Below, piece after piece: positions 1 through 64,000 of a stretch of DNA of 64,000 nt. This stretch comes from Octopus vulgaris (lineage: Eukaryota): the NCBI GenBank assembly GCA_951406725.2, contig OX597816.1, forward strand, positions 70,990,001-71,054,000, in the 5' to 3' direction. Each line of letters begins with the position of its first letter. Positions within the stretch are counted from its first letter, which is position 1. The translations under genes were made by a program, and so were the position numbers. A model generated the notes under the pieces. The model had not been told where the DNA came from and did not search any database. It saw only the letters and a list, made by a program, of their open reading frames with translations.

Positions 1-44
1 TGTAATTATTAGTTTGACGCTCAAGACGGATATCGAAATTTCAC

Positions 45-157
45 ACACACGCACACACACACAAACACACACACGCGTGCGCTCACGCACATACGTGCAC
101 AAACATATACATACACATACACATATACATGCACGCATACACACACACATGTCCATA

Positions 158-215
<58 letters not shown>

Positions 216-320
216 TGTATGTATGTATGTATGTATGTATGTATGTATGTATGTGTGTGTGCGCGCATGTTTGTATGTATATGTATGTATGTGTGTGTGT
301 ATGTACTCGTATGTATATGC
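45..320. repeat. Compound (CA)n/(TA)n/(TATG)n microsatellite, representative of dozens of similar tracts in the window
   Basis: Simple repeats visible directly; they account for the YIYI/VCVC/THTH ORFs. Confidence 0.95.
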
Positions 321-738
321 ATATGTAATTGTATAATGAAAATACTAATGAGCCAGTGGCATAAATTTACACAAGACAAATAAAGGTATATTAAATAACA
401 TACAAGAGAATTTTTATCTGTATTCTTCAGACGAAGATGATTCCCTTCGTCTCAAGAAACAGCAAAACAAATGCTTGGTGTCAATTGCGACACACTGTAA
501 AGGAAAAACAGGGAGATAATCTCAAGAATGAAGAATTCTCTGGAATTGACATGAGATTAAGGAAAGACTATTTGTCCATCTTTTCTGAAGATAAAAGAAC
601 AAAAGTTATACGTGTTTCTGTTTCAATAAGCGTCATCATCGCAGTAGTTGTCTTATCTCCAGTCCAACAGGCACAAGAGTTGAAATGAGTAGAGAAAATA
701 AATATCTTTGAATAATTTGCACGATTTAAACAGATGTA

Positions 739-1539
739 CAATACCGTGCAAAAGTCTTTAACCACTTTAAATCATTGTAAATTTCTACTAATTGCCAACT
801 TATAAATGGATGCTTCGCATTGCACTTTTTACAGAGGAAACATTGGCCCTGTTGGGGTCATTTCCATATCTAACCATTATATTTCGTTGTAGGAGTTCTG
901 ACAAATTCTCGCTTATTAGAAAACGAAACGAGCCACGTTACACGACGAAAACTATGAAGTTTGAGGGTAAGAGTCTGATACTTTGGGGATACATAAAAAG
1001 TAATGGTTAAAGAAAGTTGGTTAAAATTACCGGTAACTTGAGTAGTGCTAAATACACCCAGTTGCTGAAGAACAATTTGATACCAGACTTGGATGAAGGT
1101 GAGACTTTTCAAGTATGATGGCGCTCCATGCCACAGATCGCACGCAACACAACAGAGTCTGGTTGATGAAAATGTTACTGTATTGAAAGATTGGCCAGCT
1201 CAGAGCCATGACTTAAATATCATCGAGCAAATGTGGACAGAACTAAAGAGAAGAGTTCGTCAGAAGAATCTACACAATCTTGAAGAGTTGTGGGAGCTCA
1301 GCCACAGAGAATAGCATCTCAAACCTGTGAAGATGGTGAAGGATTTGTACGCATCTCTTCCCAGGTGCATTGAAGCAATTATTCAAGCCAAGGGAAGCCA
1401 CACGAAATATTAACAATGTTCAGTAACTTCTTGAAATGAACATTATGTAATGAATTTTCATTATAGACATTTTTCTGTCTCAAAACTCTGTATCTAGATT
1501 GGTTTATGTGAGGTAACCGAAAACTTTTGCACGGCCATA
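739..1539 (+). mobile_element. Internally deleted Tc1-like DNA transposon (D35E spacing), decayed transposase
   Basis: Inverted core CCGTGCAAAAGT (744-755) / ACTTTTGCACGG (1523-1534); ORF pieces PRYTTKTMKFEGKSLILWG and YDGAPCH...WPAQSHDLNIIEQMW, with 35 residues between D and E. Confidence 0.85.
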
Positions 1540-1773
1540 TTTGGTGGTCGTGTCGCATCTTCTCCTCTCATTCAGAAACCCCACAACAAAATATGATGAT
1601 TAGGTAAGTAAATGACTGTAACAGGGCCAATATTTCATCTGTAAAAAACGCAATGCCAAACATCCACTTATAAGTTGGGAATTAGTAGAAATTTACAATG
1701 GTTTAAAGTAGCTGAAAACTTGTGCACAGTACTGTAAGTATATTATACAAGTGTGTGTGTGGTGGGGTGTATA

Positions 1774-2960
1774 CAGGGTGTCCCCCCAAAAGTATATTCA
1801 CACTTTGTATGACAATTAATTCAGTGTTTATTGACTTAGAAACAAGATTAATGGTTCAAATTTACATATACATGGTCAATAATGCACTCACTCTAACTGA
1901 CAATAAACACATTGTTTATTGACAATGATTAATGGTTAAACGCAAAATGGATTAAATGCATTTTTATAAATGTTCAAACTGACGACCATCGCTCTCCAAA
2001 CAAAGCCGATGCCGCAGATACAAAACCTTCAGGAATGATTTTATTTGGAACCGTGAGGCTCTGTCTTACAATTTAACTTCTCAGCTCCTCGACTGTTTCT
2101 GGTTTAGAGCGGTAAACCTTATCATTGAAATATCCCCATAAAAAGAAGTTCATTGGAGTAAGGTCTGGTGAACGCGTAGAGAATGCAGCACTGCCTCTTC
2201 TGAAAAAATTCCTCGGAAAATTTGCATCGAGACAGATTCTTACGAGGAGGTGCTCCATCTTGCGGAAAGTAAATCTCTCCGTCAGCAATCTCTTCGACAC
2301 ATGGAAAGACGGATTCCTGCAGCAAGTTTCGGTAATCATCTCTAGAGACAGTTTGGTAAAAAACTAATGGCCGTAGGATACCCAATGCTGATATCCCATA
2401 CCACACTGTAACTACTGGTAAGTTAAAATGGTGTTCCACAGCAACATGTGGATTTTCAGGAGTCCAATAGGTGAAATTGTGTCGGTTAATCGAACCATTT
2501 AACTTGAAGCTCATCAGTTCAAACAATTTGGAATGTAAATGCTGCTTCGCATTTGCCCAGGTACCACTCAGAGCTTGGATTAATGTTGGAGAGTAACATT
2601 TCTAACCAACTCTCTTTAAATTGTGATGGGCGCTTGATTTTGGGATTCCCGTCCCACTATCCATTTTTCGTACAGCTTTCTGTGGGGATTGCCGGAGAGC
2701 TTCCAGCAATTGTTCTTCCTTTACGGGGCTGGTTGATGACCATGGTCTTCCTGAACGCTCCTTATGGACGTTATGCACAGTTCCATCTGAATTAAACGTA
2801 TCTCGCAATGGTGCGCCGCGTTGGTGGATCTTTGTGAAAAAGCCCTCTAAATTGTTTTTGCACTTCCATTGTATTTTCATACTTCCAGTAGCACTTTAGG
2901 ATAAATCTTCTTTCTTCGAAATTTAGTCGTACTTCTGCAATTATTTGGGTCAAATTGATA
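1774..2960 (-). mobile_element. DD41D (rosa/Visitor-like) Tc1/mariner-superfamily transposon relic
   Basis: TA+CAGGGTGTCC terminus at 1772; frameshifted transposase: N-terminal [56 protein letters not shown]. Family assignment rests on motif style; spacing cannot be counted across the frameshift. Confidence 0.8.
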
Positions 2961-2984
2961 GACATACATACATACATACATACA

Positions 2985-3056
<72 letters not shown>

Positions 3057-3071
3057 TACATACATATATAT

Positions 3072-3104
<33 letters not shown>

Positions 3105-3119
3105 CATACATATGTATAC

Positions 3120-3189
<70 letters not shown>

Positions 3190-3193
<4 letters not shown>

Positions 3194-3385
3194 AAAATTC
3201 AGAAAAAATTAACAAAAGACGAAGACAGGTGGTGTAGACAACAAACAGATGTATTAGTTTAACGCTCGGGAAGTGAAAAAGTCTTTAACGTTTCGTGCCT
3301 ACGCTCTTCCACAGAAAGGAACACAGAAAGAAACAAGGAGAGAAAATAAAAAATGTGTAGTGGCTAGCAATCTATCATGGCAAAA
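3190..3385 (-). mobile_element. Penelope-like terminal-repeat (pLTR) remnant in (TA)n, family H1, with hammerhead-like motif
   Basis: Homologous to 13810-14230 and 62975-63110; minus strand 3318-3281 reads cttt CTGTGGA A GAGC-GTAG-GCAC GAAAC GTT aaag. Confidence 0.65.
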
Positions 3386-3584
3386 GTATGTATGTATGTA
3401 TGTATTAATTATATAAAGTAATTTTTTAAGATACTAATCTCGAAGTAAAAATTATAATGATAAAATATAAATGGAAATTAACCTAAACGCAACAACCCTC
3501 TGTCAGCCATAATCTTCAGAAGAATAGGAAAAAAGTTTCTCTATTTCTCTCTTTCTCTCTCTCCCCCCATTTCTCTCTCTCTCC

Positions 3585-3617
<33 letters not shown>

Positions 3618-4011
3618 CCTCTCTCGCTTCCCACTCTCTCTTACACAAAACCACACGAAACGAATGGACATACAAACTCCAAAACTCTACATGCCAGCTT
3701 GCCTTACCTTCACACCAGCAGTCTCTTGTACGAGACCATCAAGCCACCGCTGGCGCCAGTGGACAGCTAAGCAGTGATTATAAATCAAAATGACATGTAA
3801 AACTATTAATCACGTCAATAAGAACGGATAAATTAAATTAAAAGATTGAAAAGTATTGAAAATATAAATGAAAAAACAAAGAGTCTAAAGAAACCCAGCC
3901 CCCGCCCTGTGAAAATTGACCAATAACTAACAGTTTTACAATAGAGTATCAAATAGCAGATCGTGGATATAAAATGAAACAATTTGATACTTACTACTAC
4001 ATGTATTATTC

Positions 4012-4210
4012 CTTTACTCTTTGATATGTTTCAGTCATTAGACTGCGGCTCTGCTGGGGTACCGCCTTGAAGGGTTTAGCCGAACAAATCGGTCCTAAAA
4101 CTTCTTTTCTCAAAGCTGGGTGTCAGGTATTCTATTGGTGTCTTTTGGCCGCTCAGTTATTAGGACGCAAACAAACCAACACCTTGTCAAGCGGTGGGAG
4201 ACAAACACAA
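4012..4210 (-). mobile_element. SINE family A, 3' part (decayed)
   Basis: Similar to the reverse complement of the 3' half of 14751-15160 (ttcagtcat..gactgcggc..gctgg..accgcctt). Confidence 0.7.
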
Positions 4211-4638
4211 AGACACGCACACACCACGCTCGTTATTGTTTATTATTAATAATTTTTTTAAAGCAAGCCAAGCGCCTAGCGTGTACTTGGTTAACTATTT
4301 TCTTTTTCTCCCTAAAACAACACAACACAAGATTTACAGAATTTAATGACATAAAATATATCAGCTTATATGTGCATTATGGTGTTTTATGAATAAATGA
4401 ATAAATAAGTTTTGATTTTTTCCTCATGAAATATTCTCTTTCCGGCTGGCCTACTTCCTTTAGTAAACAGCTCAATTGTTTTATATTTTGAAAAATAACC
4501 GTCTCCCTTTGTATAGCGAGAGTGTTTTTGTTTTTAAGCCACCTGTCAGCCCTGATCTAATAGATCTATGGCCAGAAGCATTCCAGCTGTGACCATCTAG
4601 TCTTTTTAATTATTTACTATCATCGTTGTCATCATCAC

Positions 4639-4639
<1 letters not shown>

Positions 4640-4716
<77 letters not shown>

Positions 4717-5188
4717 CATCATTATTATTATACGTTTAACTTTTGCTTTGTATTTGTACAAGTTGGCTCCAACTCTCATCCAGCGGCCGCAAGAGACAAC
4801 AAGTTAGAATTTTATGTTGGTGTCATGCCTAGGGTGTCATATATTTGGTTTTGCTCATATTATTATTCTAGAGAATGTTTAAGAAAATAAGAAAATTATT
4901 AGTTTGTTTTAAAATGTGAGATTACATAGACAGTATTTTACGTAGGATATGGGTAACTTCCATGAGCACTATCTTTTGAATTTCTGTCATTTTGGAGTTT
5001 CCTGGTATCTGAGCTAAGTAACAATCAGCCCCTATTGCTATCATTCCTAGGGGACCTATGACAATAGGTATTGTTTTAGTCTTGAGGTTCTACATTTTGC
5101 CAGTTTCTATTTCAAGATCTTTATACTTGCTCAGATTTTGGTAGGTCTTCACAGATACATTTATGTCGATTGAGACAGTCATATCATA
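4640..5188 (-). mobile_element. R4/Dong-clade non-LTR retrotransposon 3' end (RLE domain C-terminus) with (TAA)n tract
   Basis: Minus translation DMTVSIDINVSVKTYQNLSKYKDLEIE...KTIPIVIGPLGMI...IQKIVLM...HILRKILSM*, then a UTR and (TAA)n at 4640-4730. Confidence 0.85.
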
Positions 5189-5189
5189 G

Positions 5190-5380
5190 TGGCCTTAGCT
5201 GCGAGTGTGATGTCCTGAAAAAAGTCTTGGATGAGCTGGTGCAGTTGGGGACTCATTAGATAAAGGTGTTTTGGTACTGTCGATATCTGAGCAGGAGGAC
5301 AAAGTTTAGGTCTCTGACCCTCCCTGTCCAGCTCTATAGTTGTAAGTCTTGGACGCTGCCGGGGACCTTAGAGAGTCGAC
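5190..5380 (+). mobile_element. RTE-clade LINE fragment (post-RT region)
   Basis: WYCRYLSRRTKFRSLTLPVQLYSCKSWTL matches the RTE motif ..LS..TK..F.SLVLPVLLYGCETWTL. Confidence 0.75.
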
Positions 5381-5667
5381 AACGAGAAATACCTTCCGGT
5401 ACTTGTTCTGGCTTTTTGCATTCAGAGTTCATATCTCGCTGGCGTCAGCTTTACTTTTCATCCCACCGAGGCAGATAAAATAAAGTCGATATTGGGCTCA
5501 ATATACACCACAGAATCAGGGAAACCGCCCTATGAAGTTATGGGTCGAGAAAGACCTTTGACTCTTATGCACACACACACACTCAAACACACACACACAC
5601 ACGTTCTTTCTTTTCATTCTCTTACTGGTTTCAACCAGAGGCTGGGTCCCTGTTGAGGCACCATCTT

Positions 5668-5743
<76 letters not shown>

Positions 5744-5749
5744 ATATAT

Positions 5750-7140
5750 TATATTAAATTAGAGACAAAACCACTATTAGGCAAATCAAACAGTGAAAAT
5801 CATAAGCCAATACATAGAAATAAAATTAATTAATAACATATATAAAAAATATAAAATATAAAATTCCAAATTAAAATATTTAAATTAAAGTTAAGATTTA
5901 AAAAATGATTTAAATTAATAATTTAAACTTATAAATCTTAAATATATATATATATATATAATTTTATTTATTTATATTTTTAAAATATAACTATCAAAAA
6001 GTATTGAAAGTTTAATATAAGATAAAGAGTAAAACCACTACGATCGTTTCATGCTCGTAACCAATTCAAATAACAATAATTTAAATTCAATTAATAATTA
6101 GAATTATGGTTACAGTCAATCTTCATGTTAATTGTAATATTTTAATAAATAATCAATAATCAGAAATATTTACACAATATTTTTTAAGAAATAAATAAAA
6201 TAATAATTTTTCTTATAAAAAACTCTATTATCAAACTAGAAACTTAACGATTATGATTATGTCAAAACATTGATTATAATGTTAAATATTAATTTTAATT
6301 TTTAAGTATTAATTTTTAAGGTAAGAAACCCACAAATAATCTAATATCAGTTATAGTCAATATCTAATTACATAAATATTTTACAAAAAAAAATGACTAT
6401 TCATATTATTAAAAATATAATATTTAAATAATATATAAATTATCAATGAAAATATATTAATGTATGTAAATATTAGAATTAATATCTAAAATTAACTCTA
6501 TAAATAAATATTAAAGATAAAATAGCTAATTGCAAAAATACAAACAAACAATCTTAAGCGAACGCTATAGCAAATTAACTATCTATATATCTCGTTGGCT
6601 AAATAATAACTTTCAAAAATCTTATATTTAAAATACTTAAAGAAATAATCAATTCGTAGTTATATAGTATCAATTAAATACTATAAATATATTTATCAAT
6701 ATAACTACCAATTATCAATTAAAAAAACAATATATGAGTTATTATAATAATTATAAGAAATTTAAAACTACAATTAATGCTATTAATACATGTATATACA
6801 TGAAACCTAACTTTAAACAACCCGTATACTTGCTATCAAACAATATATCTATCGCTAAGTAAATTCTTACAAATAAACTTAAAGTTAATATCTAATAATT
6901 ATGTAGAAAATTACGATAATTAGATCATTACATAAACAACGATATTTACATAAAAAAACAATAATATTATACCATAAGACTTATAAAATATTAAAATTTA
7001 ATATTTAAAAATCTTAAATATAAATATATACTTAGCTTAGCAAGGTTTTGTGATAATATAGGATAAAATTTTCGAAAAAATGTTATCAATTGCCAGCATA
7101 TTAAAAAAATACCTTTAAAGGTTAAATTTATAATTTATAA
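5750..7140 (-). mobile_element. AT-rich Penelope-like pLTR array (family H2), decayed hammerhead at 6031-6130
   Basis: Left end homologous to 40361-40440; minus strand has GAAAC-GATC-GTA-gtggtttt and stem II gtaacca/tggttac; flanked by duplicated accatctttac(TA)n at 5660 and 7141. Confidence 0.6.
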
Positions 7141-7151
7141 ACCATCTTTAC

Positions 7152-7226
<75 letters not shown>

Positions 7227-7383
7227 ATATAGGATAAAATTTTCGAAAAAATGTTATCAATGGCCAGCATATTAAAAAAATACCTTTAAAGGTTAAATTT
7301 ATGAATTTATAAAGAAGGGCAAAAGTCTATTTTCGGCATATTTGGCATTGGAATTTTTTTTCTTTTGCCCTTGTTTATAAGTT

Positions 7384-7507
<124 letters not shown>

Positions 7508-8268
7508 TCTTTTATTCTTTTATTTGTTTCAGTGATTTGATTGAGGCCATGCTAGAGCACCGCCTTTGGTCGAACAAATCAATCCCACGACTTATTCTTT
7601 GTAAGCCTAGTACTTATTCTATCGGTCCGTTTGCCGGATATTTTGTATACACACACATACACACACACACACACACATCTATCTATCTTTCTATCTATCT
7701 ATCTATCTCTCTATCTGTTTGTCTGTCTGTCTGTCTGTCTGTATGTATGTATGTACAATGGGTGTATGTTTAAACTATTTTGTAAAAACTGGTGTTGTTT
7801 ATGTTATCTCCCCTTATAGCCATCAAATCAGGAGTTTGCTAAGTAGTGTTCAATTAAAAAGAAAAAAATCAATTACCAGGTTAGAATATGTACTGTGATC
7901 GATAATGAATAATTTTAAAATCCTTCGAAGTCAGTGTCCCAGATTAACTACAGCCCAATCACTAAAACTAGTTAAAGAATAAAAGAATATTTTATATACA
8001 ATTTTACATAAATTTCATCGTTTAACAGTTATTATCAAAAACCGTTGCTATATCTTGGTGTGTTTTGAAAGTTAATGAGAAGCTGTTGCTATTCTGAGAA
8101 CAAATTTGGTTTTTAATGCTATCCGTGCTTTTTAATCTAAATATGCATTTATATATGTGCTTGTATATTCGTCAATCTAAATATAGGTGGGTGCTTATTA
8201 TATCTGTGTTTTTATCTGAATAATCAATCACTATTACGAGCTCAGTGGAATCTGATATAAATATATAC

Positions 8269-8332
<64 letters not shown>

Positions 8333-8774
8333 GTAGGCGAGGACATACACATGTGTGCGTGTTTGTATGTGCTTTTAAGTAAAAGCTGTGTGTACCTATA
8401 TAAGAATATCTGTGTGTATATGTGAGGTTATCTCTGTGTGTGTTTTTACATTAGATTACATTATGTTATCAATGTGTTTAAGTGTGATTTAATAAATGCG
8501 AACATGGGATTGGTTTTTAATTTGGGCACAAATTTGTTAATGTTTTTGTATATTAGGAGTGGCTACTGCATACATAATTACCTCTTTACTCGTTCCTGTC
8601 TGTGGCTGTTTCGTTAATTATATCTTTCTTTTATCACTAAGGGAAGGGAAACTTTCCAGGTCATCCGAAAGCGATAAGAGGAAATGAGGAATCTATTCTC
8701 AGACTGAAATTATGGGCCGAATGCTTGACATAGAGTAAACTCCACTAAAAGCATTAAAGAATCTGGCTGTGGAT

Positions 8775-9010
8775 TTAAGCAGGACCTAGCACTCCGTCGG
8801 TTACGACTGCCAGGGTACCAGTTGATCGAATCAACGGAACAGCTTGCTCGTGAAATTAATCAGCAAGTGGCTGAGTATATCACAGACATGCGTACTCTTA
8901 AAATAGTTCTCATGGAGATTCAGTATGACACAGAATGTAACAAGGCTACCCCATTGAATTACGAGTACAACTCATTTTTGCTAGCTGAGTGGAGTGAAGC
9001 AACGTGAAAT
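8775..9010 (-). mobile_element. SINE family B, 3' part
   Basis: Reverse-complement similarity to 41455-41680. Confidence 0.75.
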
Positions 9011-9600
9011 TTTCCTAATTATGGCTCTCAGCTGGGTATAAAAAATAGTTTTATCTTCATCACAACTAGTCAAAGTAGGTACACAGGCACTTATTAGAGT
9101 AGCAAGCCGCCCACCTTTCAGGTGAAATCGTAGAGTCATTAGACGTTCATTTATAGGAACAGGAAGCTCCTCCGACTTCTTAAGGATATCAGATCGAACT
9201 GCAAAGCCAACACCAGCTTCTCTGCCCTCCTCCTTCAGCTTCACCTTCCAAACAAACGTGAATCCACCCCATACTTCCTCAAGCTGACCATCACCTTCTG
9301 TACGAGTCTCTGAAAGTGCGGCTATTTCAATGTTATAGCGGTTCAATTCGCTAGTAACAAGTGCAGTACGTCTTTGAGACCTACAATCACTCTTGTTATC
9401 CAATAGAGCGCGCAAATTCCAGCATGAAATGTTCAAGTTTCATTCAGATTTTGTAAACGAAGTCTCTTTGTTTTTCGAGCGCAGGGTGGACATCTGTCAG
9501 TCGCTTTAAACTGACCAGATATAGAAAGACAGGCAACTTTTGGTTCACCTTTTCTAGAACCTCCCCAACCTCCGGGTGAGCAGTGCCCTCAGATACCCAA
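9010..9600 (-). mobile_element. RTE-clade LINE 5' end: UTR plus AP-endonuclease N-terminus (truncated)
   Basis: ORF 8981-9436 ISCWNLRALLD...RRTALVTSELNRYNIEIAALSETR...GVGFAVR...INERLMTLR...TLISACVPT, typical of RTE APE domains. Confidence 0.9.
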
Positions 9601-10411
9601 GCAACCATCGAATCCATTAAATAATTTTAAAATAATTTTTAAATAATTAAAAAATAGAAGAGACATACACACATACGGTCTTTTTCCTTTTTTCCTTTGA
9701 AATCAAGCCTTAAAAAATCTTTTCTTAAAAAGAAAAAGCGCTCTTTTTCGTAATGGAATTTAAAATTATAAAATGGTAATGAGTTACTCGTTGAATTTAT
9801 ATTAGAAAAGTCTTGCATATTTGTAATACTTCGCTTGCAGATTGTATTTCTATTATACGTGTTAGCTGATTTCATTATTTGCCTGATAATTTCTGCCTTC
9901 CCCGATTACAACTTAAAATTCTAGTAAGATAACCAGAGATGCCATTTTCACTTAGACTTAGGACTCCATAAGACTGGAGCTCAGCCTTGTTTCCATGACG
10001 TATGGGTGACTTAGATTACAAAACTCGTCCCTTTCTGAATGGGACATCGGTCCGTCACACTGTTAACTTCCCAGTCTCGGGTTTGTTGTGATAGAAATCC
10101 AAGGAGTCTGTTTTTAAGTCTGTAAGCTCCAGTTATAAGACTTAAGTGACCGCATTAGGGCATCCTCATTGGTTTGTATTCGGCCGCCATGTTGTTATAT
10201 TAATCAAGTAAATGTAACAAAAAAAAAAAGAAAAAAATGCCTGACCGTTGATCGTCGGTCAACATTTCATACTCTATCACTGCATTGTCAAAATAATTCG
10301 GACGCTAAACAAAATCGATGCCGAGAACACCAGAACACAACACTTAATAAGAAAAACAACAACACCTCCATCACCACCACCACCACCACCACCACCACTA
10401 CCACCGCCACC

Positions 10412-10452
<41 letters not shown>

Positions 10453-10554
10453 TAATAGTCTTTTTTATATCCACAAAGCTACATGCAAATTAATAAAACT
10501 GATTGGAAAGTGCGACATCGTGTGTGTGTATGCATACGTACATACGTGTATGTG

Positions 10555-10585
<31 letters not shown>

Positions 10586-10592
10586 ATGTGTG

Positions 10593-10623
<31 letters not shown>

Positions 10624-10657
10624 ATGTAAATATATGTGTGTGTGCATGTATATGTAA

Positions 10658-10688
<31 letters not shown>

Positions 10689-11387
10689 TGTATATATGTA
10701 TGTATATACATATACATATATATATATACATATATGTGTATGTACTCACATGCATGTATGTGTATGCGTGCATCAGCCACAAATATCGTGAAGCAACGAT
10801 CTTCAAATTGCAAACAGATCGTTTGCGTTGTGATTGAATAACACGTGTTCGATGACACGCGTTTCGTGAAGTACAGGGGTCATTTGGCACTGGCGGAAAG
10901 GTTAAACCGAAATGCTAAGGCCCTTGCCTCAGATAAGCGCCATATGTTAAATCTAATTAATAAAATCTTCAAAGTGGTCGCCCTATTTCTTTTAAATCTT
11001 TTAATTTATTTTTTCTATTGTCATATGTTTATAAAACTTTATTTGTCCATGTATTGATCTATTGGCTTTGTTATTACTAATACTACTGACAGAGCAATGG
11101 ATTGGCTGATCTGGTAGAGTATCGGGCAAAAAAAGCATTGTAGTATTTATTCTGGGGTATGTTCTATGTTCAATTCCCGCCGAAGTCAGTTTTGGCTTCT
11201 ATACCTTAGAGGACGATACATTATAAATGATATACACATCGTTACAAGTACGTATACACAGAGACACACGCGTGTGTATAAATGAATGTATATATTCATA
11301 TTTGTGTGTGCGTATATATATTCTTTTACTTCTGTCAGTCAATTGACTGCAGCCATGCTAGATCACCTATATATATAGCGCATTGTG

Positions 11388-11424
<37 letters not shown>

Positions 11425-11493
11425 AATGTGTGTGTACACAAACATATATACATAATACGTATATATATATATATGCATGTATGTATGTATGTA

Positions 11494-11550
<57 letters not shown>

Positions 11551-11555
11551 GTCTG

Positions 11556-11671
<116 letters not shown>

Positions 11672-11675
11672 GTGT

Positions 11676-11978
11676 GGAGGCGCAATGGCCAAGTGATTAG
11701 GGCAGCGGACTCGCGGTTGTAGGATCGCGGTTTCGATTCCCAGGCCGGGCGTTGTGAGTGTTTATTGAGCGAAAACACCTAAAAGCTCCACGAGGCTCCG
11801 GCAGGGGGTGGTGATCCCTGCTGTACTCTTTCACCACTCTTTCTCTCACTCTTTCTTCTGTTGGCCTGCTCGCTTAGCCAGCGGAGTGGCGTCATTCAAA
11901 GGCTAAAACAATGCGAACGCATTGTGACCAGCGATGTGTAACAACATCTGATGGTCTGGTCGGTCACGTGATCACGTG

Positions 11979-11980
<2 letters not shown>
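11676..11980 (+). mobile_element. tRNA-derived SINE family C, tail type 1 (resembles octopus OR-type SINEs)
   Basis: A-box-like TGGCCAAGTGA and B-box GTTTCGATTCC; head and body shared with 39225-39413; tail shared with 40925-41195. Confidence 0.85.
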
Positions 11981-12011
<31 letters not shown>

Positions 12012-12986
12012 AGAGAGTTAGAGGTTGTGAATCCAACTAACTAAGGGATAGTATCTATCCAATATACAACTGGTAGAATACCTAATTAATACACAAGTGT
12101 TAGTTATTGCGTGGCAATTACCCTACTGAGTATAATAATTAAGCGAGGGTAATAAGTGGTTTGGAATATATGTCGGGTTCTTTTGGGGGAAAAATGAATC
12201 TCGACCGCTCATAACAAAGCTAATTTTAAAATAAATCACTCATATTTTATAAGAGACATTTTAAAAGAAAGTACATATATACAAAAGAGGCCGATAGAAT
12301 AAGTACTAAGCTTACAAAGAATAAGTCCTGGGGGCGATTTGCTCGACTAAAGGCAGTGCTCCAGCATGGCCGCAGTCAAATGACTGAAATAAGTAAAAGA
12401 GTAAAAGAATATATGTTTGTATGTATGTATGTATGTATATATGTATGTATGTATGTATGTATCAGCTTAAGACCAGTTTAAACATGTATGAAAGATATTT
12501 GAACCTGTAAAATCTTTACATTCAGTTTAGTATGGAGAGAAATATCCCGTTTGCGATAAAAAGGTGTTAAAGCACCACAGTCGTCTCAAAATGCTCTCTG
12601 TTGGAGTGATGAGTGCATTTCGAATTTGTTTGCTCACTTCAGCACCAGCTACCAAGAGAAGTAACTCCGCGTTGGTTAATAAGAAAAGCTTCCTTTACCA
12701 TTGATCAGTATATAATATTTATAGATTGTGTGTGATTGGGCCTGAATAAATACGCGAGTGGATATACGACACAGTGAAGGAAACTATACATAAAACCAGT
12801 TCAAGTATGTTTGAAATATATTTGAACCTGTAAAGGCTTTTCACTGCAGTTCGTCTCTCTCTTCGTATCTGGTGCTGAAGAGAACAAACAAATCCGAATT
12901 GCATTCATAAGTGCAATAGAGAGCGCTCTGAGCAAACCATTGTGTTTTAAGCGACAATTTGCTTTCATTTTGTTTCAGCTAATTGA

Positions 12987-13145
12987 ATAGATTTAACACC
13001 TTTTACTTCCTAATGGCTTTGGAGTGTACTGACACTGTGGAGTGACTGACAATGTGGAATAGATTTAACACCTTTTACTTCCTAATGGCTTTGGAGTGTA
13101 CTGACACTGTGGAGTGACTGACAATGTGGAATGACTGACACTGTG
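12987..13145. repeat. 72-bp tandem duplication with internal ~15-bp subrepeats (gactgacactgtgga)
   Basis: aatagatttaacacc...gacaatgtgg occurs twice in direct succession (12987, 13059). Confidence 0.9.
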
Positions 13146-13809
13146 ATATATCTCCCTCCTAACATTTATCCATACTTTACATGGTTTTGCTGCATATGAG
13201 CGTTAGTTTAGAAGCGTTGTGCTCATCCGGATTTTGCATGGCAGCCTTCATTCTGTTAGATTTATTCATGATAGTTTTCAAAGCTGACACTAGACGTTCT
13301 AACGACTTTAGAACAATTGTCTTTTACTCATTTTCTTTTGTTTGTTTTATAATATTTCGTTTAATGTTGCTTTATGCATACATGACACGACAATTAGAAC
13401 TGGATAACAAGCACATTGAATTAATTAAAAAAAAATATTGTTTGTTCAGAAATTACTAAATTACTTCACATAGCACGAGCAAACTGTCCAGAACTCAAAA
13501 GCAGACCAAGTGTGACTAATTGACTTCTGTTTTTTTTTTTGAGCGCGCTAATAAAGCAAGACAATGGATATTTATAATAAAGGGGGGATTATTAATTAAA
13601 TAATGTGTTTATAAGGATTTTCAAATTTAAGCGAGAATTTCTGTGGAAGGCTAGGCATCCAGAATAGATGTTTATTTTGAGATTTTAAACTGATTCTTTC
13701 AGTAAGGTGAAGGCGCGTGGCCTAGTAGATAGGGTGTTGGAATCGTAATATCTTGGTTTCGATTCCTAGAACGGTAGTGCTAAATCCACAAATGTCTTTC
13801 TTATTCTCT

Positions 13810-14009
13810 CACTATTTATTTCCTCATGTTCCGTTTCGTTGAAGAGCGTAGGCTCGAAAGGTAAAAGACTTTCTCACCTTCCCGAACGTCAAACTATTAC
13901 ACCTGCTTGTTGTTTATACACCTGTCTTCGTCTTTTGCTTTTCTGTAAATTTAAACTATATATGTATATATATGTGTGTATATATATATATGTATATATT
14001 ATAAATGTG

Positions 14010-14050
<41 letters not shown>

Positions 14051-14230
14051 ACATATAGCCACTACACACATTTTTTTCTCTCCTTGTTTTTGTCTGTGTC
14101 CCTTTCTGTAGAAGAGCGTAGGCTCGAAACGTAAAAGACTTTTTCTATTCCTGAGCGTTATACTAATACATCTGTTTGTTTTGTACACCACCTGCCTTCG
14201 TCTTTTGTTTTTTTTTCGTAAACTCTCCCT
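13810..14230 (+). mobile_element. Tandem Penelope-like pLTR units (family H1), each with a hammerhead-like motif
   Basis: Two direct units 270 bp apart; motifs at 13833-13869 and 14102-14139. Confidence 0.7.
14102..14139 (+). ncRNA. Minimal type I hammerhead-like motif with A6U core variant
   Basis: cttt CTGTAGA A GAGC-GTAG-GCTC GAAAC GTA aaag: stem I cttt/aaag, stem II GAGC/GCTC, palindromic ACGT in stem III, GUA triplet. Confidence 0.55.
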
Positions 14231-14750
14231 ATAAATATGCATATATATACACAAACACACATAGACCACACACACTAATATATATATTAGGACAAGGGAG
14301 AATGCGAATTTAGAATACCACAGAAACACATCAATGATGGAAGTATGGTGCACCGTGTTAAGCTCTAAAAGAAAAACAACAAAAATACTAGGTTAATTGA
14401 CTAATCGTGACTATTATCGTTTAGTGCCAGGAACTCCTTTTTGTCCATCACTCTCTTTGATATTGATAATAAATGCATACACACATACACGCACGTATAA
14501 CTCACAATCATACGCCTAAATACAACTCACAAACACACACATACACATGTTGGTGTGCACATACGTTTGCATACACTAAGATTCATTCATATATATGCTT
14601 GCATTGAGAAAGAAGAGCACAAGGTAACCCACAAATTCATCTGCACTAACATATTCATATAAACGGTTGGGGCGCAGAAAGCTGTTTGTGTGTCTCTGTA
14701 TTAAGAGTGTGTATACAAATGTGTGCGTATTTGTGTGTCGATGTATGCAT

Positions 14751-15160
14751 AGGCGCAGGAGTGGCTGTGTGGTAAGTGGCTTGTTTACCAACCACATGCT
14801 TCGGGGTTCAGTCCCACTGCGTGGCACATTGGGCAAGTGTCTTCTACTATAGCCTCGGGCCGACCAAAGCCTTGTGAGTGGATTTGGTAGACGGAAACTG
14901 AAAAGAAGCCTGTCGTATATATGTGTATATATATATATATATGCATGTGTGTGTTTGTGTGTCTGTGTTTGTCTCCCTAGCATTGCTTGACAACCGATGC
15001 TGGTGTGTTTATGTCCCCGTTACTTAGCGGTTCGGCAAAAGAGACCGATAGAATAAGTACTGGGCTTGCAAAAGAATAAGTCCTGGGGTCGAGTTGCTCG
15101 ATTAAAGGCGGTGCTCCAGCATGGCCGCAGACAAATGACTGAAACAAGTAATAGAGTAAA
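14751..15160 (+). mobile_element. tRNA-derived SINE family A, full length, with internal (TA)n(TG)n
   Basis: A box TGGCTGTGTGG, B-box-like GGTTCAGTCCC, CORE-like TTGGGCAAG segment, tail gactgaaacaagta; many copies in the window. Confidence 0.9.
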
Positions 15161-15604
15161 AAAGGTAAAGAGAAAGAGAGTATATGTATAAGCAAGTGAG
15201 AAGGAGAGGAGCGAGAAAGAGCGAGAGAGAGAGAGCGAGGAGGAGCGCGGGAGAGAGTCTGTGTCGGTTTTTGTCTGTTTAAATGAAGAAAAGAAAAACA
15301 AATTACAAAACTAGCCATACCGAACCATCCCAGCAAAACCCAAGCAACAAATAACTGAATTAGAAACACAAATACTTAATAGAAACGACACATTTGTACA
15401 GGATTACATCTTAAACACAACATTCCGGATTAATTTGAAGCCTAATTGGTGAATCAGTAATTATTTCTGTAATTAACATAATGATAAACATGAAAATAAC
15501 CAAAGCTTCCCTCTATCATCGGTCATCAGATTATGTGATCTTTGTTTGATTTGCCTTGCAATGAAAACACATTCACTATGTGTGCGTGTGTGTGTGTGTG
15601 TGTG

Positions 15605-15754
15605 TCTGTGTGGTAAGTAGTTTGCTTACCAGTCACATGGTTCCGGGTTCACTCCCACTGCGTGGCACCTTGGGAAAGTGTCTTCTACTATAGACTCGGG
15701 CCGACCAAAGCCTTGTGAGTAGATTTGGTAGACGGAAACTGAAAGAAGCCCGTC

Positions 15755-15810
<56 letters not shown>

Positions 15811-16027
15811 TTGTGTGTGTTTGTATCTGCGTTTGTCTCCCCAACATCACTTGACAACCGATGCTGGTGTGTTTACGTCCCCGTAACTTAGCGGTTCGGC
15901 AAAAGAGACCGATAGAATAAGTACTAGGCTTACAAAGAATAAGTCCTGGGTGGGGGTCGATTTGCTCGACTAAAGGCGGTGCTCCAGCATGGCCACAGTA
16001 AAATGACTGAAACAAGTAAAAGAGTAA
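15605..16027 (+). mobile_element. SINE family A
   Basis: Near-identical to 14751-15160. Confidence 0.9.
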
Positions 16028-16047
16028 TACACACACATATATATATG

Positions 16048-16436
16048 TTCTTTTATTCTTTTATTTGTTTCAGTCATCTGAAGGCGACCATGCTGGAGCA
16101 CCGCCTTTAGCCGAAGAAATCGATTCCAGGACTTATTCTTTCTAAGCCTACTACTTATTCTGCTTTGTCGAACCGCTAGGTCACGGGGACGTAAGCACCA
16201 ACATCAGTTGCCAAGCACATCTATATATACGACGGTCTCCTTCCTGTTTCCCTCTACCAAATCCACTCACAAAGTTTTGGTCGGCCCGAGACTATAGTAG
16301 GAAACACTGGCCGAAGGTGCCACGTAGCGGGACTGAACCATGTGGTTGCGAAGCAAGCTTATTACCACACAGCCATGCTTATTACCACACAGCCAAGCTT
16401 ATTACCACACAGCCAAGCTTATTACCACACAGCCAC
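16048..16436 (-). mobile_element. SINE family A (inverted; head segment repeated 4x20 bp)
   Basis: Reverse complement of family A; gcttattaccacacagcca x4 at ~16357-16434. Confidence 0.85.
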
Positions 16437-16440
16437 ACGT

Positions 16441-16588
<148 letters not shown>

Positions 16589-16730
16589 ATCCTTTCTTTT
16601 ATAAGCACAAGACACTTATTTTATCGACACAGAAAAAAATGAAAGGCAAATTTGAACTCAGATTCTAAAGATGGGCGTAATACCGCTAAGCATTTTGCCC
16701 GGTGTACTAAGGATTCTTCCTACTTACTGC

Positions 16731-16811
<81 letters not shown>

Positions 16812-16814
<3 letters not shown>

Positions 16815-17225
16815 CGTTCAAAATAACTTTTCCTTTCGTCTCGACTTCACAAGCCCTTACCGTTTGTTTTTACTGTGTTATTCACCTTGCCCTGTCTTTT
16901 ACTGTTTTTATTTGTATTGTTTTTACTGTCTTGTTTTGCTTTTACTGTGCTGTTCTTGTTACTACTTTTGCCCCTCCGCAAAAAAATCCCAAATTTTATT
17001 TAATTTGCCTTGCGGGAAGGACTGTTTCAACGAAGTCGCGAAACACGGAGTAGTCGAAGCAGGGGCAGCTGAAGTAGGGGAATATTCCTTGTGTTGTATG
17101 TCTTGTACTCTGTTTCTTCGTTGTTTGAAAAAAGTCCGTTTCCATGGTTTTGCTTTTATGTTTTTATGCTTTCGCTTCTCATTGTATTCTACGGTTTTTT
17201 TTTTTTTTGGTGTCCTATACCCATA
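16812..17225 (+). mobile_element. (TA)n-embedded dispersed repeat, probably a Penelope-like terminal remnant
   Basis: 17050-17225 is homologous to 28805-28960 (gtcgaa..agg..cagctga...gtactctgttt..tcgttgttt.aaaaa.gtccgtttcc). Confidence 0.5.
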
Positions 17226-17499
17226 TATGCATGTATATATACATATAGATGTAGGTATGTACATATATGTATGTATATATGCATATGTTTTATTTATTAT
17301 TTTGTTATATATATATACATACATACATATATATATATATTTAAGTAGGTGAATGAATTATCCTATGTTTATCGTCAGCATGGAAAATTCGTTTAACCGA
17401 AACCTAGGTAGCAAATTCACGTCAGAAACACGGTTGAAGCGACCTGTCAAGGGTAGAAACTCCGGGTTCATGTGCAGAAATTTGTGTGTTGTATATGAA

Positions 17500-17703
17500 T
17501 AAATGAAAGAATGGAGTCGAACGAAGATGTTAACAAAATTCCTTTACTCTCGACATATGTTTCGAAGACAGCATGTTTTCATTCCTGATGAGAAGATTGC
17601 ATAATATACCCTTTATTCCTTTGGAATGAAAACATGCTGTCTTCGAAACATATGTCGAGAGTAAAGGAATTTTGTTAACATCTTCGTTCGACTCTATTCT
17701 TTC

Positions 17704-17708
<5 letters not shown>
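17500..17708. repeat. 86-bp inverted repeat (17500-17585 / 17623-17708), Penelope-like inverted terminus
   Basis: Arms are reverse complements with about one mismatch. Confidence 0.9.
17582..17659 (+). ncRNA. Type I hammerhead ribozyme motif, canonical core
   Basis: CTGATGA (17585-17591); stem II GAAGAttGCAT...ATGCtgTCTTC; GAAAC-ATAT-GTC with palindromic loop; stem I only 3 bp (ttc/gag). Confidence 0.65.
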
Positions 17709-17766
<58 letters not shown>

Positions 17767-18056
17767 TATATTTGTAATGAAGTCAAACCAAATAGTGATA
17801 TTTTGAAATCATTTAAATACGTATGTTTCAGGTGTGCGTAATATATGACAGGAAATGCAACCAGTACTTAGTGGTTGCATTTCCTATTATATGTCACGCG
17901 AACCTGGGTACAACTTGTACGACTCGGTCCACGCTCCGCTTAAGTGGATACTAGAACAAAGATTTGGAGTAGTTTGTTATATTTGACTCGAGTCGAAAAT
18001 TCTAGTACCATACACCTCTTCTTATGTAACATGGCACATACATATACATACATACA

Positions 18057-18088
<32 letters not shown>

Positions 18089-18818
18089 CATACATATACA
18101 TACATACATTACATACATATACATACATATACATACATACATTACATACATAACATACATACATATATACATGCATACATGCATACATACATACATACAT
18201 AATACATACATACATACATACATACATACATACATACATACATACATACATACATACATACATACATACATACATACGGCGAAAACGAAAATATCTAAGC
18301 TGAACTATGGAGGAATCTACAGCTGCTCTATCGAGATTACAAGTTCAGATTTATATATAGCACTCTGCCTAAAACCAATCTTGAGAAATTAGGCTTCTCA
18401 AAAGCAAAAAGGGGAAAGCTGATTAAAAGACTACAGATCCAAGCCATCATCGGCACTGTAATATTCTACAAAACTTTATAGAAGTTTATCATTTAAGTAT
18501 ATATGAGCATATCTAGACATGCAACTATATGCACCAAAATACAGACATAAAACAAACCATACAAATATGCATATATTCATGCATGCCTACATACATGCAT
18601 AGAAAAATACCCTGTTGATGTTGTTGAAATTCTAATGAAGGAGACTTGGATCTTGGATAGAAACCGGCTCTTCTTCTATTGGCAAGATATTTAGAAAATA
18701 AAACTGAATAATTAAATAAATATAATTACACACTCACACATATACAAACATAGTAGCCTACAATAACTTTCTGGCCAGGGTCATAAAGCGCATGGTTAAT
18801 TCTGCTTGCAATAACTTC

Positions 18819-18854
<36 letters not shown>

Positions 18855-19275
18855 AGTACTGACACGTGTGTGTTTGTATATATAGACGCATGCGCGTATA
18901 TGCATATATGTGTGTGCATGTGTATGCGTGTGTGCGTGTGTGCGCGCGCGAGTGCATATGTACTTACCCATTCACTGGCAGCCATATTGGAGTACTTCGC
19001 ATTACCTTCGAGGATTTGTTCAATCATATCGATTCTAGTCCTAATTTCGATGTGATATCTATTTTATTGATCTGTGTTTCTCGAAAGCTAAGTTACGGGA
19101 CATAAAAAGACAAAATATAAAGAATACCTGTCTTAAGATCGATGTAAAAAGAAACACACACTTGCGCTCACACCCACAGAAACACACACATATGTGTGAG
19201 TGTGTATGTGTGTGTGTGTATATGCATGCATGTGTATATGTATGAACATATGCATCCATCAAACCGTACATACAT

Positions 19276-19440
19276 AGGCACAGGAGTTGCTGTGTGGTAA
19301 GTAGCTTGCTTACCAACCACATGGTTCCAGGTTCAGTACCACTGCGTGGTACATTGGGCAAGTGTCTTCTACTATAGCCTCGGGCCGACCAAAGCCTTGT
19401 GAGTGGATTTGGTAGATGGAAGCTAAAAGAAGCCTGTCGT
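19276..19440 (+). mobile_element. SINE family A, 5' half
   Basis: Matches the head of 14751. Confidence 0.85.
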
Positions 19441-19453
19441 ATATATATATATA

Positions 19454-19513
<60 letters not shown>

Positions 19514-19534
19514 TGTGTGTTGTGTGTGTGTATT

Positions 19535-20219
19535 TGCTTTTTGGAAACGCTACACTGGATAGAGAAGTAAGTAATTAAACACTTTAATCTCGAAACGCGT
19601 CTGTGGCTAATCGGAGTCGTGTTGATGCATTGTTTTTCTCTTTGCCTACGTAAAAAAGTGTGTTACTGTCAGTGAGATTCTTATGGTAGTAGAAAAGGAA
19701 TTTTTAACTCTTATTTCTAAATTTGGTATGTGGTGAAGCAATTAGCTGGCCCCTAATTATAATTATGTTTATAATTATAGAATATTTATATAATTTTACC
19801 TATAAAGGTTATTTTAACGTACCGATCTACTTAGTAAAATAATTAATTAATTGATTGATTAATTAATTTAATTAATCAATTTTACCCTTTTATTATTGAT
19901 TTGAAATTATGATTTACTCCATGAAAGAATGCAGCAGTTTTCTGCGGTACTGCTCGTTGCATACACGTGGGTACAAGGGATAAATAGTGTATTCACATTC
20001 GGCTGTGTAAATTTTGGAAGTGTTGGTCGGATATCTGTTGCACGATGTCGCTCGATCGTGTGCATATTTAACCATAGGCACTTTCAAATGTTTATTACTG
20101 TCGTGGAGATTCTTACAGTAGTAGAAAAGGAATTTTTAACTCCTATTTCTAAATTCGATATGTGGTGAAGCAATTAGCTGACCCCTAATTATAATTACGT
20201 TTATAATTATAGAATATTT
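19535..20219 (+). mobile_element. Penelope-like pLTR remnant with ~125-bp direct repeat and decayed hammerhead (19549-19607)
   Basis: Direct repeats ~19663-19787 and ~20095-20219; gctaca CTGGATA GAGA..TCTC GAAAC GC GTC tgtggc (6-bp stem I, mutated core). Confidence 0.6.
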
Positions 20220-20222
20220 GTG

Positions 20223-20271
<49 letters not shown>

Positions 20272-20344
20272 TTACTATCAATGCATAAGTATATGCATGC
20301 TAGTGAGAGGTAGAGGATTGTGTGTGTGTGTGTATGTATATATA

Positions 20345-20960
20345 TATATATATACATGCATATATGGGTACAGGGCATCACCAACGGTGCAAATAACATG
20401 GAATACGTAAACAACGAGAAAAAATGGAACACAGGACAAGTAAGCACAGAGAAAGGACCCTTCATCTGTTGTCGGCTGTCTATCTGCTCCCCATTTCGAG
20501 CATTCAACGACACTATAAGTCTTCAAAGACAGTTGCTCCCATAAATTCTAAAATAAAATTTAAGATTTCGGGAGGGTCAAAGTTGGGAACAAGAACATGA
20601 CAGTGGAGACATTCAAGGTAGCCGAACGAAAACAAGCATGGAGTGTCGTTAGACCAGAACGAGATGAAAATAGTGAACGCTGAGAGAAACATTTTTTGAG
20701 AAGAGAAAAGATAGAAGAGAAAGTGAAAAAAACACGAACGCTCTTTTGAACGTCCATGCAGGAAAAGAAAGATGGTCAGGTGAGGAAAAGAAAGATGCAC
20801 GATGGTCACGTGCGAACAACGAGAGAGAAAGAGAAAGTGGGAGAGACAGACAGACAGACAGATAGAAAACGGTGAAGGTGGAGAAAAAGGGAATTAGAGA
20901 AGGAATGAGGAAGAAAACAGTATAGAGAGTCGCAGCAAAATAGTGAAGATAAACTTACTT
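20345..20960 (-). mobile_element. (TA)n-embedded dispersed repeat (Penelope-like remnant)
   Basis: 20365-20490 is similar to 53110-53260 (gacccttcatc.gttgt.ggctgt). Confidence 0.45.
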
Positions 20961-20969
20961 GGTATATAC

Positions 20970-21051
<82 letters not shown>

Positions 21052-21059
21052 ATATATAA

Positions 21060-21260
21060 TTATCCCCCTCAAAAAACAAATAACGAAGGAAAAACACAAG
21101 AAAAAACAACAGCGCGAGGACGTGGTACATGCAAAGTATTAGCAGACGCTCCAGGAAGGAAAGAAAGCTCTTCTTCAGAAACAGGAAACAGAGGAAAGTC
21201 AAAGAGAAAAAGATGACGGAGTAAAAAAACCGCCAACGATCCCCATCGTTGCACTTTGAA
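21060..21260 (-). mobile_element. Penelope-like remnant related to H1, retaining the 5' half of a canonical hammerhead
   Basis: Minus strand gtttCTGAAGAAGAGC at ~21167-21182; homologous to 61980-62140. Confidence 0.5.
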
Positions 21261-21339
21261 ATGTATGTATATTTATATATGTATATCTCCCTCTTTCCCT
21301 CTCTCACTTTCTTGTTTTCTCTCTCTTTCTCTCTCTCTT

Positions 21340-21506
21340 AACAGCATTTCGTCTATCTTTACGATCTTGAGTTCAAATTCCGCCGAGGTCGACTTTGCCA
21401 TTTATCCATAGGGGTCGATAAATCAAGTACCAGTGAAACACCGGGGTCGATTTAATCGACTAGTCCACTCCCATAAATTTCAGGCCTTGTGCCTATAGTA
21501 GACAAG

Positions 21507-21568
<62 letters not shown>

Positions 21569-21604
21569 AAAAATAAAAAGAAGTAATTATTAAATATAAA
21601 AAGA

Positions 21605-21660
<56 letters not shown>
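21340..21660 (+). mobile_element. SINE family M (Meta-domain-like) with (ATT)n tail
   Basis: GAGTTCAAATTCC B box, gtcgactttgcc..tt.atcc...ggggtcgataaa..aagtaccag core, tail ggccttgtgcctatagtaga(att)n. Confidence 0.8.
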
Positions 21661-21662
<2 letters not shown>

Positions 21663-22211
21663 GTTTTCAATTACATGGAAGAAAATAATTACCGTCTAAT
21701 CAATATATTTAACTAACTTACTCCAACACTAATCTGTTAAATGTCCGCACTTTGTTAACAGAATAACCTTGAACAACAGTTCAGTTTTCTTCTTGATTTT
21801 TATATTTGTTTTCATACGATAGCTTTATTAGTTTTCTTTCCAAAATAAATATATTTTTTACATTTTAACTTTTGTTTATCGACAAACTTTCTCTTGTCCT
21901 AACGTGTATGTACAACAGCTGTCCAACATAACACTTACATACAGTAAGAGAAAAAAAATATGAGAAGAAAGGTGTAGTTGCAAGGGAGGCGGGGGAGGTG
22001 TGACTTGAGATGAACTGGGGGGTGAGATGGGTGTCTCTTTGCAGGGGTGGAGCGTTTTGTGGTCGGTGAGATAGATGGGTGATGACGAGAGGAGCAGGAG
22101 GAGAAAGGGTTTCGAGAGAAACGAACAATTAAATGAAAAAATTTTAGAGCTTAAGCGAATAGAAGAGCCAATACGAAGTCTCCTGAAATTAGATATAGCA
22201 GAATAGTCACA

Positions 22212-22261
<50 letters not shown>

Positions 22262-22280
22262 ATAATAATAATAATAATAA

Positions 22281-22836
22281 GTGCCCTGATGCAGTACCAG
22301 GCAGTGGCTCTCATGGCTTCTGATCTTAACTGATTGCAAGTGTTATCATGTACATTGTTTTATCTTGGTATAAAAGATGGGCTACAGCAAATATTCTGCT
22401 CAATACCACAGATTTGCTTGTCAGTTGTTTGACCTTAACCAGTTGAGCATGTCCCTTAGTGGCTGACGATATGTGCATCTCTGATCACGAGCAGAAGTAG
22501 TGGGGGAGCATCATAGCCATGTGTTGAGAGGGATTCTTTGGGGTTTGAATAGTTCACCTTTGGAAACATGGGTGGTTCTTTCAACATCCTTAAACAACCC
22601 TTATTCAGGGACCTTTTGAGCGGGATGGGCTACTCAACCTGAAGAAAATTCTAACTGGGCCCCACCTGCAAGGTCATGCGCTGTTTATCTTGATATGAGA
22701 TCACCATGTCGCGCACATATGGTTGTGATGCATGTGCCTGGTGTACCCTTATCAGACGGGTAGTCATGATGGGTATATTTGGCTTCGTATATTTTACCCC
22801 AGTGTCACTTTGATGGCATGAACTGCTCTCTCACTC
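22281..22836. mobile_element. ~555-bp non-coding interspersed element embedded in (TAA)n, copy 1
   Basis: Closely similar to 58595-59110; both start at tgc(c/t)ctgatgcagtacc right after (TAA)n; no meaningful ORF. Confidence 0.8.
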
Positions 22837-22879
22837 AATAATAATAATAATAATAATAATGATGATGATGATTATAATA

Positions 22880-23570
22880 ACGGGGAAGATGAGTATGAAA
22901 AAATGTGGAACTTGGAACGAGACAGTGGTACATACTGTTACAGAATGTCCCAAGCTGGCACAAGAAGAATATAAGGAATGGAGGTATGTCCAAGTTGTAA
23001 AAGTTTTACACGGGAAGCTTTGCCAGAAATGGGGATTTGAAGCTGGAGATATATTGTAAGAACATCGGGTCGAAAGAGTGATGGAATCGGAGAATTCTAA
23101 GATATTGTGAGACTTTCCTATTCAAACGGACAAGAAGCTAGAAAATAATATGGCAGACATAACACTGATAGACAAAGGAAAGTGAAGTTGCTTATTAATC
23201 GATCCATCATGTCCGTTTTATTCCAGGGCCGTAAAGAAAGAAGACGAAAAATAAAAGATATAAACCCCCTAAAATTTGAAATTGCAAGAATTTGGGATAG
23301 GAAAAGTGTAAAGGCTGTGCCAATAATAATTGGTACATTGAGAACTGTAAGCAAAGATGTAGACAAATGGTTGAAGGAGATTGGAATAGAATGTCCTATA
23401 GAGCTTCTACAGAAAATTTACCCTCTTAGGGACAGAATGGATTTTCAGGAGTGTTCAAAAGCACTAGAAAGACTATTGCAAGTTAATGGATACCTAAGGT
23501 TACAGGTAGTAACCTGCTACCCACATAAATCCTGCCAGGAATAATACAGAACCTAAGTCAAGTAAAGAAT
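22880..23570 (+). mobile_element. R4/Dong-clade retrotransposon 3' fragment (CCHC + RLE), family 2
   Basis: CGTWNETVVHTVTECPKLAQEEY; KFEIARIWDRKSVKAVPIIIGTLRTV...IELLQK; starts and ends in TAA repeats. Confidence 0.85.
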
Positions 23571-23581
23571 AATAATAACAA

Positions 23582-23970
23582 TCCTTTCTAATATAAGCGC
23601 ACTGAGATGGGCGACGATTACATCAACATGAGTGCTTAAATGGTCTTTATCTTATCGACCCAGATAGGATGAAAGGCAAAGTCAACCTCAGCAGAATTTG
23701 AACTCAGAACATACAGCCAGAAATGTTCTTTAGCATTTTGTCCAATGCACTAACGATTCTGCCAGTACATAGCCTTAATTAATGAAATGATTTATAAATT
23801 GATAATGATCCTTTCTACTATAGTCATAAAGTCTGAAATTTTTGTCGCAGAGTTGGGGTGTTAGTCGATTACATCGACCACAGTGTTCAATTGGTACTTA
23901 TTTTATCGATCACGAAAAAATAAAAAGCAAAGTCAGTCTCAGCGGAATTTGAACTTAGAACGTAAAGACA
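23582..23970 (-). mobile_element. Two decayed SINE family M copies
   Basis: ggatgaaaggcaaagtcaacctc..gaatttgaactcagaac and a second similar unit at ~23810-23970. Confidence 0.7.
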
Positions 23971-23971
23971 A

Positions 23972-24917
23972 TGGGACCTACATACACTGGAAGCTATGCC
24001 AACACTATGGAATAACAACAGAAAAAAGATGGTAGAACAGCAACGGACCATGATAAAACGATGGCAAGAAAAGCCCCTTCATGGCAAATACTGGACTAAG
24101 CTAAATGCAGAAGAAATAGACAAAGAAATATACCAGCAATGGTTGAGAAGCTCAGAACTCAAAGCAGAGACGGAGGGATTTTTAATTGCAGCACAAGACC
24201 AAAGCCTCCACACCAGAAATTACCAAAAACATGTAATGAAAAGAAATATAACTGCAGAATATGTTGAGATGGACAAGAAACAATAAATCATATTATCTCT
24301 AGCTGCCCAGTCCTGTCTAAGAAGGAATATATTCACAGACACGACAGAGTTGGGACCTACATACACTGGAAGTTATGCCAACACTATGGAATAACAACAG
24401 AAAAAGATGGTATAAGCACACCTCAGAAAAGGTCACAGAAAACGAGAAAGCAACCATACTCTGGGATATGCCAATACTCACGGATAGAGAAATTAAGGCC
24501 AATAGGCCAGATATAGTTATCAGAGATCATGAAGAAAAACATGCTTTCTAATCAATGTATCAATACCAACAGATGGCAATGTTTCTATAAAGGAAATAGA
24601 GAAACTTTCAAAATACAAAGACTTGGAAGTAAAGGTAACTCGAACGTGGAGTCTAAACACAGAAACAATTCCTATCCTAGTAGGCGCATTAGGTATGATA
24701 AAGAAATATTCAGACAAATTCATAACAAAAACACCAGGACTTACAAACACATATAACATACAGAAAATTGCACTACTGGGCACTGTACACATCCTACGCA
24801 AAACATTTTCAATACAGTAACCATAAGAGCATCACAGCAAACCACAGCACATATCCAAGGCACACAGGGCTGCGCTCGGTAGTGAAGTGAAAGCACGCTA
24901 TAAAAATAAAACTACTA

Positions 24918-24918
<1 letters not shown>
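23972..24918 (+). mobile_element. R4/Dong-clade retrotransposon 3' fragment (CCHC + RLE), family 1
   Basis: WQEKPLHGKY...WLRSSELKAETEGFLIAAQDQSL; ETINHIISSCPVL..EYIHRHDRV; NRPDIV; TIPILVGALGMI...IQKIALLGTVHILRK; followed by (TAA)n. Confidence 0.9.
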
Positions 24919-24967
<49 letters not shown>

Positions 24968-24968
<1 letters not shown>

Positions 24969-25130
24969 CCTTTCTACAATAAGCACAAGGCCTGAAATTT
25001 GGGAGGAGAGGACTAGTCGATTACATCGACCCTAGTGTTTCACTGGTACTTATTTTATTGATCCCGAAAGGATGAAAGGCCAAGTCAATTTCAGCAGAAT
25101 TTGAACTCAAAACGTAAAGACGGACAAAAT
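24968..25130 (-). mobile_element. SINE family M; its tail is the (TAA)n tract at 24918-24967
   Basis: Reverse complement of 21340-21510. Confidence 0.8.
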
Positions 25131-25159
25131 AACAACAACAACAATAATAATAATAAGCT

Positions 25160-25545
25160 CTCAGAACAAACTACTCCAAATATCACATTGATAAAAGCGC
25201 TGACTCGCCACAGTGAAGGATGTGTACCAGGCGATTCGAAGGTGAAATGTAAGGAAACAGAAAAGAGTGAGAAATACCAGCCATTACGGGGCGAGATAGG
25301 AAAGTTATGGGGCATGAGGAAAGGAATGGTGATACCGGTGGTAATTGGAGCATTAGGAACAGTTTCCAGGGGCTTTGAAAAGCATATTAAGAATATTGGA
25401 GCTGCTGTCAGGCTCGAGGTGATCTAGAAGACAGCATTGTTGGGTACAGCTCGCATTCTAAGGAGAGTATTGTCTCTTTGAGTCACAGGAGAAGGCACTA
25501 CTTGAAACCTATGGTGATTTGTTATTGCTTGCTTTCAAGTAAAGA
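25160..25545 (+). mobile_element. R4/Dong-clade 3' fragment, family 3
   Basis: VPGDSKVKCKETEKSEKYQPLRGEIGKLWGM...VIPVVIGALGTVS...KTALLGTARILRRVLSL. Confidence 0.85.
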
Positions 25546-25595
25546 ATAAGCGGTAATTTAGAACTATCCGCGAGTCTTTCAGAATAGCAATAATA

Positions 25596-25746
<151 letters not shown>

Positions 25747-25756
25747 TAATGAGATT

Positions 25757-25930
25757 CAATAATAAGGAGATTCAAATAGAATGTACGGTAGAACTCCTTC
25801 AGAAAATTTGTCTCTTAGGGACAGCAGGGATTATCAGGAGGGTTCTAAGCACTTGAAAGGCTGCTGAAATCTTGTGGATACCTAAGGCTACAGGTAGTAA
25901 CCCGCTACTCGCATAAGCACAATAAAATAC
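25757..25930 (+). mobile_element. R4/Dong-clade short 3' fragment, family 2
   Basis: KEIQIECTVELLQKICLLGTAGIIRRVLST; UTR ggatacctaagg.tacaggtagtaacc shared with ~23490-23515. Confidence 0.8.
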
Positions 25931-26974
25931 GGAAGGGAATTTATTACCGCTATGAAGAAGAATTGTTTCCACGATAACTCTTAAAGTATCCATAAGTAAT
26001 CCCCACTCATCCATTTTCTGTTCATAACCAACCACCACCCCATTACTGAATTAGTACCATTATAAAGCATAACACTCTCTATCCTTCATCAGAGAGTCGT
26101 TCTTTTAATTCATCATGGTGTGAGAAACAGAAACTTTAGTATCACGTAGCAGCAGATTCCAGTTTATTTTAATATTGAACCTAAAACTTCAGCCTACTTC
26201 TATTATAAATTCAAATCAATAACTAGGTAACTTAACCCTTTTGCGACAGTTTATATCGGTCATTTATAGAACAGGTAACCTGAAATGTTCAATAAGAAAC
26301 GTCTTTGTCGTTTCCATTGTGACAGTCTCTGGTTTCGTTTCATTCGTCAATTGAAGAAACCTGTTCAGGACGATGAGTTATCGGAAACTGATCAATGTGG
26401 GGAAATAGGGCTCTGGTTGGTTGGATCTGTTTTTTTTGTTTGTTTTTTTTTTCTTTTTGTAGACCTCATTTGCTTATGAAATGTCTTGGTACTCTCCAGC
26501 GTTGCGGATGGCTGATTCTCTTAAGACGACGCTTGTTTTCCTGAATTCACGCTCGACTGAATATTTAAAAACATAGCTTTGTTTTAATTTTGGTCCTTGG
26601 GCGAAGCCATTTCGATCAAAAACAAAGTCCAATTGATCAATTCTTGGTTGACGTCAGCAAAAAGTGTGGAAAAAGTATAATATATAATTTTACATTGATT
26701 TGAATAAGGGTTTCCAATCTCGGAGGAAGCTTGTTGCCTCAACTTTTGAGTTAACTTTTTATCTATCTATTATTTTTGTCTCTATTTGTTTTTAGTTGAA
26801 TTGAATAGACAGTTTTCTCATTCTTTTGTTTTTCTAGAATATTTAGTTGTAGTTTATATTTCTTGATAAACATATCTTCCTTGTTTAATCAGAATAAAAA
26901 AAAAGTAAAGATAGCTTCTCCAGTCATATCGAATTTCTTGGTTTCATGGCGTATACATTCGTCCTCAGCCACCT

Positions 26975-27490
26975 GGATTATTGCTTCCAACTATGGCCAC
27001 TCCACAGTGTAAAATTAACAGCAGAACTTGAAGCAATCTAGCGATGCTGATCGTCTCATTGCAACAGCTCAGCTACTGAGTAAGACTGAAACAGCTAAGA
27101 CTCTACTCTCTGGAGCGAAGATGGGAGAGATATTGCAGTAATATACATCAGGAAGACCCTGGAAGGGATTGTACCAAATTTTGGCATCGAACACTACACA
27201 AATGCCAGAACGGGTCAACACTGCACAGTGCCAAATATCCCAGCAATACCATCGCGCTTCAGGACCAGTTACTGCAACAGCCTAGGTTTCAAGGGCCCAG
27301 AGTCTTTTAATATTCTCCCAAAGTCCCTGAGGGACCTGCACAAACTGGATGTAGATGTTTTCAAAACGAAACTGAATCTCTTGCTGTCGAAAGTCCCAAA
27401 TGAACCTACCTCGCAGCAGGTGTCGCAAAAGAGGGCAGTGGCATTAAACTTCCTTATCCACCAAATGCCACACATCAGCGGAGGCTCTCA
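26975..27490 (+). mobile_element. CR1-group LINE 3' end (decayed)
   Basis: RLKQLRLYSLERRWERY...EGIVPNFGI...NSLGFKGPESFNILPKSLRDL...FKTKLNLLLSKVPNEP. Confidence 0.75.
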
Positions 27491-27591
27491 ATAATAACAA
27501 TGTAGCAAAACAGCGGTACCCCATCATGGCCGCAGCTTTGCGTTGAAACCGATAAAAGAAAAAAAAAGAAATATATATATATATATATATA

Positions 27592-27763
27592 TAGGCGTAG
27601 GAGTGGCTGTGTGGTAAGTAGCTTGCTTACGAACCACATGGTTCCGGGTTCAGTCTCACTGCGTGGCACCTTGGGCAAGTGTCTTCTACTATAGCCTCGG
27701 GCCGATCAAAGCCTTCTGAGTGGATTTGGTAGACGGAAACTGAAAGAAGCCCGTCGTATATAA

Positions 27764-27811
<48 letters not shown>

Positions 27812-28024
27812 ATGTATATATGTTTGTGTTTGTCCCCCCAACATCTCTTGACAATCGATGGTGGTGTGTTTACGTCCCCGTAACTTAGCGGTTCGGCAAA
27901 AGAGACCGATAGAATAAGTACTAGGCTTACAAAGAATAAGTTCTGGGGTAGATTTGCTCGACTAAAAGGTGGTGCTCCTGCATGGCCACAATCAAATGAC
28001 TGAAACAAGTAAAAGAGTAAAAGA

Positions 28025-28026
<2 letters not shown>
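27592..28026 (+). mobile_element. SINE family A, full length
   Basis: Near-identical to 14751-15160. Confidence 0.9.
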
Positions 28027-28071
<45 letters not shown>

Positions 28072-28090
28072 TACATACAGTTATATATAT

Positions 28091-28175
28091 ATGTACAGTT
28101 GTTTCAATTAATACTCAGTGAATTTTAAATAAATATCAAATTTATATGACCTGAGCATAATATCTTCAGGAAACC
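28091..28175 (-). ncRNA. Hammerhead ribozyme remnant, canonical core, stem I lost
   Basis: Minus strand: CTGAAGA tattatgctcag...ctgagtattaatt GAAAC AACT GTA; 3' side runs into microsatellite. Confidence 0.5.
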
Positions 28176-28413
28176 ATTCCTTCATGAGGTTAACACAACC
28201 TCTAATCGAATTTATATATATAAATATCTATTTTATTGTCATTCTCGTTTAGTGTCTTATTATTTAACACACCCATCGGCCCGATTTCCACTCATTTATT
28301 TAGTTATTCATTATTAAATTTTTTATTTATTTTTTCCTATATATATATGTGTGTGTGTTTGTGTGTGTGTACGTATGTATATGTATATGTATATGTATAT
28401 GTGTATGTGTATG

Positions 28414-28522
<109 letters not shown>

Positions 28523-28571
28523 CTTGGAGAAGAGAAATAGAGAAATAACGCGTGCGTTCGGTCATATAGTA

Positions 28572-28648
28572 ATATAATAAATAAATAAAATATATGCATA
28601 TATACATACATATATGTACATACTTACATCTACATGTATATATACATG

Positions 28649-28714
<66 letters not shown>

Positions 28715-29042
28715 TACAGGACACCACAAATAAACGTAGAACATAACGAGAGACGAGAGACCAGCTGTCCCTGGTTCGACTCAAAGTGTGTTTCGAAGGT
28801 ACTTTGAGTCGAACCAGGGACAGCTGATGAAGGGGAATTTTCCTTGTATTGTTTGTCCTGTACTCTGTTTTTTCGTTGTTTAAAAAAAGTCCGTTTCCTT
28901 GTTTGATATTATGTTCTTCTCTCTCATGTTCTACGTTTATTTGTGGTGTCCTGTACTCATATATATATATATGCATGTATATATACATGTAGATGTAAGT
29001 ATGTACATATATGTATGTATATATGCATATATTTTATTTATT

Positions 29043-29050
<8 letters not shown>
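28572..29050. repeat. Nested inverted repeats of a Penelope-like terminal remnant
   Basis: Outer arms ~28572-28744 / ~28927-29050; inner 26-bp hairpin cagctgtccctggttcgactcaaagt / actttgagtcgaaccagggacagctg (~28762-28826). Confidence 0.8.
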
Positions 29051-29082
<32 letters not shown>

Positions 29083-29133
29083 CATTTGCATATATATAAT
29101 ATACACTTATACGCTTATACACACACAAACACA

Positions 29134-29193
<60 letters not shown>

Positions 29194-29749
29194 CATATAC
29201 ACGCCTGCACACGTGGGTGATAGTAATAACTCAAATGGGAATGAATAAATTAAAAGCATAAACAAACGCATACACGTACATCCATCCATAAATGCATACA
29301 TGCACACCTACATAATAGATTTTTAAAAAAAGTTTAAAAGGCACAAGCATACAAATCTGAAAATATATAAGAAAAAAAGAAAAAGAAAAGAGAAAAGCAA
29401 TCAGGTTTGTGATGGCTGGATCGGAATCCCTTCGAGAAAGGAAACAAAAGATTAATTCGCATTTTGTCTTTTTCTTTCTACTCTCCTTCCCCCTTTCTGT
29501 TGTTGTTGTTGCACGACGTGTGTGTGTTTGCCGCCATTTTTAAGTTGAAATGCAACTCTGCTTTCGCTTCAGTCATCTCGAGCGACAGGTGGCACAAACA
29601 AAGGCCTGTAGGTGGAGTGGACATTTATTCTTTTCTTTCATTTATTTCTCAATCGGTTTCTTATTCTCTTTTACTATCTTGCTATCTCTTCTCATCTTGC
29701 TTATTCTCCTCTTCCCCTTGTGTCCCTTTGCCTTTGTACACACACACAT

Positions 29750-29785
<36 letters not shown>

Positions 29786-31047
29786 GCATGTATGTATGAT
29801 GTTCGTATTACTGTATATGTGTGTGTGTATATATATATATATATGCATGTGTGTATGGTGTTCGTATGACTGTATATGTGTGTGTATATATATATATATA
29901 TGCATGTGTGTATGATGTTCGTATGACTGTATATGTGTGTGTTTTTATATATATGTATATATAAATGCATGGATCTCTCTCTCCCCCCTCTCTCCCCTCT
30001 CTCTCCCTCTCCCATCTTTCTCCTCTCTCTCGCTTTTACAATGCATATTTGTATGTTTGTGCGTTCGTGTGCATGGCTGTGCGTTCGTGTGCACACATAT
30101 ATGTGTATGTATATACATATATATATATATGTGTGTGTGTGTATGTGTGTGTGTGTGTGTGTGTAAGTGTGTGTGTGTGTGCAAGCATATGCGTGTATAT
30201 GTATACATAAACGCATATATATATGATTGCGTATATTAATGTATATATACATGTATATATGTGTATATATATGTATACGTATACATGTATGTATTTATGT
30301 ATGTATGTGTATGTATGTATGTATGTATGTATGTATGTATGTATGTATGTATATATGTATGTATGTATGCATGCATGCATGCATGTATGTATGTATGTAT
30401 GTATGTATGTATGTATGTATGTATGTATGTATGTATGTATGTGTATGTATGTATCGGGTTGTATTGTCCAAGGTGTTCGTCATTAATTCAAGAAAGCAGA
30501 GTGTGATTTGAGCAAGATCCAACTGCTATTTCTTGCATATCGGCTGACCAGCTGGACCTCTCCTTTTAATACCGAGATCAGTCGTTATACATTGACCTTA
30601 CCGTATTCGTTAGGCAATGATAACGGGGAAACAATTCGCTTACCCTATCTTTTTTTGTCTCACTCCACTTTGTCAACCCTCACCTCTTCCTCTCTCTCTC
30701 TCTCTCTCTCTTACCGTGTCTCTCTGTCTATCTATCACTTGCGCTTTCTCTTCCGTTCCTTCTAAGGAAGTGATTGAGGGAGATTTGATATGAAGTAAGA
30801 GAAGTTAGCTAGGTGTCGGTTGCCTGTATAGATATACTTACATCAGCATCATTATAATAGTGATATATTTGAATATATCTTTTATGTTTTACTTTTTCAG
30901 TCATTAGACCACGGCCATGCTGGGGCACCGCATTTAAGTAGATAGATAGATAGGCTGACAGACAGACAAACAGATAAACAGACAGACAAATAGACAGACG
31001 GACAGCTAGACAGACAGACATGCAAACAGACAGATATATACATAAAT

Positions 31048-31185
<138 letters not shown>

Positions 31186-32511
31186 GAAGGAAGGAAGAAA
31201 TAGAGGAACGAATAAGATGAAGGAAAACAAGAAAAAGAAAGAACAAAAAAAGCAGTAACAGAAAAAAACGAATAGACGGGAAGCTTTCGACAGACGATGT
31301 GCTTGAGTGCGGCGTGTGTGCGTCTACGTGAAAAGATAAGTCTGTAGATTGCTGATGATAAAAAGATGGCGGTATTAGCGTTGGTTGTTGGCGCAAACAT
31401 AATGTAAGAAAAGTAAATAAACAATTTTAAGGAAAAAAAACAAAAAAACACTCAGACACGGGAATAATAAATACACCCATTCGCCATTTTTTTAATGTTA
31501 CCTATACCGAGACGTCAGTAATTATAGAATCCCTGCAACAAAAAGTCAAATTAGAAGAAAAAAATTCACTGTGCAAGTGAATTCTAAACCAATAGAACAA
31601 GTTGTGATTCATTCATTAGACCGAAACATCGTCTTTTTCTCTTCTTTTCTTCCTTTCTTTCTCTCTCTTGTTTACCGCTAAAGCTACATCCATTCATCAG
31701 ACACGGGTCCATTTTCTTTTAACAATATATAAACGTATGTAAATCAAGCCTCAGAAAATTACTCTGAGCGAGTCGGATTATTATTTCTATTATTATTCAC
31801 CGCGTTGTGTGAAATCCACGTAAGGCTTTCACTTGCGAGTTTGTCCAAAATGTTTACTTAATGTGACTTCGGTAATTCCAATTTATTTTTAGTGCTTACT
31901 TTTCTTTTTTTTTTTCTTTTTTCCGAAAGTGACCAAGCATCCGTCGAAGTCATCACCTTCTGCTTTCAATGAAGAATAATCTTCTAAGCTCCCTCCCAAA
32001 ATTTCTCGCTTTAAAACTTTTAGTAATTAAATCAAAAAAAGAAAAAAAAAACTAAACAAAGAAAGCGAAGTTGATTTAAAGAGGGATCAGGGTACGGCGG
32101 AGGAACATCTGAGACAATCTGGAGCCTCTAGATATTTGTTAGACCTGCTAGAAATAGCAACCAAATTCTCTTAAGTCACATCCAGTCGCCTGAAAATATA
32201 CACAGACATGCTGATCAACGCATATAAAAGCTCTTCGTACTTCAATTACACCGTTTGCGAGCAATGATATTTGCGTATCTTTTAAGGATACATTCAGAGG
32301 GAGATGTGCAATACCTGTAAGCCTTGCCAGCATTTCTATGACCAGTTTCAGAAAGCAAGAGTTGGCCCTACTTCTTGCAATATCTTGAGCTCTGCTACTG
32401 ACACTTAAAAGCCGGATGTTAATCAGGAGTAAAAGTTTAAATTTACTATTGTCTCGGGAAACAGAAAGATAAGTCTACTAATAATATCGCTTGTGGTATT
32501 ACTGCAGATGA

Positions 32512-33081
32512 CGCCGGGCGAAATGCTCGGCAGTATTTCATCTGTCGCTATTCAGAGTTCAAATTCCGCCGAGGTTGACTTTGCCTTTCATCCTTTCGGG
32601 GTCGATTAAATAAGTACCAGTTACGCACTGGGGTCGATATAATCGGTTTAATCCGTTTTTCTGTCCTTGTTTGTCCTCTCCGTGTTTAGCCCCTTGTAGG
32701 TAGTAAAGAAATAGGTATTTCGTCTGTCGTTACGTTCTGAGTTCAAATTCCGCCGAGGTCGACTTTGCCTTTCATCCTTTCGGGGTCAATAAATTAAGTA
32801 CCAGTTACGCACTGGGGTCGATATAATCGACTTAATCCGTTTGTCTGTCCTTGTTCGTCCTCTCTGTGTTTAGCCCCTTGTGGGTAGTAAAGAAATAGGT
32901 ATTTCGTCTGTCGTTACGTTCTGAGTTCAAATTCTGCCGAGGTCGACTTTACTTTTCATCCATTCGGGGTCGATTAAATAAGTACGAGTTACGCACTGGG
33001 ATCAATATGATCGATTTAATCCGTTTATCTGTCCTTGTTTGTCCTCTCTGTGTTTAGCCCCTTGTGGGTAGTAAAGAAATA
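32512..33081 (+). mobile_element. Head-to-tail trimer of SINE family M (alternative tail), 184-bp period, 17-bp TSD
   Basis: gagttcaaattc at 32555, 32739, 32923; ggtattactgcagatga at 32495-32511 and 33082-33098. Confidence 0.9.
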
Positions 33082-33205
33082 GGTATTACTGCAGATGATA
33101 TTAACTTCTTTCAGCCAACTTAATACTACCACCTAGCATCTTGGGTGCATTTAGCGAAGTCCACTCTGCAGCATTCATTTGGGCTAGGTCTTCAGTTTGA
33201 GTCTG

Positions 33206-33263
<58 letters not shown>

Positions 33264-35244
33264 CTGTCTGTGAGTCCCCGAATAGGATAATAATCGGTAC
33301 CTACTCTATTGACTCAGATATAAAAAAAAAAGTGGACTGCGGCTTTACCACTGCTAATCTCTTCACTACCGCCAACCCCTCACCTCTACTGATTTTAACA
33401 ACAGTATTTTCCCACGTCTAGCAATGAATGTAACGACAGAGTTGCAAGTACCGTCCTTTCTGAGACCTAATAAATTGGGCAAGGAACAAAAACAATAATC
33501 CTTGAGACTATGAGAAGCCTGTACGCAGTTATTCGACTTTCTGGAGATAACAGTTGAATTCCCTTACATCACATCCAATCGTCTGAAAGTATGACGGACG
33601 TGTTGGACAATCCTCGGTCAAAGCTGGCCAAAAGTTAAACAACAACAACAAAACTGTAAAAGCTGGCTCATTTACCAGAGCTGCAAGCAAGTATCTTACG
33701 AAAATATGAAAAAGTAAATGAAATAAGCAAGGAAGCTTGTCTCGTAAAATAGCTGAAAAGCATTCGTTGCACTTCACGCTGAAATTGTAGACCAAATAAG
33801 CCTACAAGCAATCATGGATAAATGCTTCAGAAAGAAGACCAGATGACTGGAGAACTTCATGCAGTTTCATGCAAAGAAGTGCTTGCAAAGTATCTGGGCG
33901 ACATACACGCCCATGGATTTTTATAGCGATAAAGATTTTACTCTCATTTCCATTTACATGTTCTAGCAAGTTGTGAATGTGACTTTGAGAGATGTGTCAC
34001 TGGCGATAAACAACTGAGAGTTATGAGACGAAGATGTGTCGGAAGAACAGCATATGATATTAGAAATTTTAATAAAAGGTTAAACCATGAAAACTTATCA
34101 GAGATTGACAGCAAAATTCGAGTGCAGATCGTACCAGAAAAATTTGAAAATTTCAACCACATAGAACTACCAAAGGTAAACCCATGTAGCAAGTAGCTAT
34201 TTTTAAATAAGTGCGCCAATTTGTGGTAGCTGGCAATATGACGTAATGTCGTATTGCCGAAGAAATATTATTGTCGTTTTTCCATTGGTTAATATAACTG
34301 CTCATATAGGATTTCTAAGAATTAGTTAAAGAATATTTGTATGTAATTTCGATTCTTTAAAGTCAAGTTGAGCAGTTATAAAAAACCCTGGATTTTGGGA
34401 AAAACTTCAGCGTTTGTTGGATGTAACTAAACTCCACGACACTCACTCCTTTGAGACATTGGTGATTTTTCATGCCATGTCCAAGGAAAATTCAACAAGT
34501 CTTGTTTGAATTGTTGAGATTTAATATTAGCTGAAATGAGAAATTAGTTAGTTAAAATATATAGTCGTAATTCTCTACGACGAAATTTACTTTTCTTCAA
34601 AATGTATATAATATAAAAATGCTATATGTATATAATAAAAATTAATGTAGAAAATGTTTTATCTTTCTTCACGTTCTTCAACTATATATAAAATGTATTT
34701 CTGTAATTATTAAACTGCATTTTTTTTTATAGCGGTTAAAAGAACACGAAAATATATTTAACATACATGCCCGCTAATGTTCGTTAGCGTTCCAGAAAGT
34801 ATATTTCTCCATGGCGTTTATATAGCTGTAGTTAGAAATGACGAATAATAACACTTATGTAAGTTATAAGTGGCGGTTTTATCATTATATATCCTTACTT
34901 TAAAAGCTAAATTATTTTATCTATTTCCAAATAGAAAACATAATAAGTAGCGTTGCATTAACTGTAAACAAACTAACTAGAAAATATACGCTATAATATA
35001 TAACGAAAGAGAAGCATGGTTGCTTAAACCGCTATACATACAACAATTTGTAGTAAAGGAAATAAGACTCAGGTTCCACATATGTGGTAGCACCAATTAT
35101 CTAAGGACATTCTGTTGACAGTAAATGCAAAATAAAGAAAAGCTCGTGCTGTTGCAAATACCACAATAATACAAAACATCAGTTGTAGCACTGCCATCAA
35201 TGCGATTCGTATTCCGAAATTAAAACAGCTGTAACTAAACCTCG

Positions 35245-36440
35245 GGTGGGGGTTACTTGTTTACATTGACATCAGTGTTTAACTGGCACTTATTTTATCG
35301 ATTTCAACTGAATGAAAGGCAAAGTCGGACTCGGCATAATAATTACCACCAAGCATTTTGCCCGATGCACTAACGATTCTGCCAGCTCACCGCCTTAAAA
35401 ACAACAGCAATAATAATGATTTCAAAATTTGGCTCAAGGCCGGCAATTTTGCGGGAGGAGATAAGTCGATTACATCGACCCCAGTGTTCAGCTAGTATTT
35501 ATTTTATCGTCTCTGACAGGATAAAAGGCAAAGTTGACCTCGGTGGAATTAGAACTCAGAAAATGAAGACGGACGAAATACCTATTTATTTACTACCCAC
35601 AAGGGGCTAAACACAGAGAGGACAAACAAGGACAGACAAACGGATTAAGTCGATTATATCGACTGGTACTTATTTAATCGACCCCGAAAGGATGAAAGGC
35701 AAAGTCGACCTCGGCGGAATTTGAACTCAGAACGTAACGGCAGACAAAATACTGCTAAGCATTTCGCCCGGCATGCTAACGTTTCTGACAGCTCACCACC
35801 TTTACAACAACAATAATAATATTTTCTACAATAGATACAAGTCTGAGTTTTTTTTCTTTTTTTCATGAGGGCGGGGGGATGTCTAGCCGGTTATATCGAC
35901 CCCAGTAATGAACTGGTACTTATTTCATCGACTTCGAAAGATGAAAGGCAAAGTCAGCCTCGGAGAAATTTGAAATCAGAACGTATAGACGGAAGAAATG
36001 CCTCTAAGCATTTTGTCCGCCACTCTAAGGTTTATGTCAGCTTTCTACCTCAGAATGGTTTCAAGTTATGACACAAGACTGGTAATTTTGAAAGAAGAGA
36101 AATGAATTACATCAACCCCAATATATGACTGGTACTTATCTTATAAACTTATAAAACTCGGTGGAAATTAAACTTAGAACGTAATGCGCCAGAAAAAATG
36201 CCGATAGAATTTTGCCCGAGGTACTAACAATAATTCTTTTTAATTTTGGCACGGGGTCGGAAATTTTGGGGGAGAGGGGGAAGTCGATTAGATCAATATC
36301 CGTACTTGACTGGTTCTCTATCTTTATTTTATTGATCCTGAAATGATGAAAGATAATGTTGGCTTCGGAAGAATTTGATCTCGGAACGAACAGCCAGAAG
36401 AAATTCCGCAAAGCATTTTAATCTGACGTGCTAACGATTG
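35245..36440 (-). mobile_element. Cluster of ~6-7 same-orientation SINE family M copies of differing divergence
   Basis: Recurrent ctggtacttat...gaaaggcaaagtc...gaatttgaactcagaac blocks. Confidence 0.8.
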
Positions 36441-37138
36441 TATCAGAATTGTAAAAGGCGTCTATTTTTATTAAATACAATGCAAATAATAATAAAAAAA
36501 AAGCAAAAGCGCCCTAGATCTATTTTGGTTTTGTTTTTGATGTAGTTTCTCCCCATACAGCACCAAAACAAAGCAAAAACAAAAAACAAAAAAAAAAAAG
36601 GCAAAACAGAAAATAACACTGTTGGCTTTGAAGAAACTCTGTTTGTTGAGGATGTTTTAACAACTAATTCCGTACTGTGAAGAGGAGGAAAAATAAGCAA
36701 AAAAAATCCAGATGATTTTGTTTCAAATGTCAAATAGAATACGTTCAATGTGAGTGAAGGGGAGAGGGGAAGAGGGGGTGAGATAAACTAACATCGATAA
36801 AATCAGTCCAATCACAACATCGGATTTAGATCGGAAGTGGTAGGGCGCCATTAGTAAATGAAAATAAATAAAAATTGATCAGGTATTTGGTATCTTGTAG
36901 TTGTTTGTTGTTATTCTTTTCATTGTTGTTGTTGTTGTTGTTGTTGCTGTTGTAGAAGTTGTTGTAGTTGTTCTTCTTTTTCTCCTCCTCTTTCTTTTTC
37001 TTTTTTTTTTCTTCTTAATCCTTCGTTGCCATTGAAATATCATTTAGTCGAATTTGCCACAGAGAAAGGAAAAACAGAGAAATACGCATGCGGACAAAAA
37101 TATATAATCATGCAAGCACACATATAGGTACAGTTATG

Positions 37139-37220
<82 letters not shown>

Positions 37221-37371
37221 GATGCATTCATTTATACATATACATACATATATTTATATACAAACACGTATATATACATATATATATATATATATGTATA
37301 TGTATAAATGAATGCATATATATATATATATATATTTATATACATACATACAAACACACACACACACACAC

Positions 37372-37402
<31 letters not shown>

Positions 37403-37529
37403 TGTATGTATGTATGTATGTATACTTATGCATATGCACACAATCAATGGAATATTATTTGGCCAAATATATGTGCTGACAACAGTAAGCAAAGATGGCG
37501 GTATATTTGTTCTTTTATTCTTTCTTTTT

Positions 37530-37725
37530 TTTTCTTTATTTGTCTCAGTCATTTGACTGCCGCCATGCTGGAGCACCGCCTTTAGTCGAGCAAATCGACC
37601 CCAGGACTTATTCTTTTGTAAGCCTAGTACTTATTCTATCGGTCTCTCTTGCCGAACCGCTAAGTGACGGGGACGTAAACACACCAGCATCGGTTGTCAA
37701 GCGATGTTGGGGGGGACAAACACAG

Positions 37726-37762
<37 letters not shown>

Positions 37763-37936
37763 TATATATATATACATATATACGACGGGCTTCTTTCAGT
37801 TTCCGTCTACCAAATCCACTCACAAGGCTTTGATCGGCCCGAGGCTATAGTAGAAGACACTTACCCAAGGTGCCACGCAGTGGGACTGAACCCTGAACCA
37901 TGTGGTTGGTAAGCAAGCTACTTACCACACAGCCAC
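37530..37936 (-). mobile_element. SINE family A, full length
   Basis: Reverse complement of 14751-15160. Confidence 0.9.
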
Positions 37937-38289
37937 ACATCTATGTACATGCATGTATGCAACTGTATGTATATATGTTTCTGAGAGTTTGGGTGTATGC
38001 ATTTTACGCGTGCTACATAATGTATGTGTTTATGCGTATGTATACATTAATATGTACGTACGTGTGTCTGCTTATACTAATCTATATATAGTTGTGTGTG
38101 TGTGTGTGTGTGTGTGTGTGCATATGTTTTGAATATGTGTAATTGAGTATATACTAATATGGCCGCATGTGTGTATACACATATGCCTATGTTTGTATTT
38201 GTCAGCGGCTTTTACGTGTGCCAAATTGTGAACGTACGTGCTTCCGCATACGTCTCTGTACTGTTGTATGTATATTATGAGTGTGCGTT

Positions 38290-38376
<87 letters not shown>

Positions 38377-38529
38377 ATGTATGCGTTGGCATGTGTGTAT
38401 GTGTGTTTATGAATGTGTCATCATAGAGCGATCGTGAGATAGCGTCATGGCACGTTTTAGCAGCAAGACAATTCTCCGGAGACACTGTTTTTTTTTTTTA
38501 TTATTATTATCTGCACAGCTTTGGTAAAT

Positions 38530-38845
38530 GCCAGCGACAACATTAGCAACAACAACAACAACAGCATCATAAACAGTAATAACAACACCGATGGTGGTAA
38601 CATCGGCAACGACAATAATAACTATTACAACAACAACAGCAACAGCAGCAGCAATAATAATAATAATAATAACAGTGACCATCAAAGCGGCAACAATAAT
38701 AATAGCTATAGAAGCAACAGCAACAACAACAACAACGGCAATAAAAAAAATCCCACAATAATCAAGGAAAAAAACGTCATTTACAAAGGCAGCAACAAGA
38801 ACAGAAACAACATCAGCAACAATTATAATTACTACTACTACTACA

Positions 38846-38921
<76 letters not shown>

Positions 38922-38972
38922 CTACTGCTGCTGCTGCAACAAGAACCCATTCACAGCAGCAGAAACAACAGT

Positions 38973-39022
<50 letters not shown>

Positions 39023-39044
39023 ATGCTGCTGCTGCTGCTGCTGT
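38530..39044. repeat. Compound trinucleotide array (AAC/AAT/TAC/TGC)
   Basis: Visible directly; gives the poly-N/Y/C/T ORF. Confidence 0.9.
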
Positions 39045-50134: not shown

Positions 50135-51450
50135 CTAGCAGAATTGCCCGGCGATGCTCGGGGCTGAATTGCTTGAAAGTACTGTTAATGATTGCACTGA
50201 ATTATGATGATTATTCAGGCAAATATTGATATAAGTTTACGGTGGGAGATAAGGACTTAACGATCAAACGTGTGCCATTGCATTGTTTTGGGGGAACCAA
50301 ATTTCTGATGAGCATTATAGGGGCACCAACTTTAAGTTTGAGAATGTGTGGTGGTAGTCCGGGGTGCTCAAAGGAATTGAGTACCTCTATTGGATAGTTG
50401 ATGACGTCCTCTGGGTCAGGAGTTGTATCGATAGACTGATATACATAGACTTCCCCAGGAATGAGTTTTAGCATTTCATCATTAATATGGTGAACAGTTT
50501 TATTCCTCGGGGCCAGAATAGCCCTTTGGCCAATCCAATCCATATTCTGATAATTAGCTTGTAGATCTGGGAACACTGCATCTCTGAGATCAGAAGGCGT
50601 TTTAACAATGGTACAAATGGAATCGATGGCAATATTACCATTTTCATCCCCTGGTATTTTGCCTTCGCCAAGTGCAAGGAGGGTGTGAGGAAATGCTGCT
50701 GATGTGATGTTATGTCGCATATGTGCACGCATATTGGTGTGAAGTTTGAGAGTCTTAACCAGTGGCCACAATGTGGATGACTTAAAACACGCACTTACTG
50801 CATCAGCTGTAGTCCCTTTGGGAATAACGGGAAGTGTTTGTCGGAAGTCCCCTGAAAGAAGAAGTGTTATGCCTCCCATGGGAGGTGAAGAGTGTTTGAT
50901 GTCTCTGAGAGATCTATCTAGTGCCCCAAGAGCACGTCTGTGAGCCATCGTGCATTCATCCCAAACGATAAGCTTGCATCGTCTGAAGACTTCTGCCTGA
51001 TCGGAGCTGTTACTGATGTTGCAAGTTGGTGTCTCAGTCTTCGCTAAGTCAAGTGGAAGCTTGAAAGTGGAGTGAGCTGTCCTGCCGCCTGGCAACAAAG
51101 TAGCCGCAATTCCAGATGATTCCACAGCTAGGGCAATGCCTTGTGTTCGCCTAATCTCAGCCAATATTAATTTGTTGACAAAAGTTTTCCCAGTGCCCCC
51201 AGGAGCGTCCAGGAAAAAAATCCTCCCAGTTTTGGCCCGGACTGAATTAACAACGGAGTTGTAAGCGAACTTGTGTTCTGGAAGGAGCTTTGGCTCATTG
51301 TCGGCTATGTACTCGGCAAGCTCATCAACATTAAAACATGTCTCACGCAGCAAATGTGAAGACAGAGTGTTTGTGCGTTCCTGGTTTGTTGAAGGTAGGT
51401 CATAGACCGGCAAGGCACTACCGCCTATATCAAGTACAGTATCTTCGAAC
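50135..51450 (-). mobile_element. Helitron 3' portion (internally deleted) with intact 3' terminus
   Basis: Minus strand ends CCCGAGCATCGCCGGG hairpin ...CTAG|T at 50135; contains the Pif1-family helicase frame. Confidence 0.9.
50211..51413 (-). CDS. Helitron RepHel Pif1-like helicase fragment (400 aa, no Rep domain, lacks motifs V/VI)
   Basis: LDAPGGTGKTF (Walker A), SGIAATLLPGGRTAHSTFKLP, IVWDECTM, LSGDFRQTLPV, RAILAPRN, GLPPHILKLKVGAPIMLIRNL..CNGTRL. Confidence 0.85.
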   Translation of the reverse strand: MPVYDLPSTNQERTNTLSSHLLRETCFNVDELAEYIADNEPKLLPEHKFAYNSVVNSVRAKTGRIFFLDAPGGTGKTFVNKLILAEIRRTQGIALAVESSGIAATLLPGGRTAHSTFKLPLDLAKTETPTCNISNSSDQAEVFRRCKLIVWDECTMAHRRALGALDRSLRDIKHSSPPMGGITLLLSGDFRQTLPVIPKGTTADAVSACFKSSTLWPLVKTLKLHTNMRAHMRHNITSAAFPHTLLALGEGKIPGDENGNIAIDSICTIVKTPSDLRDAVFPDLQANYQNMDWIGQRAILAPRNKTVHHINDEMLKLIPGEVYVYQSIDTTPDPEDVINYPIEVLNSFEHPGLPPHILKLKVGAPIMLIRNLVPPKQCNGTRLIVKSLSPTVNLYQYLPE

Positions 51451-51499
51451 GTAGTTTGTTACCACACAGCCACACCTGCCCCTATGTATGTGTGTGTGC

Positions 51500-51550
<51 letters not shown>

Positions 51551-52248
51551 AGTGTATGGGTATATATATTATGCATGTATATATGTGTATATATATATGT
51601 GTACATATTACATGTACATCTATATATATATATACATCTACACATAAAATACAAAATACAAAGTTATATCTTGATATCGCTAGTGATAACAATACTCAAA
51701 ATATATAACAGACTGGAATTGTAGGCCCGTCTCTTGCAATGTCGATCAATTGGATCTTGTATAGAAGTGTACGGCTGCAGCGAAATTCATTTTTGGACTG
51801 TCTTCTATGGAAGGCATTTTAACAAAAATGCTTCCGTAAAGACGGTGAAAATATTGTCAATTTCCCCAAACAGGGACACAATTCAATTTTGAAACAATAA
51901 CCAAAGCCCCTTCTCCGAAAGGGGGAGGGTTACGGTTTACAATTATTTAACAAATGCAACACAACAACGTTTCCTTGGCGAGGAACCAACAAACGTGATT
52001 ACAATAGTCAAACAGTAATAATAATAACAACAAACCTTTTTAATTTATCCCCATTTATGTGAAACCACTTATTCAAGTTCAAGTCATTGATGCAATTGTA
52101 TACGAATTGCTAATACACACACACATAATAAGGGTGAAAAATTGAATATTAATTTGATTAATATGAATTGAAAACCAGTGGTGTAGCATATAAGACCATA
52201 CCGGATCTTCTAGCAAAAAGGATGACCAGTATGAATGGCTCATCCCTG

Positions 52249-52327
<79 letters not shown>

Positions 52328-52399
52328 AGCTTACAATTTTATTTCAACAATTGACACTGACATATATGTATATGTTTGCGTGTCCATGTGTGTAAAGTG

Positions 52400-52984
52400 G
52401 CAGAGTAAAGCCTTTGAAGTGAAAGAGGGAAATAGTAAAATATTGAGTTTTCTCGAATTTTTGCTTAATTGGGGGTCAAATTGAAAGAAATTTGTATGCC
52501 CTGACCGAATGGAAGTACTTGGAAACATCATAGGTAAACTCTAATTGAAGAAATTGTGTGAGGAGTAAATCGTTATGTATTTATTTGTTTCTGTTTGCTG
52601 TGTATTATTTTTTGAGTAGTGGTTTTAGGTACACTTGCAAAGAGAAAGTAGGAGAAATTAGGGTGATAGCATGAGTGAAGCAGTTCATCCCTGTTATATA
52701 AATAATTTCACTTTAATCGTTGCACACTTGCAACGAGAAAGTAGCAGAAAGTGTGGTGGTAATGGTAGGAGTGAAGCACTTGAAAGGAAAGAGGGAAATG
52801 GTAAAATATTTACTTTTCTCGAATGTTTGCTTAATTGCAAAACTTTACATGGCATGACCCGATGAAACCTACTTGTAAAAATGATAGGTAAATTCCAATT
52901 GAAGAAATTCTATATCGTAGAATTGTATAAAAAACAAACGGTTTGGGAGGCAGATAAAATCTGCCTTTTATCATAAGAATAAGA

Positions 52985-52988
<4 letters not shown>
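52400..52988 (-). mobile_element. Possible Helitron 5' end with internal direct repeats
   Basis: Minus strand begins A|TCTTCTTATTCTTATGATAAAAGGCAGA; diverged direct repeat ~52421-52556 / ~52787-52909. Confidence 0.35.
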
Positions 52989-53055
<67 letters not shown>

Positions 53056-53268
53056 TATATACATACGTATATGTACATACTTACATCTATATGCATATAG
53101 ATATGCATATGTGGTCACAGGACGTCACGAAACGTGTACAACAAAAAATAGGAAACACGAGTACATGGAACATGAGCTATTCTTTCGAACAACGAGAGAC
53201 AAATGGAAAGCAAAACAAACATAAAGAACGACCCTTCATCAGTTGTTGGCTGTTTCTCTAGTCTCTCT

Positions 53269-53301
<33 letters not shown>

Positions 53302-53612
53302 GTATGTATATATATATGTATGTATATACATATATTATATATATGTGCGTGTTTGTGCTTGTCCTCTACCGCTTGATAATCTGAGTTAGTTTATTTACGT
53401 TCTGTAACTTAGTAGTTAGGCAAAAAAAACGATATGCTAAGTACCAGAATTTAAAACAACCATAGGTTCTGGTATTGATTTGTCCGACTAAAGCCCTCAG
53501 GGTGATGCCCCAGCATGGCCGCAGTCCAATAACTGAAACACGTAATGGATAAAAGATGAAAGAGTTAAATATGTTTGATATATATATCATATATATATAT
53601 ATATATATATAT

Positions 53613-53643
<31 letters not shown>

Positions 53644-54156
53644 TGGGGGGGGACAGGAAGAGAGAAATTATGTGAGAGAGAGAGAGGGAGAGGGAAGAAG
53701 AGAGAGAAAGAGAGAGAGAAACAGACAGACAGACAGAGAGTTAGACAGATGAGATCCAGAGATTCTCAATATTGAAAACAGTAGCGCTCAAATGATTTGA
53801 ACTTTACACTCCGAAACCTTTACCTAGGAATATGTCCGCGGGATAAAGAGTGGCTACAAGAGGGATCCAGGTGAGCAGATATGGAAACAATGATGCAGAT
53901 AAACAGGTAAAACTGCTTGGCTTTGATATACAAAATACATATACTAATATATTTAAGACTGAAAATTTCCAGGTGATGAATATTCAAGTATGAATATATA
54001 TTTATATATCAACAGAACTAACTTATACATCGTACAAAGACACATTCCCGTTTTGGCTCAGACTTTCCGCAATTCGTTACAAAAAACGGTGTTCTACCAT
54101 GAAGAAGCTTTCTCAGCTTAATTCCTAAAGTGATTAGTTTCTCCACATTGATGGTT

Positions 54157-54414
54157 TTTGATTCCTGACAGAGATTCATAGACGAAACTTAGCTCATCTG
54201 AAGGCAGGGTCTCTCAGTGTCTTTGATTCCTGGCAGAGATTCATAGACGAAACTTAGCTCATCTGAAGGCAGGGTCTCTCAGTGTCTTTGATTCCTGGCA
54301 GAGATTCATAGACGAAACTTAGCTCATCTGAAGGCAGGGTCTCTCAGTGTCTTTGATTCCTGACAGAGACTCATAGACTAAACTTAGCTCATCTGAAGGC
54401 AGGGTCTCTCAGTG
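54157..54414. repeat. 65-bp minisatellite, ~4 near-identical copies
   Basis: gac(g/t)aaacttagctcatctgaagg at 54181, 54246, 54311, 54376. Confidence 0.95.
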
Positions 54415-54649
54415 CAAATAGTCTGATCTAGTGAAAATCTTGCGTTTTGAACTCATTGAATTACTCGAGTAAAACTGCCTGCAAGCTGTGAGGAATGTAG
54501 AGTAATTTTTATCCAACCGGTCGATGATGAAGATTTATCCTCCAAATTCTAAGGTCAATTTCAGATCAAACAATTTAGACACTGCTGATTTGTATTGATA
54601 TCATCGTCGTCGTTGTTGTCATCATCATCATCAACAGCTCCTGGACGCT

Positions 54650-54865
54650 ATTGTCTGGAATCCTAGGATTCATAGAGCCGGTTACCCGATTTCCATGGCG
54701 TATAAGAGACCGAAGTCACAGCATCACCCTTGGACGAGACGCTAATCTTTCGCAGGATTACTTATTTACAGCTGAGTGAACTGGGGCAACGTGAAATGAA
54801 GTTCTTAGTTCAAGAACACAACGCACCGTCCAGTCCGGGAATCGAAACTCTGAACACTAGGCCGA
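54650..54865 (-). mobile_element. SINE family B-type head/core with a different tail
   Basis: cagctgagtgaactggggcaacgtgaaat...caagaacacaacgc...gggaatcgaaac; tail resembles 9960-10075. Confidence 0.65.
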
Positions 54866-54922
54866 AAATCTTAATGTTAAGGGCATTGTTCTTTGATTCG
54901 CGGTAAAATAGTAAAACTAGAG

Positions 54923-55214
54923 CAGGGGTCGGTGAACCGGGATGATTGGCCCCAAGTGGTAATTAAGACGCATTAGATATAAGTAAAATTTATAAAGTTT
55001 CTAGAAAAATCCTTTTGTTTCATTATGAGGATATTAATTTATTTTATCGCATTTCTTTTATACTTTTTTATATTTCATTTTCCATGTAAATAGATTCAAT
55101 AAACCTTTTGAATCCAAAGAATCTATGATTTTCTTCCTTTCAAATCAAGGGGGTAACGTCGGCATAAATAAATATATTTGGGGGTAATTGGTTAAAAAAG
55201 TTCCCCAACCCCTG
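54923..55214. mobile_element. hAT-Charlie-type MITE (292 bp)
   Basis: TIRs caggggtcggtgaac / gttccccaacccctg; perfect 8-bp TSD aactagag (54915-22, 55215-22), close to the Charlie NTCTAGAN preference. Confidence 0.9.
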
Positions 55215-56149
55215 AACTAGAGAATTGCCGTTGTATAACTTGTGTTAATAAAACTCGTCACAGGGATTGCCATTTTTTATGCCGCATTCTTTTTATCTGC
55301 TATAGCTATGCAATACGTTGATAAGTGATTTTGAACTTGATTTATTATATAAAAACTCATATCATTTGTATAAAAACCGGCCGTCTTTGTAATTTTCTGG
55401 CCGAATCTTTCCAGGGCTGTTTACAAAACACTGACGTCGCCGTCATTGTATTTCTATTAAGTTGTGCGACCAGGTACAGTTTCCCTTGTTGGCACGTAAC
55501 AGGTAGATGGTGTGTGAGATTGAGAAAGAGATAGAAGACATGAAAGAAAGGGGACAGTAAGGGAGAATGAAGAGAAGAGTAGAACGACATTAAAATATAT
55601 CACAGGATTTGGAAGGGGAGAAATAAACACAAAAATAGTTCTACATAATGTAAGGGGTTTTTTTTGTGGGGCTTTTTTCTTCTTTTCATAGTTTGTCTAT
55701 TTATGTGTGGTATAGGTGTAATGTGTGATCAAAACATCAATTCAACAGAAGAAGGTGCAGTAGTAGGAGGAGTTTCTCTACCGAGTTATTGGACATTCAT
55801 TAAAAAGTCGTCCGGACTTAATTTCTAACTATACAATCTAGTTACTGTTGCGTGCAAATGTGTAACCGCCGTTTCTGTAGGTCTCTCTTTAACAAAGAGT
55901 GAATGCAACGGCCATTCAGTCAGTGTAAAAAGTTTATCAATCGAAACACGAAAGACTAAATCATTATGAGAAATAAACAGTGCGTTGGTGCGTATCATCT
56001 ATAGGATCACAGGAAGGGGAAGGGACACAAGGGTTTCATACGGGTGGTAGAGACGAGAGGGAGGCGGGAGAAGATATCGTTGTAAAGAAATCTTTGTGGA
56101 GGAGCAAATGCCGTAGAACATTTATGAAAGCTGCTCCTAATCAGCTGAA

Positions 56150-56605
56150 TCCATGGCCTAGTTTCCATTCGAGTCCTCGTTTCGAATCCCGGTTCCTCAT
56201 TTCGATTCTCTGGGTCGTGTTTCCATTTCTTACATCTCGTTTCGTTTCCTTGGTTCCCGAACCGTTTTCCTGGATTCCGTTTCATTATCCAGGTTCTCGT
56301 TTCGCTTACTTGGATCTCGTTTAGTTTTCCTAATTTTTCGGTTCATTTTCCAGGATCATATTTCGTTTTCTGGTTCTGGTTTCGTTTCCCTGAATTTCGT
56401 TTTCTTTCCCTAGTTTTCGCTTTGTTTCCCTGGTTCTTGTTTCGTTTCCCTGGTTTTCACCGCGTTTTCTTGGATCTTGTTTCGTTTCCCTGGATCACAT
56501 TTTGTTTCCGTAGTTTTTGCTTCGTTTCCCTGGATCCCGTTTCGTTTCCTTGGTTCTCGTTTCGTTTCCCTGGTCATCGTTTCGACTCTTTCGTTCTCAT
56601 TTCTA
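56150..56605. repeat. Degenerate ~20-bp minisatellite (tttcgtttccctggatctcg)
   Basis: Roughly 20 diverged units; explains ORFs 56007-56285 and 56410-56634. Confidence 0.85.
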
Positions 56606-57059
56606 GTTGTTGCTATATTACTACATTTTCGCATTTAAAGTTATTTGGAAAGGCATGAATATTATAAAATCTTCGAATTTTTTTAGCTCCTGTGATAGAA
56701 AAGCTTATGTATCCTGCTTCTGGAATTATCTTTCTTCTTTCAACCAGGTTTATTTTCTAGACATTGACATATAGGGTTTAAACTAATTATTGATCTTATT
56801 GCTTTTATTAATCTCACCAGTCTGATATGTTCTGCAAAAGCTTGAGGTGTTGTCTCACCTTTACTCACTCAAGAGAGAGAATCTCTTCCTTAAAATCATA
56901 CCCTTATGTCAGTTAAGAACTCCCTGGACAAAATTGTTATTAATACCTCTAAAAACAGGGGATTGTCACTGCTGGAAGGCCTTTGATCAAGTAGTTTCGG
57001 CGAGAGAATGGGTGGTTGGGAACATATGATGATACTGACCCCAATGCTTGACTGGTTTT

Positions 57060-57430
57060 TATCTTACCGACATCTTCGTTTAACTTCTTTGTTGATCTTT
57101 TTGTATTCTTCTAAATCAAAACCGAAGATTCTTGCTTTTCACCTTTTTTTTTTCAACTAGATCCATTGTTGCTACAGATAGCAATGGTTGCTTTTTGGTA
57201 AGTGTATTTCGGCAGATTCCAAGAATTTCATTTTCATCAATTGCCACACATCCTCTGGGCTCTTCCTTTCTTGCATCTCGAGTAACGTTTCGATTCTGTT
57301 GCGGATATCTACCGTATATTCTTTACTGAGATTTTCAAGATCTTATCATAGTGTTAGAGGATTCCTTTTCGTGTTTTTCATTCGTATACTCCATGTAGCC
57401 ATACGAAGAAGGTACTCAGAGTCGCAGTCG
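57060..57430 (-). mobile_element. RTE/BovB-like LINE fragment (end of endonuclease plus linker)
   Basis: Minus translation DCDSEYLLRMA...DLENLSKEYTVDIRNRIETL...PEDVWQ...EEYKKINKEVKRRCR*DK parallels BovB-type ADCGSDH..YTVEVRNRF..PDELW..YKHLNAEFQRIARRDK. Confidence 0.75.
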
Positions 57431-57738
57431 TCGTAGGCTCAGCAGTTTGTGGTGTTTGATTTCCTTCTTTATTGAACAAGAATAAATCTGGATCTTTGTC
57501 ATTCAGTAGAGATCTCATCAGGAGATCTTGGATAGACTCTTTCTCATCATTTTGTGAGTCTCCATCCAGCATGAGATTCCCATCAGATGAAAGCATAATG
57601 CTACTTCTGAATTTCTCATGGTGTTTTCTTAGCAGAGATATTGAGAGAGGTTTGTCATTGCTTTCCCAAAAAGGATGGCCGTTTCCCACAAGGAGCTCAT
57701 CCGCCCTTCGACAGGTCTTGTTTTTCGTCATGCTGGGT

Positions 57739-58080
57739 GAAGAGAACTTGATTAATGCGTTTGAGATGTTGATGTATAGGAGAATGTTCTGAGTCTCTTA
57801 CAAGAATCATTTGACAACCGAATGGAGGTTACAACAAGTAGGTGAAAGACGACAACTCCTGATCATTGTGAAAACACAAAATCTCGTTTATTATGGCCAT
57901 CTCGAAGAAGCAGAGGTTTGGAAAACATTATCATGGAAGGAAGAGTAGAGAGCAGTAGTTCAAAAGGTTGGCAGAGAACGCAATGTGGGGACAATATCAA
58001 GAACTGATTGGACAAGAGCTGTAAGGACTTTTGTTGTAGTATTATCAATGCGCTGCAGGTGCACGATGCATGATGATGAT
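57739..58080 (+). mobile_element. RTE/BovB-like LINE 3' end with (TGA)n tail
   Basis: INAFEMLMYRRM..VSY...LVYYGHL..LENIIMEGRVE...GWQRTQCGDNIK; ends tgatgatgat. Confidence 0.8.
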
Positions 58081-58249
58081 TTGATTGGTAGTTCATTATA
58101 CTGAACTCAATAGCAATAAATCAAAGTCGACATCGGCGAGATCTGAACTCACAATTAAAAATTGTAGTTAGATTCTGCAAGGTAGTACACAGTTTCTATT
58201 GTTGTCCAGCACCTTACCAATTATGGTAAACACTGCCATCTTCACCGGT

Positions 58250-58438
58250 AATAATCCTTTGATAGAGGAGGCTAGTGGATTACATTGTCACTAGTGCTTA
58301 ACTGGTATTTATTTCATCAATCCTGAAAGGATGAAAGACAAACTCGACCTCAACTCCATTTGAACTCAGAACATCAAGAGGGACGAAATTCCGCTAAGCA
58401 CTTTGTCCAGGATGTTACCGGTTCTGCCACTCGTCAGT

Positions 58439-58440
<2 letters not shown>
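58250..58440 (-). mobile_element. SINE family M, diverged
   Basis: ctggtatttatttcatc..gaaaggatgaaagacaaactcgacctc..tttgaactcagaac. Confidence 0.7.
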
Positions 58441-58514
<74 letters not shown>

Positions 58515-58540
58515 TGATGATGATGATGATGATGATGGTA

Positions 58541-58594
<54 letters not shown>

Positions 58595-59110
58595 TGCTCT
58601 GATGCAGTACCAGGCAGTGGCTCTCATGGCTTCTGATCTTAACTGATTGGAAGTGTTATCATGTACACTGTTTCGTCTTGGTATAAAAGATGGGCTACAG
58701 CAAATATTCTGCTCAATACCACAGATTTGCTTGTCATTTGTTTGACCTTAACCAGTTGAGTATGTCCCTTAGTGGCTGACGATATGTGCATCTCTGATCA
58801 CAAGCAGAAGTAGTGGGGGAGGGCATAATAGCCGTGTGTTGAAAGGAATTCTTGGAGGTTTGGATAATTCACCTTTGGAAACATGGGTGGTTCGCTCAAC
58901 ACCCTTAAACAACCCTTATTCAGGGACCTTTTGAGCGGGATGGGCTACTCGACCAGAAGAAAGTTCTAACTGGGCCCCACATGCAAGGTCATGCGCTGTT
59001 TATCTTGATATGAGATCACCATGTCGCGCACATTTGGTTGTGATGCATGTGTCTGGTGTACTCTTATCAGGCGGGTAGTAATGATGGGTATATTGGACTT
59101 CATATATTTG
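58595..59110. mobile_element. (TAA)n-embedded non-coding element, copy 2 (right end truncated)
   Basis: Collinear with 22282-22795. Confidence 0.8.
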
Positions 59111-60996
59111 TATAGGTGGCTGCTCTGATACTGGAAAAAAAGGATTTATTTCACACGCCAGGCTCCTTCCCAAGGGAGGATTATAGATTACTTTTTTGGT
59201 ACCCCGACTTGGAGATGCAGAGATGCCTGCAGGTCGCAAGAGAATTAATCGGGGACGTGAGGTAAGAGGTTCATGGCCTTATTATGTTTTAAATTGTAAT
59301 GGACTTCTTAGTCCAAAAATTGTAAAATATTGTAAATTGTAAGAGGGTTATTACCTCAAGATGTGTCTTACTAAAAGAACAATGTTATAGAGAAGCAGAG
59401 GGTCGGCGGGCGCTTTCTGTCTTCCCATCCTTATCATCTTGTATTATTATCATTCGCCTCATCAATGTCTTGTCCAGGCCGCAAAGTTACCCATCTTTAT
59501 ACTGCCTCTATGGCAAATGAAATGAAATAAAGTAGCTTGCTAACCTACTTCCTATGAGTCTTTGATGTCAGTGTGCGCATGCGTCATTCTGTTGTGCACT
59601 GACGAAGATAGCCGGCTGTCTTTAGCCTGCCAAAAGAAGCTGCTGCAAGATAAGGCTTTTCTCTTGGACCCGGTGAGGGTCGTTGTCTGTGCTTATATGT
59701 TTTACAAAATGGGAATCCTCATTGAATTCAGAATGTTGATCTACTTGTGGTTCAGCAATATGGTCCATAGTAAAGGAAGATTTTTTTTCTCATTTTCTGG
59801 TGGGCATAGCCTTCAAATACTTTGTTTTTACAACAACATTTACCATTATTGGAAAACTGTATTTCAAGTGTTCATATGAAGTGAAAATTTTTTCTCATTG
59901 TAAGAAATATAGTTTGGTGACTATCCTGCCACCGAAAGTCGTTTCGTTCGCTGTTTGTAAATAGTGTGTATTTTACGACTACGTTGGAAAGATGTGTTCA
60001 AGTGGAGCAGTCCAGGTTCGAATTGGAATACCATAAGGGCTTGAATGCCCAGAAGATTTTTTTGCTGTGTTTTCTTTTTTTAACTATTATTTTCTTCTTC
60101 TATTTTGACTTTTTATTGAACTGTTTGCTTTTTATTTATTTCTTCTTCCCTTTTGTTTTCGCTCTTTCCTTTTTTGTGAACTATTGCTTTGGACATGGCA
60201 AAAAAAAATACGGATAAGATTGTAGTGTGGGAGATTGTCCCACCGAAGCAGTGGTTAAAAGATATGGAGGAGAGGACGGTGGTGGTCAGAACTTATTCTA
60301 AAGTTCTTGATTCCACCACCGTCTTCCCAAAACCAGTTATAGAAAATGAACTGAAAGACTATTTGTCCTCTGTGAACTACATAATCCCGCGGTGTCAAAC
60401 ATGCAACCCCCACAGGATTTGAACTCAAGTGTAAAAAGCCGCAATTAAATGCCGGCCCTATAGCAAAATAATGACTACTTTTCATTAGGTACACAACTGG
60501 CCTTTCATCAGTGAGACTGCAGTGGTGAATAACCAGGCCTTACTCTGTCATCTTATTAAATGCTTAGTTATTCAACCAGACAAATATGAAAAGTGGAACA
60601 GACAGAACTCTGGCAACAAGGAACACTTCGTTAAATATCAATACAGAGATAGTCGATGGTCCCAATAATGATTTATTCAAATTATTTAAAACTAATTAGA
60701 GAGCAATTAGATCTGGAACACAGTAAAAAAAAGAAAAGTGTATTTGTATTTATGCGTATGTGTGCGCCGTGTTGATAGTCTACGTTCTATGTAGCAGATA
60801 GAAACGATAACCTAGATTTTGACGTATTGAGCAAGCAGGCGATGAAAAGGACGATAAAAGGCATGTGTTGTATGAGTGTATGTGTGATTATATATGTGCG
60901 TGTGTGTGAGCGCATATGTATATGTATACACATACACATGCGCGCGTACACACACACATATAAACGATACACATATACACATACTAAACACCTGCC

Positions 60997-61042
<46 letters not shown>

Positions 61043-61235
61043 TTACATAAATATGTGAATTTATTTATTCATCTATATACATACACATCCGTTCACTCAT
61101 TCATTCATTCATACATACATAGGTAATATGTCTGCCAACAAGTGGCATGCACGCTTATACATACACACACACGCACATATATACTACTATACTAAGACAC
61201 ACAAACACACATATATATATGAATATATATATATA

Positions 61236-61269
<34 letters not shown>

Positions 61270-61894
61270 TATGTATAGACATACACACACACATATATAT
61301 AGACACACACACACACATATATATATAAATATACATATATATATAGAACACACACACACACACATATATATATATACATACATACACATTTTATTTGTTT
61401 GCATAACTTAATGAGTGTATATAAAATATACAAATATGAATACGTACACATATGTGTATATATGTCGTACGTGTGTGTGTGTCTGCGTGTGCACGTGTGT
61501 GCGTTTGTATTCATGCGAAAATGTGTGACCAAGCGCAAATGCTAGCTGCAATAAAGTAAAGAAACAAGTGTTACCTGCTTCAACGAAGGAAATAGGTGTG
61601 TTTCGAAAGAGAATGAGAGAGAGACAGAGAAATTAAGAGAGACAGAGTCAGAGAAAAAGAGAGTGAAAGGGAAAGAAGTAACATATTTTACACGGTAAAG
61701 GTTAGTTGAGGCGTGTCTTCCAGCACGTGGCGCACACACTTGAACCGGTGAAGCGGAAGAAGTTGTTTCTTTTAAAAAAGCAAAATGAATTAGTAAAATG
61801 TAACACTCTGTGTAACAGTGGGCGGAACCACCTCTCGCATTGCGCGTGTACGTCTATGTGTGTGTGTACACACATATCTATAGGTATATATATG

Positions 61895-61962
<68 letters not shown>

Positions 61963-62143
61963 CTTACATATATAGTAAATCCAAAGAAAGAACAAACGCA
62001 CAAAAAAAAAACAACGCAAGGATGTGGTACACGTAATTAAAGTATTAGCAGACATTCAGGGAAGTAAAGAAAGATGATTTAGTCCAATAGAAAGGAAGAC
62101 GGAGGAAGAATATCGCCAATGATTCACATGTAGTTACATTTTG

Positions 62144-62230
<87 letters not shown>

Positions 62231-62299
62231 TGTGTGTGTGTGTATATATATATGTGTGTGTGTGTATATATATGTGTTTGTGTGTGTGTGTATATATAT

Positions 62300-62725
62300 A
62301 TATTGTATGTATATATATATATATATTGTATGTATGTATATATATATTGTATATATATATATTGTACCTATATATATATATATTGTATATATATATATTG
62401 TATGTATATATATATATATTGTATGTATATATATATATATATATTGTATGTATATATATATATATATTGTATATATATATATATTGTACGTATATATATA
62501 TATTGTATGTATATATGTATATATATTGTATGTATATATATATTGTATGTATATATATTGTATGTATATATATATATATAAATTGTATGTATATATATAT
62601 ATATATTGTATGTATATATATATATATTGTATGTATATATATATTGTATGTATATATATATATTGTATGTATGTATATATATATTGCATGTATATATATA
62701 TATATATATATTGTATGTATATATT
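62300..62725. repeat. Compound minisatellite [(TA)n TTGTATG]m
   Basis: Visible directly. Confidence 0.9.
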
Positions 62726-62867
62726 ATATGCATATTTATTTGTATATGTGCAAGTGTGTATGTATATATATCTACCTATATATGTGTGCGTGTGTACTAT
62801 ATATATATATATATATACAGGTATACATTCATTCATAGTACGTGTGTATATCTATCTATATCTATCT

Positions 62868-62960
<93 letters not shown>

Positions 62961-62974
62961 GAGAGAGTTCAAAT

Positions 62975-63108
62975 TTACAGAAAACCAAAAGAGAAAAGAC
63001 AGATGTACGAACAGTCAGCAGGTATATTAGTTTGACGCTCGGGATATTTCGAAAAGTCTTTTACGTTTCGAACCTAGGCTCTTCGATAGAAAGGAATAAG
63101 AGGGGAAA

Positions 63109-63110
<2 letters not shown>
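62975..63110 (-). mobile_element. Penelope-like pLTR remnant, family H1, with hammerhead-like motif at 63056-63093
   Basis: Minus strand: cttt CTATCGA A GAGC-CTAG-GTTC GAAAC GTA aaagac. Confidence 0.65.
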
Positions 63111-63173
<63 letters not shown>

Positions 63174-64000
63174 TGAAACTAATACACACGCACACACACT
63201 CATATTGCAGCAAGACGAAATTAAATAGAATAAAGATTTATGAAATGTGGGGCTGCTAGATAAATGTAAGTTGTTGTTGTGTCTGTCGTCGAGCTCAAGG
63301 TTAGCCGCAACTAAGAAAACCTATAATCAAGGGCGTCTTTTTTGTCTTTTATCATTCTTTTGTTTTAATCATTGGCCTGCGCTCATACTGGAGCACTGCC
63401 TTGAAAAGTTAAGTCGAACAAATTGACATCTGTGCCAGTTGCTTTTCTGTTATTTCTGTTTTGTAGGCCCGGTAATTTTTCGACCTTTTTCTTTGCCCAA
63501 TCACTAAGCTACAGTGATGTACACAAACCAGCACCAGTGTCCGGTTGTCAAGCCGTATCGAAGGGAGTACAAATACAAAGTTAAGTACATACACAAACAC
63601 GCACAATTAGTAGCACTTGCATCTGCAAGTTGTTTGTAATATATATATATAATACAGTATACATTAAGGGGTATCAATTATAGGACTCCCTTACGCTAGA
63701 AAGAACAACAACATTTCAAACCACTAATTAGGGATAAATTCTCGAAGGGAAGGAAAAATAAAAACGGGTCAATACCCAGAAACTGCAGTCCGTGCGTATT
63801 ACTTAGGTTGACGAGGGAAGGATGACCTCCCTTTGCAAATACCGATAGGACACAGAAAGTGTGTCAATAGCCAGCTGGAGAAGATGTTCTCCTGGGGCTA
63901 CAGTAACATCCACCCTTAGTGGTTAGCCATATTTAGATGGCAAATATACTTCACATTGTCGTGCAGTTACTGTTTATACCTCGTTCAGAAAAATAAAAAC

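What the first reader, a model, noticed from the sequence alone, without database searches (positions are those of the whole stretch)
14102..14139. Dispersed hammerhead-like family with a shared non-canonical core (A6->U) and a free position 7
Seen: four related motifs. 3318-3281(-) cttt CTGTGGA A GAGC.GTAG.GCAC GAAAC GTT aaag; 13833-13869(+) TCGTTGA A GAGC.GTAG.GCTC GAAAG GTA aaag; 14102-14139(+) cttt CTGTAGA A GAGC.GTAG.GCTC GAAAC GTA aaag; 63093-63056(-) cttt CTATCGA A GAGC.CTAG.GTTC GAAAC GTA aaag. Known: Penelope-like elements carry minimal type I hammerheads (CUGANGA..GAAA..UH) with a short palindromic stem III. All four copies have T at core position 6 (normally A), while position 7, the free position, is G, T, A and C. 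Stem I (cttt/aaag) and stem II are largely kept, and a relative at ~21167-21182(-) has canonical CTGAAGA-A-GAGC. Inference: either a naturally variant ribozyme (CUGUNGA) that is still constrained, or a family that amplified after losing cleavage.
Basis: partly seen in the sequence, partly recalled or inferred. Interest (0 to 1): 0.8.

Follow-up and report, generated by a model that had tools for sequence, protein, structure and literature searches.

The report
Active retroelements with altered hammerhead cores
These motifs are the hammerhead-shaped RNA ends of a young, intact Penelope-like jumping gene whose copies almost all carry U where hammerheads normally need A, so the RNA likely cuts itself only slowly, which would make it a natural test of whether such elements need self-cleavage to spread.

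Summary
Observation confirmed and extended. The four motifs are 5'-truncated 3' ends (pseudo-LTRs) of a Neptune-type Penelope-like retrotransposon in a 2.8-Gb animal genome, probably an octopus (inferred). Genome-wide, position 6 is T in 17,610 of 18,333 exact-context copies; A (226) is at mutation level. U6 is the master state from an old subfamily (about 11% diverged) to a young autonomous one: intact RT-GIY-YIG ORFs, 0.2-0.7% apart, with U6 motifs at both ends. In a flank-anchored sample only positions 7 and 17, the hammerhead's two free positions, vary widely (2 of 36 motif columns vs 22 of 77 flank columns). The catalytic guanines G8 and G12 and both stems are kept. A sister autonomous family carries a different core change (U4C), while related subfamilies and the Acropora Neptune keep CUGANGA. 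Best reading: a constrained but weakened hammerhead that needs a dimer and probably protein; cleavage is untested, and published core mutants are slow. I found no natural U6 hammerhead in the papers searched, but one key paper was unavailable. This scan noted the same family earlier on another piece of this genome. New variant of a known kind.

The parts
14102..14137 (+). Minimal type I hammerhead-like motif, A7/A17 subfamily: stem I 14102-14105 with 14134-14137; core C3-A9 14106-14112 (U6 = 14109); extra A 14113; stem II 14114-14125; G12-A15.1 14126-14129; ACGU palindrome 14129-14132; predicted cut 3' of 14133
   Evidence: cut site inferred from hammerhead numbering
14056..14238 (+). 5'-truncated 3' pLTR fragment of the Neptune-type PLE that holds the motif, ending at a (TA)n-like junction
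   Evidence: 76% to the pLTR of the intact element and 97% to another genomic copy; 40 further genomic places at 97-100%
13779..13957 (+). Older pLTR copy (old T7 subfamily), core at 13837-13842 with U4 deleted and C15.2 changed; 269 nt upstream of the 14106 core, separated by microsatellite
   Evidence: 85% to old-subfamily loci
3182..3381 (-). pLTR copy of the G7/U17 subfamily; motif 3318-3283; one stem II mismatch
62960..63108 (-). Old decayed pLTR copy; motif 63093-63058; G5 changed to A, U6 kept
21072..21240 (-). pLTR copy of the sister lineage with canonical CUGAAGA; about 23-nt deletion removes the 3' half of the hammerhead
61964..62140 (-). Second sister-lineage pLTR copy in which the whole hammerhead region is missing

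Best explanation
The motif is the minimal hammerhead in the pseudo-LTR of a young, intact Neptune-type Penelope-like retrotransposon, with U fixed at core position 6; it likely remains under selection as a hammerhead fold and would cleave only slowly, as a dimer and probably with help from the element's own protein. Shown: it lies about 750 nt upstream of the ATG and about 110 nt before the (TA)n junction, in both pLTRs of 4.5-kb partial tandems; the dispersed copies are 5'-truncated insertions. Inferred: a read-through transcript carries two motifs that pair through the ACGU palindrome to make stem III; G12 and G8 do the chemistry 3' of GUA or GUU; U6 lowers the rate, so most RNA stays uncut as message and template for reverse transcription, and cutting is a late or minor step.
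For: Position 6 genome-wide: T 17,610, A 226, C or G 497; for comparison, non-T at position 4 is 363 (reversed-pattern controls 0). Flank-anchored sample: 73 of 90 copies cover the motif; T6 in 71; only positions 7 and 17 exceed 20% variation, 2 of 36 columns vs 22 of 77 flank columns, Fisher P = 0.006. Position 7 tracks subfamilies with their own flanks. Subfamily consensuses have A, U or C at 17, never G. All motifs next to 29 of 30 endonuclease-selected loci, and all motifs in 14 of 14 ten-kb loci, are CUGUUGA; 9 of the 14 have intact 1059-1102-aa ORFs that differ by 0.21-0.69%. The old subfamily (about 11% from consensus) is also T6, and its A6 and C6 copies do not cluster on a tree. Stem I covaries: C-G in the U6 lineage, G-C in the sister lineage, other pairs in metagenome homologs; 83 of 84 cells paired. 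Literature: natural A6C and U4C hammerheads keep low activity (PMC3088659); PLE minimal hammerheads cleave weakly and as dimers (PMC4209133); an anole PLE hammerhead cleaves only with the PLE protein (PMC11167929).
Against: No cleavage data exist for this RNA. In a pairwise mutational scan all CUGA-region single mutants had low activity and none was rescued except the C3-G8 swap (PMC9901934). In the anole PLE, catalytic mutants did not affect insertion in vitro and no RNA-seq reads ended at the cut site (PMC11167929). U6 is predicted to add a pair that closes U4-G5-U6 onto A15.1-C15.2-G16.2 in the monomer, and downstream sequence competes for stem II in several subfamilies. The column test uses related copies, a few subfamilies and T-rich flanks that align poorly, so its P value is optimistic. 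Stem II shows no two-sided change, and the two pairs with two-sided change are not above the shuffles (177 of 500). The pLTR probably also holds a promoter, which could conserve DNA sequence for other reasons.
Confidence: 0.5

Rival explanations
1. The motif no longer cleaves at all. The hammerhead fold is kept as a structural or protein-binding element (RNP assembly, RNA dimerisation, positioning of reverse transcription).
For: Two independent U-turn changes (U6, C4) are carried by the two young autonomous families examined. CUGA mutants are low-activity (PMC9901934). Cleavage is dispensable for anole PLE insertion in vitro (PMC11167929). Naiad PLEs reach high copy numbers without canonical hammerheads (PMC8557442).
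Against: The variable positions are exactly 7 and 17; position 17 stays H in subfamily consensuses; G8 and G12 never change in them. The two tolerated changes are at positions where natural variants keep some activity (PMC3088659).
Confidence: 0.3
2. The motif is a dead relic. U6 hitch-hiked in a master element, and the conservation reflects recent common descent or an overlapping DNA-level signal such as the internal promoter.
For: One origin of U6 is enough. Few subfamilies were sampled. Sequence around the motif is also partly conserved. PLE promoters lie in pLTRs (review PMC6765202).
Against: Over the same history 22 of 77 flank columns became polymorphic and the endonuclease fell to about 65-93% identity, while 34 of 36 motif columns held. 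A DNA signal would not be expected to free just positions 7 and 17.
Confidence: 0.12
3. U6 is a compensated, fully active hammerhead variant, rescued by the GUAG loop II, by the dimer geometry or by the protein.
For: U6 co-occurs with a lineage-specific GUAG tetraloop and a 4-5-bp stem I, and has persisted through several amplification waves.
Against: No second-site rescue of CUGA mutants was seen in a complete double-mutant scan of another hammerhead (PMC9901934). No candidate compensating contact was identified here.
Confidence: 0.08

Closest known systems
Minimal type I hammerheads (min-HHR) of metazoan PLE pLTRs, nearest the Acropora digitifera Neptune motif (Cervera and De la Pena 2014, PMC4209133, Fig. 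S3)
   Same: U-rich 5' flank, short stem I, extra A between 9 and 10.1, G10.1-C11.1, 4-bp stem II ending GCUC, GAAA-C-G-U-H with no loop 3, two copies flanking the ORF. Metagenome homologs of the ORF carry the Acropora-type motif.
   Different: A6 is U. All Fig. S3 motifs as I read them have A6; the only core variant described is U3-A8. Their descriptor required the canonical core, so it could not have found U6.
Natural core-variant hammerheads: A6C of phage Bcep176, U4C of a viroid (Perreault et al. 2011, PMC3088659)
   Same: Same two U-turn positions changed; low but detectable activity.
   Different: Those are isolated cases. Here A6U is fixed in at least 17,610 copies and U4C in at least 8,703 copies of autonomous retroelements.
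Poseidon_Ac hammerhead of Anolis carolinensis (Frangieh et al. 2024, PMC11167929)
   Same: PLE pLTR hammerhead upstream of or at the ORF start; model for protein-assisted cleavage.
   Different: Conserved C3-G8 core, Poseidon clade, overlaps the start codon. Here the motif is about 750 nt upstream of the ATG.
Neptune clade of EN+ PLEs (as described in Craig et al. 2021, PMC8557442)
   Same: RT then C-terminal GIY-YIG, CX2-5CxxC linker, DKG motif, (TA)n targets, partial tandems.
   Different: Described as carrying canonical hammerheads.

Membership tests
PLE minimal type I hammerhead (min-HHR) | Located in pLTRs flanking an RT-EN ORF | tested here: met
   12 of 14 ten-kb loci have two motifs 4449-4573 nt apart around the ORF region
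PLE minimal type I hammerhead (min-HHR) | Stem I, stem II with G10.1-C11.1, extra nucleotide after A9, palindromic 15.2-16.2 | tested here: met
PLE minimal type I hammerhead (min-HHR) | Core CUGANGA (or U3-A8) | tested here: not met
   U6 in 17,610 of 18,333 exact-context copies
Hammerhead ribozyme (catalytic class) | G8, G12, C3-G8, G5, A9, A13, A14, A15.1-U16.1, H17 | tested here: met
   68-73 of 73 copies at each conserved position; H17 in 72 of 73
Hammerhead ribozyme (catalytic class) | Self-cleavage 3' of NUH | not testable with these tools
   Needs a bench assay; only contigs, no raw RNA reads, were offered
Hammerhead ribozyme (catalytic class) | Match to an Rfam hammerhead model | tested here: not met
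   0 matches at E <= 10 on 201 nt; a canonical minimal motif was not run as a control
Neptune-clade PLE | Single ORF, RT followed by C-terminal GIY-YIG | tested here: met
   RVT_1 E 1.1e-07 (above cut-off); GIY-YIG E 2e-4 to 5e-3 (just below cut-off); YIDD and YIGQT motifs
Neptune-clade PLE | CX2-5CxxC linker and DKG motif | tested here: met
   DKG at 376, linker cysteines at 836-844
Neptune-clade PLE | Phylogenetic placement with reference Neptune proteins | tested here: inconclusive
   No named Neptune protein in the tree. Homologs of about 55-60% identity carry the published Acropora Neptune hammerhead. Nematis also has the linker.
Non-LTR retrozyme | Non-coding tandem repeats of short units | tested here: not met
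   Copies are dispersed 5'-truncated ends of a coding element
Naiad PLE | N-terminal GIY-YIG, DKA motif | tested here: not met
   Endonuclease is C-terminal and the motif is DKG

The most novel reading that the evidence does not exclude
Neptune retroelements have repeatedly detuned the U-turn of their hammerhead (A6U once; U4C in the sister family and again in distant homologs) so that it is off as free RNA and is switched on only by the element's own protein: a protein-gated hammerhead with a CUGUNGA core, invisible to canonical searches and present in tens of thousands of copies.
Probability: 0.25. Interest if true: 0.8.

Novelty: new variant of a known kind. Interest (0 to 1): 0.58.

Why it matters
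What the PLE hammerhead is for is an open question: it is nearly universal in C-terminal-EN PLEs, yet weak in vitro and dispensable for insertion in the one reconstituted system. Here two young autonomous families in one genome carry different changes in the supposedly invariant CUGA turn while keeping the catalytic guanines, next to canonical relatives. This gives matched natural U6, C4 and A6 versions with their own proteins, so the question can be tested directly. If U6 cleaves, the hammerhead consensus widens and descriptor-based surveys have missed large families. If it does not, a hammerhead fold is being selected for a non-catalytic job.

Tried and rejected
Rfam: no hammerhead found. 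One search used a pattern one base out of register and is discarded; one search is the corrected one. Expression: no RNA holder listed. The four runs laid were contigs, which cannot show RNA ends, strand or level; within the motif only positions 7 and 17 differed at 5% or more, but the 85% likeness cut-off favours the U6 family, so I do not count it. The ORF was not examined in sequencing runs. A hidden A6 subfamily inside the GUAG-loop lineage: rejected; A6 and C6 copies carry the flanks of U6 subfamilies and do not cluster (shuffles as low in 125 and 319 of 500). In that old class C6 (14 of 100) and A6 (6 of 100; hand count) are two to three times the mean T-to-C and T-to-A rates (6.5%, 2%), so small unresolved subfamilies are not excluded. 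A shifted register (UUGAAGA as core): rejected because stem II would fall to 2 bp. U6 kept as part of a 3' splice site (pyrimidine tract then UAG): fits only the A7 subfamily, and no joint was listed there. An intact autonomous copy with canonical A6 was not found in the loci fetched, but it was not searched for exhaustively. Lunse, Weinberg and Breaker 2017 (PMC5785218) is not held. The only 'A6U' hit concerned twister ribozymes.

Full report
Observation. The four motifs are in the window as described, with small end shifts. A profile search with the 165-nt element around 14106 returns only these four places. Only the 14106 copy is undamaged. The 13837 copy lacks U4 and has C15.2 changed, the 63089 copy has G5 changed to A, and the 3314 copy has a stem II mismatch. 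The 'relative' at 21167 is a sister-lineage copy that has lost the 3' half of the motif. Rfam did not recognise the motif.

Genome-wide state of position 6. The window lies in a 2.80-Gb genome of 227 contigs. With the rest of a 25-nt context fixed, position 6 is T in 17,610 copies, A in 226 and C or G in 497; non-T at position 4 gives 363; reversed-pattern controls are 0. A6 is therefore no commoner than ordinary mutation. A pattern that leaves the 5' core and stem II free gave 23,104 matches (control 33); among the first 100 listed, by hand count, position 6 is T 96, A 2, C 2 and position 7 is T 42, C 24, A 23, G 11. To avoid circularity I anchored on a flank about 80 nt downstream (21,541 matches) and aligned the first 90: 73 reach the motif and 17 are truncated or broken before it. 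T6 is in 71 of 73. Only positions 7 (T29, A23, C15, G6) and 17 (A58, T13, C1, G1) vary above 20%: 2 of 36 motif columns against 22 of 77 flank columns, Fisher P = 0.006. The copies are related, come from one chromosome end and include two near-duplicate pairs, and the flanks are T-rich, so this P value is optimistic. Positions 7 and 17 follow subfamilies with their own flanks.

What the element is. Longer copies extend about 900 nt upstream into a GIY-YIG frame. Searching with that domain returned 150 scored matches at 99-100% identity. In 29 of 30 loci a motif lay downstream, always CUGUUGA. Of 14 ten-kb loci, chosen for long open frames or tandem spacing, 12 have two motifs 4449-4573 nt apart and 9 have an intact 1059-1102-aa ORF; these differ by 0.21-0.69%. 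The protein has RT and C-terminal GIY-YIG domains, DKG, YIDD and a CX2-5CxxC linker, the features given for Neptune and Nematis in PMC8557442 (passages read). Insertions end in (TA)n. The 5' motif is 741-795 nt upstream of the ATG. So the U6 motif belongs to a young, apparently autonomous element, and the dispersed copies are its truncated 3' ends.

History. An old subfamily, about 11% from its consensus, also has T6; its A6 and C6 copies are scattered on a weakly supported tree. With the calibration in PMC13282606 (first third read; 0.09 = 25 My, 0.12 = 33 My), and if the host is an octopus, U6 is roughly 25-33 My old. Endonuclease identity across U6 subfamilies runs from about 65 to 93%. A sister lineage with homologous flanks and a triloop has canonical CUGANGA: it makes up most of the first 100 of 8,525 matches to a canonical-core pattern (control 109). 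It also has a U4C family of 8,703 exact copies. In 9 loci fetched for that lineage every motif was CCGACGA, and 7 had ORFs of 883-1061 aa, 96-99.9% identical to each other and 60-68% to the U6 protein. The two lineages are sisters (100/100) among 21 proteins. In 80 metagenome loci with homologous ORFs a relaxed scan found 11 motifs: 6 CUGANGA, 4 CCGACGA, 1 U3-A8, none U6; shuffles gave 0. Most of these match the Acropora digitifera Neptune motif printed in Fig. S3 of PMC4209133. A6 is thus ancestral and U6 derived once, and U4C recurs.

Structure. On 12 hand-picked representatives 83 of 84 stem cells pair; stem I changes on both sides between lineages and stem II only on one side. Relatedness inflates the shuffle control, and the count of two-sided pairs is not above it. 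ViennaRNA keeps stem II in short constructs (P 0.98-1.0 for U6 forms), but the monomer tends to close U4-G5-U6 onto A15.1-C15.2-G16.2, and a downstream GAGC competes for stem II in longer constructs; canonical relatives misfold similarly. With no loop 3, the active form would need two copies pairing through ACGU, as proposed in PMC4209133.

How it likely works. Shown: location, fixation of U6, conservation pattern, intact host element. Inferred: transcription across a partial tandem, dimer formation, and slow cleavage after GUH aided by the ORF protein. For this: the free positions are exactly the hammerhead's, G8 and G12 hold, position 17 stays H, and the tolerated changes are at positions where natural variants keep low activity (A6C under 0.1 per min; U4C; PMC3088659, section 8 and passages read). 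The anole PLE hammerhead cleaves only with protein (PMC11167929, first two of four parts read). Against: CUGA-region mutants were all low in a pairwise scan (PMC9901934, passages read; supplements listed, not read), and the anole element inserted equally well with a dead ribozyme. I put weak, assisted cleavage at 0.5, a non-cleaving structural role at 0.3, a neutral relic at 0.12 and full compensation at 0.08.

Novelty. PLE minimal hammerheads are known (PMC4209133: first two of four parts and supplement file 2 parts 1-2 read; file 1 not searchable). The motifs in its Fig. S3 all have A6 as I read them. Searches for hammerhead with A6U, with CUGUNGA-type strings, with octopus, with Neptune/pLTR and for natural core variants showed no natural U6 hammerhead; most hits were seen as listings only. 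PMC11014351, PMC11662667, PMC6765202 and bioRxiv 10.64898/2026.07.22.740005 were seen as passages. Lunse et al. 2017, which surveys small PLE hammerhead variants, could not be read and may bear on this claim. Verdict: real, a new core variant of a known motif, with catalysis untested; interest 0.58.

Noticed in passing
L571-L577 (e.g. G000:C1:32234001-32243500): A second young autonomous Neptune-type family (units about 6.2 kb, ORFs 883-1061 aa) carries a U4C core, CCGACGA, at every motif found; 8,703 exact copies genome-wide.
   Followed up: partly
L367, L378, L392 (metagenome contigs): Distant homologs with the Acropora-type Neptune motif also show U4C in 4 of 11 motifs found, so U4C recurs in this clade.
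   Followed up: partly
window 13707-13775 (+): A tRNA-like SINE head (A- and B-box-like sequences, read by eye) lies directly upstream of the 13779-13957 pLTR copy and 14056-14238 follows it; a Pol III read-through would carry two motifs, one of them broken.
   Followed up: no
window 40967-41198: Near-perfect inverted repeat of about 85-nt arms around a (TA)n spacer; its Rfam microRNA hit is below the gathering score.
   Followed up: no
L142:7945-8667 (+): The ORF runs about 100 codons past the endonuclease into a low-complexity Pro/Ser-rich tail whose frame and length differ between copies.
   Followed up: no
about 20-30 nt downstream of position 17 in both lineages (e.g. window 14149-14157): A conserved CC(C/U)GAGCG can pair with the 3' strand of stem II plus G12; a possible built-in off conformation.
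   Followed up: partly
L101 and L213: Another minimal hammerhead-like motif with a 5-bp stem II and U3-A8 core, unrelated to this family.
   Followed up: no
L180, L514, L010, L535: Fragments of a more distant Penelope-like RT (about 29% identity) lie near some copies.
   Followed up: no

Follow-up and report, generated by a model that had tools for sequence, protein, structure and literature searches.

The 64,000-nucleotide stretch of Octopus vulgaris DNA analysed here (the window) contains three tandem units of a SINE, each ending directly against GGTATT, a motif that the same family carries within its head. This raises the question of whether the SINE chooses copies of its own family as sites of insertion and, if so, what guides it to them. 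A preliminary description of the sequence had proposed self-targeting by way of a site-specific Tx1 endonuclease.

The family is a short interspersed non-coding repeat present in many copies. One unit used as a BLAST query gave 17 matches in the 64 kb, and 154,145-270,906 contigs per contig run were placed on the SINE stretch. In an alignment of eight heads from the window, GGTATT occupies head positions 48-53, between a box A-like and a box B-like motif that were located by eye at head positions ~11-21 and ~73-83 and judged against the general box consensus; ARAGORN reported 0 tRNA genes and Rfam gave no tRNA match. The motif is present in the SINE's own head, as the preliminary description held, but not at the head start, where that description had the inner units begin. 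Instead, the alignment puts the first base of the inner units at head position 48, so that these units lack box A.

Elsewhere in the window, a 415-residue frame for a Helitron-like PIF1 helicase (50214-51458, minus strand) has its best named matches in Octopus bimaculoides, at 80-81% identity, and Tc1/mariner transposase fragments with HTH and DDE_3 matches lie at 44506-44922 (plus) and 46707-47027 (minus). The window's one fragment of a LINE apurinic-type endonuclease (8984-9439, minus) is unlinked to either of the two SINE tails described below; sequences resembling it fall, among others, into 'craniofacial development protein 2-like' clusters, regarded as RTE-type. Minisatellites are found at 54157-54414 (65 bases), 56234-56584 (20/80) and 12985-13132 (72).

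The trimer lies on the plus strand between two exact copies of a 17-mer (32495-32511 and 33082-33098). This 17-mer has no third copy on the plus strand of the window and is absent from the minus strand of the whole 64 kb, which rules out a chance origin of the duplication. Between the two copies stand a 20-bp truncated head (32512-32531, head positions 28-47 in the alignment of eight window heads, without box A) and units of 182, 184 and 184 bp, and TRF describes the interval 32533-33087 as a repeat of period 184 with 3.0 copies and 92% matches. This bears out the trimer with a 17-bp target-site duplication as first described, and the length of 184 bp given for all three units holds for unit 2 (32714-32897) and unit 3 (32898-33081), both of which start with GGTATT. 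Unit 1 (32532-32713), which runs from head position 48 through the box B-like motif and the body to the tail, was shortened to 182 bp by a 2-bp deletion and opens with AGTATT at 32532, directly after the truncated head. The trimer is one locus that bears the marks of retroposition, with a duplication matching at 17/17 bases and the first 27 head bases absent, its own box A having been lost through this 5' truncation; both inner junctions are seamless, with no target duplication between units. A contig that covers the 5' flank (X2 record 1) holds the insertion, not an empty allele.

The tail of these units is rare. When its 60 nt were compared with the window by BLAST, four copies were recovered in only two loci, and GGTATT follows directly in 4/4, as the preliminary description had stated, with start positions at 32714, 32898 and 33082 on the plus strand and 35582 on the minus strand; across the whole window, the motif occurs at 2.6e-4 per site. 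Since the 5' copy of the duplication (32495-32511) also opens with GGTATT, the motif was certainly part of the target at the trimer, and the possibility raised beforehand, that it belongs to the element only and is missing from 5' duplication copies, is ruled out at this locus.

Comparison of the three units with one another, as the preliminary description had suggested, gave pairwise identities of 90.7-92.4%. Unit 3 is the most and unit 2 the least diverged (9 versus 2), an inequality that is not significant (p 0.065-0.076). Unit 1 is more divergent in its first 25 bases than in the remainder. Counted over its first 45 bases it has 6 changes, with 5 in the 158 that follow (p 0.016), an excess resembling the one at the second locus described below. 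The units have no private changes in common, the only 2:2 split being a variant that is common in the contig runs, and unit 2 carries at unit positions 78 and 81 (32607 and 32610 in unit 1) a common subfamily variant absent from units 1 and 3. Together, these two observations argue against recent local duplication of one unit, which we regard as ruled out.

The same junction recurs at 35582/35583 on the minus strand, where, as originally noted, the rare tail joins an older copy with a different tail. This second locus (35397-35800) consists of a full-length, old-looking SINE head (35754-35800), a young unit with the rare tail and a 13-bp deletion (35583-35753), and an old body (35397-35582) that starts with GGTATT and carries an ATT/GTT run together with the common tail. 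The rare tail has one substitution within its last nine bases, and the old body differs from the majority of young units at 23/118 bases. CpG sites, assigned by eye from the window copies, are decayed at 5/9 positions in the head plus the 16 bases that open the unit, at 0/9 in the remainder of the unit and at 6/11 in the body that follows (pooled p 0.005). Old-type letters are back by base 12 after the rare tail. We infer that a young copy was inserted at the GGTATT of a pre-existing old copy, and the young-in-old pattern fits such an insertion provided that homology guides the joining of the 5' end. Speaking against it, the upstream part has new-type letters at bases 12 and 16, and an old-type 17-bp duplication is not visible.

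Stacking of SINEs is also seen around this locus. At least six SINEs of differing ages lie head-to-tail on the minus strand at 35150-36420, several of them beginning in the ATT-rich tail of the preceding copy, and a second head-to-tail pair lies at 23580-23970.

Apart from the four rare-tail copies, the readable SINE ends in the window carry the other, common tail, which ends in ATT repeats. When the rare tail was aligned locally with five common tails, the scores were beaten by 1, 4, 12, 32 and 177 of 1000 shuffles, so the two tails look homologous, with weak signal in two of the five comparisons. In the best alignment, GGTATT stands opposite the GG-ATT that opens the repeat of the common tail, GG(ATT)n. 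A hairpin of 4 bp with a 5-base loop is predicted in the rare tail (32873-32885, plus strand, in unit 2); its place and loop are the same in the common tail, where two pairs are swapped on both sides. These paired changes amount to two events between two lineages only, and the rare-tail fold by itself is no better than that of shuffles (z 0.65). Given this match to the 3' end of the sister tail, the motif probably belonged to the RNA end too, besides being in the target. ATT/GTT-rich runs likewise precede 5/8 of the common-type copies examined, several of these runs being the tail of a preceding SINE, and both subfamilies seem to settle at targets that resemble their own 3' end.

To see the junction beyond the window, we used public sequencing runs. 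The region 32417-32746 was covered by reads or contigs of four of the 24 runs listed, and all counts are from three contig runs (X2, X3 and X5) labelled as three organisms. The raw run X23, from which 16 of 12,895,792 reads were placed, was left out of all counts; it shares the species label of the best-matching run, so that label covers unlike genomes. Summed contig depth at 32703-13 and 32714-24, a measure that does not equal copy number and leaves part of the placed records uncounted, was 30.5 and 28.4 million in X2, 30.8 and 29.4 million in X3, and 7.18 and 6.86 million in X5. Depth thus stays level across the tail end, the next bin holding 93-96%, and joints that step back by 184 bases are present in all three contig runs. 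In a simulation of short pieces, which guesses the placement rules, the estimated share of rare-tail ends followed by SINE body was 0.78-1.0, or 0.49-0.72 when the estimate was restricted to the last two bins and tail depth was given an upper bound; model residuals were 0.31-0.58 without such a share and 0.06-0.12 with it. The model therefore suggests that roughly half to most rare-tail ends (0.49-1.0, depending on the model) run into a SINE body, and that, to judge by contig depth, the tail-to-body junction is genome-wide in octopods.

Individual records also show the tail leaving the family. Among the 24 records listed, out of a set with 483,633 more, five continue past the end of the tail for over 100 letters that are unlike the SINE. 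Three of them leave after GGTAT and one after GGTATT (at 32718 or 32719), and one, X3 record 13, ends at 32713 with no letter of the motif. The three GGTAT records are probably one locus, for which the chance is 1.1e-3 per locus. Three further listed records exit inside the tail and are uninformative on the junction, and one X3 row, in which GGTAT and 16 other letters are followed by a truncated copy, could represent a sandwiched duplication.

Searches for antisense pseudo-ORFs over the rare tail gave 1, 1 and 6 matches, some of them annotated in O. bimaculoides; two of the six proved to be unrelated repeats, and P0124 enters the tail beyond the junction. At the five pseudo-ORF junctions of old copies, at most 4, 5, 4, 2 and 4 of the six GGTATT letters are compatible with the translation and never all six, in a comparison in which at least four letters are allowed by 23% of random flanks and the search profile favours matches. 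This may be a sign that GGTATT is less strictly required when copies are older or more distant. One pseudo-ORF from Logan, P0126, spans two diverged units, and in it the rare tail seems to join at approximately head position 16-20 rather than 48, a sequence that may represent a second junction type in a relative.

Taken together, the GGTATT in the 5' duplication copy, the young-in-old structure of the second locus and the frequency of the tail-to-body junction in three contig runs support self-targeting as initially proposed. The attribution of this behaviour to a Tx1 endonuclease has no support in these data: neither the window nor the collections scanned yielded a partner LINE, and in the tail alignment the motif matches the sister tail's end.

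How the trimer itself arose can be considered separately. Most likely it is one insertion of a multimeric cDNA into a non-SINE GGTATT site, the cDNA having come from read-through RNA or from template jumps that would have been primed at GGTATT; template jumping at the motif fits the trimer as well as does the single multimeric event that the preliminary description gave as its alternative. A multimeric insertion is favoured because neither unit 2 nor the majority (consensus) unit has a run of four T and because template jumping can join RNAs, as described in passages of PMC10830420. Stepwise insertion at the site is slightly less probable, since two further hits on one site would be improbable among so many heads, although the ranking of the units, with unit 3 the most and unit 2 the least diverged, is a weak hint in its favour.

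For the family as a whole, we lean on balance towards a mechanism in which the end of the RNA pairs with the target at GGTAT(T) and existing heads are entered. Its first step can be read directly, as the rare tail is joined to GGTATT both at SINE and at non-SINE sites. The RNA would end in, or be read through into, GGUAUU behind the small hairpin, as the weak tail homology suggests, and this hairpin would be of the kind recognised by LINE proteins. A LINE protein would then nick the DNA, the GGUAUU end would pair with the strand freed at GGTATT, and reverse transcription would start there, preferably in older copies; SINE heads would be the commonest and longest match for the RNA end. The sister tail, with its (ATT)n end and its copies often lying behind ATT runs, would follow the same rule that the end matches the target. 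Within a head, the cDNA would join the upstream strand by homology, yielding one head with an extra 184-bp unit, as the age pattern at 35397-35800 suggests, and leaving the second duplication invisible. A stacked locus of this kind would keep the box A of the old copy and the box B of the new one, and since four T never stand in a row in the consensus unit, stacked loci could be read through as multimers. Available parts of PMC10830420 report that human L1 protein in vitro extends 5-nt primers and makes template-jump concatemers. With pairing as the explanation, a Tx1 endonuclease would be unnecessary; the present data fit pairing and endonuclease choice alike.

A more far-reaching form of this mechanism, in which the rare-tail SINE parasitises its sister subfamily in an RNA-guided and self-reinforcing manner with no site-specific endonuclease, is put forward tentatively. 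If true, entry between box A and box B would restore a functional RNA polymerase III promoter that combines the old copy's box A with the element's own box B, every entry would become a new source whose read-through RNA matches the target over a longer stretch, and 184-bp arrays would be seeded genome-wide.

Rather than the RNA end, a site-specific LINE endonuclease of the Tx1, or of the R4/Dong or NeSL type, might pick the site, with the SINE borrowing it. We judge this unlikely. The high share of SINE-body neighbours agrees with endonuclease choice, and precedents exist: in the text of PMC4494074 that was available, 313/347 SINEU-3 copies are flanked by one transposon and the element is tied to Tx1 elements, the accessible part of PMC4640811 mentions NeSL-related families that target tRNA genes, and that of PMC13282606 lists L1-Tx1 and Dong-R4 families as recently active in O. 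vulgaris. Against it, no LINE carrying the rare tail was found, the window copies of the tail being linked to SINEs only and scans for the tail pattern giving 0 matches in viral contigs, metagenomes and prokaryote genomes. Downstream of the nick, the non-SINE target matches the head over only six bases, and upstream of it no motif can be aligned. The alignment of GGTATT with the 3' end of the sister tail also speaks against endonuclease choice, and SINEU tandems retain a duplication between copies that the octopus units do not have.

It is also conceivable, although we consider it distinctly improbable, that existing copies are not targeted at all and that the arrays come from single events, either from a multimeric master or through template jumps, made when the growing cDNA arrives at GGTATT and anneals with the end of a second RNA. 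The outer GGTATT would then be ordinary microhomology. A single duplication pair surrounds all three units, which form a mosaic of subfamily variants at 90.7-92.4% pairwise identity with divergences that are not significantly unequal (p 0.065-0.076), and template jumping has been demonstrated in vitro, according to the excerpts of PMC10830420. Young-type bodies follow the rare tail in 2/3 cases in the window, even though common-type copies are more numerous. At the second locus, however, an old head and an old body surround a young middle (p 0.005), for which a single event would need a chimaeric source RNA.

Duplication at the DNA level, by unequal recombination or by repair copying from another array, with the junction arising once and then spreading, is very unlikely. 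Squamates do commonly show tandem SINE fragments in which one terminal unit is longer (PMC10702118, in the part seen), and arrays of the form TSD-(SINE)n-TSD with head-truncated inner units occur in bivalves (PMC11481361, likewise in part). Here, however, the three units have no private change in common, their only 2:2 split being a common variant, and the trimer shows a 5' truncation and a duplication that is exact over 17 bp. DNA-level copying would also leave unexplained why GGTATT stands at non-SINE sites and why old-type letters return precisely where the second-locus junction lies.

Preference of a SINE for its own head would matter for several reasons. Target-specific SINEs are rare, and those in the literature consulted enter unrelated repeats; a SINE that enters the promoter of its own family would follow a safe-haven strategy, and could let one subfamily take over the sources of another. 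Public octopus assemblies hold tens of thousands of candidate junctions, which makes two questions countable: whether RNA-DNA pairing alone can set the site choice of non-LTR elements, and whether SINE-derived tandem arrays begin by retroposition rather than by recombination.

OR1 and OR2 have their 5' part in common, and the body of the window SINE presumably resembles the CORE domain. As a lead, the family probably is, or stands close to, these OR1/OR2 CORE-SINEs, which it resembles in its octopod host, its great abundance, its putatively tRNA-like head with box A- and B-like motifs and the two tails on one body. OR1 and OR2 are octopus tRNA-derived CORE-SINEs (Ohshima and Okada 1994, cited in PMC4758252, PMC4824008 and PMC5804259), here compared by description only, and the relevant parts of those three papers, unlike the present locus, mention neither tandem units nor target choice. 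In the literature searched, with Repbase, Dfam, the SINEBase supplement and the 1994 and 2015 octopus papers outside its scope, neither this GGTATT junction nor a SINE that inserts into the head of its own family was on record.

Among target-preferring elements, crocodilian SINEU-3, as portrayed in the accessible sections of PMC4494074, is similar in its strong preference for another repeat, its ~16-17-bp duplications, its tandem insertions and its possible co-transcription with the target. It differs in that its target is an unrelated Mariner element, not the family's own head, in its snRNA-derived head and proposed Tx1 partner, and in tandems that sandwich a duplication where the octopus inner units are seamless. 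The same sections call a SINE target-specific when more than 20% of its flanks are one kind of repeat. The corresponding share here is 3/4 in the window and a modelled 0.49-1.0 in the three runs; because a neighbour made in the same event is no target, such shares do not prove targeting.

Tandem arrays of other origins offer further comparisons, those of a clam and of squamates being similar to the trimer in shape. Those of Scapharca broughtonii, in the portion of PMC11481361 available, are alike in having one duplication pair, a headed first unit and later units equally truncated at the head, but they make up ~3% of copies, have truncated inner tails, are put down to unequal recombination and come with no common junction motif in that portion. 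Squamate sSat, as outlined in the passages seen of PMC10702118, consists of tandem 70-290-nt SINE parts with one longer terminal unit, mostly in four or more units, is subtelomeric and is attributed to recombination. Where sSat has at least four homogeneous middle units, the octopus array is short and interspersed, with three units at 90.7-92.4% identity and a target duplication. Jerboa Dip and mouse B2 (PMC8466645) and L1 concatemers (PMC10830420), again going by parts of these reports, share frequent multimers and pairing of the RNA end with a matching target, but insert full-length units into an A-rich tail rather than at a fixed site in the head. The octopus element would work in the manner of other retroposons in which the RNA end pairs with the target. 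Its seamless junctions, and the absence of a partner from the material searched, keep it apart from SINEU-type elements, and it has too few units to be placed with sSat.
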